Source: a virus | Lineage: Duplodnaviria; Heunggongvirae; Uroviricota; Caudoviricetes | Strand: one strand, 5' to 3' | DNA: 53,833 bases | IMG/VR virus record: IMGVR_UViG_2740892427_000003 | Shown here: piece by piece, positions 1 to 53,833 of the stretch | Position numbering within the stretch: the first letter of the stretch is position 1 | How the letters are laid out: every line of letters starts with the position of its first letter | Notes under the pieces: generated by a model | What the model saw: the letters and a program-made list of their open reading frames with translations, nothing else | Database searches by the model: none | Told to the model about the DNA's origin: nothing | Made by a program: the position numbers and the translations under genes

Positions 1-546
1 CTACGCACGTCCAACCAGGTGCTTCACACTCCTGTACTTAAGACCATTTTTACCAAGTCCCATATACAGAAAGGTGTTCACCGTCTTCGTGTTTATCCCC
101 ATTTCACGGGCAAGATGGCAGGGCTTTGACTCCCGGTACACGTATCCAAACATCACCACCATCTCGGACATCGTCAGAGGTCGCGCATACGTATTATGTA
201 CCCACTCACCATTCCGGATTTTCCTGTACGTCTCCAGGCGCCCCGTAACATCTTCCGCATCAATCTGAAGATAACGGCGTCCCTGAAACATGCAGCACAT
301 CAGCCTGCCAAGGAGGGCATCACAGATTATCACCCATGACTCATCATGTGCCGGTACACTCTTCCTGTTCTCTGGTGTAAAAAACTCCCTCGCCAGTATT
401 ATCCTGTACCCCTCAAGCATCTGCTGCAGGCCATACTCCAGATAACGGTTGCGGGTCGCCAGAATCACTTTCATCGCTGTCACCTGTTTCATGCTCACAT
501 GAGAAAAAACGGCAGGCAAAACTCCACGCCTGCCGTCATGCTTCAT
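1..546 (-). CDS. LuxR/GerE-family HTH transcriptional regulator (GadE-like architecture); start codon uncertain
   Basis: C-terminal 55 aa (LTMSEMVVMFGYVYRESKPCHLAREMGINTKTVNTFLYMGLGK) fits the LuxR-type HTH pattern; N-terminal part looks like a degenerate receiver-like domain. ATG at 546; stop at window position 1-3. Confidence 0.45.
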   Translation of the reverse strand: MKHDGRRGVLPAVFSHVSMKQVTAMKVILATRNRYLEYGLQQMLEGYRIILAREFFTPENRKSVPAHDESWVIICDALLGRLMCCMFQGRRYLQIDAEDVTGRLETYRKIRNGEWVHNTYARPLTMSEMVVMFGYVYRESKPCHLAREMGINTKTVNTFLYMGLGKNGLKYRSVKHLVGRA

Positions 547-560
547 GTCACTGTCAGCAA

Positions 561-1805
561 TTAAAACTCAAAGTTCACACCTACGTTGTAGGACACATCG
601 CCATCACTCGCTGCCACACCTGCTTTCGCTGCTGTCTGCTCATTGAAACGGTAACCAACACCCACGGCAACAGCCTGTTTATCACTGTACCCCCCCAGGG
701 CAGCAGTGGCGTTGAATTTCCCCACACTGTACGGCTGGAAAAGCCCCGCCAGCGCTGCACTCTGTGCTGCTGCACGCTTCATCTCTTCGTGATTCTCACG
801 AATTTGACGCTGCTGGCTGTTCAGGCGTGCATTATGTTCCTGCAACTGGCGAGTATTGGACTGAATAGCCTGTGTATTTTTAGTAACCCGGCGGTCAACG
901 CTACCAACTGCAGCATCAATACGGTCTGTTCTGCCGGACAGAGCAACGAGACCGTCATTAACAGCAATCGTTTTTGTAGCGCCATCAGCGCTGGTCAGGG
1001 TTCCGTCCGCATTCACACCAACGGTGGTTCGGGAATCAATTTTATTCGTATTCGCAGCCGTTGCTGCATCAATGATATCTGTGCGGGATGAAAGCTCAGA
1101 CAGTCCTTTCTTCTGGATCGCCAGCCCTTCTTTCTGTTCTTCCACATCTTTCGCTATAGTGACAACGCCGTCATTGATACGTAACGGCGTTACAATATCT
1201 GTCTCATTCAGAGTTAGCTTACCGTTTTTATCTAGGCCAATTGCGCTATTTGCAGCCTCTGTAGCCAGATAAGTCTGCAAAGACACGCGTTCTTTAATAC
1301 TCTCTGCACTAGTTGCCACTCGCCCATATTCATCCAGACCAACATTAGTTTCCATTTCAGAGATCGCAGCAATTCTGCCAAAAAGATTCCGAATATCAGC
1401 ATCAGATACAAGGTCTGTTTGAGTACCCTCTTTCTTTCCAAGAGTGTTTTCTTTATCCTGCTTGACCAGTGAATTCATTAGGTTATGAAACTCCCGGTCA
1501 TACACACGATATGTACTAGTGCCATCCTTGGTAGTAACTTCTACAGTCCCATCTTTATTAATTTTTGATAATCCTTGTACAATATCTCCATCTTTAATCC
1601 CCTCAACACCGCTAGGTACTTTTTTCCATTTAACATAAGCGGTATCAGAATCACTATTATAAACAATGGTGTAAGTACTTCCGTGTTTACCTAACACATC
1701 CAAGGCGCTGTAGCTATATTCATTTGCACGTGTAAAAGAACTAACACTCAACAGACCTACAACCAGAGAAGATGACAGAAGTGTCTTTGTGATTTTTTTA
1801 CTCAT
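561..1805 (-). CDS. YadA-like trimeric autotransporter adhesin, Eib-family candidate
   Basis: Signal peptide ([24 protein letters not shown]), coiled-coil-rich passenger, and C-terminal anchor ending GVGYRF...YNVGVNFEF typical of the YadA-like membrane anchor. AGGA Shine-Dalgarno 8 nt upstream of the ATG. Confidence 0.6.
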
Positions 1806-2210
1806 TATGGATATCCTGTTAAATTATCTGTATACAAATCAGCCTCAACACCTCATACTCATAAAGAAATATGATTAATTACGGCTTCATTCAGGATATT
1901 CCAAAAATAAATCCAAAAATTAATTTAATAATTTAGGATTTATCTTACATTATTCTTGGTGTAGTCACTCAGAACCACGACTACACCACCGGAACAGGCA
2001 TCAGAAAAAACTCACTCTCATCCGGCATGCTGTGTCACATCTGCTTACACTGTAATTTATGAGAAAAATCTCAATAGCAGTAAAAAGTAACTGTTCAGTT
2101 AAAGTGTAATATTTACCTAAGTAACTTTTCCTGTGTATTACCGTGAAGGAGCATAATTGGTTATTGGGCGTTCTCCTTCCATAAAAATACGCAGTGTCCT
2201 CCTTTCCAGA

Positions 2211-2882
2211 TTACGGATCACCCCAGCCAACCCTGTATGCCAGTATCTCATCCGCACTGGTCAGCTTTTCCAGCTCTTTCTTCATGGTGCGCTGCCGGAC
2301 GTGGATTTCCATCCCTTTGGTGAACATCGCCTGCTCTGCCGCTTCACTCAGCGCTATAAGCTCTTCTGCTGTCACTTCCACATCATTGTTTTCCGCATCC
2401 GTCCAGAAAAACGCCTCCGGCAGTTTCCCCGCTTTCGCTGCCGCCACCGACGGCTCAAGACGCGTCTGCGTTGACTTCCCGTAGTCCCATTTACGCCCAT
2501 TGTGCTCAAACGTGTAGTTCGCCGCTTCCATCGCATTACGCCAGGCGTTAATTTCATCGCCCTTCATCCCTCGCGCTTTCTCCGCGGTCAGCAGGTCCGT
2601 GATTTTCTCCCCGTCAAAACCCCAGCGCCCCGAGATGTCAGCTTTGCGGTTTTCTTCCGTATCCGCCACCTCCACCACACTCTGGCCCACTGGCCACAGA
2701 ACTGACGCCACCCTGCTGATGCCGGTAATGACTCCGGCACTGTTATAAACCACCTTCAGCGTCTCTGCTGAAAATAACGACTGACACTCATACCAGTCCT
2801 GACCATCCTCTGATTTCAGGTACATCGCACCCGGCACATCCGGATTTTCCGGCGTGTATTGTCTGAAATTCTTTATGTGCAT
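2211..2882 (-). CDS. tfa: tail fiber assembly protein
   Basis: 223-aa ORF directly downstream of the tail fiber gene, with Tfa-like sequence pattern; ATG confirmed at 2880-2882. Confidence 0.8.
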   Translation of the reverse strand: MHIKNFRQYTPENPDVPGAMYLKSEDGQDWYECQSLFSAETLKVVYNSAGVITGISRVASVLWPVGQSVVEVADTEENRKADISGRWGFDGEKITDLLTAEKARGMKGDEINAWRNAMEAANYTFEHNGRKWDYGKSTQTRLEPSVAAAKAGKLPEAFFWTDAENNDVEVTAEELIALSEAAEQAMFTKGMEIHVRQRTMKKELEKLTSADEILAYRVGWGDP

Positions 2883-2923
2883 CTGTAAGTCCTCCCGGTT
2901 ACATGTCTGAAAGATGATGCGCT

Positions 2924-4651
2924 TTATAATGGAAAATACTCAAACCCCGAAGCTCCTGACGACACATACTCACCCACGCTGACTGTACGCCACTGAGAAC
3001 CATCAAATGTCACCTGAAGCGGCCTGTAAGATACCCTGTCAATAAGGGTTTTGTTTCCGTCGTTGTAACCGCCAATCCCCGTAATCATTGCACCAATATC
3101 CAAATCCACTGCCCATGTAGTGCTGTCTGTTTGCGGCGCATAAGTCTGTTTATTACCCAGCCTGATACCCACAACCCGGCTCTTCCCGTCTGATGCCCCG
3201 GGCGGCCCCATCGGCCCGGTTTCTCCACGCTCACCTCTGGGACCGGGGTCGCCTTTCTCCCCTTTCGGTCCCTGCGCTCCCCGCGGACCAGCGGGGCCTG
3301 TTGCTCCCGTTTCACCTTTCGGACCCTGTGCTCCGGGGTCGCCTTTCTCTCCTTTCGGACCGGGAACACCACCTCCTGCTGCAGCCTCTTCTGCCTTTGT
3401 TTTCGCTTCATTTGCCACATCCATTGCCGCCTTCACGGCCTTCGGCGTGGCTGCCTTTGTTTCGTCATTACTGTCAGTATCACTGCTTAACTGCACCACA
3501 CCTTTCTGCGTCGTACTGGCATCCCGCTGGCTGACCGTATCCGGTTTGTTTTTTGTGCTGTAATCCACCCGCCAGTGGAAATACCGTGTGTCGCCGTAAA
3601 CCGTACAGGTACAGACCGTGCCATTAATAAACCCCGTTGCACCGTATTCGCCAATGGTGACCCGGACTATGGCAGCCTCATACGTTCCCATCACCTCAAT
3701 GACACAGCCACCCAGATTGAGTTTTCCCGGTCCGACATCTGTGATGACTTTATTCATTGACGCAAGCAGTGATGCCTTCATCATCCAGTAAGGCTGGTCA
3801 AATGCCCCTTTTTCTTTCAGCCAGGCAACAAACTCGCGTGTTTTCCATTCACCGGCCCCCGTATGAATGTCCCGCCCGTATACTCTGGCTGCTCCCACGG
3901 TGTTCAGAAACTTCACCTTATCCGGGATATCATCACCGTTTTTCGCTTTCTCCAGGCATCCGTCCGCTTTGTCCATTGCCGATTTCACCGCTTTCGGGGT
4001 GGCTGCCTTCGTTTCGTCATCACTGTTCGTTGTGCTGCTTAACTGCACAATTCCCTTCTGTGCCGTCGTCGCATCCGGTCCTCCCGGCTCGCCTTTTTCG
4101 CCCTTCTCTCCCCGTTCACCTTTCACACCCTGAAGCCCCTGTGGTCCTGTCTCACCCCGCTCACCCTTTGGCCCACGCTCGCCGGTATCGCCTTTTGGCC
4201 CGGGAATACCCTGCGGCCCGGTGTCCCCCTTATCCCCCTTCGGTCCCCGCGCATTCTCTGCCCGTTTTTTTGCCTCCTCCGCACTGGCTGCGGACGCTTC
4301 CGCACGTTTCAGGATTTCCGCTGCCACCGCTTCCAGCTCTGCAAGGGCTTTCGGGTAATACTGTGCGTCTTCCAGGTCCATCAGAAATTTATTCAGCGTT
4401 CCCGGTGCAGAATCCGCCTTCACCAGAATGTCACCCACATATGACGGCGCGTACCCTTCCGTGTTCAGCGTCACCCGGTACAACCCCGGCTCAACATCCA
4501 TACTGTAACTGCCGGTTTCCCCCGGCTGACCATACGCCACCGTAGTGACAATCACCGTCTCCGTTGTGCGTCGCGCTTTCAGCTCTATCGTGCATCCCGG
4601 TACCGCTTTTCCCGTACCATCCTTCAGCACACCCGATATTCTGACTGTCAT
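2924..4651 (-). CDS. stf: side tail fiber protein with collagen-like G-X-Y repeats
   Basis: 575 aa with two collagen-like [13 protein letters not shown] tracts and a duplicated KAATPKAVK segment; sits between J and tfa. Confidence 0.8.
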
Positions 4652-4793
4652 GGATTTCCCCCATAAAAAAACCGCAGTACCGGTTTCCCGGCCTGCGGTA
4701 AAATTTGTGGTTTGTTGGTGTTAAAACGGTGCCATCCGGCTGACCACCCTCAGCAACCGGTCGGCGGGGGATATTCTCCCCCGCCACGGTTTC

Positions 4794-4934
4794 TTACTGC
4801 TTACACTGTAAGAACGCCGCAATCTCCGCGCCCGCTATCCGGAACCGGAACTCGCACAGTGAACTGTGGGTGATCCAGATAATGAGCACTACCGTGATAC
4901 AAATCACGGTGGTTTTTAACGGTTTTTGCGACAT
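4794..4934 (-). CDS. Hok/Gef-family type I toxin-like small membrane protein (46 aa)
   Basis: Not in the ORF track (<60 aa). Translation MSQKPLKTTVICITVVLIIWITHSSLCEFRFRIAGAEIAAFLQCKQ has the Hok pattern (N-terminal TM helix, SLCE, aromatic-basic segment, E-AAF); AAGGAG Shine-Dalgarno 8 nt upstream of ATG. Confidence 0.5.
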   Translation of the reverse strand: MSQKPLKTTVICITVVLIIWITHSSLCEFRFRIAGAEIAAFLQCKQ

Positions 4935-5132
4935 AAACGCTTGCTCCTTTTACGGAGAGGCGCTAACCTTCCACTTGTTGAAGGTAGGAACGTCAGGCCT
5001 CGGGTTAAACATGAATGTTTGTCCGGGGCCTTTTCACATCCGGCCTTCAGGTGCTCCCTCCGGCCATCAGCCAAAGGCACCCGCGCATAATGTACGGTTT
5101 TTGTCTCCTTCCGGCAATCCGGCTCCTCATGA

Positions 5133-8100
5133 TCACGAAATACTGATACCCGCCGTGGACTTCTTCATCACGACAACCAGCAGATCGCTGATACTCGCTG
5201 TCGGGTACCATCCATTCACCAGCCAGGCAGACACAGAAAACTCCAGCGTCATATGCCCCCTTCCTGCAGGCATATCAATCACCCCTGAATACACCTGAGA
5301 CTCAGCCAGCGCCGTCCTTTCAAAAAGCACCCTGCCGTTACATTTCACCATCAGCCGGCATGATGAATAAATATCGTTATGCTCTCTCTCATGTTTAGCG
5401 CCGCTGAAAGCCACTGCCGGGATCACAATTTGCCGGTCAAAAGGCTGATCGTCATAAATCCTGACGGTAATGGTCCCCGATGGCCACCGCTCCGGTGCGC
5501 GGGAGTCCCGCGGGAAAGCCTTCCCCACGGTTTTAACAATATCGCCTTCAATCTGGTTGGCAGACAGTTTTCCAAGTATCCGGCAGTTCTGGTTAATGGT
5601 CACATTATTGAGCGTGCCCGAGTTCGCACTGATATGTCCGCTGATGTCCGCATTGCGGGCCGTCAGCCTGCCCTCCGGCGTCAGGGAGAACGTCGGGGGA
5701 TTGCCGGACGAGGTGATGCTCACTGCAAACAGTCGCTTCAGGAACACATCGTTCATGAACAGCTGATTCCCCTGCGCCACAAACAGCGGCGTGGTGTTGC
5801 CGTTCTCCGGGTTAATCATCGCGATACGGTCCGCCTGCAGCAGAATATTGCTCAGGGGCTGGCCATCAGCATCCTCAATCCCCGCACCAATACCGGCAAC
5901 ATACGGAATGCCGTTTTTCGTTTTCTGCACCTTCAGCATGTACAGCGCAGCCAGGTCGTGATTTGTGCCTGTCTGCACCCGCTGTATCTGCTGTATGGTG
6001 GCACTCTGGTCTTCCAGGGTTTTACTGACCGTCTGCGTGATTTCATTGCGGGTTTCGGTGATGGTGGTCTTCATCTCCGCCATCTCATCATCAAGCTGGC
6101 TGTTATCAATCAGCTCCCACATCCCCTGTGCCAGATGCAGTTTTCCTATCTTTTCCCGAAACAGCCCCAGATACCCTTCTGCATCATTGCTGGCCCGGCC
6201 ACTGGCTTCCACAAACGCAGATTTCCCCACCAGGTTGACGCTGCGCACATAAAACCAGAAATCCTTCCCCGGCTTAATGTGCGGGCCGGAGACACTCCAC
6301 TGGCTGCCTGTCCCCAGATAACGGGCAGAGGTTTCCACCTGAGATGTGTCTGCGATTTTTGCCTCCGAAAACCAGAATTCAAATTGTACCGTCGGGTCAT
6401 ACACCGTAAGATGCGGGACCGCCGTTATCTGATAATACCCCGGCGTCAGTTCAATGCTGGCCGGTGCTGCCGGTGCGTTAATCCGGAACGTGGTGGTGGC
6501 AGGTTCGCCCTGCTGGCCGTAGCTGTTTATCGCCCTGACCGTCAGGGTGTATTCCCCGGGCGGCAGGCCACTGAAACGGTGCTCCGTGTCGGCAGTGATA
6601 GCGCTGGTCACCAGGCGGCTGCTTTCACCACTGCCACTGGTCAGGCGCAGACTGAAGCGCACGCCCTTCACCACCCGCGGCGTGTCCCATTTCGCCAGCG
6701 CCAGATACTGGCCGTCTGAGGCACTCACCTCCACCGTGAGGTGCTGCACAGCCGGCGGGATGACGCTGTTCAGTGAACCGGAGAGCGGCTCAAAGGTGGC
6801 CCCGTTATCCACGATGGCTTCTTTTTCCGGCACATGCTGCACCGCCGTGATGGCAAAGGTGCCGTCCGTGTTTTCCCGGATGGAAACACAGCGGAACAGG
6901 CGACGACGCAGTGACGGCAGGGAGAGTCCCCACACACCGTATGTCTCCACGCCATCCGGCAGGACGCTGACCTGTATCCGGTCCGGGGCGGGGTGTGCGG
7001 TGATGTCCACGCGCACCGGCTTACCGCTGCCGTTAATCAGGTTCACCGTCGATGTCCCTGTCTCCGGCAGGGTCACCTCACGGTCCAGCGTCAGGGTACG
7101 GCTGGCGGCATCCATGGACAGGATACGTCCGCCGGTCAGGGTCCCGGCGTAGTCGTTATCACAGATTTCAATGATGTCACCGGGCGTGTGCCGCAGCCCC
7201 TGTGACCCGAGCATGAAATCCACCGTCTGCGTTTCCAGCAGTTCTGTCTTTATCACCCACAGTCCGGCACGGTGGGCCTGACCGCGGCTGGTACAGCCAA
7301 ACGCATCCATCTTCAGCAGATTGCGCCCGTAGCGCAGGATGGCGTCCGGGTCTTCCACCAGTTCAGTGGAAGTCTGCCAGCCGTTCTGCGGGTCGGTGTA
7401 ATTCACCTCCACCGCAGTGTGCCGGTCCTTCAGGGCACTGAAGCTGTAGCGGAACCCCACGCCGTTATCATCCACCACCACATCGCTGTTGGTGTACGGC
7501 CACACCACATCCGACGGACGGTCCTGAACGAACGTCAGCGTCTGGCCGTTCCATACCGGCATACAGCGCATCGCCGAGCAGAAATCCCCCAGAACATCCC
7601 AGACCTTACGCTGCTGTGACAGGTACGCATTGAAAGTCATCCGCGGCTCTGTGCCCCCGAAACCATCCGGGACCGTCTGGTCGCAGTACTGCCCGATGGC
7701 ATACAGTGCCCACTTGTCCACATCCGCGGCCCCCAGGCGTTTTCCCATGCCGTAGCGCGGGTGGGTCAGCATGTCCCACAGGCACCAGGCCGGGTTATTG
7801 CTGTATGCCGGTTTCAGACTGCCGTCCCAGATACCGCTGTAGGTGCGTTTTTCCGGGTCATAGTTTGACGGCACCTGAATGATGCGACCACGGATATGGT
7901 AGTTCACCGTCAGCTGCTGGCCACCAAACTGCTCCGCATCCACCTGCAGCCCCACAATCGCCGTGTTCGGGTAGCACTGTTTCACATCGATGATTTCGGT
8001 GTATGACGACCACAGCGTTCTGTTCTGCAGCTGGTCCGTGGTGCTGTCCGCCGTCTCCCTGACCATCCGGATGTTAAAGGGGCGCTCAGGGAGATTATTC

Positions 8101-8606
8101 AGAATCACCGACATCAGGTACTGCGAGGTGGTTTTGCCGTTAATGGTGATATCCTTCTCCGTCACCCAGTGCCCGTTACGCTCAAGCTGAATCAGCAGCC
8201 GGACAGAAGAGGGATTACGGTCACCCTTTGAGGTGGTCTCCACCAGTGACTGCACCCCGAAGGTGACCCGCAGACGGTCAATGTTCGCTGACGTGATGGT
8301 GCGCGTCACCGGCTTTGCCTTCGTCACCTCCACGCCCAGTGCGGTTTCTGCCCCGGAGGACTCAAAGCCTTCCGGCGGTGTCTGCTCCTGCTCCCCGGCA
8401 CGCCAGACGGCGGTCACACCGTGTATCACGGGATTACCGTCCGTGTCCGTCAGCGGGGTTTTGTTCACCAGAATACTCTGCAGTCCCTTCACCGGGCCTT
8501 CCACCGGTCCCTCACCGATGGCATCAATCACGCTCATCATCTGCGTGGATTTGAGATTGTCCTTCGCCTCACGCGGTGTGTGCCCCTTGCCGCCCCCTTT
8601 ACCCAC
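5133..8606 (-). CDS. J: tail tip / host specificity protein J
   Basis: 1157 aa; N-terminus [22 protein letters not shown] and long collinear similarity to lambda J as recalled; GTG start with GGAGAGGGGG Shine-Dalgarno. Confidence 0.95.
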
Positions 8607-8745
8607 TCTGTCCCCCTCTCCTGTCTGATGTCTGAATCTGTTTATGCCAGAAAACGACAGGCACCCCGGAGGGTGCCTGTGTCATGACGGAATAAAATTT
8701 CTGAAATTCTTCACATTTCCGGCAATTGCCTGTAGCCACTATAAT

Positions 8746-8854
8746 GACGCAGCGTTACAGTTTTTTTGCTCAATAAAAGCAATAATTATCAGACCTCCTT
8801 AAGGTGACTATTCGTCTCCCGTCAGTATCCGGCGATATTACGGGAGATTTTTTT
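8746..8854 (+). ncRNA. candidate sRNA, repeat unit 1 of 3 (ends in intrinsic terminator)
   Basis: TATAAT hexamer at 8740-8745; stem tctcccg/cgggaga at 8815-8847 followed by T7 at 8848-8854; no ORF. 5' end not defined. Confidence 0.35.
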
Positions 8855-8989
8855 GCTTCAGCCACACCACAACATCCTGCTCATTTACGCCACTGGTACC
8901 CTGGCGGTCATCCGTTCTGTAAACCTGCGACAGAAAAAGTCTGAATTTCTTCACATTTTCTGTACGTTCCCGTGGCAGATATCATTCCG

Positions 8990-9088
8990 GGGCGTTACAG
9001 TTTTTTCGGGTCAATAAAAACAAAACTCCTTGAACGTTAATCTTCATCGGTTCTGTCCCGCAGTCTCCGGACTCTGCGGGATTTTTTT
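8990..9088 (+). ncRNA. candidate sRNA, repeat unit 2 of 3 (ends in intrinsic terminator)
   Basis: Conserved core gcgttacagtttttt...aactccttgaacgttaatcttcatcg; stem cccgcag/ctgcggg at 9057-9080 followed by T7 at 9082-9088. Confidence 0.35.
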
Positions 9089-9181
9089 ATCCCGTCACTG
9101 GCCAGCCCGGGCATCACCACAACGGAATAAAAATTCTGAGTTTATTCACACTTCCGGCAATTGCCTGTAGCCGCAATAATG

Positions 9182-9279
9182 ACGCTGCGTTACTGTTCTT
9201 CTGCCCAAAAAAATAACTCCATAACGTTAATCTTCATCGTTATTTCCCGCAGCTCCGCTAACTCTGCGGGATTTTTTTT
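9182..9279 (+). ncRNA. candidate sRNA, repeat unit 3 of 3 (ends in intrinsic terminator)
   Basis: Shares the 5' block with unit 1 (AATAAT at 9175-9180) and the 3' core with unit 2; stem cccgcag/ctgcggg at 9246-9270 followed by T8 at 9272-9279. Confidence 0.35.
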
Positions 9280-9283
9280 ATTT

Positions 9284-9964
9284 TTATCCCCGCCCGATAA
9301 CCACCACTTTCCCGTCTCCGCCCTCATCACGGGTGCTGATATCCTGGGATATCCGTCGTGAACCAACCAGCATTTCACCGTAAGGCACCGGCATCGGGTT
9401 ACCCTGGGCAATCATGTTGTCCAGTGACGAAAAATACGTGTTCTGTTTACCGTTATCCGTACTTTTATACTCCGGCGTCTTTGCCTTCGGGGCCAGCATC
9501 TGAGCCACACCACCCAGTATCATGCTGGCACCCAGTGAGAACAGCATCGTGGTGGCAGTCAGCCCTCCGGCACTCAGGGCTGCGCCCCATGCCGCCAGTG
9601 TTGCACCACCAGTGAAAAATGACCCGACAATCGCTGCAACCCCCAGCACCACCTGAAAAACACCATTTCCCCCGGCTCCGGCCAGTCGCGGCATAATGTG
9701 GATGACCGCTCCCTCACCCAGTTGTTCGTGAAGACGGGCGTACACCGCCTCCGGTGCGGTATCCTCACCGGCAATACGTATCTGATACCAGCCTTCGTTC
9801 ATCTGACAGCGGAATCCCGGCACCTGCAGCGACAGGGCACGGATGGCCTCCGCTGCCGTGTTCACATACAGGCTGATGCGGCGACCAAATCGTTGTAAAT
9901 CCCCGTGAAGGCAGATGCGGACCAGTGGCGGTGACGCCAGACAGAATGCGTTCGTCGTTGCCAT
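9284..9964 (-). CDS. I: tail assembly protein I
   Basis: 226 aa; RICLHGDLQRFGRRI and C-terminal NGKQNTYFSSLDNM motifs as in lambda I. Confidence 0.9.
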   Translation of the reverse strand: MATTNAFCLASPPLVRICLHGDLQRFGRRISLYVNTAAEAIRALSLQVPGFRCQMNEGWYQIRIAGEDTAPEAVYARLHEQLGEGAVIHIMPRLAGAGGNGVFQVVLGVAAIVGSFFTGGATLAAWGAALSAGGLTATTMLFSLGASMILGGVAQMLAPKAKTPEYKSTDNGKQNTYFSSLDNMIAQGNPMPVPYGEMLVGSRRISQDISTRDEGGDGKVVVIGRG

Positions 9965-10605
9965 TTTTCAGAATACCTCTCCCGTTTACTCAGTTGTTCA
10001 GGTATATGGTGAAGCAGTTCACCGTTGCCACAGTAAATGGCGGCATGATTCGGCACCGATGAACCAAAGCAGCACAGCAGGATATCGCCCGCCTGTGCAC
10101 AGGACGGAGACACCCGGTAAAAGCCGTTGTCTGCCAGGTTGTCCAGGTACAGGTTCTGACCGTTGCGCCACCAGTCATCCTCACGCACAAAATCCGGCAG
10201 CGTTATCCCCGCCAGATGGTATGCATCCCGGAACAGGGTGTAACAGTCCGTCACACCGTGTTCAAAGCGCCGTCCGGTCAGGTGCGGCACACAGCGGAAC
10301 CGGTGAATTTCACCCCGGCAGACCAGCCACCAGGGCAGGGCACTCTTTATCTGCAGCCGCCGGTCCGCCTCGCTCAGCCAGGGCAGACCACCGGGATGAC
10401 TGTGGACCAGCGCCACAATCTCCCCCTGCATCTGTGCCTGCAGCCAGTCTTCCGGTGTAATACGAAAATACGCCTCCGGCTCTGCGGAGATATTCACGCA
10501 GGGCTGGTACCGTTCGCCCTCCGGGGTGCTTATCACGAAGCCGCACGACTCCGCTGGCGCACACCGCCGGGCATGCACCAGAATCGCTGATTCAGTCTGT
10601 GTCAT
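9862..10605 (-). CDS. K: tail assembly protein K
   Basis: ORF-track entry 9862..10866 trimmed to the ATG at 10603-10605 (MTQTESAILVHARRCAPAESCGF...); lambda K-like throughout. Confidence 0.85.
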   Translation of the reverse strand: MTQTESAILVHARRCAPAESCGFVISTPEGERYQPCVNISAEPEAYFRITPEDWLQAQMQGEIVALVHSHPGGLPWLSEADRRLQIKSALPWWLVCRGEIHRFRCVPHLTGRRFEHGVTDCYTLFRDAYHLAGITLPDFVREDDWWRNGQNLYLDNLADNGFYRVSPSCAQAGDILLCCFGSSVPNHAAIYCGNGELLHHIPEQLSKRERYSEKWQRRTHSVWRHRHWSASAFTGIYNDLVAASACM

Positions 10606-10615
10606 AAACCGGGAT

Positions 10616-11314
10616 TTACTGCGAAAGTTTATTGATGGAAAGGAAACCGCCAAAATTGACCGCCATGCCGCGCATCTCACACCCGCGCATGCATTTACTG
10701 CATCTGTCCTTCCGGATATCCGTGGTGGGGTTGTCGAACTCATCCGCCACTGCCGGACCGTTATACCCGCACTCATCGCCCCGGTAATCCCACATACAAG
10801 TGTTCGCCAGCATGATGCGACCGGGAAACAGCGCCCCGTCCGTCTCCGTCGGTGTCGCCAGCACAAACGAGGCCGTCATGGCCGTCAGCGATGACATCTG
10901 CTCCACCACCCACCGGTCCGTCAGCTCCTGCTCCGGGTCTGCCTCAGGATTGCCTGCCACAAAATTCACCGCATCCAGAAAACGCGCATACACCCGGCGA
11001 CGGACCACCGTGGCACCCACCAGGCTCTGCAAATCCTCCGCCATCCCGGTGACAAGGCCGAAAAGATTGGAGACCGTCAGCGACGGGCGGGCACTGCTGC
11101 CCTTTCCGTTCATCTCAAAGCCGCTGCCCTCAATCGGGTACGCCTGATATTCACGCCCCTGCCAGGTCACCGGCTCCCCTTTTTCATTCAGCTCATTGCA
11201 GAAAAAATACCGCTCACCGCCCTGCACCGTCAGGTCGATTTCCCAGAGCACCACCCGCGGTGACTGCTCTGACTTAACCGACTCGTTCAGGCTTTCTTCG
11301 TGAATATCCTGCAT
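10616..11314 (-). CDS. L: minor tail protein L
   Basis: Start trimmed to MQDIHEESLNE (ATG at 11312-11314), because the longer ORF-track N-terminus would translate through a terminator hairpin; lambda L-like (FFCNE, ANTCMWDYRGDECGY). Confidence 0.9.
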   Translation of the reverse strand: MQDIHEESLNESVKSEQSPRVVLWEIDLTVQGGERYFFCNELNEKGEPVTWQGREYQAYPIEGSGFEMNGKGSSARPSLTVSNLFGLVTGMAEDLQSLVGATVVRRRVYARFLDAVNFVAGNPEADPEQELTDRWVVEQMSSLTAMTASFVLATPTETDGALFPGRIMLANTCMWDYRGDECGYNGPAVADEFDNPTTDIRKDRCSKCMRGCEMRGMAVNFGGFLSINKLSQ

Positions 11315-11323
11315 ATATCCGCC

Positions 11324-21477: not shown

Positions 21478-22838
21478 TTTTTCAGAATCCCCCTGAACAT
21501 CGCCTTCACCGCATCATGCTCTGTTTCAGTGATTGCCTTATTACCGTCAGAGGCAACGACCGCCTGAGGCACGGAAGCTGTTTTACCGGACGACGCGAAC
21601 GGATCTTCACGGGCATCACGGCGGGACAACGCTTCCAGACTGTAGTTCTGCTGCTGAAGATACAGTGCATCACCGCCGGCCAGGGGCGGCAGGTTCTCCC
21701 GTTTACGGGCCTCATTGGGCGTGAGAAGCGTATTTTTCACCGCATCCCCCAGCGTTTTCATGCGCCGCTCACTGTCCATTCTCAGCAGCGTGGTGACATC
21801 AAATTCCGTACTCTCGTTTTCCCCCGTTTCCAGCGCCTCATCCAGTAACAGTTCAATGGACTCAATCAGCGTCTGCAGGCACTGAGAATAATACTGCTGC
21901 TCCAGCGCCTCCACGTTGTCACTGGAAGGCGGTTGTCCCACGCCAATCTTGTAGGCCGGGACACGGAACACCGAACAGACAATTTCAGCGGTCATCTTCA
22001 GTTGTTCCACCGTCTGCGAATCCACCGGTGAAAACGTCGTGGGGTTGTATTTTGCCCCGTTGCTCAGAATGGCCGTTTTCCCCGCATTTTCGCCTGTATA
22101 CCCGCTGTCCCAGTTGCTCTTCAGTTTTTTCGCATTTTCTTCCGTAATACTGCCGGGGATCTCAATCACCCCGGACGGCCTGCCGCCATTTCTGAAAAAA
22201 GACGTCGAATTTTCCTGAATATGATGCCCCTGCGTGGCCGCCAGCCCGGCGGCATACACCGGCGGCAACCCTATAAGCGGATGAAAAAAACAGTTAAACC
22301 GGTCGTGGATCACTTCCCGGGCAGGCACCGTCACCGCCTCAGTGATCCCGCAGTTCCGGTCCGGCGTGATGCGGTAGAACACCTCGCCGTCATCCGCCAC
22401 CAGAGGTTCAACCCGGTTCCAGTCCAGAATACGCAGTTCTTTGATCTGCCCCCGGGCATTACGGATTTTCAGCACCACCGTATTGCCGTGACGCAGTTTG
22501 GCGTTCAGCCACAGTTCAAAAAACTGGATGCGGTTCTGCTGGGCGTTGGGACGACGACAGAGGCGGGCAATATCCCCCCGGCGCGTTTCCCTGCGTATCC
22601 CCTGCGCATCCGTCTGCATAAGACGCAGCCGCATTTTGGCGATATCCTGGGATATCAGCGAAATACATGCAAACACCGCATGAAAGGAGAGGACGGCTTC
22701 AGGATCGGCTTTCACGCCCTGCTGCCAGGCGCCGGAAAAGGGCTCAGCCACCGCCTGAAACAGGCTGGTCCAGCCCGCCTCTCTTACGTCACGTCCTGAT
22801 TTCTGGTTTTTTCGGGTTCGCCGTAAAAGGTTCCACAT
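21474..22838 (-). CDS. phage portal protein (HK97 family)
   Basis: 454 aa; FFRNGGRPSGVIEIPGSITEENAKKLKSNWDSGYTGENAGKTAILSNGAKY...VFRVPAYKIG matches the HK97-type portal signature. Confidence 0.8.
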   Translation of the reverse strand: MWNLLRRTRKNQKSGRDVREAGWTSLFQAVAEPFSGAWQQGVKADPEAVLSFHAVFACISLISQDIAKMRLRLMQTDAQGIRRETRRGDIARLCRRPNAQQNRIQFFELWLNAKLRHGNTVVLKIRNARGQIKELRILDWNRVEPLVADDGEVFYRITPDRNCGITEAVTVPAREVIHDRFNCFFHPLIGLPPVYAAGLAATQGHHIQENSTSFFRNGGRPSGVIEIPGSITEENAKKLKSNWDSGYTGENAGKTAILSNGAKYNPTTFSPVDSQTVEQLKMTAEIVCSVFRVPAYKIGVGQPPSSDNVEALEQQYYSQCLQTLIESIELLLDEALETGENESTEFDVTTLLRMDSERRMKTLGDAVKNTLLTPNEARKRENLPPLAGGDALYLQQQNYSLEALSRRDAREDPFASSGKTASVPQAVVASDGNKAITETEHDAVKAMFRGILKK

Positions 22839-23005
22839 TCGCCATGCTCCGCATCACGTTTCTTTTTCTGACCTGCCGGACGTCGCACCGTGATGTACTC
22901 CGCCTTTCCCAGGCGAACCAGCACCTCCGCACACGGCTGTGCCACATCACGGATATCCCCGGCCCGGGCATCATGCGTGCCCTGCAGATATCGGATCTTT
23001 GCCAT
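22784..23005 (-). CDS. hypothetical small protein (73 aa) between capsid and portal genes
   Basis: ORF only; overlaps the portal start by 55 bp; no recognisable domain. Confidence 0.25.
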   Translation of the reverse strand: MAKIRYLQGTHDARAGDIRDVAQPCAEVLVRLGKAEYITVRRPAGQKKKRDAEHGECGTFYGEPEKTRNQDVT

Positions 23006-23049
23006 AACCTGTTACGGGAGGCACACGCCTCCCGTCCTCCTTATCAGAC

Positions 23050-24987
23050 TCAGCCGCCGGACGCACTGCCATAGTTCACTCCGGTGATCACCGCCACCGC
23101 CGCGGTACGGCGACGACGCCAGTTGATCCAGCGCTCCGCACGGATGGCCACGCTGCCTGTCTGGAACATGGAAACCAGCTCCACCGGCGACGGCGTGGTA
23201 CTGTCGCCGGTCGGCTCAGACTGCATTTCCAGTGATGCCTCGCGGGACATATCCACTGCCACGCCGCCGTCATCCGCCAGATAAATATCCGGGGCATTCA
23301 CCAGCACCAGCTGGTCACCCACGTACTGAGAGACAATCACCGGCAGCCCCTGGAAGGAGCCACCCAGCAGGGTCATGTCCGGGTATTCTTTCTGACCCAG
23401 CGCATTTTTACGCATGGACAGTGCCAGGGCATTTGTGCTGGACATCAGCCAGACCGCACCGGTGGGCTGCAGGTTTGCTGCCACAAACTGTCCAAACGCA
23501 GCCTCTGCATCCGCATCCGGGTTACCGCTTGATGCCGTGCCCTTCACATCATGGGTGATGGACGCCGGGGAGACATCTGCCACCGCCGCTTTTTTCGGGT
23601 CCACAAAGTCTGTATCCAGACGCGCCACCACCGCTTCCGCCAGCGCATTACGGACCAGTGCATCAGCAGCCGGACTGGAAAAACGGATCAATTCTTCCGT
23701 CAGTACCGCAATGGCCGACACCTTCGCATGACTGAAGGTGATGGATTCAAAATCAAACTTCGTCAGGGGTTTTGCCTTACCCTCACCCACCCAGCCGGCA
23801 GCACCGCCGGACACCTGGGCGTGCACACGGATATTGAACGGCACCTGACGAAGTGCAGGGATCCCACCCTGACCAAATCGCCCGATAATGGTCTGAGGAC
23901 GCAGGTAATCAATAAAGTCCTGTGCGTATTCCTGATATTCAGACAGGCTGCCTGCCCACTGCGGATCCGTGGTGGTCCCCGCGCCCACTGCCGATTTCAG
24001 GACATGATGCAGACGACTGTCATCCGGATACTGACGACGGGCCACTTCCAGGGCTTCAGAGCGGACACCTTTAGCCGCAGCCAGCGATTTGGCAAAACGT
24101 GCGAAACCAATCCCCTTATCCAGTTTCTGCTCCACACGGATCACCGGCGCAGAAGCCACCGCGGCCACATTCCCGTTACCGGCCTGTTTCACTGGCTGCG
24201 CCGTGGCGGCCTTACCGGCTTCCAGTTCACGCAGGCGCTTCAGGTGCGCATCCACCTGACGGATTTCCGCTGCGGTGTTGTCGTAATGCTCCTCCTCCTC
24301 CACATCCAGCGTGCGCCCTTCCTCTGCGGCTTTGGTCATGACCTCCTCAAGGGAGGCTGCCAGCGCTGCACGCTTGTTTTCAAAACTTTTAATCTGTTCG
24401 CCAATATTCATTATGGTCTTTTCCTTATGAAAAACGGTTGTTGACTGTGCCGCAGCGCCGGCAGAAGATGCGATTTTCACCACCGGTTTCCGGTTGCCGG
24501 ACGCGGCAGAAAACGGGCGGTCGTAAGATTTAATGGTCCGGATGGTGCATTCCGCATTCGCGGGCACGGTAACGGCAGACACCTCCATCAGCTCCCAGCG
24601 CAGAAAATGCAGTCCACCTCCGTCCAGAAAGGTGTATTCATGGGGACGGAAGCCCACGGACAGCCCCCTGACCAGCCCGGTCTTAATGGCCGCCCAGACC
24701 TCATCCAGCCGGGCAGCCAGTTGCGACGGCATATCCGGTACGGGCTTCACCAGTGTTGCCGTGATTTCCAGCCCTTCGCTGACCCGGCGCACCGTACACT
24801 GCCCCACCGGGCGGGAATGGTCATGCTGCCAGAGAAACGGGATCGCACTGCCAAACTCCGCGCCCTCCGGCTCCAGGATGTCACCATCCCGATCCGGAGA
24901 AGGCGTTGACGCAATCCCGGTGATCACCCGCTCATCCTCACTGAAGGATTTCACCGTCAGCAGGGAGCAGGCCCGTTTAAGAGTCAC
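23050..24987 (-). CDS. fused prohead protease and major capsid protein (HK97 family)
   Basis: N-terminal ~190 aa protease-like (ITGIASTPSPDRDGDIL...GLSVGF); C-terminal HK97-fold capsid-like; GTG start with AGGAGG 5 nt upstream. Confidence 0.8.
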   Translation of the reverse strand: MTLKRACSLLTVKSFSEDERVITGIASTPSPDRDGDILEPEGAEFGSAIPFLWQHDHSRPVGQCTVRRVSEGLEITATLVKPVPDMPSQLAARLDEVWAAIKTGLVRGLSVGFRPHEYTFLDGGGLHFLRWELMEVSAVTVPANAECTIRTIKSYDRPFSAASGNRKPVVKIASSAGAAAQSTTVFHKEKTIMNIGEQIKSFENKRAALAASLEEVMTKAAEEGRTLDVEEEEHYDNTAAEIRQVDAHLKRLRELEAGKAATAQPVKQAGNGNVAAVASAPVIRVEQKLDKGIGFARFAKSLAAAKGVRSEALEVARRQYPDDSRLHHVLKSAVGAGTTTDPQWAGSLSEYQEYAQDFIDYLRPQTIIGRFGQGGIPALRQVPFNIRVHAQVSGGAAGWVGEGKAKPLTKFDFESITFSHAKVSAIAVLTEELIRFSSPAADALVRNALAEAVVARLDTDFVDPKKAAVADVSPASITHDVKGTASSGNPDADAEAAFGQFVAANLQPTGAVWLMSSTNALALSMRKNALGQKEYPDMTLLGGSFQGLPVIVSQYVGDQLVLVNAPDIYLADDGGVAVDMSREASLEMQSEPTGDSTTPSPVELVSMFQTGSVAIRAERWINWRRRRTAAVAVITGVNYGSASGG

Positions 24988-25050
24988 ATCAGCCTCCTGA
25001 AAATAAAAAAACCGCCGCAGCGGTCCATGATGGTTACAGGGTGAACAGGG

Positions 25051-26712
25051 TTATATGAAAAAAACCGCATATTCTTTCTTTTTGGGCTCCGGATTCAGGG
25101 ATATCAGGGATACCGCATTGAACAGCGCCATCAGCGGGTCAATTTTCCCCCGTCCGCTGGCCTGTTTGGTAATAAGGATGGCGTTACCTTTAGGCTCCAC
25201 CCGGGCATTGCCAACGCACCAGGCCATCAGTGGCTGACCACCATGCACCAGCACTCCCTCAGCCAGTTTGCGCTCGGTGGTTTTGATGGCCCCGCCCAGC
25301 TTCCAGCCCTGGCTTATCCCCACAACAATTCCGTCGGGGATCCCGGCTTCCGCCAGTGAATCCAGAATCTGCCCCACACCTGACGGGTCAATACCGATAT
25401 GATCCAGTAACTCAGCCTCATGAATACGACGCACATACTCCGCCACTTCCGCCGTGTCATCCCCGACCCGACGGACAATCGTCATGTCTCCACAGGCCAC
25501 AAAATCCTGAAAACGGGATGCCTCACTCTTCCGTCTGACCACCGCTGTTTCATGCGCCCAGGCATGGCCCCAGCCCAGCCATTCGCGGGTTTCCCTGTCA
25601 CGGCCAATCACGTACATTCCCAGCAGATCATCCAGGCCCCCGCCGTCAATCCCCACCGTCACCACATCAGCGCGCTGCAGAATATCGTCCAGGCTGACGC
25701 GCCTGCCCTGCTGCTCCCAGAAATCCGCACCCGCCCAGCGGTCAGAACGCAGGGCAAGACCAATTTCCACATTGGCGTGTTTTGACATGAACCCCCGGAA
25801 TGTATCTTCACCGGCTTCCCGGGCTTTACGATACTCCCGGTACAGAAAGGCCTCATCCACCGAATAACCGAGATTCGGATTGACCATGGCGAGGTTTTCC
25901 ATCAGCAGGTGCTCACCGCGCTCCACCATCTCCGGCGGATGCTCAAATATCACCGGCAGAAAGTGCGGATCATGAATTTTGCCGTCGCGCACATCCCGGG
26001 CGTACTGCAGTTTCTGTCTGAACACCCCGGCGGGCGGTTCATTCGACTGGGTGGTCGTATACACCACAAACCCTTCCGGGCGGGAGGCAAGGCCACCTAT
26101 GGCTTCACGTAACATGTCCTCCGCTTTGTACTGCTTGCCAAACAGCCACAGTTCATCAATCAGTGTCCCCACGGACTTGATACCGGACACCGTATTCGGA
26201 TCGGCTGCCACCACCTTCAGGGTGGTGTCCGTCACCCGATGGGTGATGGTCCGGATATGTGTCTGCACCTGACAGAGGTCATCCAGATCATCGTCCCGTC
26301 GTACCATATCCCTGGCAGGATTGAAGGCATTAGCCGCCACCTCCACGGTCGGGGCCAGAATGGTGTAGCCCGCCGCCTGCCGCCAGTTCAGTAACAGCGC
26401 CGTCATCATGATCCCGGCAGCCAGCGTGGACTTGCTGTTTTTTTTGGGTATCAGAATGAACACTTCCTTTATATGGCGTACACCGGTCTGCGCATCGTAG
26501 GAGCCAAACAGGGCAGCCACCAGATCAAACACCCACGGTGCACAGGACTCCCCGAACGTCGGGCTGCCCGGTGCATCCACAATCCGCAGTTGTTTAAAAA
26601 TCGCCAGGGCATGTGCGGCCTGGTCCGGGTAAATCGGAGCCGGAATAATCGACAGCCCCTTTTTCAGGCGCTCTGCCCAGTCCGGGCAGGCCGTGCTCCA
26701 CACAGGTATCAT
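25051..26712 (-). CDS. terminase large subunit
   Basis: 553 aa with terminase ATPase and nuclease pattern. Confidence 0.9.
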   Translation of the reverse strand: MIPVWSTACPDWAERLKKGLSIIPAPIYPDQAAHALAIFKQLRIVDAPGSPTFGESCAPWVFDLVAALFGSYDAQTGVRHIKEVFILIPKKNSKSTLAAGIMMTALLLNWRQAAGYTILAPTVEVAANAFNPARDMVRRDDDLDDLCQVQTHIRTITHRVTDTTLKVVAADPNTVSGIKSVGTLIDELWLFGKQYKAEDMLREAIGGLASRPEGFVVYTTTQSNEPPAGVFRQKLQYARDVRDGKIHDPHFLPVIFEHPPEMVERGEHLLMENLAMVNPNLGYSVDEAFLYREYRKAREAGEDTFRGFMSKHANVEIGLALRSDRWAGADFWEQQGRRVSLDDILQRADVVTVGIDGGGLDDLLGMYVIGRDRETREWLGWGHAWAHETAVVRRKSEASRFQDFVACGDMTIVRRVGDDTAEVAEYVRRIHEAELLDHIGIDPSGVGQILDSLAEAGIPDGIVVGISQGWKLGGAIKTTERKLAEGVLVHGGQPLMAWCVGNARVEPKGNAILITKQASGRGKIDPLMALFNAVSLISLNPEPKKKEYAVFFI

Positions 26713-27272
26713 CCGCTGCCCTCATTATCATTATTCACCACCAGTCGGGGGGGTGGTGGCACCGCAAAACGGTTAGCCGCTTTTTTCGCCGCGTCACCTT
26801 TTGCCGATTTTTTACCGGCATCCCCTTTTTTGTGGTGCGTGAACTGTGCCAGCTTATAAGCCACATCCAGCGCCAGCCTGGGGTCGGTATTAATGTTCTC
26901 CACCAGAAGACGCCCCATCGCTTTCACCGGATCGGGAAGACCGTCATCCATATACTCAATACCAGGAGATATCACCACGGGCAGTGGCATCTCCGGATTT
27001 GTTTCGTCCGGCTGTGGTATTGCAGCCGCCTCACGGCGACGGGGTTTATCCTCCTGCTCTGATTTTTTCTGCCGGTAAACAGGAACCTCATCCACCTCTA
27101 CCGTCTCGCACTGCTTACGGGCTATAAACGCGAGCACCTCCGGATCTTTTGCCAGCTGCGAGCCTTTAACCCTGGCTGTCTTCGCCGAATAACCGGCGGC
27201 AATGGCTGACGCTGTTTTGTTTTTCCCGGACATGAGCGCCAGCGCAAATTTTCGTTTTTGCGTTGTCAGCAC
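26709..27272 (-). CDS. terminase small subunit
   Basis: 187 aa; KRKFALALMSGKNKTASAIAAGYSAKTA matches the TerS N-terminal DNA-binding motif; 4-bp overlap with TerL. Confidence 0.7.
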   Translation of the reverse strand: MLTTQKRKFALALMSGKNKTASAIAAGYSAKTARVKGSQLAKDPEVLAFIARKQCETVEVDEVPVYRQKKSEQEDKPRRREAAAIPQPDETNPEMPLPVVISPGIEYMDDGLPDPVKAMGRLLVENINTDPRLALDVAYKLAQFTHHKKGDAGKKSAKGDAAKKAANRFAVPPPPRLVVNNDNEGSG

Positions 27273-27560
27273 AGCCTCCTCCCGGGTCCAGAATGCACTC
27301 AGCCGGGTATGGTTCAGCCCATTTTTCCCGGCGTCTCATGCCGCAAATGTTAACTGCTGCCTGGTTAACATTTGCTGAAAAAGCCTGTTAACATTTTTCC
27401 GCGCAACAAACTGAATAATAAAGATAAAAACTGCAAAAATGCCCGTGAAGCCAGTTAACATGTTAACTGACCTGAAACGGGAATTTTTTCTCTGCGTGAG
27501 AGGGGGCGCGGTGTCCGGAGCGATCGTTTTTTACGCCGGATGATACCCCCCCGGGTCGGG
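27273..27560. promoter_or_regulatory. putative cos / terminase recognition region
   Basis: Non-coding segment between HNH and TerS with five GTTAACAT/ATGTTAAC motifs (27346-27468) and a GC-rich segment at 27480-27545. Confidence 0.4.
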
Positions 27561-27926
27561 TTACAGTCCGATGATGTCGTCCGCTCTGCCACTACCTCCG
27601 GACACCTCCGACAGTGTCGGGTCCGGCATACCACCCGCCGCTTCACGAGCAGACTTTTGTCGATGGCATTCGGTACAGAGCGTCCAGAGATTCGTCTCCT
27701 CATTACCACCACCGAACTGAAGTGCAATTCGGTGATCGAGTTCACTGTCACAGAGGTCAACCACACGACCACAGAGACAGCACTGCCCGGCATCCCTGAG
27801 CCAGATATGACGCTTGAGGGAAACACGTGCACTGCCACTGACACGACGCTGTTCACCCTTCAGAATATTCACCCGTCGGGTATTCAGTGTTTTGATTCTG
27901 CTCTGGAGTGTACGAAGCTCAGCCAT
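27561..27926 (-). CDS. HNH endonuclease (terminase-associated)
   Basis: 121 aa with CxxC...H...CxxCH zinc-finger/HNH pattern (CCLCGR...LDHRIALQFGG...LWTLCTECHRQK). Confidence 0.8.
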   Translation of the reverse strand: MAELRTLQSRIKTLNTRRVNILKGEQRRVSGSARVSLKRHIWLRDAGQCCLCGRVVDLCDSELDHRIALQFGGGNEETNLWTLCTECHRQKSAREAAGGMPDPTLSEVSGGSGRADDIIGL

Positions 27927-27967
27927 GTAAAATCCCCGTCATAAGGCAATCAGTAAAGGAAATAAAT

Positions 27968-28168
27968 ATGTCATCGAAAAACCGGACCCGCAGAACCACA
28001 ACCCGCAATATCCGTTTCCCCAATCACATGATTGAACAGATCAACATCGCCCTTGAGCATAAAGGGTCCGGTAACTTTTCAGCGTGGGTTATTGAAGCCT
28101 GCCGGAGAAGGCTGGCAACAGATGCAACGCACCTGCGCCCGGCCAGCATGACAAATAACGAGAAATGA
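27968..28168 (+). CDS. putative ribbon-helix-helix DNA-binding protein
   Basis: Start trimmed to MSSKNRTRR (AAGGA upstream); IRFPNHMIEQINIALEHKGSGNFSAWVIEACRRRL fits an RHH pattern. Confidence 0.35.
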   Translation: MSSKNRTRRTTTRNIRFPNHMIEQINIALEHKGSGNFSAWVIEACRRRLATDATHLRPASMTNNEK

Positions 28169-28299
28169 ACGTTCGGTTACAGGAGCAGGTACCCACTGTC
28201 CTCCAACAATATTTCATCTTCATACCCGGCGGAACAAGACTTACCCAGCCGGGATGTACAGAATAACAACAGAGTGATAATTAATTTCTGATGAAATAA

Positions 28300-28626
28300 T
28301 CAGGGTGCAGAAGGACTAAAGATAAACGTTTTCTTCACGCCTTTACGCGGCCTGTCCTTCTCAAATCGCCATTTTGCCATCGCCTTTACAACCTGCTCAT
28401 CAAACAGATGGTGCGGCTCTGAACGGATAAACTCAATTCGGGTGACAGTACCATCAGCACCAATATCAAACTTCACATCAACCCGTCCCTTTATATAATT
28501 TGCCGCTGCATAGGCCGGATATTGTGGTAATGCCTTAACCAACTGTCGGGGCATATCTGTTTTATGTTGCGTACAGCCCATAACCAGAGAAGACAACAAA
28601 ATAATTAACGGAAGATTTCTTTTCAT
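28300..28626 (-). CDS. TonB C-terminal-domain lipoprotein
   Basis: Lipoprotein signal MKRNLPLIILLSSLVMGC; PQYPAYAAANYIKGRVDVKFDIGADGTVTRIEFIRSEPHHLFDEQVVKAMAKWRFE aligns closely with the E. coli TonB C-terminal domain as recalled. Start could instead be 28632 or 28641. Confidence 0.75.
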   Translation of the reverse strand: MKRNLPLIILLSSLVMGCTQHKTDMPRQLVKALPQYPAYAAANYIKGRVDVKFDIGADGTVTRIEFIRSEPHHLFDEQVVKAMAKWRFEKDRPRKGVKKTFIFSPSAP

Positions 28627-29156
28627 TTTCATTCCCGGCACAGATAAGAATAAGTCTTATTCTAACAATGCCACCCTGTCGGCCATCAATCCTCTGCTTA
28701 ATGGCAACGACAATTATCCGACTTAAATCACAAATCAGACACATGACATAACAGGTCTTGCGAGGTAACACATCGTCCGGTTTCTTCCACCATCGCACCG
28801 GACCAGCGACCATGAGGGGACAACGCCGCGCTCCGTTAACGCGGTAAACCCCGGTGTGTATCGTTTTTGATTATCCCCGCACACTCGCGCAGAGGAGTCT
28901 CCCGGTCGGGCTGCGGTCTCTGTTAATGCAGCGGATACCATGCGGCATTTAGCGGCATTCATCGTATACTCAACGGTTAGCTCTTCATTCGTGGCATTCA
29001 CCTGAAAGGTCCGGGAGTGTAATTGCGTACATTTACCACTGAACGAACCTTCAACAAGAACACGACCACGCTGCAAAATACGGAACGGAATTGTTCCCTG
29101 AAAAGGCTTTACGGTTACCAATAATTTCTGCATGCATTCTCCGAATAACAAAAATA

Positions 29157-29630
29157 CTAGTTAATACACTGAGTGCGGATATATTCCTGAAGCATTCTCA
29201 ATGCTGCCTGGTCGCTGATGATTCCGTCTCTGATACCGAGAACGTTTCGTCCAGCAACCGGAGAGAGTTCGACGGCGGCATCATTGCCCACGCCGGAGGT
29301 GCCGGTGGCTTCACGCACGGTACCGGGGCAGGTGGCGTTGATCCGCAGGCGCTTACGACCAGCGGCAACATCAGCACGCAGAGTTTCATTTTCAGCTCTC
29401 GCATCGGCTAATTCCCTCGAGTATTTTGCATCGAGCGCAGCAACATCGCGCTGGCGCACCTGCATATCAGTAATGGTTGCGTTTGCCAGCTCCAGCTCTC
29501 TGGCTTTTTTATCACGCTGCGCTTTGTAGGTGATGGCGTTATCGCGGTAATGATTCAGCCCCAGACTAAGCGCACCACAGACCACCAGCAGAATAACGGT
29601 AAACGCGGAAAGCATTCGGTTTATGCTCAC
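29157..29630 (-). CDS. Rz: i-spanin Rz
   Basis: 157 aa; [45 protein letters not shown] is lambda Rz-like. Confidence 0.9.
29198..29404 (-). CDS. Rz1: o-spanin Rz1, embedded in Rz in the +1 frame
   Basis: Lipoprotein signal [15 protein letters not shown] followed by a Pro-rich segment, nested inside Rz. Confidence 0.8.
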
Positions 29631-29758
29631 CCCAGCATCCCCGACGAAGATAACATCATCCAGCCCATGGAAAGAAAAAGAGCAACCAGCATTAGTGAAA
29701 ATGAAATGCCGATGATTACACAGAGGATCTTCGCCAGCATTATGAGTTTGTCTGACAT
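29627..29758 (-). CDS. small hydrophobic protein (43 aa) immediately upstream of Rz
   Basis: GGGAGG 7 nt upstream of ATG at 29756-29758; [43 protein letters not shown]; stop overlaps the Rz GTG. Confidence 0.4.
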
Positions 29759-29780
29759 GTTTAATCCTCCCTTCACGATT

Positions 29781-29957
29781 TCAACGCAATGACCAGTTTT
29801 GCCAGCCCATACAGCATCGGAGACACAGCGATATACCGACCGCCACCCACTTAATAGCAAAAGCCAGTGCTCTGCTGATGTCATCAGTTACTGGCGCTTT
29901 CAGTTCAAGGCCGTTTTTCATAGTCAACCTCAACAGAATTCGTTTATACTTTTCCAT
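29781..29957 (-). CDS. small protein (58 aa) with C-terminal hydrophobic segment
   Basis: AAGGGAGA upstream of ATG at 29955-29957; MEKYKRILLRLTMKNGLELKAPVTDDISRALAFAIKWVAVGISLCLRCCMGWQNWSLR. Confidence 0.4.
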   Translation of the reverse strand: MEKYKRILLRLTMKNGLELKAPVTDDISRALAFAIKWVAVGISLCLRCCMGWQNWSLR

Positions 29958-30113
29958 GTTCTCCCTTGCCTTATCCAAGGTCAGAAACACAAAACCCCGC
30001 TTGCTGCCAACAAACGGGGTTTTTACTTTTATTCACTTAGGTTTTGCCAGTTCGCAGGATTTCGTGTTATCCGTCCGCGTTGGCCAACGTCATTTTTCAG
30101 CAAAATATTCTGC

Positions 30114-30647
30114 TTATCTGTCGATACCCCAGCACGCCAGCGCGCTCTCCTGGTCACGACGGGATACCTGACCATAACAGTTATTTGAGCGGATACGGCA
30201 GTCTCTGCCACCGTCCTTAATCCACCAGCGAAGCGCCTCACACGCTCCCCTGCGATCTCCTGCATTAATTCGTTTATAAAACGTCGACGGGAAACACTTA
30301 CCCGGGCCAATGTTGTAAGGACAGAATGACGCAATACCCGCTTTCTGGGGTTCAGTCAGTGGCACTTTGATGTTTTTCTCCACCCATGCCAGCGCCTTAT
30401 CACGCTCAATGGCGTTAACCCGGTCGCATTTCCCCTTCGACAGCTTCATGCCAGGAATAACAGGCTTACCATCCACCCGGGTGGCTCCACGGCAGATGGT
30501 CCAGATACCCGCACCATCACGGTATGCCGTAGTGTGGTTACCTTCTTTTTCGTCAAGAAACTGGTCGAGGATTTCAGGCGCAGAAGCCCCTGCGGCAATC
30601 AACGCCAGAACGGCAGCCGACAGGCCGTATTTTATTTTTGTGTTCAT
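30114..30647 (-). CDS. R: SAR endolysin (lysozyme, glycoside hydrolase family 24)
   Basis: 177 aa; N-terminal weakly hydrophobic SAR-like segment GLSAAVLALIAAGASA, then lysozyme core (EGNHTTAYRDGAGIWTICRG). Confidence 0.85.
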   Translation of the reverse strand: MNTKIKYGLSAAVLALIAAGASAPEILDQFLDEKEGNHTTAYRDGAGIWTICRGATRVDGKPVIPGMKLSKGKCDRVNAIERDKALAWVEKNIKVPLTEPQKAGIASFCPYNIGPGKCFPSTFYKRINAGDRRGACEALRWWIKDGGRDCRIRSNNCYGQVSRRDQESALACWGIDR

Positions 30648-30683
30648 GGATATATTAAATATTCAGCCGCTGTCCCAGGCCCA

Positions 30684-31088
30684 CTAAATACGCACTTTCA
30701 GATAAGTCAGTCCGGGATGAAGCCAGTAAGCCGGCACTTTTTTAAAGGGCGGATTATCAAAATCACGAAGAAGTGCCTCCCGCACAACTGAATCCTTGTC
30801 CGCACCACTGGCCAGCGCTTCAATCTCAGCGGCTACCTGCAGATACCCCATGCAACGACCAATGCGCTGCATCAGCCCCTGTTTTTTATTGTTCTTCAGG
30901 TAATCAATGGCAAATTCAATGAGCTCCTCACTGTGCTGGTGCGATGGAGGTGTTACTTTCCCATTTTCTGAGATGGTTATTTTCCCACCATCACCGGATA
31001 CAACAAAGGATGGCCGGTTACACTCCCATTCCAGCTCACTGAAATTATCATTATGAATACTGAAACACTCTGCGAGATTTCTGCTCAT
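30684..31088 (-). CDS. hypothetical protein B of a two-gene cassette inserted between holin and endolysin
   Basis: ATG at 31086-31088 overlaps the stop of the upstream gene (TGATG); 134 aa, no recognised domain. Confidence 0.5.
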   Translation of the reverse strand: MSRNLAECFSIHNDNFSELEWECNRPSFVVSGDGGKITISENGKVTPPSHQHSEELIEFAIDYLKNNKKQGLMQRIGRCMGYLQVAAEIEALASGADKDSVVREALLRDFDNPPFKKVPAYWLHPGLTYLKVRI

Positions 31089-39921: not shown

Positions 39922-40276
39922 GCACACCCACCTCTGTAATTCTTATCTCCAGCCGTCCACCAGATACTGGCTGGCCACGTACAATATTGATTTCATCAAA
40001 CTGCTCATCGTCCATTAACAACCCTGCATGCGTCAGCGCATCCAGCGGCGCTTTCAGGATATTATCCAGGTCACGGCGGCGCTTATCCGGTGGCTCTGCA
40101 ATCACCTTTATCGCCAGCCTTCCGGACAGGCTTAATTTCAGCCGCTGCTGGCGAACAATAAGCGCCACTGCCCGGCGATAGCGCTTTCCCTCCTCAGATA
40201 TAAAATATGTGCTGCCACGACGTCGCCAGTAAGTATTCACCGTCGGCGGATAAGGCAAAACAAACTCTATACGCAT
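39914..40276 (-). CDS. rusA: Holliday junction resolvase RusA
   Basis: 120 aa; MRIEFVLPYPPTVNTYW...RRDLDNILKAPLDALTHAGLLMDDEQF typical of RusA. Confidence 0.85.
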   Translation of the reverse strand: MRIEFVLPYPPTVNTYWRRRGSTYFISEEGKRYRRAVALIVRQQRLKLSLSGRLAIKVIAEPPDKRRRDLDNILKAPLDALTHAGLLMDDEQFDEINIVRGQPVSGGRLEIRITEVGVHE

Positions 40277-40288
40277 CAGTAACCTCTT

Positions 40289-41371
40289 TTACCCAAGCAC
40301 GCCGGTTGCAAAGGCGTGATCAAGAAAACGAAAAATTAACTCAACCTGAGAGCCGTACTTTTTCTCAAACTCCAGCGGGTCTGCATGAAGTTCGTTGTGA
40401 TGTTCCCGGCACAACGGTAGCGTGAAAATATCGTGGGCCTTTGTCCCCATTCCCCCCTGACCATGACCAATCAGGTGATGCGGATCGTCAGCAGGCTTAC
40501 CACAACACGCACACGGCTGTGTCTTTACCCAGCGCGTGTATTTCTCATTAACCCAACGGCGACGTTTAGGCCGCTTCATGAACGATTCAGGAGACTCCGG
40601 ATCAACAGCGATACTGACAACCGTTTTTTTCTGTGGTGGATTTTGTTGCTGGTGGACGTGAAGTGGCAGCGCAATATTTTTTGTGCGCTGCTTCAGTATG
40701 CTGATGGCTGTCTGTTCTCCCGGTACGATGTCACTCTCACGGTATACGGAGCGGATTTTTTCCGCTGGTAATCCCAGCGAACGACGCGCTACTGCCTCAG
40801 GTAATGCATCCACCACCTGATTGCAGGCCGCCCACCAGGATAATTCGGCCAGCGATAACTCCCTCTCCTGCGTACCGCTTATTGCATGACGGATGACGTC
40901 AATCATCCAGGCAACCAGATTCTGCTGAGCAAGTTGATCGAGTGATTCTGATGTCTGGTCGCGCAGCTGGTTGTCACAGTGCCAGCACAACACCATCGCG
41001 CCGGTACCATAACGGTGAATGACGGTTTCGCTGTGATGATAATCGCCATGTGGCCACTGGCAGGATTTCACGTGACGTAATAACCAGTCAGACAGCGCAC
41101 CAGCACCGCCAGCGGCACGAATCACCCGTTCATTGCTGAAAAATGGCAGTAATGATTTATCCTCAGCCAGCGGCTGGCAAACGACAGGAACAACCCCGGA
41201 CGGCAAACTCCGCATGCTTTTGGGTTCCGGCTCCACCAGCACCCTGCCGCGATGAAAAACCGGCAGTAATTCGCGACCTGGCTTAATGACCACCAGGCCA
41301 AGTTCCGGGACCAGAACAGGTCGAAGTAATACCCGCACATTATCTCCAGACACGCTGACGGTAGCAGGCAT
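40289..41371 (-). CDS. DUF968-family protein with C-terminal HNH-like zinc-finger motif
   Basis: C-terminus QPCACCGKPADDPHHLIGHGQGGMGTKAHDIFTLPLCREHHNELH. Confidence 0.6.
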   Translation of the reverse strand: MPATVSVSGDNVRVLLRPVLVPELGLVVIKPGRELLPVFHRGRVLVEPEPKSMRSLPSGVVPVVCQPLAEDKSLLPFFSNERVIRAAGGAGALSDWLLRHVKSCQWPHGDYHHSETVIHRYGTGAMVLCWHCDNQLRDQTSESLDQLAQQNLVAWMIDVIRHAISGTQERELSLAELSWWAACNQVVDALPEAVARRSLGLPAEKIRSVYRESDIVPGEQTAISILKQRTKNIALPLHVHQQQNPPQKKTVVSIAVDPESPESFMKRPKRRRWVNEKYTRWVKTQPCACCGKPADDPHHLIGHGQGGMGTKAHDIFTLPLCREHHNELHADPLEFEKKYGSQVELIFRFLDHAFATGVLG

Positions 41372-41612
41372 TTGTTCGTGGCAGATGTGCGCGAACAGGA
41401 AGATATACAGAAACGGTCCAGGTCAGACGATCAACGTTCAGACTCCGCTCCACACGGACACCGCGACGCAGATACGCCTCTTGAAGCATATCTGCCTCAT
41501 CGGTCGTACAGAACAGATAGTGAAACCAGCCATACTGAGGCGTACGAAAACGCCACCCCCGCTTAATTTCCGGGTCGGCTTCAGAATTGTGGGATTTTAT
41601 GTGTTGTGTCAT
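41340..41612 (-). CDS. hypothetical protein (90 aa)
   Basis: ORF with ATG at 41610-41612; no recognised domain. Confidence 0.4.
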   Translation of the reverse strand: MTQHIKSHNSEADPEIKRGWRFRTPQYGWFHYLFCTTDEADMLQEAYLRRGVRVERSLNVDRLTWTVSVYLPVRAHLPRTNACYRQRVWR

Positions 41613-41734
41613 CGGATTCTCCGGTGACAGCAGGTGTCAGTTGTTCAGGCTGACGGCGCGAATTGTAAGTCAATACGCCTGGAATGTACAAACAGAAAAC
41701 CCGTCAGTAAGACGGGCTTAGCAAGCCGGGACGG

Positions 41735-42079
41735 TTACTTTAATAATTTCAGTGCCTTTACATCAACTTCAACACTGCTCAGGTCTTTATCAATTTCACC
41801 CTCAATTCTTACTTTGTCTTTCGGAGAAACATTCTGCCCGGCCCATACGCTGTCATCAATATCCGTGACAATTGTCCCGCTATTGTCACGAAACTCATAA
41901 CGTTCATCACCCACTTTTTTAATGATGCTCCCTTCAAGGATAACCCATGCATCATCCTTCAGTTCTTTTGCCTGCGCTACTGTTGAACGCTCTGCTTCAG
42001 GCCCCTGGAAACCACCCTGCTGTGCAAAAACGCCAAAAGACACACCGGAAATAAGTGCTGCAATCAATACCTTTTTCAT
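41735..42079 (-). CDS. YgiW/YdeI (BOF) family periplasmic OB-fold protein
   Basis: Signal peptide MKKVLIAALISGVSFGVFA; size and pattern of the BOF family. Confidence 0.7.
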   Translation of the reverse strand: MKKVLIAALISGVSFGVFAQQGGFQGPEAERSTVAQAKELKDDAWVILEGSIIKKVGDERYEFRDNSGTIVTDIDDSVWAGQNVSPKDKVRIEGEIDKDLSSVEVDVKALKLLK

Positions 42080-42200
42080 TCATAGTCCTCTTTCAGAAAT
42101 GAACATTCAAACAGCATTTTCAGTATGGTAAAGCGCGGGTGCGTTGAGGATGCCTGACACATCAGAGGTGGCGAGGGATTTCTCCCTCGCCTGGTCACTC

Positions 42201-42356
42201 TTACTTCTCAGATTCGTAGTCTACGAAGACAGCAACCTCCGTCTGGCCGGTTCGGATTCGTACCTCGCAGAGGTCTTTCCTCGTTACCAGTGCCGTCACA
42301 ACAACGGTAATACAGATGACGATCAGGGCGATTAACATCGCCTTTTGCTGCTTCAT
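42201..42356 (-). CDS. Hok/Gef-family type I toxin (hokC/gef-like)
   Basis: MKQQKAMLIALIVICITVVVTALVTRKDLCEVRIRTGQTEVAVFVDYESEK matches gef/hokC as recalled; ATG 42354-42356. Confidence 0.75.
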   Translation of the reverse strand: MKQQKAMLIALIVICITVVVTALVTRKDLCEVRIRTGQTEVAVFVDYESEK

Positions 42357-42646
42357 AGCCTGCTTCTCCTTGCCTTTCGGCACGTAAGAGGCTAACCTAC
42401 GTTTGTGAAGCATAGATTGGGCCTCAGATTAATGTTAAGCGTCCTGCAAGACGCGTAATGTTAACTGGGGCTTTTCTCTGTCTGCCTTACGGCGGCATGC
42501 CCGAGGCAGACAGCCTCAAGCACCCGCAGCAATTCTACTTAACTCTTCTTTCCCCGCAAACCGTTTTTATCCCCAGCGGCAAATCGAATACACCACCAGC
42601 GCCACCGCCATTGCAATACCAACATTTGAGAAGGCCTCAGGCCAGC

Positions 42647-43000
42647 TCATTGGCGCACCTCCTTCGGCGGTTCTGGTAGCGGCATCCAGTGTGTGGCTTC
42701 ACACACGATAGGCGCACCGAAACACTGCGCATACTGGAAGTCACCCGTATTATCCAGGTTAAAACCTGTAAACTGTTCCCCCGTGCTGGACACAAACAGT
42801 TGTACATCAACACCAACTGGCGGCATTCGCTCACTACAGCTTATCCAACCATCCGGAGTTACCGGAGAATTGCCAGCCTTGCACATGGCAATCTCCATGA
42901 TTTCAACCATATCTCCTGGTGGAATTTTACAATGCTGACCAATATGCCTCTGCTGCCTGGCATATTCGAGGATGTGCTCCAGTTTGGTTCGATCAATCAT
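42647..43000 (-). CDS. DUF551-like phage protein
   Basis: GWISCSERMPPVGVDVQLF motif. Confidence 0.5.
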   Translation of the reverse strand: MIDRTKLEHILEYARQQRHIGQHCKIPPGDMVEIMEIAMCKAGNSPVTPDGWISCSERMPPVGVDVQLFVSSTGEQFTGFNLDNTGDFQYAQCFGAPIVCEATHWMPLPEPPKEVRQ

Positions 43001-43365
43001 GATTTATCTCCATTAAGCATTGCAGCACGGCAATCGTTCCATCCTTCAGCATAATCACTATGCGCAAGAGGCCAACCTCTTATGTATTCACGCGGCGACT
43101 TATCAGGCACTACCAGCGCTGGCGGGACGGCAAATAGATATCCGCCAAAGTCAGGAAGCTCTCCAATGGCCTGTACGAACTTTTGTTTGCCTACGTCAAC
43201 TCCTAATGGGTAATGAGCTATAATCTTTGCCACTGGCTCTGCTTCCAGCGATGCCAGTGCGATAAGCGCCAGCTCACGAATTTCACCGCCGTCTATATCG
43301 TCAATGTCATCGCGGCCAGAAATGTTAGCCAGCCATTGCAGTCGCTCTTTGGTAATAGTGGTCAT
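42997..43365 (-). CDS. hypothetical protein
   Basis: 122-aa ORF, 4-bp overlaps with neighbours. Confidence 0.4.
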   Translation of the reverse strand: MTTITKERLQWLANISGRDDIDDIDGGEIRELALIALASLEAEPVAKIIAHYPLGVDVGKQKFVQAIGELPDFGGYLFAVPPALVVPDKSPREYIRGWPLAHSDYAEGWNDCRAAMLNGDKS

Positions 43366-43366
43366 C

Positions 43367-43738
43367 TCACTCTCCTTCTATGCGAATACCAGCAGCAGTC
43401 AGTGCGGCATTGACCTCATCAGCGTAGTAGTACGTTAATCCACTTGATGATTTAGCCAGCTTGAATGGTTCTGGTAACTTCACTATGCGGGACTCCTGCT
43501 CGTCGATACGCTGTTTTGCTTCCTCCAGTTCATCCAGCAAATCAGCGATAATATCCACTTCACGATGACGGATTTCACACTTAAACGCAGCCAAAGCTGC
43601 ATCACAATCCTGCTCAGCGTTTGGACTGTCTGGTTTCTCCTGATACCACGCCAGCATCGACTGATAGTTTTGTGCCGCCTCACGCAGCGCCTGATAATTA
43701 ATCCCACTCACTGGTTGCCTCCTGGAAAATAACTGCAT
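43367..43738 (-). CDS. hypothetical protein
   Basis: 123-aa ORF; start uncertain. Confidence 0.35.
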   Translation of the reverse strand: MQLFSRRQPVSGINYQALREAAQNYQSMLAWYQEKPDSPNAEQDCDAALAAFKCEIRHREVDIIADLLDELEEAKQRIDEQESRIVKLPEPFKLAKSSSGLTYYYADEVNAALTAAGIRIEGE

Positions 43739-44003
43739 GCCCCAGTTTCTCCGCCAGTGCCAGTTCTGCCTTAGCGCCTGCCGACCGCTGCCAGCCTTTC
43801 AGCATATAAACCGCATCCACACAACGAATCATTGCCATGCAAATATCCATGTAATGTGGCTGAGTCAGCCCGTCCGGAAGTACTGACGGGTTTAAAACGG
43901 TATGCCCTTCCCGTTTCAGTGCTTCTTCCGCCTTGTGAAATGCCTCGCGGTTGAAATTTTCATATCCCGTCATTGGACCGGCGATATAAATTCTCACCCT
44001 CAC
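43698..44003 (-). CDS. DUF4406-like protein
   Basis: [22 protein letters not shown] pattern. Confidence 0.45.
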   Translation of the reverse strand: MRVRIYIAGPMTGYENFNREAFHKAEEALKREGHTVLNPSVLPDGLTQPHYMDICMAMIRCVDAVYMLKGWQRSAGAKAELALAEKLGHAVIFQEATSEWD

Positions 44004-44317
44004 GCCTGAACCCTCCTGTCGAAATAAACGTAGTTATTCACTATGCGCAGCGGCATGCCTAATTTTCTGGCAATTTCCCTTCTTTGCATGCCTCTCTGAT
44101 GCAGTTGCCGCGCCTGCTCAATATCACGCTGAGAATATTTTGCTGACTGGTGAAAATCACCACGTAACATCATGCTGATGCCCAGCTCCCGTGCCTTCGT
44201 TCTCACTGCCGCTTCAGTTCGTCCGATAAGTGCGCCAATGCTTTTTACCTTTATTGTTCCCGCGCACTGCCGGAGTATCAGAATTTCAGCCCGGCACCAC
44301 GTCTTCCACCCACTCAC
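44000..44317 (-). CDS. HTH-containing protein; start uncertain (GTG near 44317 assumed)
   Basis: Two HTH-like segments ([22 protein letters not shown] and [17 protein letters not shown]); ORF-track start at 44404 would overlap the upstream gene by 90 bp. Confidence 0.35.
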
Positions 44318-45030
44318 CGCTGCTGTTCTCTGGTGGCGGTAATATCCCGGAGAATATCCCGGCACTTGTTCAGCTCCCACAGCGCGGCGCAGACACGCTC
44401 CCACTTCTGAACCTGACCTTTTGCCCGGCGCAGCTCGCGGTTGGCTACATGCAGCGATGGTAAAATCAAACCATCCTGATGCTTTCTTGTGAACGACGGC
44501 TGTGACTGCACTGTGACCGCCACACTTTCAGTTTTAATTTCTTCCTGTGTCGTCGTTTCCTTGACTGGTAACGCAACACCTGCTGGCTGAGGAAAGGCTT
44601 TACCATCCGTTTCCGCTACGGATGCAGCTTCCGGCTCTGCCGGTAAATCAGCGCCCGGTATGCAGTAACGAAATTTACCGCCCTGATTCACGCGAATCAG
44701 ACGCCCTTTGCTGATTGCCATGGCCAGCGATGAATTCGCCCGGCGGGAGGTAATCCCGAACATCAGTGCCAGCTCATCCGCCGTTTGTGGGCCATGTTGT
44801 TCAATCGCCTCAGTCAGCATTTGCGCTGTCACTTTCGGTACCGGTGACACTGGTTCACTTTCACCAGCCTGAATCAGCCACCACATCGACCCCTTGTTAT
44901 CCGCTTCACCACGGCGCTTCAGTTTCCACAGTTCGTTGACCGCATCTTCACGGCTGATTCCAAGGCGGGCCGCCACTACCTGTGAAGAGGCTTTTTTCAG
45001 TGCTTTCAGTGCGTCAAATACTGTTTCCAT
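44314..45030 (-). CDS. hypothetical phage protein (DUF1627-like)
   Basis: ATG at 45028-45030 with GGAGG 8 nt upstream ([13 protein letters not shown]...). Confidence 0.45.
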
Positions 45031-45063
45031 TAAAATTTCCTCCGACAAAATCGTTTCTCAGAT

Positions 45064-45606
45064 TCAAATAAAACCAGCTGCCTTCCGGCGTTCGTATTCC
45101 TGTTTCAACCATTCAATTGGCGTTGGCCCTTTCGGGTGTTTCGCCCCTTCCAGTTGTCGTCGCACTGGCGGAACACTCATCCCGTTACCAACATGCTTTG
45201 TCCATTTCGTCAGTTGCCGTTCCGCAAGTCGTTTTAACTCACCCTGCGTCATCTGGCGCTCAATCCCTCTGGTACGCATTTCGAGGCAGATGTGGTACAG
45301 CACAGGCTGTGGCCACGGGTATTTATCACTCCCGTCGTATCGCCAGGATTCATTGCGCCAGCGCCGGTACTCTTCCATCACGGCATCCACCGTAAGACCA
45401 AATGGATTTGCCCCACTCTCCGAAATCAGCGCAACAAACTCAGCCAGGTCCGGGGGCCACGTTTCACCCGCCCGGCAGCGGTCCATGCACTGACGGCAGA
45501 CCTGCCGGATTTGTTGTTCAGTCATCGCACCAATCTGGGCAATCCAGAGCTTCGAAGGTGCGGCCCCGTTCTTCTGAGTCCAGCGGTTCGAATACACCTC
45601 CCCCAT
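45064..45606 (-). CDS. replication protein P-like (helicase loader); start uncertain
   Basis: C-terminal YPWPQPVLYHICLEMR...QGELKRLAERQL...VPPVRRQL resembles the lambda P C-terminus as recalled; no Walker A motif. Confidence 0.45.
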   Translation of the reverse strand: MGEVYSNRWTQKNGAAPSKLWIAQIGAMTEQQIRQVCRQCMDRCRAGETWPPDLAEFVALISESGANPFGLTVDAVMEEYRRWRNESWRYDGSDKYPWPQPVLYHICLEMRTRGIERQMTQGELKRLAERQLTKWTKHVGNGMSVPPVRRQLEGAKHPKGPTPIEWLKQEYERRKAAGFI

Positions 45607-46528
45607 AAGCTCCCACAGCTTCCAGGCCGTTTCCGTTGCTGATAAATCCGTTGTCACGTTCCCACTGTTCGCGTGCTGCCCGGATTTCCTGAACTGCCCG
45701 TGATGCCGTGCCACCTGATGCTGCATGGCTTACCCCCTTGCTGACTGGTTTTACCTGTGCCCTGACGTGCTGCACGTGACGGGCAAATTTCTGCTCCCAC
45801 TGAACCTGCGTGAAAACCTTCCCCTCCGCCATCCAGTAATCCCGGAATGCGGCAAGCTCAGCAGGTGTAAATTCCGGCTCAGGCAGAGCCATACCCCACA
45901 CTGCTGCCCGTTGTCGAAAATCCGGCGACGGCTGCCAGACAGTAGTCATCGAAAATTTCCCGATGGGTTCGCTCAGGCCGTCCAGGTATTCAGGTTCGGC
46001 TGTCTGCAACGGCGCACCATGCGACTCACTGGTCGGAATACTCTCGCGTTCATGCACGTTATGTGTGGGGTTTAATTCTTTTAGATCTGTATCTTTATTA
46101 GTTGCTTTTGTGTTTGCGTCATGTTCAAACACAACACCAACATTTGTTTGAACGCCTGTTAAATCTCTCTCTTGTTTTGTTTGAACATATGCTTCCTTTC
46201 TGCTTCTTCTGGCCTGAACAGATGCTTTTCCGGCGGCTGATTTTTTGGTTAATTTTTCCCTGACTGATGCCAGATCTTCCTCAATCCGAAGATGCACCCA
46301 TTCATCGCCGTTATCGCAAAAAAACTCCCGCAAGGATGGTTCCACATCAGCCCATCGCTCGTTAGTCAGACGGGAAATTTTTGCCAGCCTGTTTTTAGGT
46401 ATTGGTTTCCCTGTTTGCCAGTAATTGAACATCAACAACAAATACGCGCCGTGCTCCTCTGCGGACAAATGCATGGTGTCAGCCAGGTAATCAGCTATGT
46501 ACAGTTGCATGTATGGTAATGCGGCCAT
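45518..46528 (-). CDS. replication initiation protein, YdaU-like (DUF1376)
   Basis: N-terminal YMQLYIADYLADTMHLSAEEHGAYLLLMFNYWQTGKPIP; start set to ATG 46526-46528 with GAGG upstream. Confidence 0.55.
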   Translation of the reverse strand: MAALPYMQLYIADYLADTMHLSAEEHGAYLLLMFNYWQTGKPIPKNRLAKISRLTNERWADVEPSLREFFCDNGDEWVHLRIEEDLASVREKLTKKSAAGKASVQARRSRKEAYVQTKQERDLTGVQTNVGVVFEHDANTKATNKDTDLKELNPTHNVHERESIPTSESHGAPLQTAEPEYLDGLSEPIGKFSMTTVWQPSPDFRQRAAVWGMALPEPEFTPAELAAFRDYWMAEGKVFTQVQWEQKFARHVQHVRAQVKPVSKGVSHAASGGTASRAVQEIRAAREQWERDNGFISNGNGLEAVGAYGGGVFEPLDSEERGRTFEALDCPDWCDD

Positions 46529-46614
46529 AATTGCCTCATCTTGTGACGAACCATCCTCTGGTGATATTCTGTGATTCCCCAATCAACAGAATCAGCAGGG
46601 GTCTGGCATAAATA

Positions 46615-47052
46615 TCAATGCACCACAACAGACTCGCCGGATGACCCGCTGTCGCTGAAATACGCTTTCCGGTAAACGGCCTGGACTGCATCATCATGTG
46701 CATCAATTGCCGTGCTCAACGCTTCCTGCGCCGCCAGTAATGCACGGCGCTCAACAGTGTCAAAAATACTGAGGTGATAACGCAGTTCACGCGGAAGAAC
46801 AGTCAGGATAGCCGGAATTAGTGCCTGAATTTTTTCAACAGCATCAGGCGTATCCTTTTCAAGCCAGCGAAAAATATTTTGTATGTTCAATCCAATACCC
46901 TCTGTCGTAGAGGTGTCATGCATTGGTGGATAAGTCATTTCAAGCTCAAAATATGCTGTCGCTATATCATCAGCGATTTTTTTGCGCCCTACCCTCGGAT
47001 AAAGCAGCCACGCATTCATTGCCATGCGGATATGTTCATGCTTGATTTTCAT
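46615..47052 (-). CDS. YdaT-like protein (cII position)
   Basis: 145 aa beginning MKIKHEHI, directly downstream of the cro-like gene. Confidence 0.45.
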   Translation of the reverse strand: MKIKHEHIRMAMNAWLLYPRVGRKKIADDIATAYFELEMTYPPMHDTSTTEGIGLNIQNIFRWLEKDTPDAVEKIQALIPAILTVLPRELRYHLSIFDTVERRALLAAQEALSTAIDAHDDAVQAVYRKAYFSDSGSSGESVVVH

Positions 47053-47317
47053 GAATCAAGCTCCTGGAAAGTGGTTGTGTTAACGTTTGGGTATCTTCCA
47101 GCTCAGGCCAAATGTTCATCCAATCAAAAGGCCGTAGTTGCTGACGTGTAACTTCACCATTACTGGCTCGCTCAATAAGGACACATAACGATGCCCCTAA
47201 CACTTGACCTTTACTCAATGCTTTTCTTAGATAACCGATGCTAGTACCACACTCACATGCAAACATACGCTGTTCATCTGACGAAAGAGAATTGAGAAAT
47301 ATTCTTAATTCTTCCAT
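47036..47317 (-). CDS. Cro/CI-type HTH regulator (cro-like)
   Basis: HTH FACECGTSIGYLRKALSKGQ; AAGGAG Shine-Dalgarno; divergent from the repressor gene. Confidence 0.6.
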   Translation of the reverse strand: MEELRIFLNSLSSDEQRMFACECGTSIGYLRKALSKGQVLGASLCVLIERASNGEVTRQQLRPFDWMNIWPELEDTQTLTQPLSRSLIHENQA

Positions 47318-47418
47318 AACTACTCCTTAGTAAACACAACAAAAGAATACCCGCAGGTAAACAAAAGTCAATACCCCTGGGTTGTTTACCTTGCGGTAAT
47401 CGCCTCTATTATTTACCT
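47318..47418. promoter_or_regulatory. divergent promoter/operator region of the immunity switch
   Basis: Inverted copies of acccgcaggtaaacaa / ttgtttaccttgcggt and a related ataccccNNgggttgtttacc between the divergent cro-like and repressor genes. Confidence 0.45.
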
Positions 47419-47838
47419 ATGGACAAATATGAATTTAGACGACAGCAACTCATCAAAATTCGTGATGAGAAATGCGATGGTAAAGCGGTTAACGTGGCCA
47501 GAAAAATCGGCCGCGAGCCTTCTTATGTATCAAGAATGTTGTACCCAGAGGGGAAAAAAGGGAAAAAACGGATCGCTGATGATATGGTGGAGATTATCGA
47601 AGAATCCTTTGGGTTACCCCGGGGATGGATGGATGGTATCGTTTCATCATCAACGGACACAACCTCCAATTATGAAACAAGGGTTCTAACACCACGACAA
47701 CGTATTTTTTTAGATCTCTTGGACGAACTGCCAGAAAGCGAAGCGGATAACTTATTAAAAACTCTTGAAGAGAAAAAACAATATTACAATATGATCTACG
47801 AAGAAATCAGCAAAAAGAAAGCACGAAACGCATCATAG
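47419..47838 (+). CDS. prophage repressor (DicA-like architecture)
   Basis: HTH AVNVARKIGREPSYVSRML; C-terminal FLDLLDELPESEADNLLKTL resembles DicA; ATG has no upstream Shine-Dalgarno (possibly leaderless). Confidence 0.6.
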   Translation: MDKYEFRRQQLIKIRDEKCDGKAVNVARKIGREPSYVSRMLYPEGKKGKKRIADDMVEIIEESFGLPRGWMDGIVSSSTDTTSNYETRVLTPRQRIFLDLLDELPESEADNLLKTLEEKKQYYNMIYEEISKKKARNAS

Positions 47839-48102
47839 CCCACCAAACAACCTAGCACCAGTCAAGATACACCAAAAAACTTACCCATGGGTATTTACTT
47901 TTTGAATACCCACAGGTATTCTTCCTTTCATTCCAACCCACCCCGTCCCACAGAACGCAGGGCAATACTTAGAGTTACCCGGCAGTGGTCAGGGGTTAAG
48001 TAGCCAGCCCGAGGCGTATGAACATGACGGCGGGAACACTTTATATAACAGCGCAGCAGGTTTTTAGTTCCGCGACCCGGCGTTAAGGGGAAATGAGGTC
48101 AA

Positions 48103-48252
48103 CATGGATACGCTCAATCTTGGCAACAACGAATCTCTGGTATGCGGAGTATTCCCCAACCTAGACGGCACGTTTACCGCGATGACGTATACCAGAAGCA
48201 AAACGTTTAAAACTGAAGCTGGCGCGCGTCGCTGGTTAGCCAGAAACACTGA
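48103..48252 (+). CDS. small protein (49 aa), YdfA/YdaF-like (DUF1391)
   Basis: Not in the ORF track; GAGG 5 nt upstream of ATG; MDTLNLGNNESLVCGVFPNLDGTFTAMTYTRSKTFKTEAGARRWLARNTD. Confidence 0.45.
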
Positions 48253-48267
48253 CTGATGAGGTTGACG

Positions 48268-48669
48268 ATGGAATTTAAAGATTTACCAGTACCATTCCAG
48301 GAAATGGCAGCGAATATAGTTCGTTCTCAACTGGCGACTCTTGACCTGAGTACCGTAGAAAAAGAAACCATCGATAATATATCCGGTAACGTGCGTCGAA
48401 CCTTTATCGGGCTGTACGAAGAAAAGTGGCCATTCGGCGGACAACATTCGCCTGAAAACAAGAATCAAGCGAATGATGAGAAGCTGAAACACGTTATCGC
48501 CTTACTACTGGAAGATGCAAAACGTCTACAGCAACTGGAACCAAATGCAGGCACCGAAGCCCGCATCTGGATTGCCATAGAATCACTCAAATGTGAAAGC
48601 GATGATTATTTAAAAACCATAATTAAAACAACTCAGCTTTCTGAAGAGCTACCGAAGAAATTGCCATAA
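48268..48669 (+). CDS. hypothetical early-left protein (133 aa)
   Basis: GAGG 6 nt upstream of ATG at 48268; no recognised domain. Confidence 0.45.
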   Translation: MEFKDLPVPFQEMAANIVRSQLATLDLSTVEKETIDNISGNVRRTFIGLYEEKWPFGGQHSPENKNQANDEKLKHVIALLLEDAKRLQQLEPNAGTEARIWIAIESLKCESDDYLKTIIKTTQLSEELPKKLP

Positions 48670-49256
48670 TAATATGTTTTTCTTATAGAGGGGTTAGAAA
48701 TATGGGCCAGCATTATAGCAGGCACATATAACAGAAAGTATTTTAAATATTACGCCGTATCTTGTGATTGTTTTTTAATATATTCATACAAGCGCACAAG
48801 TTGTTTCAACTCTTCAAAGCACATAGCGGAATTTTCAATTTTTCCGGCGTTGATTAGTGCCAGAAGAGCCTAATGTGCGCAAGCATATGGATCAGTTACA
48901 GGGCTAATAATATCAACTTGCATATTATCCTCCATAGAGGTTCCGGGTTAATGATGGAGACCAACACGCTGTCACGTGTGGTCGTGCGCCGGACACGGAT
49001 AAGAATCCGGCACTGACAGTTTGCTGAAAGAACATATCCCTGAAAAGTCAGGGCATAACACGAAAGCGCACGGCGAGAATATAAGGCTTGTCGTTAAATT
49101 TAATTCGATCGTGCGCTTCCGGTTGTGGCAATCCGCGAAATGGCGCGGCGGTAAGTATGGCTGGGGCTTCCTCCATTGCTCCAGAAAATGCACCGGGTTG
49201 TGAGGTTGACCATGCGCCTGAGTGACAACACCGCCACAACAACCTCTGTTATCACT

Positions 49257-49296
49257 TTTCTGGTGATTCGGCGGAAATGGATATCCGCCATTTTTA
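49257..49296 (+). ncRNA. dicF: DicF-like sRNA candidate
   Basis: tttctggtgattcggcggaaatggatatccgccattttt: 5' UUUCUGGUGA as in the DicF seed as recalled, hairpin ggcgga/tccgcc plus U-run; about 170 bp upstream of dicB. Confidence 0.45.
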
Positions 49297-49462
49297 AAGT
49301 GTATTTTGTGATGCGGTGAATGCGGCTAAGCGCACGCGGAACAGTTAAAGCTAAAAACAGCGTTATGGGTGATTCTGTATTCCGGCGTTAATTGTTAACT
49401 GGTTAACGTCACCTGGAGGCACCAGGCACCACATCACAAAATTCATTGTTGAGGACGCGATA

Positions 49463-49651
49463 ATGGAAACGTCACTACCAAACGTTAATACGTCTGAAGG
49501 GTGTTTTAATATTGGTATTCTGCTCAGTAACCGGGAGTTTACTGAAGACGCCATCAGGATGAGAAAATATGAGCCTTATCTTCTCAATGATAATTCCATA
49601 CTCTCCAGAATTGCCCTTCTTAAACTTGGTATTTTCGGGGGGCAGCAGTGA
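49463..49651 (+). CDS. dicB: cell division inhibitor DicB
   Basis: METSLPNVNTSEGCFNIGILLSNREFTEDAIRMRK matches the DicB N-terminus as recalled. Confidence 0.8.
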   Translation: METSLPNVNTSEGCFNIGILLSNREFTEDAIRMRKYEPYLLNDNSILSRIALLKLGIFGGQQ

Positions 49652-49836
49652 CTTCTGCATTTGCACTGATGATGACGGTTTTTCTTATAACAGGTGAGCC
49701 ACAGAATGTGATTACCGGAATTTATGCCAGTAAAGAATCCTGCCATCAGGCAAGAGACGAGCAAAAAATTTCCGGTGAATGTCTCCCGTTAAACAAAGTA
49801 TCGCTGTACCTGAATAACGAAACACCGGCTGGATAA
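49648..49836 (+). CDS. ydfD: YdfD-like small protein
   Basis: MTSAFALMMTVFLITGEPQNVITG...ISGECLPLNKV matches Qin YdfD as recalled; 4-bp overlap with dicB. Confidence 0.65.
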   Translation: MTSAFALMMTVFLITGEPQNVITGIYASKESCHQARDEQKISGECLPLNKVSLYLNNETPAG

Positions 49837-49931
49837 CCCGCCAGCCATATTAACGCCATACCAACGGATTAAAAATGCCAGCAATGGCAGGGATTCGTTC
49901 ACCCTGAAATCTGTAATGAGGTTAAAACACA

Positions 49932-52403
49932 ATGAATAAAATCTTTATTTGCGCTGCTATTCCTGACGAACAGGCCATAGAAGAAGATAGCGCTGTTGCG
50001 GTGGCCACTGCCATTGAAGCCGGTGATGAGCGTCGCGCACGCGCAAAATTTCACTGGCAATTTCTGGAGCAATTCCCGGCAGCTCAGGACTGCGCTTATA
50101 AATTTATTGCCTGCGAGGATAAACCCGGCATACCCCGCCCTGCCCTCGATTCCTGGGATACCGAATATATGCAGGAAAACCGCTGGGATGAGGAGTCTGC
50201 GTCCTTTGTCCCGGTCGAACCCGAATCCGATCCGATGAACATCACTTTTGACAATCTGGCCCCTGAAGTACAGAACGCCGTCATGGTTAAGTTCGACGCA
50301 TGTGAAAACATCACTGTTGATATGGTGATTAGCGCTCAGGAATTGTTGCAGGAAGACATGGCAACATTCGACGGCCATATCGTTGAAGCGTTGATGAAGA
50401 TGCCAGAAGTTAACGCCATGTATCCGGAGCTTAAGCTGCATGCCATCGGGTGGGTTAAGCATAAATGTAAACCTGCTGCTAAATGGCCCGAAATTCAGGC
50501 AGAGATGCGCATCTGGAAAAAACGTCGCGAAAGTGAACGCAAGGAAACCGGGAAATACATATCTGTCGTTGATATCGCCCGTTCCAGAGTAAACCAACAG
50601 AACACTGAAAACGCTGCTGAAAAAACCGGGGCTGTCACTGTTGCCGTTCGCCGCGAATACAAACAGACATGGAAAACACTCGACAATGAACTGGCCTGCG
50701 CCCTCTGGCCCGGTGATGTGGATGCAGGAAACATTGACGGTACCATCCATCGCTGGGCGACAAATGAGGTTATCGACAAGGATCGCGAAGACTGGAAGCG
50801 TATCTCAGCATCAATGCGCAAACAGCCCGAAGCACTTGCCTATGACCGTCAGACTATTTTTGGCCTTGTTCGCGAACGTCCGATCGATATTCACAAAGAT
50901 CCCGTTGCACTGAACAAATACATCAGCGAATACCTGACGACAAAGGGCGTGTTTGAACATGAAGAAACAGACCAGAGCTCTGCTGATGCTATCCTGTCGT
51001 CAGCAGCACAAACTGATCCAGTGGAGACGGCGGAATCCAATTCTCAAAAAAATGAAATCCTGGTGGAAGCTGAACCATCTGTAGAGCGTGAAGGACCGTT
51101 TTATTTCGTCTTTACCGATAAGGACAGGGAAAAATACGGCAGGGCAAACAAACTTTCTGGCCTGGACAAGGCGCTGGCTGCCGGTGGTACCGAAATCTCA
51201 AAAGAAGAATATTTTGCCCGAAAAAATGGCACATATACGGGCTTACAGCAAAATACAGATACCGCAGAAGATTCAGAACAACCAGAGCCGGTAAAAGTTA
51301 CCGCTGACGAAGTAAACAAAATTATGCAGGCAGCCAATATCAGCCAGCCTGACACCGATAAATTGCTTGCTGCATCACGTGGTGAATTTGTTGAAGGGAT
51401 TAGCGACCCGAATGATCCGAAATGGGTTAAGGGGATTGAAACCCGCGATTTTGAGAACCAGAACCAGCCCGAATCGGAACAAAACGACCAGAAAGCGGAA
51501 CAAAACAGCCCAAATGCGTTACAAAACGAGCCAGAAACGAAACAGCCTGAACCAGAAGAGCAACAAGAACCGGAAAAAGTCTGCACCGCCTGCGGTCAGA
51601 TCGGAGGCGGCAACTGTCCTGACTGTGGCGCGGTGATGGGCGACGCAACATACCAGGAAACATTCGATGAAAAAAATCGGGCTGAAGTTCAGGAAGATGA
51701 TCCGGAGGAAATGGAAGGCGCTGAACATCCGAACAATGAGAATGCTGGTAACGATCAGCATCACACCAGCGATAGTGAAACTGGAGAGGCGGCAGATCCC
51801 TTAATTGCGGTGAACGGTCATCACGTTATCACATCCACCAGCAGAGTGTGGATTCACCTGTCGGTCGACCTTGAAACGATGGGAACAAATCCTGATGCGC
51901 CAATCAACTCTATTGGCGGTACATTTTTTGATCCGGCAACCGGAGAGATGGGACCTGAATTCAGTAAAGCTATCGATCTGGAAACCTCCGGCGGAATCAT
52001 CGACCGTAAAACAATAAAGTGGTGGGCGAAACGATCACGCGAAGCACAATCCGCTATTTTTACCGATGAAATCTCGTTAGATGTTGCTCTCCGGCTATTC
52101 ATAGAATTTATCGAAAAAAACTCCGGCGGGTGTTTTGTCCAGGTATGGGGAAATGGAGCCAACTTCGACAACGTAATTTTACGCCGTTCATATGAACGGC
52201 AGGGGATCCCCTGCCCGTGGCTTTACTACAACGATCGCGATGTACGCACAATCGTTGAACTGGGTAATGCCATTGGCTTTGATGTCAGAATGGCTATTCC
52301 ATTCGAAGGCGTACCCCACAATGCGCTGGACGATGCCCGTCACCAGGCAAAACAAGTTTCAGCAATCTGGCAAAAACTGATCCCGAGTCAGGCTGATTTT
52401 TAA
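49932..52403 (+). CDS. large early-region exonuclease with C-terminal DEDDh (DnaQ-like) 3'-5' exonuclease domain and a CxxC zinc ribbon
   Basis: 823 aa; motifs DLETMG, NGANFDNVIL and HNALDDARH in the C-terminus; CTACGQ...CPDCG; central segment DTDKLLAASRGEFVEGISDPNDPKWVKGI resembles RecE-like prophage exonucleases as recalled. Confidence 0.6.
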   Translation: MNKIFICAAIPDEQAIEEDSAVAVATAIEAGDERRARAKFHWQFLEQFPAAQDCAYKFIACEDKPGIPRPALDSWDTEYMQENRWDEESASFVPVEPESDPMNITFDNLAPEVQNAVMVKFDACENITVDMVISAQELLQEDMATFDGHIVEALMKMPEVNAMYPELKLHAIGWVKHKCKPAAKWPEIQAEMRIWKKRRESERKETGKYISVVDIARSRVNQQNTENAAEKTGAVTVAVRREYKQTWKTLDNELACALWPGDVDAGNIDGTIHRWATNEVIDKDREDWKRISASMRKQPEALAYDRQTIFGLVRERPIDIHKDPVALNKYISEYLTTKGVFEHEETDQSSADAILSSAAQTDPVETAESNSQKNEILVEAEPSVEREGPFYFVFTDKDREKYGRANKLSGLDKALAAGGTEISKEEYFARKNGTYTGLQQNTDTAEDSEQPEPVKVTADEVNKIMQAANISQPDTDKLLAASRGEFVEGISDPNDPKWVKGIETRDFENQNQPESEQNDQKAEQNSPNALQNEPETKQPEPEEQQEPEKVCTACGQIGGGNCPDCGAVMGDATYQETFDEKNRAEVQEDDPEEMEGAEHPNNENAGNDQHHTSDSETGEAADPLIAVNGHHVITSTSRVWIHLSVDLETMGTNPDAPINSIGGTFFDPATGEMGPEFSKAIDLETSGGIIDRKTIKWWAKRSREAQSAIFTDEISLDVALRLFIEFIEKNSGGCFVQVWGNGANFDNVILRRSYERQGIPCPWLYYNDRDVRTIVELGNAIGFDVRMAIPFEGVPHNALDDARHQAKQVSAIWQKLIPSQADF

Positions 52404-52467
52404 TGTTCAACCCCGGTCGTCGTCCGCAAGCTATAGTGGCGGCGGCCATGATTAGCGAACAACGCTC

Positions 52468-52716
52468 ATGGCAAGACTTATTCTGCTCACTGAGTGGGCA
52501 AAAGAGGAATTCAGTGAACCGGTCCCTACTCCGGGCACGTTAAGTAAATACGCTAAAGCCGGAATGATATTTCCTCTCCCCAAAAAAGTTGGAAGACACT
52601 GGCGAGTGGATCCTCGAGCTCGCTTTGTCGGAATGGTAAACAAGCCGGAAGTGATCGCCACAGATCACCCTGCTTTGAAGAGGATACTGGAAGATGGCGC
52701 GCCCACGAAAATATAA
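52468..52716 (+). CDS. xis: excisionase
   Basis: 82 aa; LTEWAKEEF...IFPLPKKVGRHWRV fits an excisionase/AlpA-like HTH; overlaps the int start. Confidence 0.6.
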   Translation: MARLILLTEWAKEEFSEPVPTPGTLSKYAKAGMIFPLPKKVGRHWRVDPRARFVGMVNKPEVIATDHPALKRILEDGAPTKI

Positions 52717-53833
52717 AACTGAAGTTCCGGGATTATCTCCGTATTTTGACAAAAGAAATAACAAAGTTTACTGGCGTTACAGGCATCCCATAACAGGAAA
52801 AAATCACGGGCTCGGCAGTATTGACCAGAAACAGGCAGAAGCTATTGCAGCAGAAGCGAACAGCCGTCTTGCCAGGCAACAAATGGAACAAATGGAACAA
52901 ATGCTCACTCTGCAGGAGAAAATTATTCGTGATACCGGTGGTTCATCAACCGTTTCTGTTTTTCTGAATAGTTACCGAAAAATTCAACAGGAAAGATATG
53001 AAAACGGAGAGATCAAACTCAACACACTGAAACAGAAAGCATCCCCTCTCAGGGTATTTGATGAACGTTTTGGTACCAGACCTTTAGATGCCATAACCGT
53101 AAAAGATGTGGTATCGGTGCTGGAAGATTACAAGGCAAAAGGACATAACAGAATGGGACAAATTTTCAGGAAAGTACTGATTGATGTTTTCCGGGAGGCC
53201 CAGCAAACGGGCGATGTCCCGCCTGGCTTTAACCCTGCAGAATCGGCAAAAAAACCACAGGTACGGATATCACGGCAACGACTGACCTTTGATGAGTGGA
53301 TGATGATTTATAATGCAGCGGAAAAGGATGGTTACTTTTTACAGCGTGGTATGCTGCTGGCACTGATGACAGGCCAGCGCCTTTCAGATATTTGCAAAAT
53401 GAAATTTTCGGATATCAGGGATGGTTATCTTCATGTCGAACAGCAAAAAACAGGAACCCGGATTGCCATCCCTCTGGCTCTGCGTTGCGATAAATTAAAT
53501 CTCACCCTGGATGATGTGGTGTCATCCTGTCGCGATTGCGTTCTTAGTCCGTGGCTATTGCACCACCATCATGCTAAAGGGACAGCTAAGCGCGGCGGGA
53601 TGGTTAAGCCAGCAACGTTAACCGTTGCATTTAAAAAAGCCCGGGATTCTGTGGATTACAACTGGCGTGCTAATGGCACCCCACCCTCTTTCCATGAGCA
53701 GAGATCTTTATCAGAACGATTGTTCAGAGAACAGGGAATTGATACCAAAATTTTGCTGGGCCATTCGAATCAAAAAATGACCGATATTTACAACGACGCA
53801 CGCGGTAAGGAATGGAAAAAACTGGTCATTTGA
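52694..53833 (+). CDS. int: tyrosine integrase (lambda Int family)
   Basis: 379 aa; catalytic-region pattern (RLSDI..., HEQRSL..., LLGHSNQKMTDIY); stop TGA at the window end. Confidence 0.9.
   Translation: MARPRKYKTEVPGLSPYFDKRNNKVYWRYRHPITGKNHGLGSIDQKQAEAIAAEANSRLARQQMEQMEQMLTLQEKIIRDTGGSSTVSVFLNSYRKIQQERYENGEIKLNTLKQKASPLRVFDERFGTRPLDAITVKDVVSVLEDYKAKGHNRMGQIFRKVLIDVFREAQQTGDVPPGFNPAESAKKPQVRISRQRLTFDEWMMIYNAAEKDGYFLQRGMLLALMTGQRLSDICKMKFSDIRDGYLHVEQQKTGTRIAIPLALRCDKLNLTLDDVVSSCRDCVLSPWLLHHHHAKGTAKRGGMVKPATLTVAFKKARDSVDYNWRANGTPPSFHEQRSLSERLFREQGIDTKILLGHSNQKMTDIYNDARGKEWKKLVI

Follow-up and report, generated by a model that had tools for sequence, protein, structure and literature searches.

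An Eib-family adhesin gene and an orf-156 homologue of predicted NarL/FixJ-like class form a probable lysogenic-conversion cassette in a lambdoid Escherichia coli prophage at ompW

What are the two genes that lie beyond the tail fibre genes of this prophage, and does the smaller of them regulate the larger? The window (the whole stretch of 53,833 nucleotides that was analysed) begins with the stop codon of a short gene, orf-156 (window bases 1-3), preceded in the direction of transcription by an adhesin gene. A sequence-only reading had placed an adhesin and a regulator on one strand beyond tfa, in the position typical of lysogenic-conversion cargo, and this arrangement holds: both genes are intact and on the minus strand, downstream of the tail genes, and the late genes all share the strand of the cassette. 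The order is:

5133-8606, minus strand: J, a tail gene in the order leading to the adhesin
4794-4934: hok-like gene, between J and the tail fibre gene
2924-4651, minus strand: tail fibre gene, before the tfa-like gene
2211-2882, minus strand: tfa-like tail fibre assembly / DUF4376 gene, the last virion gene ahead of the cargo
561..1805, minus strand: eib-family trimeric autotransporter adhesin gene (414 aa; RefSeq WP_024213780.1, "YadA C-terminal domain-containing protein")
1..474, minus strand: orf-156 homologue (157 aa; WP_000864634.1, "hypothetical protein"), with a predicted receiver-like (beta-alpha)4 domain and a LuxR/GerE-type helix-turn-helix (HTH)

The tfa-like product matches PHROG 136 (tail fibre assembly) over residues 1-98 and Pfam DUF4376 (E 1.4e-17), with a weak match to Caudo_TAP. 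As in P-EibA, the adhesin gene lies between tfa and the end of the prophage, which is flanked by a partial ompW and an intact ompW. The cargo is larger than first described: adhesin and regulator are both present, but the cargo runs on past the left edge of the window, where an orf-60-like gene is followed by the gene of an EaaA-like SPATE protease (seen in a 100%-identical stretch of E. coli FHI_NMBU_10). The resulting gene order – J, tail fibre, tfa, eib, orf-156, (orf-60), eaa – is that of P-EibA.

Comparison with four ECOR-9 loci (blastn) gave 96% DNA identity to P-EibE over window positions 1-1037 and 81% to P-EibC/D/E over positions 1763-2552. Judged by sequence, the counterparts of the cassette are the ECOR-9 prophages P-EibA, P-EibC, P-EibD and P-EibE (GenBank AF151091 and AF151674-6). 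Taken as a whole, the explanation that we consider highly probable is that a lambdoid prophage, inserted at ompW of a Shiga-toxin-producing E. coli, carries the two genes as its eib/orf-156 lysogenic-conversion cassette. The eib/orf-156 cassette has been known since 2000, and what is added here is the classification of the regulator alone.

The adhesin is built from the following parts:

1725..1805, minus strand: predicted Sec signal peptide (residues 1-27, cleavage after TRA), from inspection and alignment with the signal peptides of EibA/C/D/E
1461..1724, minus strand: N-terminal domain (NTD; about residues 28-115), the sole head domain, with no left-handed beta-roll
1038..1762, minus strand: low-GC passenger cassette (40.8% GC), coding residues about 15-256
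831..935, minus strand: stalk segment (residues 291-325) with homology to the part of EibD mapped as binding IgG Fc
564..740, minus strand: YadA-like membrane anchor (residues 356-414; Pfam PF03895 positions 1-60 of 60; 2LME)

The anchor covers all 60 profile positions of Pfam PF03895 YadA_anchor (E 1.1e-15; 57.9 bits, cut-off 22.7), and the protein matches the solved YadA anchor 2LME (E 3.4e-18), EibD 2XQH (E 5e-24) and, across its full length, PHROG 9547 (E 6e-151). Alignment with EibA, EibC, EibD and EibE showed homology along the whole adhesin: full-length identity to EibA is 56% by tblastn and 61% in a MAFFT alignment, identity to EibC/D/E in alignment is 50-56%, and the last 157 residues are 95.5% identical to EibE. 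With a complete anchor and these Eib relationships, the proposal of a YadA-like trimeric autotransporter of the Eib family is borne out.

By inspection only, the N-terminus has a basic MSKKITK, a hydrophobic core and then TRA followed by NE. The NTD aligns with that of EibA/C/D/E, and in the same alignment the beta-roll head of EibC/D/E (roughly 115 residues) is missing, as it is in EibA. In the monomer model (pLDDT 54 overall) the NTD alone is confident (pLDDT 72-90 over residues 31-110), and long helices are predicted at 220-257 and 283-354; the stalk is homologous, by sequence match, to the solved trimeric stalk of EibD. A fold search with the adhesin model returned noise only (best E 0.23) and no solved relative of the NTD, consistent with its description as a novel fold (PMC12511318). 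After Sec export, three C-terminal YadA-type anchors would form an outer-membrane barrel, and the coiled-coil stalk, with its two saddle-like inserts, would pass through it together with a small head made of the NTD only.

EibA (P-EibA, ECOR-9, AF151091; AAF63234) is similar over its full length, sharing the NTD-only head, the saddle, the RIDAAVG Fc-binding motif and the YadA anchor. It differs in length (392 aa vs. 414 aa), in lacking a saddle-like insert (GLDKNGKLT...INDGVVT) that the window adhesin shares with 17 of 18 aligned EibA-like homologues, in its C-terminal third – EibE-type in the window adhesin, with a 7-residue deletion – and in a passenger region without similarity at the DNA level. 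The passenger cassette (1038..1762) has no DNA match to eibA, eibC, eibD or eibE in the four ECOR-9 loci (blastn). EibE, encoded with ORF-156E in P-EibE (AF151676), shares with the window the same terminator as well as the 1-1037 region and the upstream region, but EibE (487 aa) has a YadA-like left-handed beta-roll head and a right-handed coiled-coil segment where the window adhesin has the EibA-like low-GC cassette. On these comparisons the adhesin is classed as an Eib mosaic with no allele name of its own: its 3' part is of EibE type, its passenger is a low-GC, EibA-like cassette, and the region upstream is of EibC/D/E type. Such an allele shows the passenger part being swapped, as a low-GC cassette, between flanks that are otherwise conserved. 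At thresholds of at least 90% coverage and at least 95% identity, the cassette is present in 22 of 5426 complete E. coli genomes (20 human, 2 food).

Does such a mosaic still bind immunoglobulin? EibD (2XQH, 2XZR) and EibG share with the adhesin the saddle, the anchor and a left-handed coiled coil carrying the Fc-binding Asp (EibD D387, EibG D391, here D297). Residues R295-I296-D297-A298 align with EibD R385-I386-D387-Y388, and both D297 and A298 are invariant in 19 EibA-like homologues. In EibG, which naturally has Ala at the position of EibD Tyr388, the substitution D391A – equivalent to D297 of the adhesin – abolishes IgG-Fc binding (PMC13534694). Because the stalk is 95% identical to EibE and this one Asp is conserved, the adhesin should bind IgG Fc non-immunologically through the part of the stalk that surrounds D297. 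The segment to which IgA binding was mapped in EibD is absent: EibD 329-344 falls in a gap of the alignment, and this, like the missing beta-roll head, sets the adhesin apart from EibD and EibG. By homology to EibA and EibE the adhesin should also promote serum resistance and drive autoaggregation of the clump rather than the chain type: chain-like adhesion is not expected, since it needs the full head region of EibD and EibG, and EibA – with a head consisting of the NTD only – forms clumps, not chains (PMC12511318).

The Cla proteins suggest a different fate, in which the adhesin has lost immunoglobulin binding and serves aggregation and serum resistance only, with orf-156 a decaying, functionless passenger; we regard this as very unlikely. 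ClaA and ClaB, which are related to Eib, support adhesion but do not bind Fc, and the adhesin has Ala where EibD has Tyr388 and, compared with EibA/C/D, has lost 7 residues from the stalk. However, the critical Asp is kept, the neighboring Ala is found also in Fc-binding EibG and in EibA (EibA itself reportedly binds Fc, a finding of Sandt and Hill), and the 7-residue deletion is common to EibE. The Cla proteins, moreover, have neither NTD nor Asp and occupy other contexts, whereas the adhesin has an NTD, the Asp and the canonical Eib context. That the adhesin might be ClaA or ClaB was likewise rejected on NTD, Asp, context and distribution, the two being set apart by the published Cla descriptions: like the adhesin they are Eib-related trimeric autotransporters of LEE-negative Shiga-toxin-producing E. 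coli, but they have no NTD, no Fc-binding Asp, less than 50% identity to Eib and other genomic contexts (Kotaka et al. 2026, PMC13534694), where the window adhesin has all three Eib features. Strains JNEC-KY174, KY176 and KY202, sequenced in the same work (PMC13534694), carry the window adhesin gene at 99.5-100% identity.

As for orf-156, the 181-aa call in the list of open reading frames (1-546) over-extends the gene, its start lying inside the eib terminator. The start is M25 of that frame, an ATG at 474 preceded by AGGTGA, and is the same in every homologue and in RefSeq. Decay of orf-156, as the passenger reading has it, finds some support in the many relatives that are truncated remnants; against it, the gene in the window is full length relative to its family – not a truncated pseudogene – and its product is 99.4% identical to ORF-156E and falls in a 99%-identity cluster of 553 member sequences.

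The class of the product is less readily seen. Its own sequence gave no significant Pfam or NCBIfam match, GerE and Response_reg included, and no GerE match at E <= 0.1. Among family members, 3 of 25 touch Pfam GerE (best E 1.1e-4) and 8 of 25 touch Sigma70_r4_2; the family profile finds only VqmA (E 0.05) and GerE (E 0.2) among PDB sequences, and hhalign aligns it with GerE at 94.7% probability, the HTH in register. An exhaustive HMMER profile search of 1.84 billion proteins returned 37 representatives, the named ones all from E. coli: these are the family itself or its fragments, and no bridge to mainstream LuxR proteins was found among them. The predicted DNA-binding domain is as follows:

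25..177, minus strand: LuxR/GerE-type HTH of the orf-156 product (residues about 100-150), with the near-invariant LTMSEMVV...MGI..KTVNTFLY..KNG

Its recognition helix is nearly invariant across the family.

The AlphaFold (AF2) model (pLDDT 88.8, pTM 0.84) predicts an N-terminal domain of about 95 residues with a receiver-like fold of four strands, followed by HTH helices at 102-113, 118-125 and 129-142 and a very short last helix (150-153); in GerE and NarL the fourth HTH helix mediates dimerization. A Foldseek search with the model returned NarL/FixJ/LuxR-family proteins at all of ranks 1-39 (RcsB, DesR, FixJ, LiaR, EvgA, StyR, VpsT, VraR), with probability up to 0.99, a best E of about 1e-3 and TM of 0.3-0.48. 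An invariant Asp, D52, occupies the phospho-acceptor position after strand 3, but T7, R8 and N9 stand in place of the acidic pair after strand 1, and there is neither a fifth strand nor a conserved Lys. The autoinducer-binding domain PF03472 has no match in the product or in family members. On model and sequence together, the product is assigned as a small, atypical NarL/FixJ-like protein: a predicted pseudo-receiver without the Mg2+/phosphate pocket, joined to a LuxR/GerE-type HTH. Like GerE, DevR/DosR, RcsB and EvgA it would have a receiver-like alpha/beta domain (in the model) and then a tetrahelical HTH; it differs from the family in its 157 aa, the missing acidic pair, fifth strand and Lys, the very short last helix and the lack of Pfam-level membership.

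The product does not qualify as a quorum sensor and is unlikely to be a phosphorylated response regulator, although the invariant D52 speaks for phosphorylation; most likely it binds DNA without being phosphorylated. The earlier label of LuxR-type regulator thus survives for the DNA-binding fold, to which the GerE alignment and the NarL/FixJ-like model point, and not for the rest: an autoinducer-binding domain, an acidic pocket and a Pfam or NCBIfam match of its own are all missing. PsrA and PsrB, prophage regulators near effector loci of O157:H7, were considered as its identity and rejected, being AraC-type. A specific RcsA- or GadE-like relationship was also set aside and kept as a weak functional analogy: hhalign with the family profile gave 3.9% for RcsA and 1.1% for GadE, restricted to the C-terminal HTH part, in a weak, single-sequence comparison (of the two sequences, the one validated was that of RcsA, which scores 403 bits against the NCBIfam RcsA model).

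Whether such a protein regulates the adhesin depends on how the two genes are expressed, and the DNA around them contains:

1806..2210, minus strand: adhesin upstream region, AT-rich (34.6% GC), 81% identical to the upstream regions of eibC/D/E
1957-1988: hairpin within this region, 12-bp stem and no T-run (fold z = -2.8)
502..537, minus strand: intrinsic terminator between the adhesin stop and the orf-156 start (11-bp stem, 7 GC pairs, six-T run)

The terminator (fold -27.9 kcal/mol, z = -4.4) lies 24 nt past the adhesin stop codon, and from its T-run to the orf-156 start is only about 30 nt. A hairpin with a T-run is found at the same place in P-EibA/C/D and in prophage loci L017 and L025, with different stem sequences; in plasmid locus L012 the hairpin is kept, and the T-run is short and interrupted. 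Given this spacing, the regulator would probably be made at low level, by read-through from the adhesin promoter, and during induction may also be made from Q-antiterminated late transcripts. A consensus scan of the coding strand found no sigma-70 consensus promoter upstream of either gene; by eye, a possible -10 (GATAAT) with a poor -35 can be seen.

Two readings of the role of orf-156 can be set against these data. According to the first, which we hold tentatively and at less than even odds, the product is devoted to the control of the neighboring adhesin gene and binds the conserved eib upstream region; since orf-156 would be made only when eib transcription reads through the terminator, the outcome would be a feedback loop. 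One indication is synteny: a YadA-anchor gene immediately precedes orf-156, and the terminator layout is the same, in prophages (the window, P-EibA/C/D/E, L017, L025, L031) and in plasmids (L012-L016), and the linked pair occurs in 71 of 5426 complete genomes. The near-invariant recognition helix points the same way, as does a candidate site: an invariant block ATTTGTATACAGATAATTT, containing the palindrome TGTATACA, lies 24-31 nt before the ATG in all five eib genes, and the palindrome at 1829-1836 is the sole copy in the window. A dedicated regulator would also account for the reported condition-dependence of Eib expression; expression of EibG responds to static growth, oxygen and temperature, and the EibG paper names no regulator.

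Several observations weigh against it. Intact standalone homologues with no adhesin nearby are found upstream of kpsF, near hpa/PerC and with Hha and PapB, and in O157:H7 and O55:H7 remnants of orf-156 follow the tail-fibre genes without an adhesin. Neither the plasmid adhesin locus nor any standalone locus has the palindrome TGTATACA; as family-wide operators, TGTATACA and GGATATCC were therefore rejected, being kept upstream of the eib genes proper and absent from those other loci. Regulator and presumed target do not co-vary, because ORF-156C/D and ORF-156E share only 68% identity while the eibC/D/E upstream regions are nearly identical. Finally, Sandt, Hopper and Hill reportedly found in 2002 that expression from single-copy eib prophages in K-12 required ibrAB, genes not linked to them: orf-156 alone, on that account, would be insufficient. 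A dedicated role in adhesin control is made uncertain by the strong terminator that separates the genes and by the number of standalone homologues. Synteny and the read-through layout favor a link between adhesin and orf-156, and the standalone homologues and remnants weaken the case for a dedicated regulator.

The second reading, which we consider doubtful, is that orf-156 encodes a phage- or island-borne regulator acting mainly on host chromosomal or neighboring cargo genes (eaa; surface-structure and stress loci); it might partner a host NarL-family protein such as RcsB, as RcsA, GadE, BglJ and MatA do. RcsB and EvgA are among the best structural matches, and a small protein with no phosphorylation pocket and an invariant recognition helix is what is expected if all copies share one host site. 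The genomic settings fit as well: standalone copies lie beside capsule (kps) genes and in islands with PerC, Hha and PapB, family matches occur in 646 of 5426 genomes, most without an adhesin junction, and in the ECOR-9 phages orf-156 abuts orf-60, followed by eaa. Against a host regulator stand the low hhalign probabilities for RcsA and GadE, with nothing beyond the HTH, and the upstream region of eib, where no convincing RcsAB-box-like site was seen: a candidate with 9 of 14 matches by eye was rejected.

LEE-negative Shiga-toxin-producing E. coli turn up in human disease with increasing frequency, and in these bacteria Eib adhesins capture antibodies by Fc, confer protection from complement and cause aggregation. 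As the cassette had been described before, the gain in practice is modest. With its EibA-type head on a stalk and anchor of EibE type, the allele bears on typing schemes and on the prediction of phenotype (clumps vs. chains, IgG vs. IgA). A more ambitious proposal, and in our judgment an unlikely one, is that the ORF-156 family is an E. coli-restricted class of miniature, phosphorylation-independent pseudo-receiver/LuxR-HTH proteins that travel with Eib-type adhesin genes on phages and plasmids, are expressed by terminator read-through and set adhesin levels. If true, the family would explain the dependence of Eib on static growth and oxygen, and – given standalone paralogues directly upstream of the kps capsule operon – would control several surface structures. 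The assignment of the gene after every eib to the NarL/LuxR fold class provides a concrete candidate regulator of condition-dependent Eib expression.

The sequence-only reading placed an adhesin and a regulator gene on the same strand beyond tfa, and both are there: on the minus strand at the left end of the window the order runs from J through a tail fibre gene and a tfa-like gene to the adhesin and a second gene.

5133-8606, minus strand: J (ORF plus domain/PHROG annotation)
4794-4934, minus strand: hok/mok-like ORF of 46 codons (PHROG 251 MokW-like, E 1.8e-21; RefSeq 'Hok/Gef family protein')
2924-4651, minus strand: collagen-repeat tail fibre gene (ORF plus domain/PHROG annotation)
2211-2882, minus strand: tfa-like DUF4376 gene (ORF plus domain/PHROG annotation)
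1806-2210: AT-rich spacer of 405 bp between the tfa-like gene and the adhesin
561-1805, minus strand: adhesin ORF of 414 codons (ORF list)
stop codon at window bases 1-3, minus strand: second gene, the orf-156 homologue (ORF list; homologue starts)

The Shiga-toxin-producing E. coli strain FHI_NMBU_10 carries window positions 1-2210 on its chromosome with 100% identity, and another 18 complete genomes, of isolates from humans or food, match at 99.5% or more; they include JNEC-KY174, KY176 and KY202 of a recent Eib/Cla study. The FHI_NMBU_10 copy is a lambdoid prophage flanked by one partial and one intact ompW; the window covers it from the second gene's stop codon to the integrase's. Immediately left of the window follow a small orf-60-like ORF and a SPATE autotransporter that shares 94.5% identity with EaaA. 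With these included, the series J, tail fibre, tfa, adhesin, 157-aa gene, orf-60, eaa reproduces the gene order deposited for the ECOR-9 prophage P-EibA, which bears out the proposed cargo position downstream of the tail fibre genes, and P-EibC, P-EibD and P-EibE share the core of eib, stem-loop and orf-156. Because gene order and core match these deposits, the locus is, as judged from its sequence, the eib/orf-156 lysogenic-conversion cassette already known. Deposits of 2000 record this cassette, where it lies and that orf-156 exists, and a survey of 2026 included strains with the exact allele; new here are only an unnamed recombinant adhesin allele and the placing of ORF-156 in the NarL/LuxR fold class.

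Several further features of this prophage were recorded. Past the left edge, in comparison locus L002 (3637-8000), the orf-60-like ORF, for a small membrane protein, matches the last 40 residues of ORF-60A at 55% identity, and the S6-family (SPATE) autotransporter (1330 aa) is followed by a DinI-like fragment and the partial ompW. The host-killing toxin ORF of hok/mok type separates the tail-tip gene J from the tail fibre gene, and the annotation places another Hok/Gef gene in the early region of this prophage. In the tail fibre protein, phage tail fibre repeats are bracketed by two collagen-like Gly-X-Y blocks, an arrangement described for collagen-like proteins of EHEC prophages (PMC3368898). 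The tail gene cluster is interrupted, between the gene for L and that for the tail protein before it, by a 384-codon ORF (11524-12678, minus strand; 'porin OmpC' in a near-identical RefSeq record) that may be a second cargo gene for an outer-membrane protein. The portal ORF (21474-22838) is directly followed by a 677-codon ORF (19444-21477, minus strand) containing a tandem repeat at 19901-21312 (unit 162 bp or 54 codons, 8.7 copies, 96% match); in the FHI_NMBU_10 prophage this stretch has four copies fewer and is 648 bp shorter, and RefSeq calls the portal gene there frameshifted. The late regulatory region (about 35,500-40,000, minus strand) resembles that of Stx phage: downstream of Q are annotated a DNA methyltransferase, three tRNAs (CAT, Arg-TCG and Arg-TCT, at 36598-36847), a second methyltransferase and then a SASA/NanS-p-type esterase, with no stx genes in the annotation of this region.

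The profile search found a complete translocator domain in the adhesin, in keeping with its reading as a trimeric autotransporter: Pfam YadA_anchor is matched over 60 of 60 positions (E 1.1e-15; 57.9 bits, cut-off 22.7). Whole-length alignment with EibA gives 56% identity by tblastn and 61% by MAFFT; over its final 157 residues the protein reaches 95.5% identity to EibE. DNA identity is 96% to P-EibE over window 1-1037 and 81-82% to P-EibC/D/E over 1763-2552, while the intervening passenger cassette (1038-1762; residues ~15-256) has no DNA match in any of the four ECOR-9 alleles. The GC content of this cassette is 40.8%, against 53% in the 3' part, and it was found in 22 of 5426 complete E. 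coli genomes. On these alignments the gene is a mosaic at the DNA level, and its product is an unnamed recombinant allele: an EibA-like head joined to an EibE-type stalk and anchor. A signal-peptide-like N-terminus precedes the Eib N-terminal domain (NTD), the only confidently predicted part of the monomer model, and two saddle-like segments, a left-handed stalk and the YadA anchor make up the rest. As in EibA, whose head consists of the NTD only (PMC12511318), there is no left-handed beta-roll head; the first saddle-like segment (GLDKNGKLT...INDGVVT), however, is missing from EibA itself, although 17 of the 18 EibA-like homologues aligned possess it.

Fc binding by EibD is determined by D387 and Y388, which correspond to D391 and A392 in EibG, where D391A abolishes binding (PMC13534694). 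The adhesin has D297 and A298 at these positions, both invariant in 19 homologues. In alignment it differs from EibD in having no counterpart to segment 329-344, to which Leo and Goldman (2009) reportedly mapped IgA binding. We read the protein as an adhesin that probably binds IgG Fc, confers serum resistance and forms clumps; chain formation requires the complete head found in EibD or EibG (PMC12511318). Assignment to the Cla proteins was rejected: these have neither the NTD nor the Asp and occur in other genomic contexts, a distinction drawn from Cla descriptions rather than from alignment.

The ORF list gives the second gene 181 codons (1-546); translation from that start would cross a terminator hairpin lying downstream of it. 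In homologues and in RefSeq the protein begins at M25 (ATG at 474, after AGGTGA), which leaves 157 aa; measured against its family the gene is complete, not a truncated pseudogene. Its product is 99.4% identical to ORF-156E and 68-69% to ORF-156A/C/D, hypothetical in all sources, and a member of phrog_6585, listed as of unknown function. Its own sequence has no significant match in Pfam or NCBIfam (only RcsC-ABL, sub-threshold, E 0.018). An exhaustive HMMER search of 1.84 billion representative proteins with the ORF-156 profile returned 37 matches only, all of them the family itself or its fragments, and in the sequence search every match with a source name is from E. coli.

Structure prediction places this family. 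The AlphaFold model (alignment of 21 family members; pLDDT 88.8, pTM 0.84) has four beta-alpha units (strands 2-6, 23-27, 47-51, 68-72) and C-terminal helices at 102-113, 118-125, 129-142 and 150-153; the top 39 Foldseek matches in the PDB are all NarL/FixJ-family regulators (E ~1e-3, probability up to 0.99), including RcsB, DesR, FixJ, LiaR, EvgA, StyR, VraR and VpsT. The family profile matches only VqmA and GerE among PDB sequences (E 0.05-0.2), hhalign pairs it with GerE at 94.7% probability with the HTH in register, and 3 of 25 members touch Pfam GerE, 8 of 25 Sigma70_r4_2. In the receiver-like domain D52 is invariant at the phospho-acceptor position; the acidic pair after strand 1 (T7, R8, N9 instead), the fifth strand and the Lys are absent. 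Because the predicted HTH fold matches and the pocket residues are missing, the label "LuxR-type" is right for the predicted DNA-binding fold, does not hold if an autoinducer receptor is meant, and probably does not fit a classical response regulator that is phosphorylated. We place ORF-156 in the NarL/LuxR fold class, as a minimal family that lacks the pocket and is restricted to E. coli. Comparisons with RcsA and GadE gave no support for a specific kinship with either; PsrA/PsrB, being AraC-type and unrelated, were rejected. The literature searched contains no paper that ties Eib to a LuxR-type regulator or mentions orf-156.

Between the two genes, 24 nt past the adhesin stop codon, stands a strong intrinsic terminator (minus strand 537 to 508, then six T; 11-bp stem, -27.9 kcal/mol, z = -4.4). 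Hairpin and T-run occur at the same place, with differing stems, in P-EibA/C/D and two other prophage loci (L017, L025); a plasmid locus keeps the hairpin, with a short and interrupted T-run. A consensus promoter scan of the ~30 nt from the T-run to the orf-156 start codon found none. In the simplest model the regulator would be made at low level, by read-through of the terminator from the adhesin promoter; upon phage induction Q-antiterminated late transcription would also cross the cassette, because the whole late operon lies on the same strand. No promoter could be assigned in the adhesin upstream region, which is AT-rich (34.6% GC). A block there, ATTTGTATACAGATAATTT, is invariant upstream of the adhesin gene in all five eib loci compared, and contains an 8-bp palindrome, TGTATACA, 24-31 nt upstream of the start codon and occurring once in the 53.8-kb window (1829-1836): a candidate regulatory element or core promoter. 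The palindrome is also present at position 3887 of comparison locus L004 and at 2494 of L031, an unrelated prophage, at the same place before an adhesin gene.

Relatives of ORF-156 occur in other settings. In L021-L024 (5001-5516) and L026-L027 (4001-4492), intact homologues of 57-61% identity have no adhesin gene nearby and are flanked by a type VI secretion remnant on one side and kps genes on the other; kpsF, which opens region 1 of the group 2 capsule genes, lies ~450-490 bp downstream of them. On Rep3/CcdAB plasmids (L012-L016, 1-5918) a homologue of 58% identity follows a short YadA-anchor gene (called length 254-367 aa, differing among plasmids), itself preceded by a 1439-aa YadA-head/stalk adhesin, of which the locus covers the 3' part only, and a BamE/OmpA-like gene. 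Truncated or pseudogenised relatives are found in E. coli O157:H7 86-24 (L032, 5038-5226) and O55:H7 DEC5A (L033, 5001-5440), directly after prophage tail-fibre genes, with nleF and nleH1-2, which encode T3SS effectors, nearby in O55:H7.

That ORF-156 is a dedicated adhesin regulator – a possibility we hold only tentatively – is favoured by its recurrence after a YadA-anchor gene in prophages and likewise on plasmids, by the presence of this junction in 71 of 5426 genomes and by a recognition helix that is nearly invariant across the family. EibG expression, moreover, reacts to agitation, oxygen and temperature, and the reporting paper names no regulator. Against it, there are intact homologues without an adhesin partner: immediately upstream of kpsF, next to hpa/PerC, and with Hha and PapB genes. 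The O157:H7 and O55:H7 remnants, too, follow tail-fibre genes with no adhesin, beside nleF and nleH in O55:H7. Some match occurs in 646 genomes, the majority without the adhesin junction. The palindrome, furthermore, is absent from the plasmid adhesin locus and the standalone loci, and ORF-156 alleles show no co-variation with the eibC/D/E upstream regions. That the product instead regulates host genes or other cargo is an equally tentative and slightly less likely alternative. It is unlikely, though conceivable, that ORF-156 stands for a previously unrecognised class of miniature regulators, which would accompany adhesin cassettes and be found also upstream of capsule genes.

Follow-up and report, generated by a model that had tools for sequence, protein, structure and literature searches.

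A Hok-family gene between J and stf

The stretch of DNA analysed here (henceforth the window) comprises 53,833 nucleotides of a virus of the class Caudoviricetes, an E. coli prophage (IMG/VR record IMGVR_UViG_2740892427_000003). Between the stop codon (5133-5135) of its tail-tip gene J (ORF 5133-8606, minus strand) and the start (4651) of the tail-fibre gene stf (ORF 2924-4651, minus strand) lies a gap of 481 bp (4652-5132). The only ORF in this gap that matches a known family is found at 4794..4934 on the minus strand and codes for 46 amino acids followed by a stop codon, with the peptide sequence MSQKPLKTTVICITVVLIIWITHSSLCEFRFRIAGAEIAAFLQCKQ. It is preceded by the Shine-Dalgarno sequence AAGGAG (4944-4949, minus strand), placed 9 nt before the ATG. 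A profile search with the Pfam HOK_GEF model (PF01848) recovered the peptide at 43.5 bits against a cut-off of 22 (E = 2.4e-11), with residues 10-44 aligned to profile positions 8-42 of 42, a match that is well beyond chance and bears out the claim of the initial annotation that the gap encodes a 46-aa Hok/Gef-like peptide with a Shine-Dalgarno sequence. The peptide also has the size typical of the family (about 50 aa) and a hydrophobic helix towards its N-terminus. By inspection, M1, C12, T14, L26, C27, E28 and E37 of the peptide correspond to the Hok positions reported to be more than 80% conserved, namely M1, C16, T18, L30, C31, E32 and E41 (bioRxiv 10.1101/2025.08.07.668861). A multiple alignment of 9 peptides of this kind showed M1, Q3, K4, C27, E28, E37, A39 and F41 to be invariant; identity across genera ranges from 52 to 98%, and conservative substitutions outnumber disruptive ones.

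The same ORF could in principle be incidental and the gap a regulatory or terminator spacer separating J from stf: the ORF is short and missing from the program-made ORF list, and a strong terminator stands just upstream of stf. This reading, which we consider to have practically no chance of being correct, is refuted by the HOK_GEF match and the conservation of the peptide across genera, and the cassette also occurs where J and stf are not nearby. Within the Hok family, the peptide reaches neither the cut-off of the HokA equivalog model (NCBIfam NF007290; 38.2 bits versus 89) nor that of the Hok subfamily model (NF007279; 37.2 bits versus 73), and is therefore a Hok-family member without being an ortholog of any of hokA-E or gef. 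The proposed comparison to these genes thus upheld membership in the family and failed to uphold orthology. The 46-aa peptide belongs instead to its own cluster, with the subfamily signature MSQK...SLCE...AEIAAFLQCKQ.

Searches of existing records indicated that both the gene and its family are known. The exact ORF is present in RefSeq as WP_000078852.1 ('Hok/Gef family protein'), and the sequence NZ_AP045172.1, with 99.6% identity over the window's first 25 kb, has CDS coordinates that agree with the J, hok and stf ORFs. A catalogued homolog, 79_1563, is identical to the window peptide at 45/46 positions, differing only in the last residue (R instead of Q); it belongs to a high-abundance cluster and was one of 45 homologs tested by arabinose induction, of which 42/45 were toxic, the only non-toxic ones being 19_179, 60_1482 and 69_1540 (bioRxiv 10.1101/2025.08.07.668861). 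A one-residue variant of the window peptide is thus reported as toxic and serves as a proxy for the window peptide itself. In the clustering of Escalera-Maurer et al., the relevant clusters are 79 and 72, the latter containing the 933W-type and P2-type copies that we aligned (72_1589 and 72_1621). All three of these peptides are from high-abundance clusters, were in the tested panel and are not among the three non-toxic ones. According to the catalogue, hok also shows enrichment in prophages, and two copies are present in 3.5% of the phages that carry it; the catalogue was deliberately restricted to coding sequences and explicitly left out mok (bioRxiv 10.1101/2025.08.07.668861). With the RefSeq annotation, the catalogued cluster, the toxic near-identical peptide, the prophage enrichment and the two-copy phages all on record, there is little new in the gene as such, and its identification is correct but ordinary. 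Clusters 72 and 79 appear in that work without a description of mok, Sok, mRNA structure or insertion slot.

Predicted promoter, fold and ends of the hok mRNA

Comparison of the RNA elements was based on an alignment of 20 distinct homologs (A2) from E. coli, E. albertii, Salmonella, Serratia and Yersinia. A sigma-70 promoter for hok is predicted at 5089..5117 (minus strand), with the -35 element TTGCCG (5117-5112), a 17-nt spacer and the -10 element TACATT (5094-5089), starting 16 nt past the J stop codon. The pattern TTGCC[GC]-17-TA[ACG]ATT recurs at a constant distance from the motif GGGTGCC in the 933W, P2-type and further copies; apart from it, the sequences upstream of these copies are unrelated. 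This promoter agrees with the consensus at 8/12 positions, under the threshold of the consensus scan; the scan of the gap found neither it nor the antisense promoter described below, and both were recognised by comparative alignment only. Both predicted promoters are weak matches (8/12 positions, or 3/6 in the -10 hexamer).

Transcription from here would yield a full-length hok mRNA of ~419 nt (4664..5082, minus strand), from a +1 near 5082 (GGGUGCC) to a terminator T-run. Across the 20 homologs, conservation extends from exactly GGGTGCC (5082-5076) to GGCACC (4733-4728), with the flanks diverging on either side. The 359-nt core (4724-5082) has a predicted folding energy of -167 kcal/mol (z = -6.96), and its 5' and 3' ends are paired with each other in both the minimum-free-energy and centroid folds. 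The leader (4923..5082, minus strand) matches the Rfam family RF01794 ('sok') at 48.5 bits (E = 1.1e-9) over model positions 1-157 of 157, a score that lies below the gathering score of 59 despite the full-length alignment. RF01794 matches the hok-mRNA strand at both hok loci of the window. The other Rfam hits in the gap, to mir-9436, Clostridiales-2 and isrK, are chance matches to hairpins (E = 0.7-1.5).

Examination of the two ends of the mRNA points to a fold-back closure of the tac/fbi type. A tac-like element at the 5' end (5062..5081, minus strand) is predicted to pair with an fbi-like fold-back element near the 3' end (4728..4748, minus strand), which is complementary to the mRNA 5' end and whose GGCACC forms the 3' edge of conservation in all homologs. 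The duplex of the 5' 24 nt with the 3' 30 nt has a computed energy of -36.1 kcal/mol (~19 bp), as compared to -18.9 +/- 3.3 kcal/mol with a shuffled 3' segment, 0/1000 shuffles being as good. In the 20 homologs this closing helix (alignment columns 1-8 with 375-381) is 97% paired and, being nearly invariant, is without covariation. For the same reason, namely that the ends are almost invariant, a test of co-evolution comparing cognate and non-cognate 5'/3' duplexes was only marginal (-29.0 versus -28.0 kcal/mol, p about 0.03).

Other helices do show compensatory changes. The RNAalifold consensus computed on A2 contains 75 pairs, with 97.5% of the cells paired, and compensatory changes are seen in 15 pairs, against 7.9 +/- 1.6 in shuffled alignments (0/500) and 1-8 in controls with slid partners. 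The best covariation support, with 4 covarying pairs each, is found for a stem-loop right after the stop codon and for a long-range helix joining the leader to the 3' UTR. The former, GGCGGGGGAGAATATCCCCCGCC (4763..4785, minus strand; helix 13), has 9 pairs and is 99.4% paired. Its counterpart in R1 hok/sok shields the truncated hok mRNA from RNases (PMC9841398), and by analogy the stem-loop at 4763-4785 would be the expected 3' end of a processed, active mRNA. In the latter (helix 5; columns 104-116 with 348-360), part of the putative Sok-target region of the leader (4971..4983, minus strand) has as its partner, when the mRNA is folded at full length, the 3' UTR at 4748-4760; the helix has 10 pairs, and 93% of the cells are paired. 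On removal of the 3' end, the modelled unpaired probability of the segment 4971-4983 rises from 0.14 to 0.41.

The initiation region of hok is likewise predicted to be buried. Its Shine-Dalgarno sequence is masked by a hairpin formed locally (AGCGC...GCGU, in which CUCC pairs to GGAG; helix 7, 99% paired), with a modelled unpaired probability of 0.00 in the full-length mRNA of the window, and the start region (4926-4934) pairs over 9 bp with the codons for E-I-A-A-F at 4814-4822 (helix 8, 100% paired). Together with the closing helix, these two elements are 97-100% paired and nearly invariant. Downstream of the fbi-like element, an intrinsic terminator, CCGCAGGCCGG-GAAA-CCGGUACUGCGG followed by U8 (4664..4698, minus strand), ends 13 nt before the stf ATG; the scan that had missed the promoters also missed this hairpin on this strand. 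Its CCGCAG...CTGCGG sequence is particular to the J-stf context, most other copies of the cassette having a different hairpin and T-run located 20-40 nt after the fbi-like element. Of the two GC hairpins that the initial annotation had likened to hok fold-back and terminator elements, both are present and CCGCAG...CTGCGG can be retained as the terminator; the other is the covarying 3' stem-loop rather than the fold-back element, which lies at 4728-4748.

A predicted antisense Sok-like RNA and a leader without mok

On the opposite strand we identified a candidate for an antisense RNA. An antisense sok promoter, the presence of which the initial annotation had put forward as a check, is predicted at 4941..4969 (plus strand), with the -35 element TTGCTC (4941-4946) overlapping the hok Shine-Dalgarno sequence on the other strand, a 17-nt spacer and the -10 element TAACCT (4964-4969). 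It is conserved in 20/20 homologs, with TAACCT invariant, and the canonical hok locus elsewhere in the window (42201-42525) has TTGCCT-17-TAACCT at the equivalent place. The latter element is probably what the mutagenesis primers of a promoter-less sokW construct cover (PMC8621323). From the promoter, a Sok-like RNA of ~59 nt (4976..5034, plus strand) is predicted, consisting of an unstructured 5' tail of ~19 nt, a GC-rich hairpin (4996-5030) and a U-run (5031-5034), with both ends placed from sequence. Its fold has an energy of -21.4 kcal/mol (z = -2.5), and it is complementary to about positions 49-107 of the hok leader. An RNA with the same tail-plus-hairpin form is predicted in 20/20 homologs; in 16/20 it measures 54-59 nt and has a U-run, and in the other 4/20 (the Yersinia copies and two from Salmonella) the predicted RNA is longer (71-72 nt) because no U-run follows the hairpin. 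With a promoter and terminator of its own and complementarity to the leader, this candidate RNA has, as far as can be judged from sequence, the cis-antisense arrangement of hok/sok.

The hairpin of the Sok-like RNA comes in two sequence variants, in both of which the stem is kept. The tail and its target are the most variable part of the cassette, differing even between the window and phage 1720a-02, which are otherwise ~97% identical. Variability of this kind would be expected where specificity is determined, and we infer from it that cross-talk with the Sok of the hokW type is unlikely.

The one expected component that we could not recover is mok. A scan for ORFs that begin in the leader and extend into the hok initiation region found no conserved mok ORF in the 20 homologs; the same scan, used as a positive control, recovered the 70-aa mok with its Shine-Dalgarno sequence at the canonical locus. 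No ATG, GTG or TTG ORF leads into the hok initiation region in 11/20 homologs, and the remaining ones have non-homologous leader ORFs at differing positions and in differing frames. Stop codons in all three frames occur 9-59 nt upstream of the hok ATG in 14/20 homologs, and their location downstream of the Sok-target GAGGC (about -66) excludes, in these homologs, a Sok-controlled leader ORF with any start codon. Three particular candidates in the window were rejected. A mok in frame with hok is closed by the TAA at 4950-4952, 15 nt upstream of the ATG; a 20-aa ORF (5012..4950), considered as a substitute for mok acting by termination-reinitiation, is reduced to 10 codons in phage 1720a-02 (the 97%-identical comparison) and is absent in 933W; and a 54-aa GTG ORF (5080..4916), starting at mRNA position +3, is broken by indels and stops in the homologs. 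The check for an overlapping mok frame, proposed with the initial annotation, came out negative for the 46-aa subfamily. Neither a hok without mok nor a name for the tail-region locus was found in the literature that we searched, and the conserved lack of mok in this phage-borne subfamily is the sole point of our analysis that we did not find described.

In light of these observations, we propose that the J-stf gap harbors a type I toxin-antitoxin cassette of the hok/sok type, whose toxin is from a 46-aa Hok subfamily, inserted as an accessory element into the tail region; we would put the probability of this at about 0.88. The earlier overall reading of a Hok-family type I toxin gene with RNA elements like those of hok mRNA is accordingly supported, by the PF01848 match, the Rfam match and the conserved RNA elements. 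The system of plasmid R1, worked out by Gerdes and co-workers, is the paradigm for toxin-antitoxin modules of type I. On the predictions above, the cassette shares with it a small Hok-family membrane peptide, a long leader, the tac/fbi 5'-3' closure, a stop codon with a stable stem-loop behind it and then fbi and the terminator, and a short cis-antisense RNA whose -35 element overlaps the hok Shine-Dalgarno sequence and whose body is complementary to the leader rather than to the hok start (PMC9841398, PMC4147584). It differs in that R1 has the mok leader ORF, whereas the 46-aa cassette is without it, and in its toxin, the R1 Hok being 52 aa long and ending in AAFMAYESGK, as against 46 aa and AAFLQCKQ. 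Relative to R1, the Rfam score of the window leader is only 48.5 bits, and processing and RNase III dependence would hold for the cassette by analogy.

Following the R1 paradigm (PMC9841398, PMC4147584), the full-length mRNA would be closed and inert. Slow trimming from the 3' end back to the stem-loop would take away the fbi-like segment together with the stretch that pairs with the Sok-target region, upon which the leader would refold. As long as the Sok-like RNA is still being made, it would bind the mRNA and silence or destroy it. Given that there is no mok leader ORF, unlike in R1, the antisense RNA would have to act directly on hok. It might do so by allowing the anti-Shine-Dalgarno sequence to re-pair with the Shine-Dalgarno sequence, by occluding, in the manner of tisB/IstR-1, a ribosome standby region that is single-stranded, or by triggering cleavage by RNase III. 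The tisB/istR-1 system is a possible mechanistic analogue of a mok-less hok, as its antisense RNA, too, attaches at a distance upstream of the toxin gene's structured ribosome-binding site, and no leader ORF intervenes (PMC4147584). It differs in that TisB belongs to an unrelated toxin family and IstR-1 is divergently encoded, and the standby site of the cassette is only putative. The thermodynamic models agree weakly with a switch that acts directly in the RNA: the mean unpaired probability of the Shine-Dalgarno sequence over the 20 homologs is 0.02 at full length, 0.11 after 3' truncation and 0.02 when the truncated RNA has its Sok target blocked, and that of the Sok-target region goes from 0.30 to 0.46 on truncation. 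When the window's own sequence is modelled, truncation opens the Shine-Dalgarno sequence very little (0.00 to 0.05). Occlusion of the standby site and RNase III cleavage are equally possible as modes of action.

A broader proposal, which we advance tentatively and at slightly less than even odds, is that the 46-aa 'AAFLQCKQ' subfamily (clusters 72 and 79; spread among Enterobacterales by lambdoid, Stx and P2-like phages) represents a hok/sok lineage that lost mok and kept tac/fbi, the Sok target and the antisense RNA. The ancestral mok Shine-Dalgarno sequence (GAGGC) might then have been re-used as an RNA switch or standby element, and Sok would control hok translation directly, without translational coupling. 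If the lack of mok is confirmed, the cassette would provide a natural test case for this form of Sok-type control.

Distribution and possible roles of the cassette

The arrangement J-hok-stf is present in 121/5426 complete E. coli genomes and in phage 1720a-02. A segment of ~380 nt that is 75-79% identical occurs in about 1750 genomes and in diverse settings: lom precedes it in 933W, Sp5 and other Stx phages as well as in Shigella phage 75/02, and in E. coli and Serratia it stands behind ogr, where P2-like prophages end. The copies of 933W/Sp5-type phages and P2-like prophages are ~79% identical. Relatives in Salmonella and Yersinia adjoin unrelated genes, and some copies sit beside chromosomal genes. 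Occurrence in such unrelated contexts suggests that the gap is one self-contained mobile cassette. The slot that it occupies downstream of J is the accessory-gene slot in which lambda carries lom, a gene for an outer-membrane protein. In 933W and Sp5, the 46-aa hok cassette comes immediately after lom, with its -35 element overlapping the T-run of the lom terminator, whereas the J-stf gap of the window has no lom, and the hok -35 element begins only 16 nt past the J stop codon. In a collection with one genome per species, just 5 loci of the 46-aa subfamily were detected; two of the 5, labelled Planococcaceae MAG and Vagococcus, encode the peptide of the E. coli P2-type copy and are thus probably contaminants.

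The claim that the prophage carries two hok-family loci also stood up to scrutiny: the gef-like gene at 42201-42356 (minus strand) is real and encodes a 51-aa Hok, within a locus (42201..42525, minus strand) that includes an in-frame 70-aa mok and a sok region scoring 117.7 bits with Rfam. The primers YO-357 and YO-369 match the start and end (first and last codons) of this second hok locus, from which it follows that the locus corresponds to hokW-sokW of Sp5 (Takada et al. 2021, PMC8621323). Like the tail-region cassette, hokW-sokW is borne by a lambdoid prophage of pathogenic E. coli and has the antisense -10 element TAACCT. It differs in its 51-aa toxin, in having a mok ORF and in lying in the early-right region rather than the tail region, and the 46-aa peptide is about 41% identical to the 51-aa HokW-type Hok. 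The functionally characterised hokW-sokW is thus the other locus of the window, and neither the tail-region copy nor one of its relatives downstream of lom (933W, Sp5).

As to the role of the cassette, read-through of the late operon after induction would meet the antisense promoter head-on, and one may speculate that Hok is thereby released late in the lytic cycle and aids lysis, a role also proposed for hokW-sokW. Other, equally speculative roles are to stabilise the prophage or to exclude phages. In its strongest form, the first idea makes the cassette mainly a late-lysis accessory of the phage rather than an addiction module, with Hok produced from a Q-antiterminated J -> hok -> stf transcript and membrane depolarisation advancing holin triggering and phage release. 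In keeping with it, hok has the orientation of J and stf, the antisense promoter is directed against late transcription, the 933W-type copy is also in the late region, after lom, and Sp5, whose hokW-sokW is the homolog of the second locus, loses its sokW RNA after mitomycin C and has its phage release doubled by hokW-sokW (PMC8621323). However, no late read-through is expected for the copies that follow ogr in P2-like prophages or stand beside chromosomal genes, and we consider this strong form rather unlikely. It concerns the role of the cassette, not its identity, and is compatible with a toxin-antitoxin cassette.

A different possibility is that the cassette is a decaying, silent relic that can be recognised by sequence yet is unexpressed or unregulated, as several hok loci on the E. 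coli K-12 chromosome are. For the tail-region cassette, decay would fit with the weakness of both promoters, with the modelled Shine-Dalgarno sequence of the window staying closed even after truncation, and with a hok allele frameshifted by a 1-nt insertion (P0046), which is common (241 contigs) and annotated as 'hypothetical protein' in H15-H18. The wide spread of this allele indicates that the toxin is dispensable and often lost. Nevertheless, the ORF is intact in the window and in the 121 genomes that share the J-hok-stf arrangement, RNA helices are maintained by compensatory changes across genera, the promoter hexamers, mRNA ends and antisense terminator are conserved where the flanks are not, and the one-residue variant of the peptide is reported to be toxic, all of which makes a relic improbable.

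Several phage records leave the cassette unannotated or give it a misleading name. The 46-aa hok gene is unannotated in the 933W record itself, and in RefSeq NC_029120 the 933W-type homolog carries the label 'MokW-like host killing', a misnomer for the 46-aa gene.

Variability of the Sok target segment and the frameshifted hok allele

Comparison of the cassette carrying the 46-aa hok gene with that of phage 1720a-02 reveals that the segment corresponding to the 5'-tail of the predicted Sok-like RNA and its target (window 4972-4993, minus strand) is hypervariable: the window has GTTCCTACCTTCAACAAGTGG versus CATTCATCCTAAGCAAGTGA in phage 1720a-02, with the rest of the cassette being approximately 97% identical. 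The segment has the look of a specificity region that has recombined or is diversifying. A common allele of this hok gene, seen on 241 contigs, has a single-nucleotide insertion (T) after codon 23, which results in a frameshifted 44-aa product (P0046; NZ_CP045712.1, 391780-392379) that is annotated as a "hypothetical protein". The gpJ gene is likewise annotated as frameshifted in the strain with this record.

The second hok locus and additional toxin genes

The second hok locus of the prophage (42201-42525, minus strand) codes for a 51-aa Hok and contains an in-frame mok ORF of 70 aa (42201-42413, minus strand), along with a match to the Rfam sok family (117.7 bits). Its first and last codons are matched by the published cloning primers for hokW-sokW, and it corresponds to this type I system of the Sakai prophage Sp5 (PMC8621323). 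Also annotated in the same prophage, in its near-identical record L028, are a PemK/MazF-family type II toxin and a YdaT-family toxin (L028 37986-38387 and 45964-46401; add about 650 nt for the position in the window). Counting the two hok loci as well, this single prophage has several toxin modules.

Accessory genes of the late and tail regions

Downstream of the Q antiterminator gene along the direction of late transcription, and before the lysis genes, there is a tandem pair of copies of the sRNA family STnc100 (34778-34990, 164.6 bits; 35270-35476, 134.9 bits; both minus strand) together with three tRNA genes (36601-36847, minus strand). In Stx-type lambdoid prophages, this stretch after Q is where accessory genes usually lie; there is no stx gene among the annotations of the closest record. 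In the tail region, the 677 bp at 8607-9283, which separate J from the tail assembly gene (9284-9964), contain neither an annotated gene nor a minus-strand ORF of at least 60 aa. Within the tail operon, a full-length porin gene annotated as ompC (11524-12678, minus strand; coordinates via L028) has the gene for the minor tail protein L on one side and that for a phage tail protein on the other; it is the second place in the tail region with an inserted accessory gene.

Labels and annotation of related copies

A hok cassette also occurs in two records labelled Firmicutes, namely a Planococcaceae MAG (DEQA01000038.1) and Vagococcus sp. (NZ_JBQPOM010000071.1). In both, the peptide is identical to that of the E. 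coli P2-prophage copy and the DNA is closely similar; the cassette probably entered these records by contamination or mis-binning, not by a true transfer. Downstream of lom, phage 933W has the 46-aa hok gene (AF125520.1, locus 1671-1811), which lacks an annotation in the reference record; in NC_029120, its homolog is labelled "MokW-like host killing".

What the first reader, a model, noticed from the sequence alone, without database searches (positions are those of the whole stretch)
8607..9283. Terminator-capped triplicated repeat between tail genes J and I, antisense to the late operon: candidate sRNA array
I and J abut in lambda, but here they are separated by 677 bp with no ORF over 25 aa. 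The gap holds three related units (about 8688-8854, 8930-9088, 9121-9279). Each ends on the + strand in a GC stem-loop followed by a 7-8 T run, and each carries a conserved core (gcgttacNgtt ... aactccNtNaacgttaatcttcatcg). Units 1 and 3 also share a block with a TATAAT/AATAAT hexamer. The C/A-rich single-stranded cores would suit a decoy for a G/U-rich sRNA seed. EHEC prophages are reported to encode Hfq-binding anti-sRNAs, but I cannot confirm identity with any named one.
Basis: partly seen in the sequence, partly recalled or inferred. Interest (0 to 1): 0.7.

Follow-up and report, generated by a model that had tools for sequence, protein, structure and literature searches.

The report
Tandem prophage PasB/EcOnc22 small-RNA genes
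The 677-base gap between phage tail genes I and J holds three diverged copies of a small-RNA gene already shown to make an Hfq-bound regulatory RNA in pathogenic E. coli (PasB in EPEC, EcOnc22-24 in EHEC); the RNA family is known, but I found no description of it as a tandem array.

Summary
The 677-nt gap between J and I (8607-9283) holds exactly three related units on the + strand, antisense to the tail operon. Each ends in a hairpin followed by 7-8 T.

The units belong to a known but unnamed-in-Rfam family. PasB of EPEC E2348/69 and EcOnc22/23/24 of EHEC Sakai lie at this same I-J position. Both are Hfq-associated, and PasB and EcOnc22 were seen on Northern blots at about 83-85 nt. Unit 3 is 97% identical to the EcOnc22 RNA, and unit 2 is 86% identical. 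Unit 1 shares only the promoter block and the overall layout; its RNA body is different.

The "anti-sRNA decoy" reading does not: there is no AgvB, AsxR or Esr41 match, no excess complementarity to GcvB, and PasB pairs with mRNAs rather than sRNAs in RIL-seq.

Three things appear not to be described in the papers I could search. The I-J gap carries 1-4 such units in different prophages. The window's units are closer to single-copy units elsewhere than to each other. Every unit has an invariant TCTGA-N6-TCACA box (CRP-like) centred at -60.5 from the inferred transcription start.

Expression in this strain is untested. The finding is of moderate interest: a new variant of a known kind.

The parts
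8657..8680 (-). Conserved GC-rich hairpin just upstream of the J ribosome-binding site. It is terminator-like only on the - strand (10-bp stem, then CGTTTTCTGG). It precedes the first sRNA promoter on the + strand. Its role is unknown.
   Evidence: terminator scan. The same hairpin is present in Sakai Sp15, E2348/69 and L019.
8687..8854 (+). Unit 1: promoter block plus the 'type-B' sRNA gene.
   Evidence: HMM from single-copy units, E 3e-26. Repeat family D1.
8700..8715 (+). Unit 1 CRP-like box TCTGAAATTCTTCACA, centred at -60.5 from the inferred start.
8756..8761 (+). Unit 1 inferred -10 hexamer TACAGT. The inferred -35 is TAGCCA at 8733-8738. A TATAAT-like hexamer lies at 8740-8745.
   Evidence: The TAnnnT hexamer sits at a fixed 48 nt from the box centre in 44 of 46 distinct units, and the -35 TnG is present in 46 of 46.
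8768..8854 (+). Predicted sRNA 1 (87 nt, type B). It contains (ARN)5 at 8772-8786, then ACCUCCUUAAGGU (an anti-Shine-Dalgarno-like sequence in a small hairpin loop), then a terminator hairpin at 8814-8848 and U7.
   Evidence: Fold z-score -3.5. ARN tract. The body has no BLASTN match to PasB or EcOnc22. Related bodies occur only inside arrays. This body is found in 100 of 5426 E. coli genomes.
8855..8926 (.). Spacer 1 between units. It contains CCACACCACAACAT. It lies downstream of the unit 1 terminator, so it is not part of a predicted RNA.
   Evidence: No support as a relic of gene I. No excess GcvB complementarity.
8927..9088 (+). Unit 2: promoter block plus a PasB/EcOnc22-type sRNA gene.
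   Evidence: HMM E 8e-39.
8940..8955 (+). Unit 2 CRP-like box TCTGAATTTCTTCACA. The inferred -35 is TGGCAG at 8973-8978 and the inferred -10 is TACAGT at 8996-9001.
9008..9088 (+). Predicted sRNA 2 (81 nt). It contains (ARN)4 at 9013-9024, the seed region AACUCCUUGAACGUUAAUCUUCAU, a terminator hairpin at 9055-9082 and U7.
   Evidence: 86% identical to the EcOnc22 RNA (E 3e-16) and 81% to the PasB RNA. Fold.
9089..9121 (.). Spacer 2 between units.
9122..9279 (+). Unit 3: promoter block plus an EcOnc22-allele sRNA gene. It ends 4 nt before the I stop codon.
   Evidence: HMM E 4e-42. 89.6% identical to the Sp15/VT1-Sakai unit over 163 nt.
9135..9150 (+). Unit 3 CRP-like box TCTGAGTTTATTCACA. The inferred -35 is TAGCCG at 9168-9173 and the inferred -10 is TACTGT at 9191-9196.
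9203..9279 (+). Predicted sRNA 3 (77 nt). It contains (ARN)3 at 9209-9217, the seed region AACUCCAUAACGUUAAUCUUCAU (identical to EcOnc22), a terminator hairpin at 9245-9271 and U8.
   Evidence: 97% identical to the EcOnc22 RNA over 70 nt (E 7e-30). Fold z-score -3.5. The EcOnc22 sequence is confirmed by CLASH reads.

Best explanation
The I-J gap is a moron-type insertion site. In this prophage it carries three independent small-RNA genes of the PasB/EcOnc22 family, arranged head to tail on the strand opposite the tail operon.

Each unit has the same layout:
- a CRP-like operator (TCTGA-N6-TCACA) centred at -60.5;
- a weak sigma-70 promoter (-35 TnG..., -10 TAnnnT);
- a start at a G;
- an A-rich (ARN)n tract;
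- a single-stranded region carrying CUCC(U/A)U, a short variable segment and GUUAAUCUUCAU;
- a Rho-independent terminator with U7-8.

The predicted products are three RNAs of about 77-87 nt. They would be made in the lysogen, bind Hfq through the U-tail and ARN tract, and pair in trans with host and virulence mRNAs, as shown for PasB in EPEC and EcOnc22 in EHEC.

The units differ exactly in the segment that EcOnc22 uses for pairing, and unit 1 has a different body altogether. The array therefore probably supplies three related but distinct target specificities from one type of promoter.

Shown here: the homology, the position, the anatomy, the copy-number variation, and the experimental status of the homologues. 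Inferred: expression in this strain, Hfq dependence of these copies, CRP control, and target divergence.
For: Same position as validated sRNAs:
- PasB lies between the tail assembly protein gene and gpJ, antisense to them, in E2348/69.
- The EcOnc22, EcOnc23 and EcOnc24 Hfq-CRAC peaks fall in the 240-nt I-J gaps of Sp15, Sp14 and Sp11.
- The coordinate shift between Sakai genome versions was calibrated with AgvB.
- It was then fixed at +135 by CLASH read sequences that map exactly to the gap RNA bodies.

Sequence membership:
- One search gives the HMM E-values (3e-26 to 4e-42) and the BLASTN identities (97% and 86% to the EcOnc22 RNA).

Anatomy:
- All three units have a terminal hairpin plus a U-run.
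- Only the terminator is structurally conserved across 29 variants, with one compensatory pair.
- An (ARN)3-7 tract sits at a fixed place in 26 of 29 variants.

Promoter:
- The box pentamers are invariant in 46 of 46 distinct units while the N6 varies.
- No indels occur between box and hexamer in 44 of 46 units, although the transcribed part is rich in indels.
- The inferred start lies within 1 nt of the reported PasB 5' end and at the common 5' end of the CLASH reads.
- The box occurs three times in the window against 0.16 expected by chance.

Trans-acting behaviour of the archetype:
- PasB has 37 RIL-seq partners, of which 30 are CDS/5'UTR and none are sRNAs. It is the second RNA of the chimera in about 100% of fragments.
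- Partners include ler, perB, bfpB, bfpI, ftsZ, glk and galE.
- An EcOnc22-yjbJ hybrid pairs CCAUAACGUU with AACGUUAUGG.

Copy-number variation:
- Among 82 I-J junctions, the gap carries 1 unit in most, 2 in 8, 3 in 2, and 4 in 1.

Carbon-source hint:
- PasB gave 1820 chimeric fragments in LB against 258 in DMEM, and the authors report higher expression in the LB condition.
Against: There are no expression data for this strain or for any multi-unit array.

The unit 1 RNA body has no validated homologue.

Unit 2 folds only marginally better than shuffles (z -1.4 to -1.9).

The simple promoter scan found no sigma-70 consensus match in the region, so the promoters are weak by sequence.

Covariation support is minimal, with one pair, so the RNA claim rests on homology to tested RNAs rather than on structure.

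The CRP assignment rests on a 9/10 core match, the conservation pattern and the position. The left half-site has C where CRP prefers G, and -60.5 is 1 bp off the classic -61.5.

The CLASH hybrids are few (1-2 reads each).
Confidence: 0.85

Rival explanations
1. Anti-sRNA (sponge) array. The RNAs would mainly sequester a core G/U-rich sRNA such as GcvB, like AgvB or AsxR.
For: EHEC prophages do encode Hfq-binding anti-sRNAs. The bodies carry A/C-rich tracts and ARN motifs, as AgvB does.
Against: No Rfam AgvB, AsxR or Esr41 match at E <= 10, while the AgvB model works on a positive control. Complementarity to GcvB is no better than shuffles, unlike the AgvB control. PasB has 0 sRNA partners among 37. 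AgvB and AsxR sit downstream of PR', not between I and J. Only GcvB was tested, so a sponge for another sRNA is not excluded.
Confidence: 0.05
2. Cis-antisense regulators of the tail operon. The RNAs would chiefly pair with the perfectly complementary I-J spacer of the late mRNA and modulate J expression or mRNA processing during lytic growth. Trans targets would be secondary.
For: The units are fully antisense to the late transcript between I and J. The location is conserved across many prophages. A conserved hairpin sits between the units and the J ribosome-binding site.
Against: The RNAs overlap neither the J ribosome-binding site nor any coding sequence. Lambda-like phages manage without the insert. 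In 15 junctions the promoter block is replaced by sodC. PasB and EcOnc22 are detected in lysogens, where they pair with host mRNAs. This rival is compatible with, and could be additional to, the main explanation.
Confidence: 0.07
3. The conserved sequence encodes small proteins on the late-operon strand (MKINV...), not RNAs.
For: An ATG-AAG-ATT-AAC-GTT start is conserved in many units on the - strand, with a GGAG-like sequence upstream. Some differences are synonymous.
Against: ATG is replaced by ACG in several variants. Predicted lengths range from 10 to 40 aa, with frameshifted, unrelated tails. Type-B units lack the motif. There are no Pfam or significant PHROG hits for gap ORFs. The + strand RNA is what was detected experimentally in homologues.
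Confidence: 0.02
4. Non-functional debris. The repeated recombination scars or decaying duplicates at a moron hot spot would be neither expressed nor selected.
For: Arrays are rare: 20 of 5426 genomes carry at least 80% of this 801-nt stretch. Some units elsewhere have lost promoter elements, such as L009 unit 1 and the sodC-linked body.
Against: All three window units keep every element that is invariant in the family: box, TnG, TAnnnT, G start, ARN tract, terminator and U-run.
Confidence: 0.05

Closest known systems
PasB (EPEC E2348/69 prophage PP6; Pearl Mizrahi et al. 2021, PMC8550237; Zhu, Shabalina and Storz 2026 preprint)
   Same: Same locus (between tail genes I and J, antisense) and same promoter block. 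The seed core is the same (AACUCCUU...AUCUUCAU), as is the terminator (CCCGCAG...CUGCGGGAU7). The PasB RNA is 80-81% identical to units 3 and 2.
   Different: PasB is a single gene in a 243-nt gap; here there are three units. The 2026 survey reports PasB as usually single-copy per genome, with a minimum distance of 28 kb between copies. It states for PasA and PasD that copies are not tandem duplicates. Unit 1 has a different RNA body.
EcOnc22/23/24 (EHEC Sakai prophages Sp15, Sp14, Sp11; Tree et al. 2014, PMC4104026; Waters et al. 2017, PMC5286369)
   Same: Same locus and strand. Unit 3 is 97% identical to the RNA and has the identical seed. Hfq-CRAC peaks, a Northern band of about 85 nt and Hfq-dependent stability are documented for EcOnc22.
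   Different: There is one unit per prophage in Sakai. Targets are listed as unknown in the 2021 review. Neither the EPEC paper's table nor the 2026 preprint links PasB to EcOnc22.
AgvB and AsxR anti-sRNAs (Rfam RF02702, RF02703)
   Same: Prophage-encoded, short, Hfq-binding, with ARN motifs and an intrinsic terminator.
   Different: No sequence or covariance-model match. They sit at a different locus, downstream of PR'. They act on sRNAs, whereas PasB pairs with mRNAs.
Tandem or multicopy sibling sRNAs (OmrA/OmrB, PrrF1/PrrF2, Qrr1-5; from general knowledge and as cited) and multicopy prophage HnrS (EcOnc10-12)
   Same: Several related sRNA genes share regulation and have partly different seeds, giving dosage or specificity effects.
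   Different: Here the siblings are prophage cargo at a tail-gene junction, vary from 1 to 4 per locus, and appear assembled from already diverged alleles. HnrS copies are one per prophage.
Prophage sodC moron at the same I-J junction
   Same: Same insertion site and same strand. It is followed by a PasB-like body and terminator.
   Different: It is a protein-coding cargo that replaces the sRNA promoter block.

Membership tests
PasB/EcOnc22-24 prophage sRNA family (not in Rfam) | Sequence similarity of the transcribed region to the experimentally detected RNAs | tested here: met
   Unit 3 is 97% identical to EcOnc22 (E 7e-30) and 80% to PasB. Unit 2 is 86% and 81% identical. This is NOT met for the unit 1 body, which has no hit. 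Unit 1 matches only through the promoter block and layout (HMM E 3e-26).
PasB/EcOnc22-24 prophage sRNA family (not in Rfam) | Location between lambdoid tail genes I and J, antisense to them | tested here: met
   window; PasB; EcOnc22-24.
PasB/EcOnc22-24 prophage sRNA family (not in Rfam) | Rho-independent terminator with a long U-run at the 3' end | tested here: met
   (all three units). (terminator conserved in 29 variants).
PasB/EcOnc22-24 prophage sRNA family (not in Rfam) | Transcribed as an RNA of about 80 nt that is bound and stabilised by Hfq | not testable with these tools
   Shown only for homologues. The ARN tract and U-tail in the window units are consistent with it.
AgvB/AsxR anti-sRNAs | Match to Rfam RF02702 or RF02703 | tested here: not met
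   No hit at E <= 10 in 8400-9500. Positive control scores 96.5 bits.
AgvB/AsxR anti-sRNAs | Complementarity to the seed of a core sRNA (GcvB R1 consensus target CACAACA) | tested here: not met
   (z +0.05 to -0.91 against -2.1 for AgvB). The CACAAC motifs lie outside the predicted RNAs.
Esr41 | Match to Rfam RF02676 | tested here: not met
CRP-dependent (class I-like) promoter | Operator resembling TGTGA-N6-TCACA at a helical-face-compatible position near -61.5 | tested here: met
   TCTGA-N6-TCACA is a 9/10 match. It is centred at -60.5 in all three units. The pentamers are invariant in 46 of 46 units while the N6 varies.
CRP-dependent (class I-like) promoter | CRP-cAMP binding and crp/glucose dependence of transcription | not testable with these tools
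   The only hint is indirect: PasB is higher in LB than in DMEM.
REP/IS or other known repeat element | Match to a known mobile-element or repeat RNA family, or a transposase ORF | tested here: not met
   No Rfam family. No Pfam or significant PHROG family for gap ORFs.

The most novel reading that the evidence does not exclude
The I-J junction of lambdoid prophages of pathogenic Escherichia is a cassette site holding 1-4 sRNA genes built on one conserved, probably CRP-cAMP-activated, promoter module with exchangeable RNA bodies.

Arrays such as this one would be assembled by recombination between prophages. They would give the lysogen a carbon-source-responsive set of Hfq sRNAs with different seeds.

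The set would include a so far undescribed 'type-B' RNA (8768-8854), which presents a 16S-rRNA-like anti-Shine-Dalgarno sequence (ACCUCCUUA).
Probability: 0.35. Interest if true: 0.55.

Novelty: new variant of a known kind. Interest (0 to 1): 0.4.

Why it matters
PasB and EcOnc22 are among the more abundant Hfq-bound accessory sRNAs of EPEC and EHEC. PasB contacts virulence mRNAs (ler, perB, bfp). Their function is still unknown, and in the papers I read the two names are not connected.

Four points would help work on this family:
- PasB and EcOnc22 are one family.
- The family sits at a defined moron site.
- It occurs as arrays of 1-4 diverged copies.
- Every copy carries an invariant CRP-like operator.

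Together these give a concrete regulatory hypothesis (carbon-source control) and a natural series of seed variants for target mapping. They also matter for copy-number surveys based on strict BLAST with one query, which will miss most of the family.

Tried and rejected
1. Rfam at gathering threshold and at E <= 10 found nothing meaningful in the gap. The best hit was a terminator-only resemblance to anti-hemB (19 bits against a 49.5-bit threshold).

2. The GcvB decoy idea was rejected.

3. HnrS, a multicopy prophage sRNA that targets a ribosome-binding site, looked like a candidate identity. It is EcOnc10-12 at another locus.

4. I tested whether the inter-unit spacers are relics of the 3' end of gene I. 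For window spacer 1 there was no tblastn or BLASTP support. An L019 spacer gave only a weak resemblance (E 0.31). This is left open.

5. A conserved small ORF on the - strand was rejected.

6. Structure covariation is uninformative beyond the terminator.

7. I first took the upstream TATAAT as the -10 hexamer. The reported PasB 5' end and the CLASH read starts fit the downstream TAnnnT hexamer instead. The TATAAT-like hexamer may be a second promoter or a spacer element; this is unresolved.

9. A scan of species-representative genomes found real units outside E. coli only in E. albertii. Two further hits are probably contaminant or misbinned contigs.
Full report
**What is there**

The window carries lambdoid tail genes on the - strand. 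ORF 9284-9964 is gpI (Pfam Lambda_tail_I, E 1.5e-15). ORF 5133-8606 is gpJ (six gpJ domain families). Between them lie 677 nt (8607-9283).

The repeat finder reports a three-copy direct-repeat family at 8687-8778, 8927-9018 and 9122-9213. RNAfold predicts a terminal hairpin followed by U7-U8 at the end of each unit. The z-scores are -3.5 for units 1 and 3 and -1.4 to -1.9 for unit 2.

An HMM built only from 29 single-copy units of other prophages finds exactly three hits in the 53.8-kb window, all on the + strand:
- 9122-9278 (E 4e-42)
- 8928-9088 (E 8e-39)
- 8687-8854 (E 3e-26)

One detail is wrong. Mechanical ORFs of up to 54 aa lie within the gap, and two longer ones (66 and 73 aa) run from the gap into gene I. 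None tested has a Pfam match, PHROG matches are at most marginal, and none is conserved. RefSeq annotates nothing in this gap in the identical genome, E. coli 2013C-3033.

**What it is**

Rfam has no family for it, at gathering threshold or at E <= 10. The literature does.

PasB is one of five prophage sRNAs found by Hfq RIL-seq in EPEC E2348/69. It is given as NC_011601.1, minus strand, 1466343 to 1466261, 83 nt, validated by Northern blot, with Hfq-dependent stability reported by the authors. In that genome these coordinates lie between the tail assembly protein gene (which ends at 1466255) and gpJ (which starts at 1466496), antisense to both. The sequence aligns along its whole length with the window units.

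In EHEC Sakai, the Hfq-CRAC peaks EcOnc22, EcOnc23 and EcOnc24 fall in the 240-nt I-J gaps of prophages Sp15, Sp14 and Sp11, on the antisense strand. EcOnc22 gave a Northern band of about 85 nt and was destabilised in the hfq deletion strain.

The published coordinates refer to an older genome version, so I calibrated the offset with AgvB. I then fixed it at +135 using RNase E-CLASH reads. Their EcOnc22/23/24 halves read GCCTGAAAAATAACTCCATAACGTTAATCTTCA, which matches the gap RNA bodies exactly.

Identity of the window units to the validated RNAs is as follows:

| Unit | vs EcOnc22 RNA | vs PasB RNA |
|---|---|---|
| 3 | 97% over 70 nt (E 7e-30) | 80% |
| 2 | 86% (E 3e-16) | 81% |
| 1 | no match in the RNA body | no match in the RNA body |

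Unit 1 shares the promoter block and the general layout, but its transcribed body has no BLASTN match to either RNA.

The EPEC paper's table gives no EHEC homologue for PasB. The 2026 Pas survey does not mention EcOnc names. A 2021 review lists the targets of EcOnc22 as unknown.

**Anatomy and inferred mechanism**

I collected 82 I-J junctions (the window, E2348/69, three from Sakai, and 77 of the 80 IMG/VR loci with a close gpI). From these I extracted 61 units, 46 of them distinct.

The upstream 60 nt have no indels in 44 of 46 distinct units, and the other two carry a single 1-nt insertion. This region contains:
- TCTGA-N6-TCACA, with both pentamers invariant and the N6 variable;
- a TnG at the -35 position in 46 of 46 units;
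- a TAnnnT hexamer exactly 48 nt from the box centre in 44 of 46 units (the other two are shifted by the 1-nt insertion).

Seven nucleotides after that hexamer lies a G in 38 of 46 units. This is within 1 nt of the reported PasB 5' end. It is exactly the shared 5' end of the CLASH reads.

On this basis the window RNAs would be:

| RNA | Coordinates | Length |
|---|---|---|
| 1 | 8768-8854 | 87 nt |
| 2 | 9008-9088 | 81 nt |
| 3 | 9203-9279 | 77 nt |

The box matches 9 of 10 core positions of the CRP consensus TGTGA-N6-TCACA, and it is centred at -60.5 in all three units. The three boxes are the only matches within one mismatch of that consensus in the window. The exact box occurs 3 times against 0.16 expected.

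CRP control is an inference. It fits the weak -35 and -10 elements. It also fits PasB being more abundant in LB than in DMEM.

Downstream of the start, the sequence is rich in indels but keeps four features:
- an (ARN)3-7 tract at a fixed place in 26 of 29 variants, the motif that Tree et al. associate with Hfq binding;
- a largely unpaired region with CUCC(U/A)U, a variable 4-5 nt segment and GUUAAUCUUCAU;
- the terminator, which is the only structure conserved across variants (5 common pairs, one with a C-G to U-A change);
- the terminal U-run.

**Trans action**

PasB has 37 RIL-seq partners. None are sRNAs, 30 are CDS or 5'UTR, and 4 are 3'UTR or intergenic. It is the second RNA in about 99-100% of chimeric fragments. 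Partners include ler, perB, bfpB, bfpI, ftsZ, glk, galE and tolC.

The EcOnc22-yjbJ CLASH hybrid pairs CCAUAACGUU with AACGUUAUGG inside the yjbJ coding sequence. This places the variable segment inside the pairing region. The hybrids are few (1-2 reads each).

Units 2 and 3 differ in that segment (CCUUGAACGUU against CCAUAACGUU). Unit 1 has ACCUCCUUAAGGU, with CCUUA in the loop of a small predicted hairpin. Different target spectra are therefore likely, but they are untested.

**The decoy idea**

There is no AgvB, AsxR or Esr41 match. A true AgvB gene scores 96.5 bits with the same tool.

Duplex energies of the unit bodies against GcvB are indistinguishable from shuffles, whereas the AgvB 5' region stands out. 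This test is crude: it uses duplexfold with mononucleotide shuffles.

The CACAAC-type motifs the eye picks up are in the spacers after the terminators. The anti-sRNA reading is therefore not supported. A sponge role against some other sRNA is not excluded.

**Array versus single copy**

The 82 junctions divide as follows:

| Gap length | Content | Junctions |
|---|---|---|
| about 238-263 nt | one unit | most |
| 345 nt | one unit plus extra sequence | 4 |
| 421-478 nt | two units | 8 |
| 677 nt (window) and 715 nt (L006) | three units | 2 |
| 920 nt (L019) | four units | 1 |
| 854-855 nt | no promoter block; prophage sodC with its own terminator, then a promoter-less PasB-like body and terminator | 15 |

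The sample is biased towards close relatives of this gpI.

Other surveys gave these counts:
- In 50,697 phage records, the unit 3 query gave 152 places in 147 records, essentially one per phage.
- Among 5,426 complete E. coli genomes, 1,339 carry a unit-3-like sequence, with a median of 3 places per genome.
- Only 20 of those genomes hold at least 80% of this 801-nt array stretch.
- The type-B body occurs in 100 genomes and in no phage record.

Over the whole unit, the window units are 56-68% identical to each other. Units 2 and 3 are 85-94% identical to single-copy units elsewhere. The array therefore looks assembled from already diverged alleles rather than freshly triplicated. I could not establish how; the idea that the spacers are relics of the end of gene I found no solid support.

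Outside E. coli, a scan of species-representative genomes found a genuine unit only in E. albertii. Two further hits are probably contaminant contigs.

The 2026 survey reports PasB as usually single-copy per genome, with a minimum distance of 28 kb between copies. It says that non-PasA Pas sRNAs show only a few nucleotide differences. This suggests that its BLAST search did not reach these diverged and tandem copies.

**Rivals**

- A primarily cis-antisense role on the late I-J transcript is possible and could coexist with the trans role. The RNAs do not overlap the J ribosome-binding site or any coding sequence.
- A conserved small protein on the - strand is unlikely. The start codon is lost in several variants, lengths run from 10 to 40 aa, and the tails are frameshifted.
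- Inert debris is unlikely, because all three units keep every invariant family element.

**Verdict**

This is a real feature with a known kind of function. The window holds three tandem, diverged genes of the PasB/EcOnc22 Hfq-sRNA family at the I-J moron site of a STEC prophage.

Four points appear to be undescribed in the papers I could search:
- the equivalence of PasB and EcOnc22;
- arrays of 1-4 copies;
- the type-B body;
- the invariant CRP-like operator.

Confidence that these are sRNA genes of that family is about 0.85. Confidence in CRP control is about 0.5. Interest is moderate (0.4).

Noticed in passing
L036 2673-3530 (and 14 other IMG/VR loci, e.g. L047, L057, L077): In 15 of 82 I-J junctions the gap is 854-855 nt. 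It carries a prophage Cu,Zn-superoxide dismutase gene (sodC) on the sRNA strand with its own terminator. A PasB-like RNA body and terminator follow, but the promoter block is missing. The breakpoint lies just upstream of the TAnnnT hexamer. The I-J junction is thus a general moron hot spot, and the sRNA body might be made there by read-through.
   Followed up: partly
window 8657-8680 (- strand): A conserved 10-bp GC-rich hairpin lies between the first sRNA unit and the J ribosome-binding site. It is terminator-like only on the late-operon strand. It is also present in Sakai, E2348/69 and L019, with a differing loop. Its role is unknown; it could be a processing or stabilising element, or an insulator.
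   Followed up: partly
window 34778-34990 and 35270-35476 (- strand): There are two copies of the prophage sRNA STnc100 (Rfam RF02076; 164.6 and 134.9 bits) about 280 nt apart. The 2026 Pas preprint relates STnc100 to PasD.
   Followed up: no
window 42351-42525 (- strand): There is a sok antitoxin RNA match (RF01794, 117.7 bits), implying a hok/sok-type toxin-antitoxin locus in the prophage.
   Followed up: no
window 36601-36847 (- strand): A cluster of three tRNA genes (Rfam tRNA, 56-72 bits) lies in the prophage.
   Followed up: no
L019 2680-3600 (- strand of locus): This I-J gap is 920 nt and holds four units in tandem, including one type-B unit as the second. Two of its spacers are similar to each other. 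One translates to IHRKGLRDIGGRGQKISGRV*, faintly like the gpI C-terminus (E 0.31).
   Followed up: partly
L090 3945-4106; L091 292-447: Full-length units (E 2e-35 and 2e-44) occur on a contig binned as a Collinsella MAG and on a 460-bp contig of a Parendozoicomonas assembly. These are most likely misbinned or contaminant E. coli prophage DNA.
   Followed up: no
window 8779-8800 (- strand reading): The unit 1 body read on the late-mRNA strand contains a very strong Shine-Dalgarno sequence (AAGGAGGT) with no ATG or GTG at a normal distance. On the + strand the same bases give ACCUCCUUA, identical to the 3' end of 16S rRNA.
   Followed up: partly
window 8740-8745, 8980-8985, 9175-9180: A TATAAT-like hexamer (TATAAT, TATCAT, AATAAT) has its second and sixth positions conserved in 45-46 of 46 units. 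It lies 10 nt upstream of the hexamer that fits the mapped 5' ends. It may be a second, overlapping promoter that would give an RNA about 15 nt longer.
   Followed up: partly

Follow-up and report, generated by a model that had tools for sequence, protein, structure and literature searches.

The DNA stretch of 53,833 nucleotides that was analysed (the window) is a lambdoid Escherichia coli prophage, and it carries the gene of a small, selectively maintained, predicted outer-membrane lipoprotein, which is essentially the receptor-docking end of TonB. The coding sequence of this TonB_C lipoprotein is located on the minus strand at 28300..28626, stop codon included, and encodes 108 amino acids. 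The reading frame contains alternative start codons at 28632 (ATG) and 28641 (GTG) on the same strand. The conserved start is the ATG at 28626: position 28632 ATG reads ATA in 12 related loci, the phage-21-type genes have their start codon at the equivalent of 28626, and the database homologues are 108 residues long with the N-terminus MKRNL. The preliminary description of the locus had correctly placed the end of a lipoprotein reading frame at 28300, whereas its length of 111 residues is slightly off because the conserved start is at 28626. The gene is, as judged from its dN/dS ratio of 0.12–0.19, under purifying selection.

Position of the gene between the lysis and packaging modules

The reading frames, Pfam matches and syntenic annotation place the gene in the moron slot between the lysis genes Rz/Rz1 and the YnfO-like, HNH and terminase genes, as had been proposed. 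The upstream boundary of the slot is the gene of the i-spanin Rz (29157..29630, minus strand), which was assigned from the list of reading frames and the syntenic annotation of JLK-2012. The o-spanin gene Rz1 (29198-29404, minus strand), recognized by its lipobox, is embedded in Rz. On the other side, a gene of the YlcI/YnfO family (DUF3950; 27908..28168, plus strand) is convergent with the TonB_C gene and is identified by Pfam DUF3950 (E 6e-20) and NCBIfam YlcI_YnfO_N. The HNH endonuclease reading frame (27561..27926, minus strand; Pfam HNH and syntenic annotation) forms the downstream boundary and is followed by the genes of the small (26709-27272) and large (25051-26712) terminase subunits, according to the syntenic annotation.

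The same slot is occupied in phage 21, Perceval, ev017, JLK-2012, Stx1a phages and a Klebsiella phage. Alignment with phage-21-type and L004 loci identified a conserved block, CCGGTGCGATGGTGGAAGAAAC..GATGT.TTAC (28763..28801, minus strand), which constitutes the 5' part of the cassette and travels with the TonB_C gene across different phage backbones. The cassette adjoins the HNH gene and an HK97-type terminase in the window, whereas it adjoins a Nu1-type terminase in the phage-21-type loci, and a Klebsiella phage carries the gene as well. The TonB_C gene is an insert between conserved phage modules that recurs in different phage backbones, and in this sense it is a moron. A reading frame at 28735-29151 was considered as the partner in a two-gene cassette and rejected, since it is without homology to the genes upstream of the homologues, the homology of the window to other carriers (Stx1a phages and JLK-2012) begins inside it at ~28938, and its 5' part contains a terminator-like hairpin. 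This reading frame is probably a mosaic junction and not a partner gene.

The preliminary description had pointed to lambda bor as the occupant of this slot. Lambda Bor/Iss is likewise a lysogen-expressed outer-membrane lipoprotein moron located between the lysis and packaging genes. However, bor has no homology to the TonB_C gene and lies on the opposite strand, whereas the TonB_C gene points in the same direction as the late operon. Both bor and the TonB_C gene occur in phage 21 and Perceval, and no cor- or bor-like lipoprotein is encoded in the window. The gene stx1 is iron-regulated. Stx genes were sought in the window, as Stx1 phages carry the TonB_C gene, and none were found. The Rfam scan of 27500-29700 identified no RNA family, and no defence-system model of PADLOC matched the TonB_C lipoprotein gene.

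Of 5426 complete E. coli genomes, 417 (~8%), among them O157:H7 and other Shiga-toxin-producing strains, carry the gene under the annotation "TonB family protein", and it was already annotated in Stx1a phages and in the classical phage 21. The protein LF82_160 of Perceval is 71% identical to that of the window. In the lysogen, this "TonB fragment" was transcribed 8-fold above the prophage background in LB, and it was published as a lysogen-expressed moron, as was sitABCD of the same prophage (PMC9928086). The literature search for the function of phage TonB-like proteins found no functional study, only annotation and the LF82 transcriptome table.

Lipoprotein signal and TonB C-terminal domain

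The N-terminus of the protein is a lipoprotein signal peptide (28573..28626, minus strand), MKRNLPLIILLSSLVMG, followed by Cys18. The lipobox LVMGC, which had been noticed before, is present in the sequence and satisfies the pattern [LVI][ASTVIM][GAS]C, indicating putative lipidation of Cys18. The lipobox is kept across family members in the forms L[AS]VGC, LSAC and LLGC. The cysteine is followed by Thr at position +2 and Gln at +3, and position +2 is occupied by Ser, Ala or Thr in all inspected homologues and by Asp in none. Asp at +2 is the Lol-avoidance signal. Because the window's protein has Thr+2/Gln+3 and no Asp, this rule predicts that it is sorted to the outer membrane.

Residues 26–103 (28318..28551, minus strand) form a TonB_C domain that aligns without gaps to residues 152–230 of E. 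coli TonB, with 39.7% identity over 78 residues. Both Pfam PF03544 (TonB_C; E 5.5e-15, 56 bits against a cutoff of 24.6) and TIGR01352 (56.5 bits against a cutoff of 27.1) match the protein above their cutoffs, which bears out the domain assignment of the preliminary description. The NCBIfam TonB equivalogs score 49–73 bits, below their cutoffs of 265–448, and the protein is not TonB proper. Structures of the TonB C-terminal domain in the PDB are matched at E ~1e-16, including those of the complexes with BtuB and FhuA. The AlphaFold2 model of the lipoprotein has a pLDDT of 84.7 overall and of 93–98 within the domain, and contains β-strands at residues 47–55, 61–70 and 94–103, the last of which is predicted to be the Ton-box-pairing β3 edge strand. 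A Foldseek search with the model returned TonB from the BtuB and FhuA complexes (2gsk_B and 2grx_C) with an rmsd of 1.1 Å and a TM-score of 0.91, and also weak matches to TolA.

The protein shares with the C-terminal domain of E. coli TonB (residues ~150–239; PDB 1U07, 2GSK, 2GRX) the fold, the YP motif, the aromatic core and the β3 strand. Y36/P37 correspond to Y163/P164 of TonB, and F53, F75, W86, F88 and F103 correspond to F180, F202, W213, Y215 (with the substitution Y215F) and F230. In contrast, it has no counterpart to the final ~9 residues of TonB, and Q160 and R166 are replaced by Leu and Tyr in the alignment. We take R166 to be a FhuA-contacting residue. The TonB-box specificity of the phage protein may therefore differ from that of TonB. 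As had been proposed, the membrane anchor and the Pro-rich spacer of TonB are absent because the whole protein is 108 residues long: the alignment begins at TonB residue 152, a cleavable lipoprotein signal peptide takes the place of the N-terminal transmembrane anchor, and only seven residues (TQHKTDM) separate Cys18 from the domain. Unlike TonB, the phage protein thus cannot couple to ExbB/ExbD, and it is predicted to be attached to the outer membrane by lipid. The sequence, profile and structure evidence supports the identity of the gene as that of a lipoprotein consisting essentially of the TonB C-terminal domain.

Palindrome, promoter and Fur-like sites

A perfect 8-1-8 palindrome, AGAATAAG-N-CTTATTCT, is located at 28647..28663, 21–37 nucleotides upstream of the ATG at 28626, in agreement with the preliminary description, which regarded it as Fur-box-like. 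The occurrence of one such palindrome in the window is at about the level of shuffled sequences (0.73 ± 0.89). Of 70 near-identical viral loci, 65 preserve the palindrome, whereas the remaining five contain a C>T change in its right arm. The phage-21-type and L004 relatives, which are 71–72% identical, lack the right arm. The part of the upstream region that is conserved in these diverged relatives (TGTTAGAAT, TGTCAGAAT, TGATTAAAAT) is an extended −10-like motif, TGT-TAGAAT (28659..28667, minus strand), which overlaps the left arm of the palindrome. The start of transcription is predicted at ~28650–28652. The assignment of an extended −10 promoter is putative, because a simple sigma-70 −35/−10 scan found no canonical promoter on the strand of the TonB_C gene.

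The preliminary description had counted 13 of 19 matches to the Fur consensus GATAATGATAATCATTATC. The count is correct, but it does not provide support above chance, since matches of at least 13/19 occur 14 times in the window, compared to 6.6 ± 3.3 times in dinucleotide shuffles. The arms of the palindrome, read from the sequence, agree with the Fur 7-1-7 half-site at only four of seven positions, and the dyad axis of the palindrome is 3 nucleotides off the Fur-box axis of the earlier alignment. We therefore consider that the Fur-box-like palindrome is weaker than had been presented. The earlier observation is thus partly confirmed and its interpretation partly supported, with the gene identity and slot backed by sequence, profile and structure.

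Fur-like sites were scored with a small, consensus-seeded position weight matrix derived from 14 Fur sites in 14 promoter regions of K-12. Two overlapping Fur-like 19-mers are positioned 3 nucleotides apart at 28643..28664. The one centred on the palindrome (28646-28664) scores 10.9 bits and ranks fourth among ~53,800 positions, and the one in the register of the earlier alignment (28643-28661) scores 8.5 bits. Real Fur sites score 9.6–20.4 bits in the leave-one-out analysis, so the palindrome site is comparable to the weakest of them, and in K-12 non-target DNA five sites in 56.8 kb reach 10.9 bits or more (~1 per 10 kb). The probability of a maximum of at least 10.9 bits in shuffles of 28627-28800 is 0.014. 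Another Fur-like 19-mer (28612..28630, 11.6 bits) covers the start codon; its score may reflect composition because the site overlaps A-rich coding sequence. A third one (28270..28288, 12.6 bits) closely follows the stop codon on its 3' side, in the gap that separates the TonB_C gene from the convergent YnfO-like gene. The segment 28250-28800 contains three sites of at least 10 bits, whereas 0.13 are expected. The best site in the window (38616, 13.3 bits) has no iron context.

Homologues of the lipoprotein are also encoded outside prophages, in the chromosomes of Klebsiella, Enterobacter and Raoultella. These proteins, annotated as "TonB family protein", are 110–111 residues long, contain a lipobox and a TonB_C domain, and have 45–46% identity to the window's protein. 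Tandem Fur boxes that score 15.7–17.8 bits and are spaced 6 bp apart directly precede the start codon of the genes from Klebsiella sp. R445, Enterobacter sp. JUb54 and Raoultella planticola; the Klebsiella/Enterobacter promoter reads ATTGATAATTATTATCAAT. The survey of chromosomal homologues is thin, as the contig scan yielded only five loci; the survey covers three genera, including L002. The strong tandem Fur boxes predicted at the chromosomal homologues of these three genera are new here. In contrast, the Fur-like site of the window's copy is no more than borderline, and the promoters of the phage-21-type, L004 and Klebsiella-phage copies, with best Fur scores of 2–5 bits, have none. The promoters of the chromosomal homologues are not alignable to that of the window.

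Whatever the role of the protein, the window's copy could be an iron-regulated moron that is directly repressed by Fur bound to the palindrome. The palindrome-centred site covers the likely −10/+1 region, and its second register is 3 nucleotides away. Fur clusters typically contain pairs of sites 3 or 6 bp apart (PMC2189734). The low shuffle probability, the number of neighbouring sites, the Fur boxes of the homologous chromosomal genes, and a validated Fur site that the K-12 Qin prophage contains in its corresponding nohA-ynfO region are consistent with repression by Fur. However, the consensus match is at chance level, and Fur boxes predicted from the consensus at exbD and ygaC did not bind Fur. 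In addition, scores resembling those of the weakest true sites recur in non-target DNA, the highest score in the window lies away from any iron context, the arms depart from the half-site, and the right arm is neither conserved in relatives nor intact in all near-identical loci. We consider direct Fur repression through the palindrome rather unlikely, and the sequence points only weakly to Fur control of this copy. An iron link is not baseless, given a score similar to those of the weakest validated sites over the likely −10/+1, the flanking sites, and the chromosomal Fur boxes.

Proposed decoy function and alternative roles

We tentatively propose that the gene is a lysogen-expressed moron encoding an outer-membrane-tethered decoy of the TonB C-terminal domain, which competes with TonB; we hold this to be quite possible and stop just short of calling it probable. 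The lipoprotein would reside in the inner leaflet of the outer membrane, with the TonB C-terminal domain as its sole folded part, ~7 residues from the lipidated cysteine. The domain may dock by β-strand augmentation onto the TonB boxes of FhuA, FepA, BtuB, Cir and other transporters, and perhaps also onto those of group-B colicins. Since it has no ExbB/ExbD-coupled anchor, it could not transduce energy and would act as a competitive decoy. The decoy would reduce the TonB-dependent entry of T1/phi80-type phages, of colicins and of microcins, at some cost to siderophore and B12 uptake. Transcription would most likely start from the gene's own extended −10 promoter (TGTTAGAAT), and the palindrome over −10/+1 could be an operator, of which Fur is a possible, weakly supported ligand. 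Read-through is also expected during lytic growth, given that the gene and the late operon are transcribed in the same direction. We infer the docking, the decoy action and the lowered TonB-dependent entry, and the decoy is mechanistically plausible.

Cor of phages phi80, N15 and HK022 is an outer-membrane lipoprotein that blocks FhuA, the phage's own receptor. The lipoprotein Llp of T5 blocks FhuA from the periplasmic side (bioRxiv 10.64898/2026.03.26.714494). Like the protein proposed here, Llp and Cor are small phage lipoproteins of the inner leaflet of the outer membrane that act on a TonB-dependent transporter. However, they are specific for FhuA, whereas a mimic of the TonB C-terminal domain would target the Ton box common to all such transporters. 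They also appear unrelated in sequence to the window's protein, whose Pfam and PHROG matches are TonB_C and phrog_1267 only. Self-exclusion through an FhuA-type receptor is not supported for this prophage. The C-terminus of its J protein is lambda-J-like (44.6% to lambda J), with no matches of the phi80/T1 type, so J is not an FhuA-type receptor binder and the gene is not obviously one of self-exclusion.

Engineered periplasmic TonB fragments are likewise isolated TonB domains without energy coupling. Overexpression of the periplasmic TonB domain inhibits the import of iron through TonB-dependent transporters, including FecA- and FhuA-dependent transport (Howard, Herrmann, Stratilo & Braun 2001, J Bacteriol 183:5885, as cited in PMC9841981). 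A Ton-box pentapeptide lowers colicin killing and phi80 infection, according to PMC9841981. However, the engineered fragments are artificial, soluble, overproduced pieces of host TonB, whereas the phage protein is natural, diverged, phage-borne and predicted to be lipid-anchored. TonB-dependent transporters vastly outnumber TonB, and a decoy would therefore have to be abundant.

The strong Fur boxes of the chromosomal homologues speak against the decoy, since they suggest induction together with iron-uptake genes, which fits an accessory role at least equally well. The lipoprotein could be a positive factor of TonB-dependent uptake that pre-docks, organizes or protects Ton boxes, or handles a particular substrate, and is induced with the iron-starvation regulon. 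The phage copy would then confer a benefit in iron acquisition, like sitABCD in Perceval. A tandem of Fur boxes, as found in three genera, is typical of iron-uptake genes; TonB_C lipoproteins of 107–133 residues form a broad family, and in Perceval the homologue and sitABCD are both expressed morons. However, a protein without an inner-membrane anchor cannot deliver energy derived from the proton-motive force, and inhibition is the sole experimental precedent for free periplasmic TonB domains. Furthermore, Fur sites are mostly missing from the phage-borne copies, and expression of the Perceval copy was seen in LB, which is iron-replete. On this evidence, an accessory role appears unlikely.

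Two other roles are less probable still. A stabilizer that binds peptidoglycan or outer-membrane proteins, or a Bor-like serum-resistance factor, could reuse the TonB_C fold for an envelope or virulence function unrelated to Ton boxes. The slot is shared with bor, both genes are kept in other phages, TonB_C/TolA-III-like folds serve diverse protein contacts, as the weak TolA matches recall, and the key residues Q160 and R166 are changed. We regard such a role as very unlikely, as the protein is far closer to enterobacterial TonB (~40% identity, rmsd 1.1 Å) than to other proteins with this fold, and it retains the strand that pairs with the Ton box as well as the aromatic core. A lysis function of the o-spanin type is suggested by the PHROG label "Rz-like spanin" (phrog_1267, category lysis, E 2.6e-42) and by the position of this lipoprotein gene directly after the lysis cassette. 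It is extremely improbable, given that the prophage has its own complete Rz/Rz1 pair at 29157-29630, the protein contains a globular TonB_C domain and is not a short Pro-rich o-spanin, homologues exist in non-phage chromosomal loci, and a homologue is transcribed in lysogens. The spanin label is most likely an annotation carry-over.

The proposed decoy can be extended to a more speculative scenario, which we consider doubtful though worth stating. By sequestering the shared Ton box, an outer-membrane-tethered TonB mimic could protect the lysogen broadly, and independently of the receptor, from TonB-dependent phages, group-B colicins and microcins, so that exclusion and defence would act at the energy-coupling step and not at a single receptor. 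The mimic would have been derived from a Fur-controlled chromosomal family of Enterobacteriaceae that tunes TonB traffic under iron starvation.

If the decoy function is true, a gene that ~8% of the complete E. coli genomes carry would influence several traits together: susceptibility to TonB-dependent phages, colicins, microcins and sideromycin-type "Trojan horse" antibiotics, and the uptake of iron and B12. It would be a natural version of the laboratory dominant-negative TonB fragments, in which a phage copies a domain of a host protein to jam a host machine. The chromosomal homologues with their predicted Fur control point to an uncharacterized component of the enterobacterial response to iron starvation.

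Extent, domain and genomic position of the lipoprotein gene

The TonB_C gene is the single open reading frame on the minus strand in 28641–28300. The preliminary description gave its product 111 residues. The database homologues are 108 residues long and begin with MKRNL, the upstream ATG at 28632 is ATA in 12 related viral loci, and the start of the diverged phage-21-type genes is equivalent to 28626; therefore, the gene spans 28300–28626 and encodes 108 residues. The N-terminus, MKRNLPLIILLSSLVMG followed by the lipobox cysteine with threonine at position +2, is a lipoprotein signal peptide, and the rest of the protein is a TonB C-terminal domain. It matches Pfam PF03544 (E 5.5e-15, 56 bits, cutoff 24.6), the search that the preliminary description had suggested, as well as TIGR01352 above its cutoff and the TonB C-terminal domain chains in the PDB (E ~1e-16); the equivalog models of full-length TonB all scored far under their cutoffs. 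A local alignment without gaps to residues 152–230 of E. coli K-12 TonB has 39.7% identity. The TonB positions Y163/P164, F180, F202, W213 and F230 are kept, and Y215, Q160 and R166 are replaced by Phe, Leu and Tyr, respectively. The AF2 model (pLDDT 84.7 overall and 93–98 over the domain) matches the structure of TonB as bound in the BtuB and FhuA complexes with an rmsd of 1.1 Å and a TM score of 0.91. Because only seven residues separate the lipidated cysteine from the domain, neither a membrane anchor nor a Pro-rich rod can fit. The gene and the architecture first read from the DNA, a lipobox joined to a TonB domain lacking anchor and spacer, are confirmed.

In its overall layout, the window is a lambdoid prophage without stx genes. 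From the integrase at its right end, the order is replication P, Q, a MazF-like gene, two methylases, three tRNAs, a nanS-p-like esterase, lysozyme, Rz/Rz1, the TonB_C gene, the YnfO-like gene in convergent orientation, HNH and terminase; head genes of HK97 type, tail genes of lambda type, J and the side tail fibres make up the remainder. The gene thus occupies the lysis-to-packaging slot to which it had been assigned. Both bor and cor are absent from the window, and Rz1 is its sole other lipoprotein.

Several neighbouring features were recorded. Between Rz and the TonB_C gene, a 138-residue open reading frame (28735–29151, minus strand) has mosaic PHROG matches (phrog_2571 and phrog_6954, 'Rz-like spanin') and contains a terminator-like hairpin at 29082–29097; cassette homology to other carriers starts within it, at ~28938. 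It is probably a recombination junction and not a gene. The HNH endonuclease (27441–27926, minus strand) has 121 residues versus 176 in phage JLK-2012, and its tblastn alignment passes the stop at 27561 with 83% identity up to residue 159, pointing to a premature stop or else to a C-terminal variant in this prophage. A PemK/MazF-like toxin gene (38637–39116, minus strand), for which PADLOC gave no match, lies directly downstream of the Q antiterminator (39232–39927). The interval from Q to the nanS-p-like esterase is the stx position in Stx phages; here it contains no stx genes. At 35577–37946 and 36598–36847 (minus strand), it holds a 331-residue open reading frame with methyltransferase-like motifs and no Pfam match, an N6/N4 DNA methylase, and tRNA genes for Arg-tct, Arg-tcg and Met-cat. 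At the prophage end, past the tail-fibre genes, a 414-residue protein with a signal peptide (561–1805, minus strand) matches PHROG 'adhesin' families at its C-terminus, which may be an anchor of the trimeric-autotransporter kind. Next comes an uncharacterised 181-residue protein (1–546, minus strand; phrog_6585). These two genes look like further morons.

The upstream palindrome and Fur

A perfect 8-1-8 palindrome, AGAATAAG-N-CTTATTCT, is present at 28647–28663, as described previously. Its reported 13/19 matches to the Fur consensus were counted correctly, but 14 sites in the window reach at least 13/19, versus 6.6 ± 3.3 in shuffles, and for perfect 8-1-8 palindromes the expectation is 0.73 and one is observed; neither property exceeds chance. 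Consensus-predicted Fur boxes at exbD and ygaC were not bound by Fur (Chen et al. 2007, PMC2189734). For these reasons, we derived a 19-bp symmetric matrix from 14 promoters regulated by Fur in K-12 (fepA-fes, fepD-entS, fepB-entC, fhuA, tonB, cirA, exbB, ryhB, gpmA, fiu, fecA, fecI, fur and nohA), whose sites score 9.6–20.4 bits in leave-one-out tests. Centred on the palindrome, the 19-mer at 28646 reaches 10.9 bits and ranks fourth in the window; the register proposed earlier (28643) reaches 8.5 bits. Of two more Fur-like sites, one covers the start codon (28612, 11.6 bits) and the other is just 3' of the stop codon (28270, 12.6 bits). A maximum of at least 10.9 bits has a probability of 0.014 in shuffles of 28627–28800, and in 28250–28800 three sites reach 10 bits or more where 0.13 are expected. 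Weighing on the other side, non-target K-12 DNA has, per 56.8 kb, five sites that score 10.9 bits or higher. The highest score in the window, 13.3 bits, belongs to 38616–38634 (GAATTCGATAATCGTTTTC), immediately 3' of the MazF-like gene and without obvious iron context, a reminder of the false-positive rate of the matrix.

In the relatives, conservation is confined to the left part of the upstream region, TTGTyAGAATAAGAC, which has the form of an extended -10 element (TGn-TAGAAT) and most likely marks a promoter of the TonB_C gene's own. The right arm of the palindrome is deleted in the phage-21 type, diverged in a second diverged phage relative (L004), and carries a C>T change in 5 of 70 near-identical loci. 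The promoters of these two groups of relatives contain no Fur-like site (best 2–5 bits). The dyad spanning -10/+1 might serve as an operator, a reading that the comparison of relatives weakens. The Fur-box claim for the window copy is borderline. We consider Fur binding to the palindrome possible but rather unlikely.

Homologues and the link to iron

Of 5426 complete E. coli genomes, 417 carry the 511-bp TonB_C region, every copy being chromosomal and annotated 'TonB family protein'; Stx1a-converting phages, JLK-2012 and Lys8385Vzw have it at 98–99% identity. A 71%-identical allele in phage 21 ('TonB C-terminal domain protein'), Perceval ('TonB fragment'), ev017 ('Partial tonB-like membrane protein encoded within prophage CP-933N') and PhiR phages adjoins bor, upstream of a Nu1-type terminase or cos. 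A Klebsiella phage carries a 40%-identical copy in the same slot. The gene is already widely annotated and has been noticed since the EDL933 annotation; the PHROGs label, 'Rz-like spanin', is almost certainly a mislabel. Purifying selection on the protein is evident from a pairwise dN/dS between alleles of 0.12–0.19. The Perceval homologue LF82_160 is transcribed in LB 8-fold above prophage background (PMC9928086). The literature searched contained no functional analysis of the phage protein.

An exhaustive profile search returned many lipobox-TonB_C proteins of 107–133 residues. Chromosomal, non-prophage homologues with 45–46% identity, 110–111 residues and the architecture of the phage protein are found in Klebsiella sp. 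R445, Enterobacter sp. JUb54 and Raoultella planticola. A gene for a Rick_17kDa_Anti-type lipoprotein lies upstream of them. Each is preceded by two overlapping predicted Fur boxes, 6 bp apart (15.7–17.8 bits), ending ~10 nt before the start codon (L002 5970–5994, L020 ~3966–3991 and L019 ~3965–3990 in the respective loci); a perfect 7-1-7 TGATAAT-T-ATTATCA occurs in two genera and a variant in Raoultella. Because these boxes are strong and present in three genera, the chromosomal branch seems tied to iron starvation. The chromosomal gene looks like an uncharacterised member of the iron-starvation regulon, and its predicted Fur boxes are the new link to iron. The phage copies seem mostly to have lost Fur control, or never to have had it. 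In the K-12 Qin prophage, GATAATGATTATCATCTAC in the nohA-ynfO intergenic region (L005 3595–3613) is a gel-shift-validated Fur site (Chen et al. 2007, PMC2189734). It adjoins ynfO in the analogous lysis-to-packaging region of this cryptic lambdoid prophage; although not homologous to the palindrome, it shows that Fur sites occur in this slot of lambdoid prophages.

A proposed decoy or accessory of TonB-dependent transport

Ton boxes bind TonB by β-augmentation on strand β3 (PDB 2GSK, 2GRX). The phage protein is a lipobox-bearing, exported TonB C-terminal domain with the edge strand that pairs with Ton boxes. It would be located directly beneath TonB-dependent transporters and may occupy their Ton boxes without transducing energy, thereby dampening TonB-dependent entry of phages, colicins and microcins at the price of less nutrient uptake. 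The J protein is lambda-like; therefore, any exclusion would be aimed at other phages or bacteriocins and not at the prophage's own phage. Such a decoy is a reasonable proposal with precedent. As summarized in PMC9841981, iron import is inhibited when the periplasmic domain of TonB is overproduced (citing Howard 2001), and a Ton-box pentapeptide lowers colicin killing and phi80 infection (citing Tuckman & Osburne 1992). Llp of T5, also a phage lipoprotein, blocks FhuA from the periplasmic face (bioRxiv 10.64898/2026.03.26.714494), whereas the TonB_C protein would act on Ton boxes.

The strongest competing explanation is that the protein has a positive, accessory role in uptake, as the predicted Fur control of the chromosomal homologues suggests. 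An envelope function unrelated to Ton boxes and a spanin-like role are lesser rivals. If the decoy hypothesis is true, the phage copy would be a natural dominant-negative TonB fragment, akin to the exclusion-type outer-membrane lipoprotein morons.

Follow-up and report, generated by a model that had tools for sequence, protein, structure and literature searches.

The lysis cassette of the window, by which is meant the whole stretch of 53,833 nucleotides analysed here, lies on the minus strand and reads in the order S..R, hairpin, ORF1, ORF2 and Rz with the embedded Rz1. The holin gene (31676..31891) encodes an S21-type class II holin (pinholin) of 71 aa with a dual start (MYQM...), which PGAP annotates as ‘class II holin family protein’ and which is alignable with other S21-type holins. 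The endolysin R (30114..30647, 177 aa) matches Pfam Phage_lysozyme (E = 1.6e-24); its first residues are MNTKIKYG, and its N-terminus carries a weakly hydrophobic segment of the SAR (signal-anchor-release) type, MNTKIKYGLSAAVLALIAAGASAP, with a hydropathy peak of 1.78 at residues 9-27. The i-spanin Rz (29157..29630; Pfam Phage_lysis PF03245, E = 1.1e-39) contains in its +1 frame the o-spanin lipoprotein Rz1 (29198..29404; Pfam Rz1 PF06085, E = 6.9e-21). The sequence-only reading had reported two small ORFs between R and Rz, each with a Shine-Dalgarno sequence, the TGA of the second overlapping a GTG start of Rz, and all of these are confirmed in place on the minus strand. Such short ORFs are frequent by chance (49 of at least 25 aa occur in 3.5 kb), so the case for ORF1 and ORF2 as genes relies on comparison.

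A GC-rich hairpin at 29981..30023, flanked by an A-tract and a T-tract on opposite sides, is intrinsic-terminator-like on both strands in a terminator scan. It lies upstream of ORF1-family genes in every genomic context examined, with a stem that differs in sequence. No Rfam family is found at the hairpin; a rimP-leader match there is below threshold (E = 0.094) and was treated as a terminator artefact. A consensus scan of the R-to-Rz interval, which is weak evidence, gave no match to a coding-strand sigma-70-type promoter. The start of Rz is placed by PGAP at ATG 29615, as against the GTG at 29630 that overlaps the ORF2 stop (GTGA). Where the window reads ATA-AAC-CGA, related loci have ATG-AAC-CG (MNR). 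Since the basic N-terminus (VSINRM...) is retained from GTG 29630, we think that this codon is, from the sequence, at least as plausible a start as ATG 29615.

ORF1 (29781..29957; ATG 29957 to TGA 29781, 58 codons) is a frameshifted allele of the 60-aa family phrog_1115. A 2-bp duplication within 29831-29835 (TATAT, against TAT in the intact allele) shifts the frame, so that the C-terminal membrane helix conserved in the family is lost. Comparison with the intact allele by alignment places an out-of-frame remnant of the native C-terminus at 29773..29830 on the minus strand, within an ORF at 29773..29850, and the native stop at TGA 29775-29773. The phrog_1115 profile matches intact ORF1 over residues 1-60 (E = 1.4e-42) and the allele of the window over residues 1-44 only (E = 4.4e-29). 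PGAP labels ORF1 ‘frameshifted’, i.e., a pseudogene, on an identical locus, and the allele is rare (7 of the 1056 E. coli genomes having the gene). Judged from these alignments, ORF1 is demonstrably inactivated by the duplication in the window, and the 58-aa protein once proposed gives way to a pseudogene allele whose intact product has 60 aa. The true start is uncertain, because the GGAG core of the Shine-Dalgarno-like AAGGGAGA (29960..29967, minus strand) is only 3 nt from the ATG, and an invariant internal ATG (M13, at 29921) has GAGG 6 nt before it. At the upstream Shine-Dalgarno, AGGCAAGGGAGAACATG is conserved in 115 loci.

The ORF1 family is narrow, belongs to enterobacterial phages and ranges from 48 to 60 aa; a short form matches phrog_4493 (E = 3.3e-23). 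Two parts are conserved, the C-terminal membrane helix and an N-terminal segment (MKNGLE.DAPVT.E) with a predicted cytoplasmic location, and the motifs are retained at 50% identity. ORF1 has a hydropathy peak of 1.88 and net positive charge on the N-terminal side, and its AlphaFold2 model consists of two helices only, with a long C-terminal one (pLDDT about 90). The pN/pS ratio is 0.12 when the sample is anchored on the hairpin instead of the ORF, and 0.21 across E. coli and Salmonella alleles (for comparison, R 0.12 and S 0.14); third positions make up 32 of the 49 variable sites in codons 13-60. Going by these substitution patterns, the ORF1 family evolves under purifying selection.

ORF2 (29627..29758; ATG 29758 to TGA 29627, 43 aa; RefSeq WP_001280924.1) is intact and matches phrog_4906 over its full length (E = 3.3e-20, residues 1-43); a Stx-phage homologue matches this profile at E = 4.1e-32. 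A Shine-Dalgarno GGGAGG (29766..29771, minus strand) stands 7 nt 5' of its ATG, and GAAGGGAGGATTAA[AG]CATG at the start is conserved in 86 loci. The description of ORF2 as a single-TM peptide is borne out: it forms a single, strongly hydrophobic membrane helix (hydropathy peak 2.91) with a net positive N-terminal side. Constraint on the protein is weak, with a pN/pS of 0.45 and no third-position bias, and additional reading frames across the region are likewise open. There are 169 intact copies and 14 others, 13 of them internally frameshifted; one internally frameshifted variant retains the ATGA overlap with Rz. Conservation is concentrated in the N-terminal two thirds (.DKL..L.K.LCV..GI.F) together with W33, L36 and G40. 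ORF2 is always found directly 5' of Rz, its final codons overlapping the Rz start region, and this linkage persists where ant replaces ORF1. PGAP annotates both ORF1 (as frameshifted) and ORF2, and the two are ordinary hypothetical genes of common families that are already catalogued or annotated.

The two genes are widespread. The ORF1-ORF2 region is present at 80% coverage or more in 990 of 5426 complete E. coli genomes, the order S..R-hairpin-ORF1-ORF2-Rz in about 75 of 80 viral contigs, and ORF2 homologues in 191 phage records, many of which are Shiga-toxin phages. The pair, phrog_1115 with phrog_4906, holds the same position in hundreds of related prophages and is thus conserved among relatives, which the sequence-only reading had allowed might not be so. 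Its premise of an R gene normally next to Rz is true of lambda-type cassettes (Qin, Sakai Sp3) but not of this phage group, where nearly every junction contains a small membrane ORF, whether ant is present or not. The junction may hold ORF1 with ORF2, ant with ORF2, the short form of ORF1, or a third small membrane ORF. In the cargo-free cassettes of Qin and Sakai Sp3 the stop of R overlaps the start of Rz, and small junction ORFs of all types end between an overlap and 19 nt before the Rz start. The ..IRWW C-terminus is present also where Rz does not follow.

Relatives of ORF1 are not tied to one kind of lysis cassette. ORF1 lies between endolysin and Rz also in Salmonella cassettes with other holin families, and its relatives accompany four different holin/endolysin types, the holins being PF04971, PF16080, PF05106 and PF16931/PF05449. 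For example, they occur with a cytoplasmic GH19 endolysin and a lambda-S-type holin, and with an M15 peptidase and two holins. Most endolysins neighbouring ORF1 have SAR-type N-termini; a SAR endolysin with a basic cytoplasmic N-terminus is found in the E. coli and most Salmonella cassettes, and the GH19 and M15 cassettes are without one. Outside lysis cassettes, relatives follow tail-fibre genes, lie close to a tape-measure-like gene or precede a portal-like gene. PHROGs gives the annotation ‘membrane protein; moron, auxiliary metabolic gene and host takeover’ to phrog_35629, the profile matched by a related small ORF of the L394 lineage. A scan of one genome per species gave no confirmed ORF1 relative; the probable reason is that this prophage type is missing from the representative genomes.

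Searches with ORF1 and ORF2 against Pfam, NCBIfam and PDB sequences returned nothing significant, and literature searches on genes between R and Rz and on the peptide string found nothing relevant. No sequence relationship to a holin, antiholin or holin-regulator family (lambda S107, T4 RI, P1 LydB, P2 LysA) was found, Pfam and NCBIfam being negative; nor does ORF1 keep one fixed holin partner, as its relatives accompany several holin families. Neither protein shows spanin features: the Rz and Rz1 Pfam models match only the downstream genes, and neither has a lipobox or a periplasmic domain. The ORF1 helix has some resemblance to pinholin TMD2, seen in the database chimera P0120 and in a local alignment (KWVAVGVAVSPMLYGL, shuffle z = 3.8-4.3). 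Homology was rejected and only a weak resemblance retained, because the profile-profile probability against S21-type holins is 1.5% and ORF1 occurs with non-pinholin holins. Derivation of ORF2 from a duplicated Rz membrane helix is likewise unconvincing (shuffle z of -0.6 for the Rz of the window, 3.1 for lambda Rz and 2.7 for the other Rz type). The K-12 small proteins YnfQ and YnfR are unrelated and are encoded away from the R-Rz junction.

Evidence of translation comes from E. coli O157:H7 Sakai, where ribosome footprints cover XECs191/ECs_1966 of prophage Sp10 (Hücker et al., 2017, PMC5597208), so that translation, on which the earlier proposal had been made to depend, is detected for a homologue of ORF2. 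This gene is a direct homologue (MMGWLMISDKLITLVKSLCVLVGISF...) lying immediately 5' of the Rz endopeptidase gene. It differs in its length of 49 aa, with a longer N-terminus, and in being preceded by an antirepressor-like gene, whereas ORF2 is preceded by ORF1. One membrane helix and an inner-membrane location are predicted for it (Hücker et al., 2017). Its footprints are low, with a translatome RPKM of 12.6 in LB and uninduced cultures (Hücker et al., 2017), and spontaneously induced cells could be their source.

The reading that we favour, tentatively and at somewhat less than even chances, is that ORF1 and ORF2 are optional membrane cargo of the late operon, acting as non-essential modulators of the envelope events that end infection. 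They would be late (lysis) operon genes encoding single-pass inner-membrane proteins, carried as optional cargo at the endolysin-spanin junction of prophages that have a pinholin and a SAR endolysin. Their transcription would come only from Q-antiterminated late transcription reading through the hairpin, and translation of Rz would be coupled to that of ORF2. The proteins would enter the inner membrane N-in, late in infection, where pinholin triggering, release of the SAR endolysin or spanin action may be their targets; they would not be core lysis proteins. In favour of this reading stand the PHROG matches, the constraint on ORF1, the footprints on the ORF2 homologue, the synteny, the attachment of ORF2 to Rz, the place of ORF1 in the Salmonella cassettes, the negative promoter scan of the coding strand, the membrane character of both proteins and the SAR-type N-termini of most neighbouring endolysins. 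The specific role in lysis timing or membrane targeting once suggested for them is weakened, because relatives of ORF1 stand beside several holin/endolysin types and outside lysis cassettes. An unrelated antirepressor-like gene occupies the same slot, so that position alone is no sign of a lysis function. Counting against a lysis modulator, too, lambda, Qin and Sakai Sp3 do without both genes, the prophage of the window tolerates a broken ORF1, ORF2 is only weakly constrained, and the Sakai footprints are low.

Known systems offer partial parallels to such cargo. In phage P2, LysA is reported (Ziermann et al., 1994) to be a non-essential membrane protein that affects lysis timing, its gene lying between that of the endolysin (K) and those of the spanins (lysB/lysC). 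LysA is the precedent for accessory genes in the endolysin-spanin slot; it is larger and has several membrane helices. Likewise, the ‘releasin’ gp25 of phage Mu (DUF2730) is a small, membrane-tethered cytoplasmic protein of the lysis cassette, acting together with a SAR endolysin whose cytoplasmic N-terminus is short and basic (Chamblee et al., 2022, PMC9239132). ORF1 is similarly membrane-tethered, and R begins here with MNTKIKYG. However, the helix of gp25 is N-terminal and that of ORF1 C-terminal, ORF1 also accompanies cytoplasmic endolysins, and Pfam gives no DUF2730 match to ORF1.

The late-operon cargo might also have nothing to do with lysis. It could be of the moron type, serving superinfection exclusion or modification of the host envelope and possibly expressed in the lysogen, which we consider possible though rather unlikely. 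The variable contents of the junction argue for it, as do the relatives beside tail-fibre, tape-measure-like and portal-like genes, each with a hairpin of its own, the moron-category match of the L394 ORF, and the recovery of the Sakai footprints from uninduced cultures, although spontaneously induced cells possibly account for the latter. A classic lambdoid moron is flanked by a promoter of its own on the 5' side and by a terminator on the 3' side, in the account of Juhala et al. (2000) relayed in PMC4104026. Measured against that account, the present locus is similar in being additional DNA that some related phages lack, the flanking genes then adjoining each other, in recurring at several late-operon positions and in being bounded by an intrinsic terminator. 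It departs from the same account in that no coding-strand promoter is found upstream by the consensus scan and the only terminator lies 5' of ORF1 rather than 3'. The tight or overlapping spacing to Rz and the failure of PADLOC defence models to match either form of ORF1, ORF2 or the third small ORF also speak against this explanation. It is less probable, and on the whole unlikely, that ORF2 and the other small ORFs mainly keep Rz translationally coupled after extra DNA had parted it from R, the peptide itself being minor. Such a role fits the R-Rz overlap of cargo-free cassettes, the close approach of every small ORF type to the Rz start, the ATGA overlap kept by a frameshifted ORF2 and the weak amino-acid constraint on ORF2. 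It does not fit the conserved N-terminal two thirds and residues W33, L36 and G40 of ORF2, nor the ..IRWW C-terminus without a following Rz, and it leaves the strongly constrained ORF1 unexplained. That both ORFs are chance spacer frames, not expressed as functional proteins, was already disfavoured and is hardly credible: short ORFs abound, further frames are open across ORF2 and ORF1 is broken in the window, but ORF1 shows purifying selection with third-position bias, the motifs of its family persist at 50% identity, conservation extends to the Shine-Dalgarno sequences, and ribosomes occupy the ORF2 homologue.

The 5' end of ORF1 suggests still another explanation. A candidate sigma-70-like promoter (TAGTCA, 18 nt, TATACT; 29921..29950, plus strand) lies within codons 3-13 and is directed at the hairpin. 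Its -10 hexamer is conserved in 231/231 loci and is a perfect TATAAT in a distant homologue; its -35 varies between TAGTCA and TGGACA. Codons 3-13 are identical to those of the distant homologue at 31/33 nt (94%), against 49/81 (60%) in the following 81 nt (Fisher p = 2e-4), and synonymous diversity is 0.077 in codons 2-12 versus 0.28-0.30 in the rest of the gene. By its sequence, this ultra-conserved segment resembles an antisense promoter, and it is the sole feature left unexplained. ORF1 and the hairpin might be a self-contained unit regulated by a cis-antisense small RNA, running from codons 3-13 across the ORF1 ribosome-binding site to the hairpin, in the manner of a type I toxin-antitoxin pair. 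The T-runs on both strands of the hairpin and the predicted fold of the matching plus-strand segment (z = -3.1) agree with this, but the promoter match is just 9/12 to consensus, with about one such match expected by chance in the region, and the conservation could stem from the M13 ribosome-binding site or from mRNA structure. Moreover, the L394 lineage is without a well-spaced match, no Rfam family is matched, a separate promoter for the ORF1 mRNA was not found, and those Hfq-bound Sakai prophage small RNAs located from Table S2 of Tree et al. (2014) all map elsewhere. The likeness to hok/sok is that the membrane protein is small and hydrophobic and that a short antisense RNA may cover the site where its translation begins; unlike hok/sok, homology and a toxin promoter are not found, the antisense RNA is putative and the ORF1 helix is C-terminal. 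A sok RNA is located elsewhere in the window (42351-42525). We regard antisense control as improbable. A bolder combination is a long shot too: hairpin and ORF1 would form a self-contained mobile module in which antisense RNA from the ORF1 5' end controls a small C-terminally anchored membrane protein, and that protein, together with ORF2, would set the timing of pinholin/SAR-endolysin/spanin lysis. Were it true, the phage lysis regulators would gain a new class, or else the module would be a type-I-toxin-like element, and about one in five complete E. coli genomes, Shiga-toxin strains among them, would carry it.

For the window itself, a pseudogene allele accounts for one of the two ‘genes’, and the arrangement is typical of its phage group. 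If they have no effect on lysis timing, ORF1 and ORF2 are routine hypothetical prophage genes. A 2021 survey of Stx-phage lysis cassettes names the holin, SAR endolysin, spanin and Ant and, in the passages searched, leaves the small ORFs unmentioned (PMC8136144). In the Shiga-toxin phages that carry ORF2 homologues, lysis also governs the release of toxin. If ORF1 and ORF2 do modulate lysis timing, the pinholin/SAR-endolysin pathway would gain a component, and the kinetics of toxin release may be affected.

Two small ORFs separate the endolysin gene R from the spanin gene Rz in the minus-strand lysis region of the window. In order, this region comprises an S21-type class II holin, S (71 aa, 31891-31676), two ORFs of the YdfR region between holin and endolysin (194 and 135 aa, 30684-31672), the lysozyme endolysin R (177 aa, 30647-30114), whose N-terminus has the weakly hydrophobic segment typical of signal-anchor-release (SAR) endolysins, a terminator-like hairpin with flanking A- and T-tracts (30023-29981), ORF1 (58 codons, 29957-29781), ORF2 (43 codons, 29758-29627), and Rz with Rz1 embedded. 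The sequence-only reading took R and Rz to be normally adjacent, which holds for lambda-type cassettes such as Qin and Sakai Sp3, where they adjoin directly, but not for this phage group, of which the ORF1-ORF2 arrangement is typical. Both ORFs are already annotated, as hypothetical proteins. The two YdfR-region ORFs jointly match one 296-residue PHROG profile, phrog_1085, and in an identical genome the first is annotated by PGAP as an incomplete YdfR-family pseudogene, which suggests local decay in the lysis region of this prophage. The ORF directly after Rz (28735-29151, minus) is also flagged incomplete by PGAP in an identical genome. The gene that follows it, close behind the spanin genes and in the same orientation (28300-28641, minus), encodes 113 aa with a TonB C-terminal domain (PF03544, E = 5.8e-15). 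Elsewhere in the window, Rfam matches above gathering score are a sok antitoxin RNA, two STnc100 small RNAs and three tRNA genes (42351-42525, 34778-34990, 35270-35476 and 36601-36847, all minus).

Complete E. coli genomes contain at least 80% of the region in 990 of 5426 cases, and the roughly 370 loci fetched show a small set of recurring junction types. These are the window type (R-hairpin-ORF1-ORF2-Rz); R-ant-ORF2-Rz, where ant is an antirepressor-like gene, seen in many Stx phages such as phiON-2011 and Sakai Sp10; R-hairpin-short ORF1-Rz, with an ORF1 of 50 aa ending ..IRWW; and R-hairpin-third small membrane ORF-Rz (phrog_6632, ending ..GQIRWW), the commonest among hairpin-anchored contigs. 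In Salmonella, cassettes whose holins belong to PF16080 have ORF1 flanked by a SAR-type lysozyme and Rz; ORF1 also lies 3' of an antirepressor-like gene in one S21-type cassette, and is found together with a GH19 endolysin, which is cytoplasmic, and a lambda-S-type holin. The short ORF1 is found, too, in a cassette that combines two holins with an M15 peptidase (L087) and in which no Rz-type spanin was recognised; there a 60-aa lipoprotein (2149-2331; lipobox LLVGC, phrog_7528) begins one base past the ORF1 stop and, as Rz does, with MNR...

The ORF1 family consists of real genes. Short ORFs prove nothing by themselves because they are common here (49 of at least 25 aa in 3.5 kb). Intact ORF1 matches phrog_1115, a PHROG family of unknown function (E = 1e-42), and is under purifying selection, with a pN/pS of 0.12 in the hairpin-anchored sample and 0.21 across 24 nucleotide alleles from E. 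coli and Salmonella; R and S gave 0.12 and 0.14 in the same loci. In codons 13-60, third positions account for 32 of the 49 variable sites. When 1.84 billion representative proteins were searched with a profile, only 22 clusters emerged, all of 20-87 aa. Common to them are MKNGLE.DAPVT.E, an amphipathic stretch and, at the C-terminus, a helix that ends in ..ALKS or ..IRWW. In the AlphaFold2 prediction a short helix at the N-terminus is followed by a single long one (residues 23-59, pLDDT about 90). Neither ORF1 nor ORF2 has a significant match in Pfam, NCBIfam, PADLOC or PDB.

The sequence-only reading described two small genes here; its coordinates and sequence features were accurate, but the ORF1 of the window is a pseudogene allele. 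Aligned with phage PhiR12_1, it carries a 2-bp duplication (GGTATATCG versus GGTATCG/GGTGTTG), and the frame reads ..ISLCLRCCMGWQNWSLR instead of the intact 60-aa protein that terminates in a helix; the C-terminal helix is lost. PGAP labels the identical locus of E. coli 2013C-3181 and 2013C-3033 'frameshifted'. The allele is matched at 99% or more in only 7 of the 1056 complete E. coli genomes having that part of ORF1. Among viral contigs for which the hairpin, not the ORF, was the selection criterion, the 33 copies comprise 27 intact ones, two with the frameshift of the window, three truncated and one fusion. A 554-nt contig encodes a 59-aa protein (P0120) with a pinholin N-terminus (to ..SPSQW) fused to the ORF1 C-terminal helix, either an assembly chimera or a recombinant at short shared sequence. 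Some ORF1 and ORF2 alleles (P0008, P0177, P0195) continue into ..EPPRESWRLN.. or ..EPPRVSWRVFYL, tails which presumably arise by translation across an IS3-family (IS629-like) end; if so, insertion sequences have struck the R-Rz junction in some strains.

The Shine-Dalgarno sequences that the sequence-only reading noted are present, AAGGGAGA before the ORF1 ATG and GGGAGG before that of ORF2. For ORF1, though, no more than 3 nt separate the GGAG core from the ATG; GAGG stands 6 nt from an internal ATG (M13). An A-tract, hairpin and T-tract stand 5' of every ORF1-family gene in all contexts, with a stem sequence that varies between them (the window and loci L087, L371, L373, L381, L393 and L394). 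Codons 3-13 are conserved at the nucleotide level far above the remainder of the gene: synonymous diversity in this 5' segment is 0.077 versus 0.28-0.30 elsewhere, and a distant homologue, otherwise about 60% identical, agrees at 31 of 33 nt here and at 49 of the 81 nt that follow (p = 2e-4). Read on the opposite (+) strand, the same codons contain a sigma-70-like promoter match (TAGTCA, 18 nt, TATACT) pointing toward the hairpin, the whole feature spanning 29921-30035 (+); all 231 loci keep its -10 hexamer, which in the distant homologue is a perfect TATAAT. The match would yield an antisense transcript of about 80 nt that covers the ORF1 ribosome-binding site, but we rate this very improbable: the conservation could equally be explained by the ribosome-binding site of the M13 start, and transcript evidence was found neither in Rfam nor among those Sakai Hfq-bound prophage small RNAs that could be located.

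ORF2 is probably a real gene. It matches phrog_4906, also of unknown function (E = 3e-20), has homologues in 191 phage records, and keeps the pattern.DKL..L.K.LCV..GI.F...LV....S..W..L...G. Its pN/pS is 0.45, without third-position bias, in a region where further reading frames are also open; Rz likewise gave 0.45 in the same loci. Intact copies number 169; of the 14 other variants, 13 have an internal frameshift. The Sakai homologue XECs191 (now ECs_1966), its nearest documented relative and also without assigned function, was reported as a translated novel gene by ribosome profiling of O157:H7 and predicted as a one-helix inner-membrane protein; the signal, from uninduced cultures, was low (in LB, transcriptome RPKM 30.0, translatome RPKM 12.6, coverage 0.55) (PMC5597208).

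The end of ORF2 physically overlaps the Rz start region, its TGA overlapping the GTG that opens the Rz frame, as the sequence-only reading had noted. PGAP places the Rz start at an ATG 15 nt beyond. Related loci have ATG-AAC-CG (MNR...) where the window has ATA-AAC-CGA, so the Rz of the window must use the GTG or that downstream ATG; the GTG preserves the basic residue that an i-spanin should have at its cytoplasmic end. A ..IRWW or ..LRWW C-terminus recurs in several small membrane ORFs with no other relationship (L085, 2699-2851; L248 and similar loci; L393, ~730-830; L394, 325-504 and 597-737). Before Rz, their codons TGG TGG TGA A ATG also resemble the ribosome-binding site of Rz; since the ending is kept where Rz does not follow, it may be a protein-level C-terminal motif.

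Both ORFs have membrane character, optional presence and a fixed order, and the lysis-timing or membrane-targeting function first proposed for them is plausible. Our best explanation is that they are late-expressed, N-in, non-essential lysis modulators, with ORF2 coupled to Rz, a whole statement that we advance tentatively, at somewhat less than an even chance. As a promoter scan found no match on the coding strand between R and Rz, late transcription passing through the hairpin would be their only route of expression. ORF2 and Rz would be translationally coupled, the proteins would insert N-in given the net positive charge on the N-terminal side, and they may modulate envelope events during lysis. 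The main alternative, itself rather unlikely, is that they are moron-like cargo with a membrane role other than lysis; the antirepressor-like gene occupies the same slot too, and ORF1 relatives occur in non-lysis contexts, distant ones lying after tail-fibre genes, near a tape-measure-like gene or before a portal-like gene, some as tandem hairpin-small-ORF units (two in L394). The moron definition applies only by half to ORF1 and ORF2. It is still less likely that the chief role of ORFs which stop at the Rz start is to maintain translational coupling once cargo had parted R and Rz, as the ATGA overlap with Rz retained in an internally frameshifted ORF2 variant would suggest.

Among known systems, P2 lysA may be a positional parallel to the arrangement. 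No hallmark of an antiholin, a spanin or a defence protein was found in ORF1 or ORF2. ORF1 bears a loose architectural likeness to the Mu releasin gp25, from which it differs in DUF2730 homology and helix position (PMC9239132). A survey of 279 Stx phages covers holin, SAR endolysin, Rz and Ant, and the passages searched make no mention of the small ORFs (PMC8136144). The significance of the two ORFs lies in their wide spread in E. coli, Shiga-toxin phages included, and in the ultra-conserved 5' segment of ORF1.

Follow-up and report, generated by a model that had tools for sequence, protein, structure and literature searches.

A hokW-mokW-sokW-type cassette with a ygiW-like gene at its 3' end in the nin region of a lambdoid prophage

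Introduction

Why do a gene for a Hok/Gef-family toxin and a gene for a BOF-family protein lie side by side in the nin region of a prophage, and what do they do there? The window, i.e. the whole stretch of DNA analyzed here, comprises 53,833 nucleotides (IMG/VR record IMGVR_UViG_2740892427_000003). A first-pass annotation had described the pair as accessory genes that may serve stress tolerance or plasmid-like addiction. It had both families, the gene order and the nin position right, but overlooked mok, the leader, the tac and fbi elements and the fact that these parts make up a named cassette, hokW/mokW/sokW. The region is very probably an intact hokW-mokW-sokW type I toxin-antitoxin cassette of Stx-type lambdoid phages, with a ygiW-like gene fused to its 3' side. 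The cassette has been annotated in Shiga-toxin phages since phage 933W and was tested experimentally in 2021, so that the finding is real but ordinary. Its modest novelty is the position of the cassette, together with the placement of the ygiW-like gene between fbi and the sole terminator.

Results

The elements of the cassette are listed in Table 1. The Hok/Gef toxin reported earlier is present and matched all 42 positions of the Pfam profile HOK_GEF (PF01848) with 81.4 bits (cut-off 22; E 3.4e-23). The peptide has the features of its family, namely a length of about 50 aa, an N-terminal hydrophobic helix and a conserved Cys in the C-terminal part: a hydrophobic stretch, AMLIALIVICITVVVTALV, is followed by KDLCEVRIRTGQTEVAVF, and the latter segment is identical in HokC, HokD and HokW. 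Alignment to gef/hokC, which had been proposed as a check, gave 42/50 identical residues with K-12 HokC/Gef, and the corresponding values were 49/51 for 933W HokW and 45/51 for K-12 HokD. The mok frame extends hok in frame at the N-terminus and shares its stop codon, a geometry also annotated for 933W mokW and K-12 mokC. Mok differs from the MokW of 933W at four residues, with the N-terminus reading MLHKRR here and MLNTCR in 933W.

Table 1. Coordinates of the cassette and its elements in the window.
Feature	Position	Strand	Basis
Whole mobile cassette (hok promoter, mok/hok, sok, ygiW-like gene, terminator)	41688..42663	.	blastn against 933W
Intrinsic terminator, 9-bp stem then UUUUCUGUUUG	41697..41719	-	Terminator scan
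ygiW-like gene, BOF-family OB-fold protein, putatively periplasmic, 114 aa	41735..42079	-	Pfam BOF, NCBIfam, PDB 1NNX
Core hok mRNA, 5' tac to just beyond 3' fbi (predicted)	42125..42527	-	Minimum-free-energy fold
fbi (fold-back inhibition element), CCUCAACGCACCCGC	42135..42149	-	Pairs with tac in the predicted full-length fold
Hairpin GGCGAGGGA-GAAA-UCCCUCGCC, just 3' of the hok stop codon	42170..42191	-	Present in both predicted folds
hok toxin gene, 51 aa, MKQQKAMLIALIVICITVVVTALVTRKDLCEVRIRTGQTEVAVFVDYESEK	42201..42356	-	Pfam HOK_GEF; 49/51 identical to HokW
mok reading frame, 70 aa, in-frame N-terminal extension of hok	42201..42413	-	ORF list
hok mRNA 5' leader	42351..42525	- (hok-sense)	Rfam RF01794 'sok' match
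Sok promoter (predicted), -35 TTGCCT 42370-75, 17-nt spacer, -10 TAACCT 42393-98	42370..42398	+	Identical to 933W/Sp5
Sok antisense RNA (predicted), 71 nt: 5' single-stranded tail, long terminator hairpin, UUUU	~42405..42475	+	Aligned from sokW of AF125520
tac (5' translational-activator element), GCGGGUGCUUGAGG	42514..42527	-	Predicted pairing
Putative hok/mok promoter, -35 TTTGCG/TTGCGG ~42560-42554 (weak), -10 TAGAAT 42537-42532	42532..42560	-	Read from sequence

The 5' leader of the hok mRNA gave a cmscan match to the Rfam family RF01794 that covers all 157 model positions, at 117.7 bits (gathering score 59; E 3.2e-26). The putative hok promoter has a -10 hexamer and a spacing identical to those in 933W, whereas K-12 hokC has TATAAT at that place. 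A consensus promoter scan of 41300..42900 picked up neither this promoter nor that of Sok, since both fall under its 4-of-6 rule. The scan did report a minus-strand site inside the leader, TTAACA-18-TATGCT (42438..42409), and a promoter-like site with identical hexamers and spacing lies within the hok leader of the plasmid copy pTA13-2.

The predicted fold of the hok mRNA from 42527 to 42120 had a free energy of -170.4 kcal/mol (z -6.95), with the first 14 nt paired with the 3' fbi segment. When the 3' end was removed, tac was predicted to refold onto AAAGCCCC (ucb), as it also does in the Rfam consensus structure, and the Sok-target hairpin formed. The fbi sequence was unchanged in six cassette variants and is also the last segment common to the window and K-12 hokD. 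Moreover, the hairpin behind the hok stop codon carries compensatory changes between the two phages (GGCGAGGGAG../..TCCCTCGCC in the window, GCGGGGGAG../..TCTCCCGC in 933W).

The Rfam match named 'sok' covers the entire 5' UTR in the hok-sense direction, and Sok was therefore located from its homologues, the annotated sokW and sokC. Its coordinates are those of the sokW feature of AF125520 (58664..58734), carried over through the alignment. The stretch in which a sok promoter was to be sought according to the first-pass annotation (42357-42450) does hold one, but the predicted RNA extends past that stretch, to about 42475. The -10 hexamer is the same as that destroyed by Takada et al. to silence sokW (primer YO-421). 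Folding of Sok gave -30.0 kcal/mol (z -4.67), with a tail and a terminator hairpin, and 64 of its 71 nucleotides are identical to SokW, four of the seven differences being located in the 5' recognition tail. For pairing across this Sok and SokW, the predicted duplex energies were -33 against -47 kcal/mol. By its sequence, Sok would be an antisense RNA that faces the mok start and has a promoter and a terminator to itself.

The BOF-family gene is likewise present as first reported. Its product scored 114.4 bits against Pfam BOF (PF04076; E 3e-33, cut-off 25.8), 135.5 bits against NCBIfam NF033674 (E 8e-40, cut-off 35) and 112 bits against TIGR00156 (YgiW/YdeI; cut-off 108.15), and fell short of the YdeI (OmdA) equivalog NF007471 with 65.6 bits against a cut-off of 179. 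In the alignment to ygiW that had been suggested, it was identical to E. coli YgiW (PDB 1NNX) at 49/94 positions (52%; E 4.6e-29), and to L0136 of 933W at 111/114. The N-terminus, MKKVLIAALISGVSFGVFA/QQGG (residues 1-19), looks like a Sec signal peptide, with a K-K pair, a hydrophobic core and a VFA/QQ pattern, and in the alignment residue 1 of the 1NNX chain falls on the residues behind it. A Shine-Dalgarno sequence, AAGAGGA, lies 6 nt upstream of the gene. The 'stress tolerance' attributed to this protein may apply, the family name being its sole basis. Our search of the literature on a phage ygiW homologue (Stx, lysogen, 933W) found no study of the phage copy.

A terminator directly 3' of fbi, which allows 3' trimming to remove fbi, is generally expected in hok/sok loci. 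The window departs from this arrangement. Between fbi (42135) and the BOF start (42079) there was no terminator-like site, the next being that at 41719..41697, which is the only one on the minus strand in 41300..42900. In comparison, a terminator follows fbi directly in K-12 hokD and about 20 nt on in the plasmid copy. All cassette variants keep the terminator found in the window, and it marks where the cassette ends. When the variants were compared over the spacer from fbi to the BOF gene in search of a conserved promoter or terminator, the Shine-Dalgarno sequence alone proved conserved. No separate promoter was detected for the BOF gene, which follows fbi and precedes the sole terminator; the gene is therefore probably co-transcribed with hok, either as the distal cistron or via read-through from the early operon.

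The two genes are always linked in phages: hok lay directly upstream of the BOF gene, at a fixed distance, in 45 of the 45 IMG/VR phage loci that cover the upstream region. A contig scan showed no hok-BOF association outside the phage cassette among the matches listed, which held only chromosomal ygiW orthologues of about 50% identity; in 23 genomes (Rahnella, Ewingella and others) these had no hok within 2.5 kb, again among the matches listed. This raises the question of whether the ygiW-like protein might be coupled to Hok, for instance as a periplasmic modulator or buffer against the periplasmic C-terminal domain of the toxin, rather than being an independent stress gene. Linkage and spacing that do not vary across two or three genomic contexts, a probably shared transcript and products that would both act at the envelope speak for such a coupling. 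However, the chromosomal orthologues do without a nearby hok, hok/sok on R1 and on other plasmid copies works without a BOF partner, and one ancestral insertion that was passed on whole can account for the linkage. Furthermore, the construct pBAD18-hokW-sokW reproduced toxin-antitoxin behavior from an insert that reaches just ~33 nt into the ygiW-like gene (reverse primer YO-433; PMC8621323), hence without the BOF protein. We consider the coupling very improbable and infer that the BOF protein is an envelope- or stress-related product of lysogenic conversion.

The 0.98-kb cassette as a whole was 93.5% identical to L0136-hokW-mokW-sokW of 933W over 976 bp (blastn; window 41688..42663 = L001 3501..4474). 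Its flanks were unrelated to 933W save for short DUF551-like matches, and the 3' break in homology falls just past the U-run of the terminator. Eight STEC chromosomes carry a 100% identical cassette, in which the two genes are annotated as 'Hok/Gef family protein' and 'YgiW/YdeI family stress tolerance OB fold protein'. Among 5426 complete E. coli genomes, the cassette was found at a coverage of at least 80% in 550.

The neighboring genes named in the first-pass annotation were borne out, with DUF551 at 42647..43000 and DUF968 at 40289..41371, and an additional 90-aa ORF (orf90) was found at 41340..41612, between the BOF gene and DUF968. The gene rem of Qin was considered as a counterpart of orf90 and rejected, as the two have no similarity. 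According to the RefSeq annotation of an identical prophage, the locus lies between replication gene P and antiterminator Q, as expected for the nin region. The same cassette occurs at a wholly different place, near attR, in 933W and Sp5, which upholds the view that hok and the BOF gene are accessory. A link to stx was discarded, a methylase-like ORF being found at the place where stx would sit. The prophage also carries three tRNAs, a nanS-p-like esterase gene, a second hok (4794..4934) and a PemK-like gene (38637..39116).

Frameshifted or promoterless copies would have spoken against a working locus. We found neither an IS nor a frameshift in the cassette, and the promoter, tac, ucb, mok, the Sok promoter and terminator, hok and fbi were all intact. 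Relative to 933W and divergent copies, dN/dS was 0.13-0.26 for the BOF gene (divergent copies L050/L052) and 0.13-0.20 for hok (divergent copy hokC), indicating purifying selection on both genes. In closer comparisons of hok (hokD, pTA13-2) the values were 0.41-0.51, figures that rest on very few differences. The identity, integrity and conservation of all sequence elements of the cassette are thereby established. An inactive relic, such as the K-12 chromosomal hok loci (hokC disrupted downstream by IS186, hokD without leader, mok and sok), might be expected from the partial hok matches in most E. coli genomes (4726/5426) and from the truncated K-12 hokD, which sits at the equivalent nin position by ydfU (DUF968) and the Q-like ydfT. 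With every element intact, low dN/dS and a functional, near-identical copy in Sp5, this reading is extremely unlikely for the window.

Discussion

The function of the cassette can be judged from published work on phage Sp5. There, HokW is toxic and is neutralized by SokW (Takada 2021; PMC8621323), and it is 96% identical to the Hok of the window. The Hok of the window would likewise be toxic and neutralized by its Sok; against a direct transfer count the seven nucleotide differences in Sok, four of them in the 5' tail, and the four residue differences in Mok. On RecA-dependent induction of Sp5, SokW was lost, HokW was made and phage release was twofold better, while deletion of the hokW-sokW locus left the growth of the lysogen unaffected (PMC8621323).

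These data bear on the earlier suggestion of plasmid-like addiction, by which a stable hok mRNA would kill prophage-free cells post-segregationally, like plasmid R1. Every element of the R1-type killing circuit is present, and the original 933W annotation says 'prophage maintenance'. For the 96%-identical HokW, however, the locus deletion without effect on growth and the doubling of phage release by the toxin at induction do not bear addiction out: activation was RecA-dependent and benefited release, not stabilization (PMC8621323). In addition, an integrated prophage is not lost through mis-segregation, and its excision normally leads to lytic growth anyway. Addiction is hence a quite improbable role, and help in phage release remains the preferred one.

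Following the R1 hok/sok paradigm, the proposed circuit would run as follows. A weak constitutive promoter would give a stable hok mRNA, which would be kept translationally inert by pairing of the 5' tac with the 3' fbi. Sok, which would be short and unstable and made from its own promoter inside the leader, would pair with the mok translation-initiation region and leave mok untranslated, and since hok translation is coupled to that of mok, hok would stay untranslated as well. Once Sok was gone, Hok would be made, enter the inner membrane and collapse it. The ygiW-like gene would supply a Sec-exported periplasmic OB-fold protein under purifying selection. Promoter strengths, co-transcription and the role of the BOF protein are stated here as we infer them.

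One model builds on the missing terminator behind fbi. In it, the ygiW-like gene would have displaced the hok terminator, and the native mRNA would be a bicistronic hok-ygiW transcript, about 0.83 kb long, that runs on for about 440 nt past fbi. We regard this model as unlikely. If it were true, activation in the R1 style, by 3' exonucleolytic removal of fbi, could not work here as in R1; it would instead depend on read-through from the phage early operon, running head-on into the Sok promoter and silencing it, which would explain the loss of SokW on induction. In both known contexts, the cassette and the early genes upstream of it point in one direction, and no terminator was found between them. 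The BOF protein would then be constitutive in lysogens from the stable hok mRNA and functionally tied to Hok, and the published Delta-hokW-sokW::km phenotypes might partly be polar effects on the ygiW-like gene.

Another role to be weighed is abortive infection or phage exclusion, in which a superinfecting lytic phage would stop host transcription, Sok would be depleted and Hok would kill the cell before the invader matured. As cited in PMC8621323, hok/sok of R1 on a high-copy plasmid lowered the plating efficiency and plaque size of T4, an effect that, as cited, was modest and dependent on the high copy number. The two further toxin-type genes of the prophage, the second hok and the PemK-like gene, would fit a defense-rich accessory load. 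Exclusion is compatible with a role in release and does not compete with it; we take it to be rather unlikely.

The window adds one more intact allele of a characterized phage toxin-antitoxin cassette, at a second genomic position, and its biology in the nin region could differ from that near attR in Sp5. Given its occurrence (550/5426 complete E. coli genomes), the cassette is useful as a marker. In a genome-wide association study of HUS, 'ygiW_2' and a 'mokC-like' gene came up as a dependent pair, alongside ydfU-like and Q-like genes (PMC11950266). The arrangement in the window probably explains this pairing. As ygiW_2, mokC-like, ydfU-like and Q-like are adjacent genes of one phage segment, the signal likely comes from hitch-hiking on Stx2a phages and not from virulence factors that act independently. 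The biology of interest lies in the role of the always-linked ygiW-like gene and in how induction removes Sok.

Among known systems, the closest is hokW-mokW-sokW with L0136 of 933W and Sp5 (AF125520; PMC8621323), which has the same gene order, spacing, Sok promoter, hok -10, tac, fbi and terminator. The two differ in position: the window cassette sits in nin, between DUF551 and orf90-DUF968-RusA-Q, whereas in 933W, Sp5 and an Stx1 phage it lies near attR/attP, after the tail-fiber/LPD5 gene. Plasmid R1 hok/sok is alike in its weak hok promoter, mok/hok coupling and antisense Sok over the mok start, as well as in the predicted RNA logic of tac-fbi end pairing and a refolded active form. It differs in being plasmid-borne rather than phage-borne, in its reported role (plasmid stabilization, against phage release for HokW) and in lacking the second gene and terminator that in the window replace the expected terminator after fbi; the toxins resemble each other only distantly, HokW and R1 Hok being 44% identical (PMC8621323). 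On the K-12 chromosome, hokD (relF) of the cryptic prophage Qin shares 92% nucleotide identity over window 42127..42370 and the equivalent nin position, upstream of the DUF968 gene ydfU (82% identical) and the Q-like ydfT. Unlike the window copy, hokD is truncated 14 nt before the hok start codon and retains neither leader nor mok nor sok, with relBE located upstream; it also lacks a BOF gene, and a terminator of its own follows fbi directly. The hokC/gef-mokC-sokC locus of K-12, with about 75% nucleotide identity, has the same in-frame mok extension and a Sok that overlaps the first 9 nt of mok, as in the window; IS186 lies directly downstream, there is no BOF gene, and the Sok terminator hairpin is 18 nt shorter than that of the window. 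Finally, YgiW (PDB 1NNX; VisP in Salmonella) and YdeI/OmdA belong to the same Pfam and NCBIfam families as the BOF protein of the window, whose N-terminus looks like a signal peptide. In contrast to YgiW, the window protein is phage-borne, shorter (114 aa) and linked to hok, the chromosomal orthologues being unlinked among the matches listed.

Gene content and RNA elements of the cassette

What lies here is the hokW/mokW/sokW cassette, already annotated and studied by experiment, with a ygiW-like passenger, at a site in the nin region. Both genes named in the first-pass annotation, a Hok/Gef toxin gene (hok) and a gene for a BOF-family protein, were present exactly as claimed, on the minus strand and with Pfam matches to HOK_GEF and BOF; the interpretation given there is supported in part. 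[quoted passage not shown] Its mok reading frame has the geometry annotated for mokW in the Stx2 phage 933W (AF125520) and for mokC in K-12, where sokC also overlaps the first 9 nt of mokC. The match to Rfam RF01794 lies on the hok-sense strand and spans the whole 5' UTR of hok, up to the start codon; hence, this model describes the hok mRNA leader and not the antisense RNA. Annotations that copy the match would put 'sok' on the wrong strand and give it a wrong size, the antisense RNA being about 60-70 nt long (compare the sokW and sokC features). Sok itself was located by homology, using the blastn alignment offset from the sokW feature of AF125520. Its predicted fold (-30.0 kcal/mol, z -4.67) has a 5' tail and a single long hairpin with UUUU after it. 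The sok promoter that the first-pass annotation proposed to look for upstream of hok is present there; its TAACCT hexamer was altered by Takada et al (primer YO-421) to give a promoter-less sokW construct (PMC8621323). A promoter-like site in the hok leader, directly 5' of the mok start codon, recurs, with hexamers and 18-nt spacing unchanged, in the hok leader of plasmid pTA13-2, 5' of the hok start; it could be a chance match.

Coordinates of features in the cassette, its flanks and the rest of the prophage
Feature	Position	Strand	Details
hok	42201..42356	-	51 aa; Pfam HOK_GEF, full profile, E 3.4e-23, 81.4 bits (cut-off 22)
BOF gene (ygiW-like)	41735..42079	-	114 aa; Pfam BOF, E 3e-33
mok	42413 to hok stop codon	-	70-aa ORF in frame with hok
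hok leader	42525..42351	- (hok-sense)	Rfam RF01794 'sok', 117.7 bits (gathering score 59), full model, 157 positions
Sok	42405..42475	+	71 nt; mapped from sokW of AF125520 (58664..58734, strand opposite hokW)
Sok promoter	42370-75, 42393-98	+	TTGCCT, 17-nt spacer, TAACCT; identical to 933W/Sp5
Putative hok promoter -10	42537-32	-	TAGAAT, 4-6 nt 5' of conserved GCGGGUGCUUGAGG; same in 933W
Promoter-like site	42409..42438	-	TTAACA-18-TATGCT
Next terminator 3' of fbi	41719..41697	-	Terminator scan
27-aa ORF	42567..42650	-	Hydrophobic (MSWPEAFSNVGIAMAVALVVYSICRWG)
DUF551 gene	42647..43000		Flank of cassette; profile match
orf90	41340..41612		90-aa ORF between BOF gene and DUF968; no family match
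DUF968 gene	40289..41371		Flank of cassette; profile match
Second hok/sok-like locus	4794..5082	-	Divergent; between tail-tip gene J (5133..8606) and tail-fibre gene
Second hok	4794..4934		46-aa ORF; Pfam HOK_GEF, E 2.4e-11; Hok/Gef in RefSeq
Second hok leader	4923..5082		Rfam sok match below threshold (48.5 vs 59 bits; E 1.4e-9)
PemK/MazF-like toxin gene	38637..39116	-	Pfam, E 8.3e-14; directly 3' of Q antiterminator gene (39232..39927)
N6_N4 DNA methylase gene	36888..37946	-	Intact
Three tRNAs	36601..36847	-	After N6_N4 DNA methylase gene
Weak N6-methylase-like ORF	35577..36572	-	Annotated type I R-M subunit M
STnc100 sRNA, two copies	35270..35476; 34778..34990		134.9 and 164.6 bits; upstream of nanS-p-like esterase
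Porin gene, annotated ompC	about 11526..12680	-	Full length; L054 20352..21506
Tandem repeat array	about 19900..21313		Unit ~162 bp
Difference from 2012EL-2448 prophage	47323..48593		~1.27 kb

The BOF protein also matched NCBIfam NF033674 (E 8e-40) and scored above the TIGR00156 YgiW/YdeI threshold (112 vs 108.15 bits). Among solved structures, E. coli YgiW (PDB 1NNX) is the nearest (E 4.6e-29; 49 of 94 aligned residues identical). Residues 1-19 (MKKVLIAALISGVSFGVFA) resemble a Sec signal peptide, and the QQGGFQGP directly after them aligns where the 1NNX chain begins (residue 1). The ATG is preceded, at a distance of 6 nt, by a good Shine-Dalgarno sequence (AAGAGGA). The dN/dS of the BOF gene was 0.13-0.26 (against 933W and the 83%-identical variant in L050/L052, two records with divergent cassette copies). 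For hok it was 0.13-0.20 against 933W and hokC, and 0.41-0.51, on only 12-13 differences, against hokD and the pTA13-2 copy, which are closer.

The cassette carries all its elements, with no frameshift and no IS element. Frameshifted or promoterless copies, the objection foreseen in the first-pass annotation, do not apply to hok/sok, whose reading frames and promoters are intact; the BOF gene appears to have no promoter of its own and could plausibly be served by upstream transcription.

Predicted folding of the hok mRNA

The RNA from 42527 to 42120 folded at -170.4 kcal/mol (z -6.95). In the full-length fold, the 5' element tac (first 14 nt, 42527-42514) was paired with the 3' fold-back inhibition element fbi, CCUCAACGCACCCGC (42149-42135). 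When the last 45 nt were removed, tac re-paired onto the ucb element, AAAGCCCC; this shortened fold corresponds to the Rfam consensus structure and also forms the hairpin GAGGCC..GCCUC, the loop of which faces the Sok 5' tail. Hence, the sequence encodes the two alternative folds of the R1 paradigm. In R1, work from the Gerdes laboratory reportedly distinguished an inert full-length hok mRNA from an active 3'-processed one, and a similar switch is predicted here. Compensatory changes between the window and 933W were found in the first leader hairpin (CUGUCUGCC/GGCAGACAG in the window, CUAUCUGCC/GGCAGAUAG in 933W) and in the hairpin 3' of the hok stop codon.

Transcription and linkage of the BOF gene

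K-12 hokD shows 92% identity over the stretch that begins 14 nt 5' of the hok start codon and ends slightly beyond fbi, after which it has its own terminator, AACCCGCTTCGGCGGGTTTTT; the pTA13-2 copy has a terminator about 20 nt 3' of fbi. In the window, homology to hokD stops at the 5' arm of the hokD terminator and the BOF gene follows. No promoter-like or terminator-like site was detected in the spacer between fbi and the BOF gene, which in cassette variants with BOF genes down to 87% identity is unconserved except for the Shine-Dalgarno sequence. The BOF gene would probably be expressed from the 3' portion of the hok transcript, from early-operon read-through, or from both.

The hok-to-BOF distance was constant in 45 of 45 IMG/VR contigs covering the upstream region, and hok was found within 2.5 kb of none of 23 chromosomal ygiW orthologues of other genera among the matches listed. 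Based on the fixed linkage in phages and the lack of a nearby hok at these chromosomal loci, the pair looks like one ancestral fusion passed on as a unit.

Genomic neighbourhood

The placement between DUF551 and DUF968 in the nin region was borne out by profile matches and by RefSeq. The identical prophage of E. coli 2012EL-2448 has the order P-DUF1627-DNA-binding-DUF4406-Ead/Ea22-hypothetical-DUF551-Hok-YgiW/YdeI-hypothetical-DUF968-RusA-Q, which makes 'nin region' a fair label. Within the cassette, 5' of the hok promoter, the start of the 27-aa ORF overlaps the DUF551 stop codon (ATGA). Of 37 phage contigs, 32 keep this ORF open and the other five have a stop at codon 3; its commonest variant is changed mostly at third positions, and it may or may not encode a genuine small membrane protein.

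Elsewhere in the prophage, stx was absent from its usual Stx-phage position (34778..37946, minus strand), which holds other genes. Among these, the N6_N4 DNA methylase gene is annotated as frameshifted in an otherwise 99.8%-identical RefSeq prophage. The porin gene, with coordinates transferred by alignment from a RefSeq record (L054), lies within the tail block, between a tail protein gene and minor tail protein L. The repeat array lies inside the portal protein gene ('frameshifted' in RefSeq) and has more units in the window than in the reference genome, as judged from overlapping blast diagonals. The sole large difference from the near-identical 2012EL-2448 prophage is an IS1A there, between the cI/cro-like regulators and upstream genes, where the window has other sequence.

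Proposed roles

In Sp5, the Sakai prophage, HokW caused growth arrest and SokW, made from its own promoter, neutralised it, partly via RNase III and Hfq (PMC8621323). After mitomycin C, SokW was lost and HokW appeared in the inner membrane in a RecA-dependent manner; deletion of the locus delayed growth arrest and halved phage release (PMC8621323). The function of the toxin-antitoxin half is thus known, for a near-identical allele. Help with lysis and release on induction is the best-supported role, as published (PMC8621323); plasmid-like addiction, suggested in the first-pass annotation, finds no support in the available experiment (PMC8621323). The locus may also exclude lytic phages, by analogy with the effect of R1 hok/sok on T4 that is cited in PMC8621323.

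For the BOF protein, a part in stress tolerance is suggested only by its family name, and our literature search found no paper on the phage copy of the ygiW-like gene. In an epidemiological study, 'ygiW_2' and a 'mokC-like' group depended on each other and were associated with HUS; ydfU-like and Q-like genes were reported together with them (PMC11950266). The ygiW-like, mok-like, ydfU-like and Q-like genes are immediate neighbours in such phage segments, and linkage to Stx2a phages is the simplest explanation of the signal.

Comparison with the cassettes of Stx phages

By megablast, the segment occurs in 106 phage records; 45 of these contain 80% of it or more. Stx1- or Stx2-converting phages make up the majority, with features labelled hokW, mokW, sokW and 'similar to YgiW and YdeI'. 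A 951-bp query was 100% identical in eight complete E. coli chromosomes and reached at least 80% coverage in 550 of 5426 complete E. coli genomes. Blastn limits of the common cassette were 41688..42663, with 93.5% identity to 933W, where Hok (49/51) and the BOF protein (111/114) are nearly identical. SokW and the window Sok have 7 differences in 71 positions, four of which fall in the 5'-most 16 nt. For the first 25 nt of Sok, the predicted duplex energy is -47 kcal/mol on its own target and -33 kcal/mol on that of the other allele; co-resident cassettes may possibly be partially insulated from each other.

The nin-region site, followed by orf90 and DUF968, was found in the window and in most of 47 IMG/VR contigs recovered with the BOF protein, while three contigs showed a third downstream context. 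The downstream breakpoint of the cassette lies directly 3' of the terminator U-run, and a same-strand DUF551-like gene lies 5' of the cassette in every context. In 933W, Sp5 and an Stx1 phage, in contrast, the cassette lies near the attachment site, 3' of a giant tail-fibre/LPD5 gene, with ant, a DksA-like gene and DUF551-like genes upstream.

Follow-up and report, generated by a model that had tools for sequence, protein, structure and literature searches.

The whole stretch of DNA analysed here, hereafter the window, is the 53,833-nucleotide IMG/VR record IMGVR_UViG_2740892427_000003 (Caudoviricetes), a lambdoid element with its integrase at the right end whose early-left operon is laid out like those of Qin and Sp14. 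On the + strand this operon comprises a putative repressor, a ydfA-like gene recognised by Pfam as DUF1391 (48104-48256), an ORF of 137 aa (48256-48669), about 790 nt of untranslated sequence, dicB, a ydfD-like gene, an exonuclease gene, xis and int; the early-right and late genes are encoded on the - strand, and a scan of the window did not locate the promoter of the early-left operon. The cell-division inhibitor gene dicB (49463-49651, +; Pfam DicB, 114.8 bits) encodes a protein with 58% identity to K-12 DicB and is annotated in the matching RefSeq record, and its stop is overlapped by the ydfD-like DUF1482 gene (49648-49836, +; Pfam, 52.7 bits), whose product is 45% identical to K-12 YdfD. 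Within the untranslated stretch 3' of the 48104-48669 genes lies the element studied here, at 49257-49295 (+), with 167 nt between the end of its T-run and the dicB ATG. An earlier note on this DNA, made from the sequence alone, had proposed a DicF-like sRNA candidate about 170 bp upstream of dicB and ydfD homologues, and both the spacing and the two gene assignments hold.

Over the 1 kb compared, the window and a prophage of STEC strain 2013C-3033 are 99.9% identical. Frameshifts in the portal and small terminase genes indicate that the window prophage is probably defective. Its cargo includes a hok/sok locus (42201-42525; sok, 117.7 bits), a second Hok/Gef gene (5442-5582), an ompC-like porin gene within the tail module (12172-13326), a PemK/MazF toxin gene near Q (38637-39038) and, at the left edge, an S6-family (SPATE-like) peptidase gene (1-277), all on the - strand. 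Two full-length copies of the STnc100 RNA (RF02076) are also found on this strand (34778-34990 and 35270-35476; 164.6 and 134.9 bits), between a DNA methyltransferase gene and a nanS-p-like SASA esterase gene and downstream of an Ile-Arg-Arg tRNA cluster (36598-36847) and the Q gene, with no stx gene there.

The element is 39 nt long including its T-run and reads, in order, TTTCTGGTGATTC, GGCGGA, AATGGATA, TCCGCC, A and TTTTT. Its 13-nt 5' arm, or seed, UUUCUGGUGAUUC (49257-49269) is predicted to be single-stranded, and the first 10 nt are those of K-12 DicF nt 1-10. The arm is followed by a terminator hairpin (49270-49289) with a 6-bp stem, GGCGGA (49270-49275) against UCCGCC (49284-49289), and an 8-nt loop AAUGGAUA, and then by an A (49290; a C in the O157:H7 and K-12 copies) and five T residues (49291-49295). 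Folding of the element as RNA gave a lone hairpin (-11.1 kcal/mol) and left the 13-nt 5' arm unpaired, and a terminator consensus scan that is independent of the fold scored 49270-49289 plus the T-run as terminator-like, in agreement with the hairpin and U-run that the earlier note had described here. As modelled, the short allele thus has what defines an intrinsic terminator, a GC-rich hairpin with a U-run directly behind it on the transcribed strand; the A and U5 tail (49290-49295) is likely to form the 3' end of the terminated RNA, and the U5 is a possible Hfq-binding tail.

Alignment to K-12 Qin, with a mean column identity of 87% and long stretches of perfect identity to the left and right of the element, places it exactly on annotated dicF (NC_000913.3 1649382-1649434), and for hundreds of bases the flanking DNA is homologous to that of K-12 dicF, at about 90% identity. 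Given this position and these flanks, it is near certain from the alignment that the element is the dicF orthologue by position and descent, and a chance decamer is excluded. The candidate status proposed earlier is therefore upheld: the comparison with K-12 dicF that the earlier note had called for extends well past the decamer, and the outcome it had named as refuting, a resemblance limited to a chance decamer, is contradicted by the homologous flanks and the syntenic slot. The broader explanation to which the decamer belongs, that such a match lies beside an ordinary terminator or that the region is part of a small coding ORF, is hardly credible. Two ORFs that overlap the element (49176-49319, +, 47 aa; 49100-49291, -, 63 aa) do appear in a mechanical ORF list, but the long dicF alleles differ by 19 nt at this spot, so that any reading frame would shift, and neither ORF is annotated in the matching RefSeq records, where PGAP calls only a minus-strand hypothetical gene (49048-49176) ending about 80 nt upstream.

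Relative to K-12 DicF, the short allele has kept nt 1-10 (UUUCUGGUGA), the outer stem GGCGG/CCGCC and the U-run, has lost nt 11-12 (CG), and carries 10 unrelated nt (AAAUGGAUAU) where K-12 has a 27-nt interior (UAUCAGUUUUACUCCGUGACUGCUCUG). Counted alike with the T-run, it measures 39 nt against 58 nt, bearing out the earlier observation that it is shorter than K-12 DicF and differs in its mid-section. It thus resembles the Rfam reference DicF (RF00039, 53 nt in K-12) in its slot, flanks, first 10 nt, GGCGG/CCGCC stem, U5 and downstream dicB and ydfD, but is 19 nt shorter and lacks both the interior that pairs with ftsZ, pykA and manX and nt 11-12 of the xylR seed. Of the features by which DicF can be recognised, the early-left slot between ydfA/ydfC-type genes and dicB with homologous flanks is present, as is the DicF 5' end UUUCUGGUGA, the xylR seed, here shortened from position 11, and a Rho-independent terminator at the 3' end (6-bp GC-rich stem and U5). 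The interior and 3' sequence that is antisense to the ribosome-binding region of ftsZ, the function from which the family takes its name, is absent, and for RNase E, RNase III and Hfq it is the sequence context only that is conserved. The Rfam DicF model gave no match in the window at its gathering score (48 bits), none over 48900-49700 at E<=10, and none at E<=1 in the identical O157 short copy (locus L003), while controls in the same run scored 76.7 bits (K-12), 61.1 and 55 bits (class C, below), 43.5 bits (class F, from O157) and 29 bits (class D). Weak matches to other Rfam families, namely AgvB (anti-GcvB) over 49226-49295 (15.2 bits, E 4.9) and tsr32 and S15 over the region, were taken as chance; CACAACA is, however, the GcvB-target motif.

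The sequences that border the element correspond to those in which K-12 DicF is processed. The 5' flank (CTCTGTTATCACT-T; 49243-49256, +) is near-identical to K-12 and is the counterpart of the site where RNase E makes the K-12 DicF 5' end. On the other side, a 56-nt downstream block (49296-49351, +) that is conserved in every allele class matches the K-12 stretch in which RNase III generates the 3' end of a 72-nt DicF species; in K-12, DicF is processed by RNase E at the 5' end, and its 3' end comes from termination or RNase III (PMC9438474). DicF is Hfq-dependent. Single-sequence folds of the window and K-12 precursors yielded no one clear long-range stem as an RNase III site, and AAGCGCACG is present twice in the window precursor. 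Just 5' of the processing site, at 49226-49250 (+), the short-allele haplotype reads CCACAACAACC and K-12 reads CUGCAACGCCC.

The untranslated RNA on either side of the element has features of its own. The approximately 270 nt 5' of the element (48985-49256, +) are close to 90% identical to K-12 Qin, better conserved than the DicB (58%) and YdfD (45%) proteins, with a fold z-score of -3.1. This segment includes a hairpin CCCUGAAAAGUCAGGG (49038-49053, +) about 200 nt 5' of the dicF terminator, degenerate in the K-12 copy (CAGACC), which we take to resemble lambda boxB (GCCCUGAAAAAGGGC); if the hairpin is nut-like, read-through of the dicF terminator could be regulated. On the 3' side, the dicF-dicB spacer (49288-49495, +) gave an STnc100-like match (RF02076) of 34.2 bits, below the gathering threshold of 47, and the spacers of the K-12, O157 and IMG/VR loci give the same sub-threshold match at 29-41 bits, including those at loci L001 (2433-2642), L003 (4052-4270), L014, L085 and L086. 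A long-range helix joins GAUGCGGUG (49311-49319) to CACCACAUC (49428-49436) in the window and GAUGUGGUG to CACUGCAUC in K-12, and the spacer, as modelled, looks like a conserved structured RNA. The idea that it is a put-type antiterminator RNA was dropped, as the available text of the HK022 put paper offers no support for it.

A search with an 80-nt query centred on the element (>=90% identity, >=80% coverage) recovered the short allele in 442 of 5,426 complete E. coli genomes (8%), at 528 places, with coverage and identity of 100% in nearly all matches listed. For comparison, the K-12 type occurs in 3,973 of these genomes, class C in about 305 and class D in about 11. The exact 33-nt core is present in 29 IMG/VR contigs, and the one locus matched in a scan of genome contigs belongs to E. 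albertii, which carries the core with two substitutions. The short allele was absent from 50,697 sequenced phage records, among which long alleles are present (one annotated as DicF), suggesting that it may be confined to prophages, often defective ones. Its occurrence in 442 genomes, in 29 IMG/VR contigs, in E. albertii and on at least three flank haplotypes indicates that this is, by its sequence distribution, a maintained allele rather than a private lesion.

The distribution extends to the reference strains of enterohaemorrhagic E. coli (EHEC). Sakai, EDL933 and two 86-24 assemblies share, at 100% identity, a 1-kb O157:H7 segment that includes the short allele, and each of the listed O157:H7 genomes, including the three reference strains checked, has a copy. 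In Sakai the copy lies at 2707678-2707716 (L091 3322-3360) in prophage Sp14, between ECs_2767 and dicB (ECs_2768), and the RefSeq record has no RNA feature at these positions; Sp14 of O157:H7 also carries pchC (L121 22474-22788, -), espJ and tccP. Four Rfam-derived DicF copies, DicF_1 to DicF_4, have been reported for EDL933, with sequences in Additional file 8 (PMC5331693). All four are long forms of 52-56 nt, and the short allele is not among them: it shares with them a prophage location, the operon type and the strains, as a paralogue, but the Sp14 copy of Sakai falls outside the list. We infer that dicF1-4 of Melson & Kendall 2019 correspond to EDL933 DicF_1 to DicF_4. The short-allele sequence was not found in a sequence-string search of the literature library, the Hfq-bound sRNA tables of Tree et al. 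2014 have no entry at the Sakai locus, and the EDL933 ncRNA tables have none for the short allele. RefSeq PGAP annotates no dicF feature even at K-12-type copies, so that its silence is uninformative either way, but Rfam-based annotation and BLAST with K-12 dicF both miss the short allele. In the Rac-like prophage of O157:H7 strain F6321 (L085 1778-1979), matches to C4 antisense RNA (79.3 bits) and IsrK (63.5 bits) lie directly 3' of that prophage's DicF copy and 5' of a Rha-family gene and kilR.

Among the loci collected, which comprised dicB-linked loci (biased to DicB proteins like that of the window), O157 loci and EDL933 DicF_3, arms and interiors are joined in at least seven ways, making the dicF slot a mosaic within a common frame: a 5' arm, UUGG(C/U)GG, an interior, CC(G/A)CC, N and UUUUU, followed by the conserved downstream block. 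Class A has the arm UUUCUGGUGACGU and the K-12 interior; class C combines the K-12 interior with an arm unlike that of A; class F, from O157, has the arm UUUCUGGUGACGU with a different long hairpin interior; classes D, G and H join other arms to F-like interiors; and class B, the window element, has the arm UUUCUGGUGA, shortened after nt 10, and a minimal loop. Every one of the 12 alleles aligned keeps the five outer stem pairs (100% paired), class C by a compensatory exchange of one C-G for U-A. The decamer UUUCUGGUGA does not vary among classes A, B and F, whereas nt 11-13 vary. Classes C, D, F, G and H share the frame and downstream block with the short allele but have interiors of 24-30 nt, the minimal loop being found in the short allele only. 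The short allele also has the least stable hairpin of the series (-11.1 versus -15.8 to -20.3 kcal/mol), and its tail has 5 U only. By eye, the 3' arm of class B (GAUAUCCGCC) is closer to the D/F/G/H arm (GAUGUCCGCC) than to the K-12 arm (CUCUGCCGCC), a resemblance that hints that the short allele may be a deletion derivative of an F-like allele. A further allele, in O157:H7 strain ECP19-2498 (L086 1489-1544; NZ_CP066748.1 about 2981628-2981683), combines the K-12 arm with another interior, UUUCUGGUGACGUUUGGCGGCAUCUGUUUGCCCAUGAACUGAUGUCCGCCC; at 43.5 bits it is below the Rfam threshold, it is outside the EDL933 list of four, and it is probably also unannotated.

The interior that distinguishes the long alleles is where most of the established targets of DicF pair. 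Studies of DicF mutants and of compensatory changes assign ftsZ pairing to the DicF 3' region (DicF9 and DicF23; PMC5069750 section 8); they show that pykA pairs where DicF23 is mutated, manX with the 3' end (DicF20) and xylR with the 5' end (DicF3 and DicF11) (PMC5069750 sections 8-10; PMC5861419). The earlier description of the element as sharing the 5' seed of the ftsZ-pairing sRNA is therefore correct as to the seed, nt 1-10 being identical to K-12 DicF, and mistaken in associating it with ftsZ, as ftsZ pairs with the 3' region and the part retained is the xylR-type seed. Hybrids were predicted with 22-nt windows and shuffle controls, which replaced an unrestricted duplex prediction that had returned meaningless long, loop-ridden hybrids. 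For K-12 DicF these predictions recover the published pairing regions of ftsZ (DicF nt 32-53, -22.7 kcal/mol), pykA (nt 29-50, -23.0 kcal/mol), manX (nt 37-54, -29.5 kcal/mol) and xylR (nt 6-18, -20.4 kcal/mol). The short allele gave -13.6 kcal/mol with ftsZ (z +1.1 versus shuffled sRNAs), -14.6 kcal/mol with pykA (z 0.0) and -10.7 kcal/mol with manX (z +1.9), all at shuffle level, and at the validated xylR site the hybrid is halved, from -20.3 kcal/mol in K-12 to -10.1 kcal/mol, because two bases of the xylR seed are absent. An alternative xylR site at -30 to -9 (-19.2 kcal/mol; reached by 1 of 60 shuffles) was not counted, as the terminator hairpin would have to open. The suspicion that the target range may differ thus finds support in the predictions.

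As the pairing sites for ftsZ, pykA and manX lie in the absent interior, the short allele should not silence these genes. On the modelled hybrids it is quite probable that it is no longer an ftsZ antisense RNA, and we infer that control of pykA, manX and xylR is likewise lost or nearly lost. The opposite case, in which the short RNA still inhibits ftsZ and cell division through pairing beyond simple hybrid prediction, appeals to the general caveat that such predictions miss Hfq-assisted or structured interactions; it is very improbable, given that the best ftsZ hybrid of the short allele is weaker than 49 of 60 shuffles and that the DicF9 and DicF23 nucleotides needed for ftsZ control are in the 3' region (PMC5069750 section 8), which is absent here. 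The closest experimental parallel is the DicF9 mutant of Balasubramanian et al. 2016, in which ftsZ control is lost and the RNA 5' end is kept (PMC5069750 sections 8-9), but DicF9 carries substitutions and continues to repress xylR, whereas in the short allele two nucleotides of the xylR seed are absent and the predicted hybrid with xylR has half the strength.

When the prophage was searched for complements of the retained seed, the element itself was recovered and, beyond it, a single site with two mismatches, which is at chance level. Reviews describe DicF as activating pchA by pairing with the coding sequence at an anti-SD element (PMC7769764). In pchC, positions +98 to +105 (ACCAGAAA) are a perfect 8-nt complement of DicF nt 1-8, and in two of the four windows folded, +92 to +100 is predicted to pair with the SD region. 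Shuffled seeds equalled the seed hybrid (-13.2 kcal/mol) in 40 of 500 cases (8%) and shuffled targets in 14 of 500; taken alone the complement is not significant, and pchC is put forward as a hypothetical target of the short allele.

Conservation bears on whether the seed is retained for its own sake. When the window was compared with O157 Sp14, E. albertii and a third IMG/VR haplotype, the element was found on at least three flank haplotypes and was 95-100% identical among them, while the outer flanks fell to 47-88%; identity was 96-98% over the next 56 nt, 54-98% from -300 to -41, and 47-51% in the spacer beyond +95. Across 52 short-allele locus entries, some of them redundant, there are no variable sites from -14 to +16 and 12 from -43 to -15, and the remainder of the element varies only by two singletons and by A/C at position 34. 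The invariance of -14 to +16 is suggestive of selection on the processing site and seed. The same conservation could, however, stem from recent recombinational spread or hitch-hiking alongside the downstream block, itself strongly conserved, or it could reflect a requirement for no more than the processing site and terminator.

The main alternative is that the element is a decayed dicF remnant acting only in cis, as a terminator or attenuator that limits read-through into dicB-ydfD, with any released fragment targetless and the 5' decamer persisting only as RNase E or precursor-structure context. This we regard as a real possibility, if not a probable one. All of the retained parts are accounted for by terminator and processing-site needs, of the four validated target sites three are lost and xylR is left with half its hybrid energy, the short allele was found in none of the sequenced free phages, and the window prophage itself appears defective, with its frameshifted portal and small terminase genes. 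Against it, the 13-nt arm is dispensable for termination yet invariant on three flank haplotypes and in two species, the decamer is also invariant in long alleles, where it is a proven xylR seed (PMC5069750), and at 8% of genomes the allele is common.

The element is thus a common, unannotated short dicF allele without the ftsZ antisense module, and its best reading is as a natural dicF variant retaining the 5' seed alone. Taken as a whole, we lean slightly towards an account in which the RNA is made, control of ftsZ, pykA and manX is gone, any trans activity would act through the 13-nt seed, and the hairpin attenuates dicB; for the trans-acting part taken separately, confidence falls just short of even. 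By analogy with K-12 DicF, the operon transcript would terminate in part at the short-allele hairpin, and RNase E would cut at the conserved ...AUCAC/UUUU... site. RNase E prefers RN/WUU, and the cut may fall 1 nt 5' of that in K-12, where A-C/U-U-U would match this preference. The product expected on the K-12 model would be an RNA of about 36-39 nt comprising a 13-nt single-stranded seed, the terminator hairpin and a U-tail, which would amount to a minimal Hfq-type sRNA anatomy, with any activity in trans coming from UUUCUGGUGAUUC. In cis, the hairpin would attenuate transcription ahead of dicB, and DicB would be left as the sole division inhibitor of the operon. A bolder proposal, that DicF is a modular family in which 5' seeds and interior seed cassettes are shuffled between prophages and in which the 39-nt allele works with a regulon of its own, seems to us rather unlikely.

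DicF is a long-studied prophage sRNA tied to cell division, sugar metabolism and EHEC virulence, and the consequences of the short allele depend on which account of it is right. Should it be an attenuator only, the outcome would be an ordinary one, a decayed sRNA gene. If it is expressed, it would represent a natural separation of function, a DicF seed without ftsZ antisense activity, and an extra DicF-seed paralogue to be counted when the phenotypes of EHEC dicF deletions are read. If the family is modular, removing the four known dicF copies from EHEC would leave a DicF-seed RNA still being made, and the prophage with pchC, espJ and tccP would harbour a working but overlooked 39-nt member in Sakai, EDL933 and 86-24. 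The mosaic of the slot, with its seven or more combinations, provides a ready series on the evolution of phage sRNA seeds, and the main relevance of the short allele is to EHEC DicF genetics and to sRNA seed evolution.
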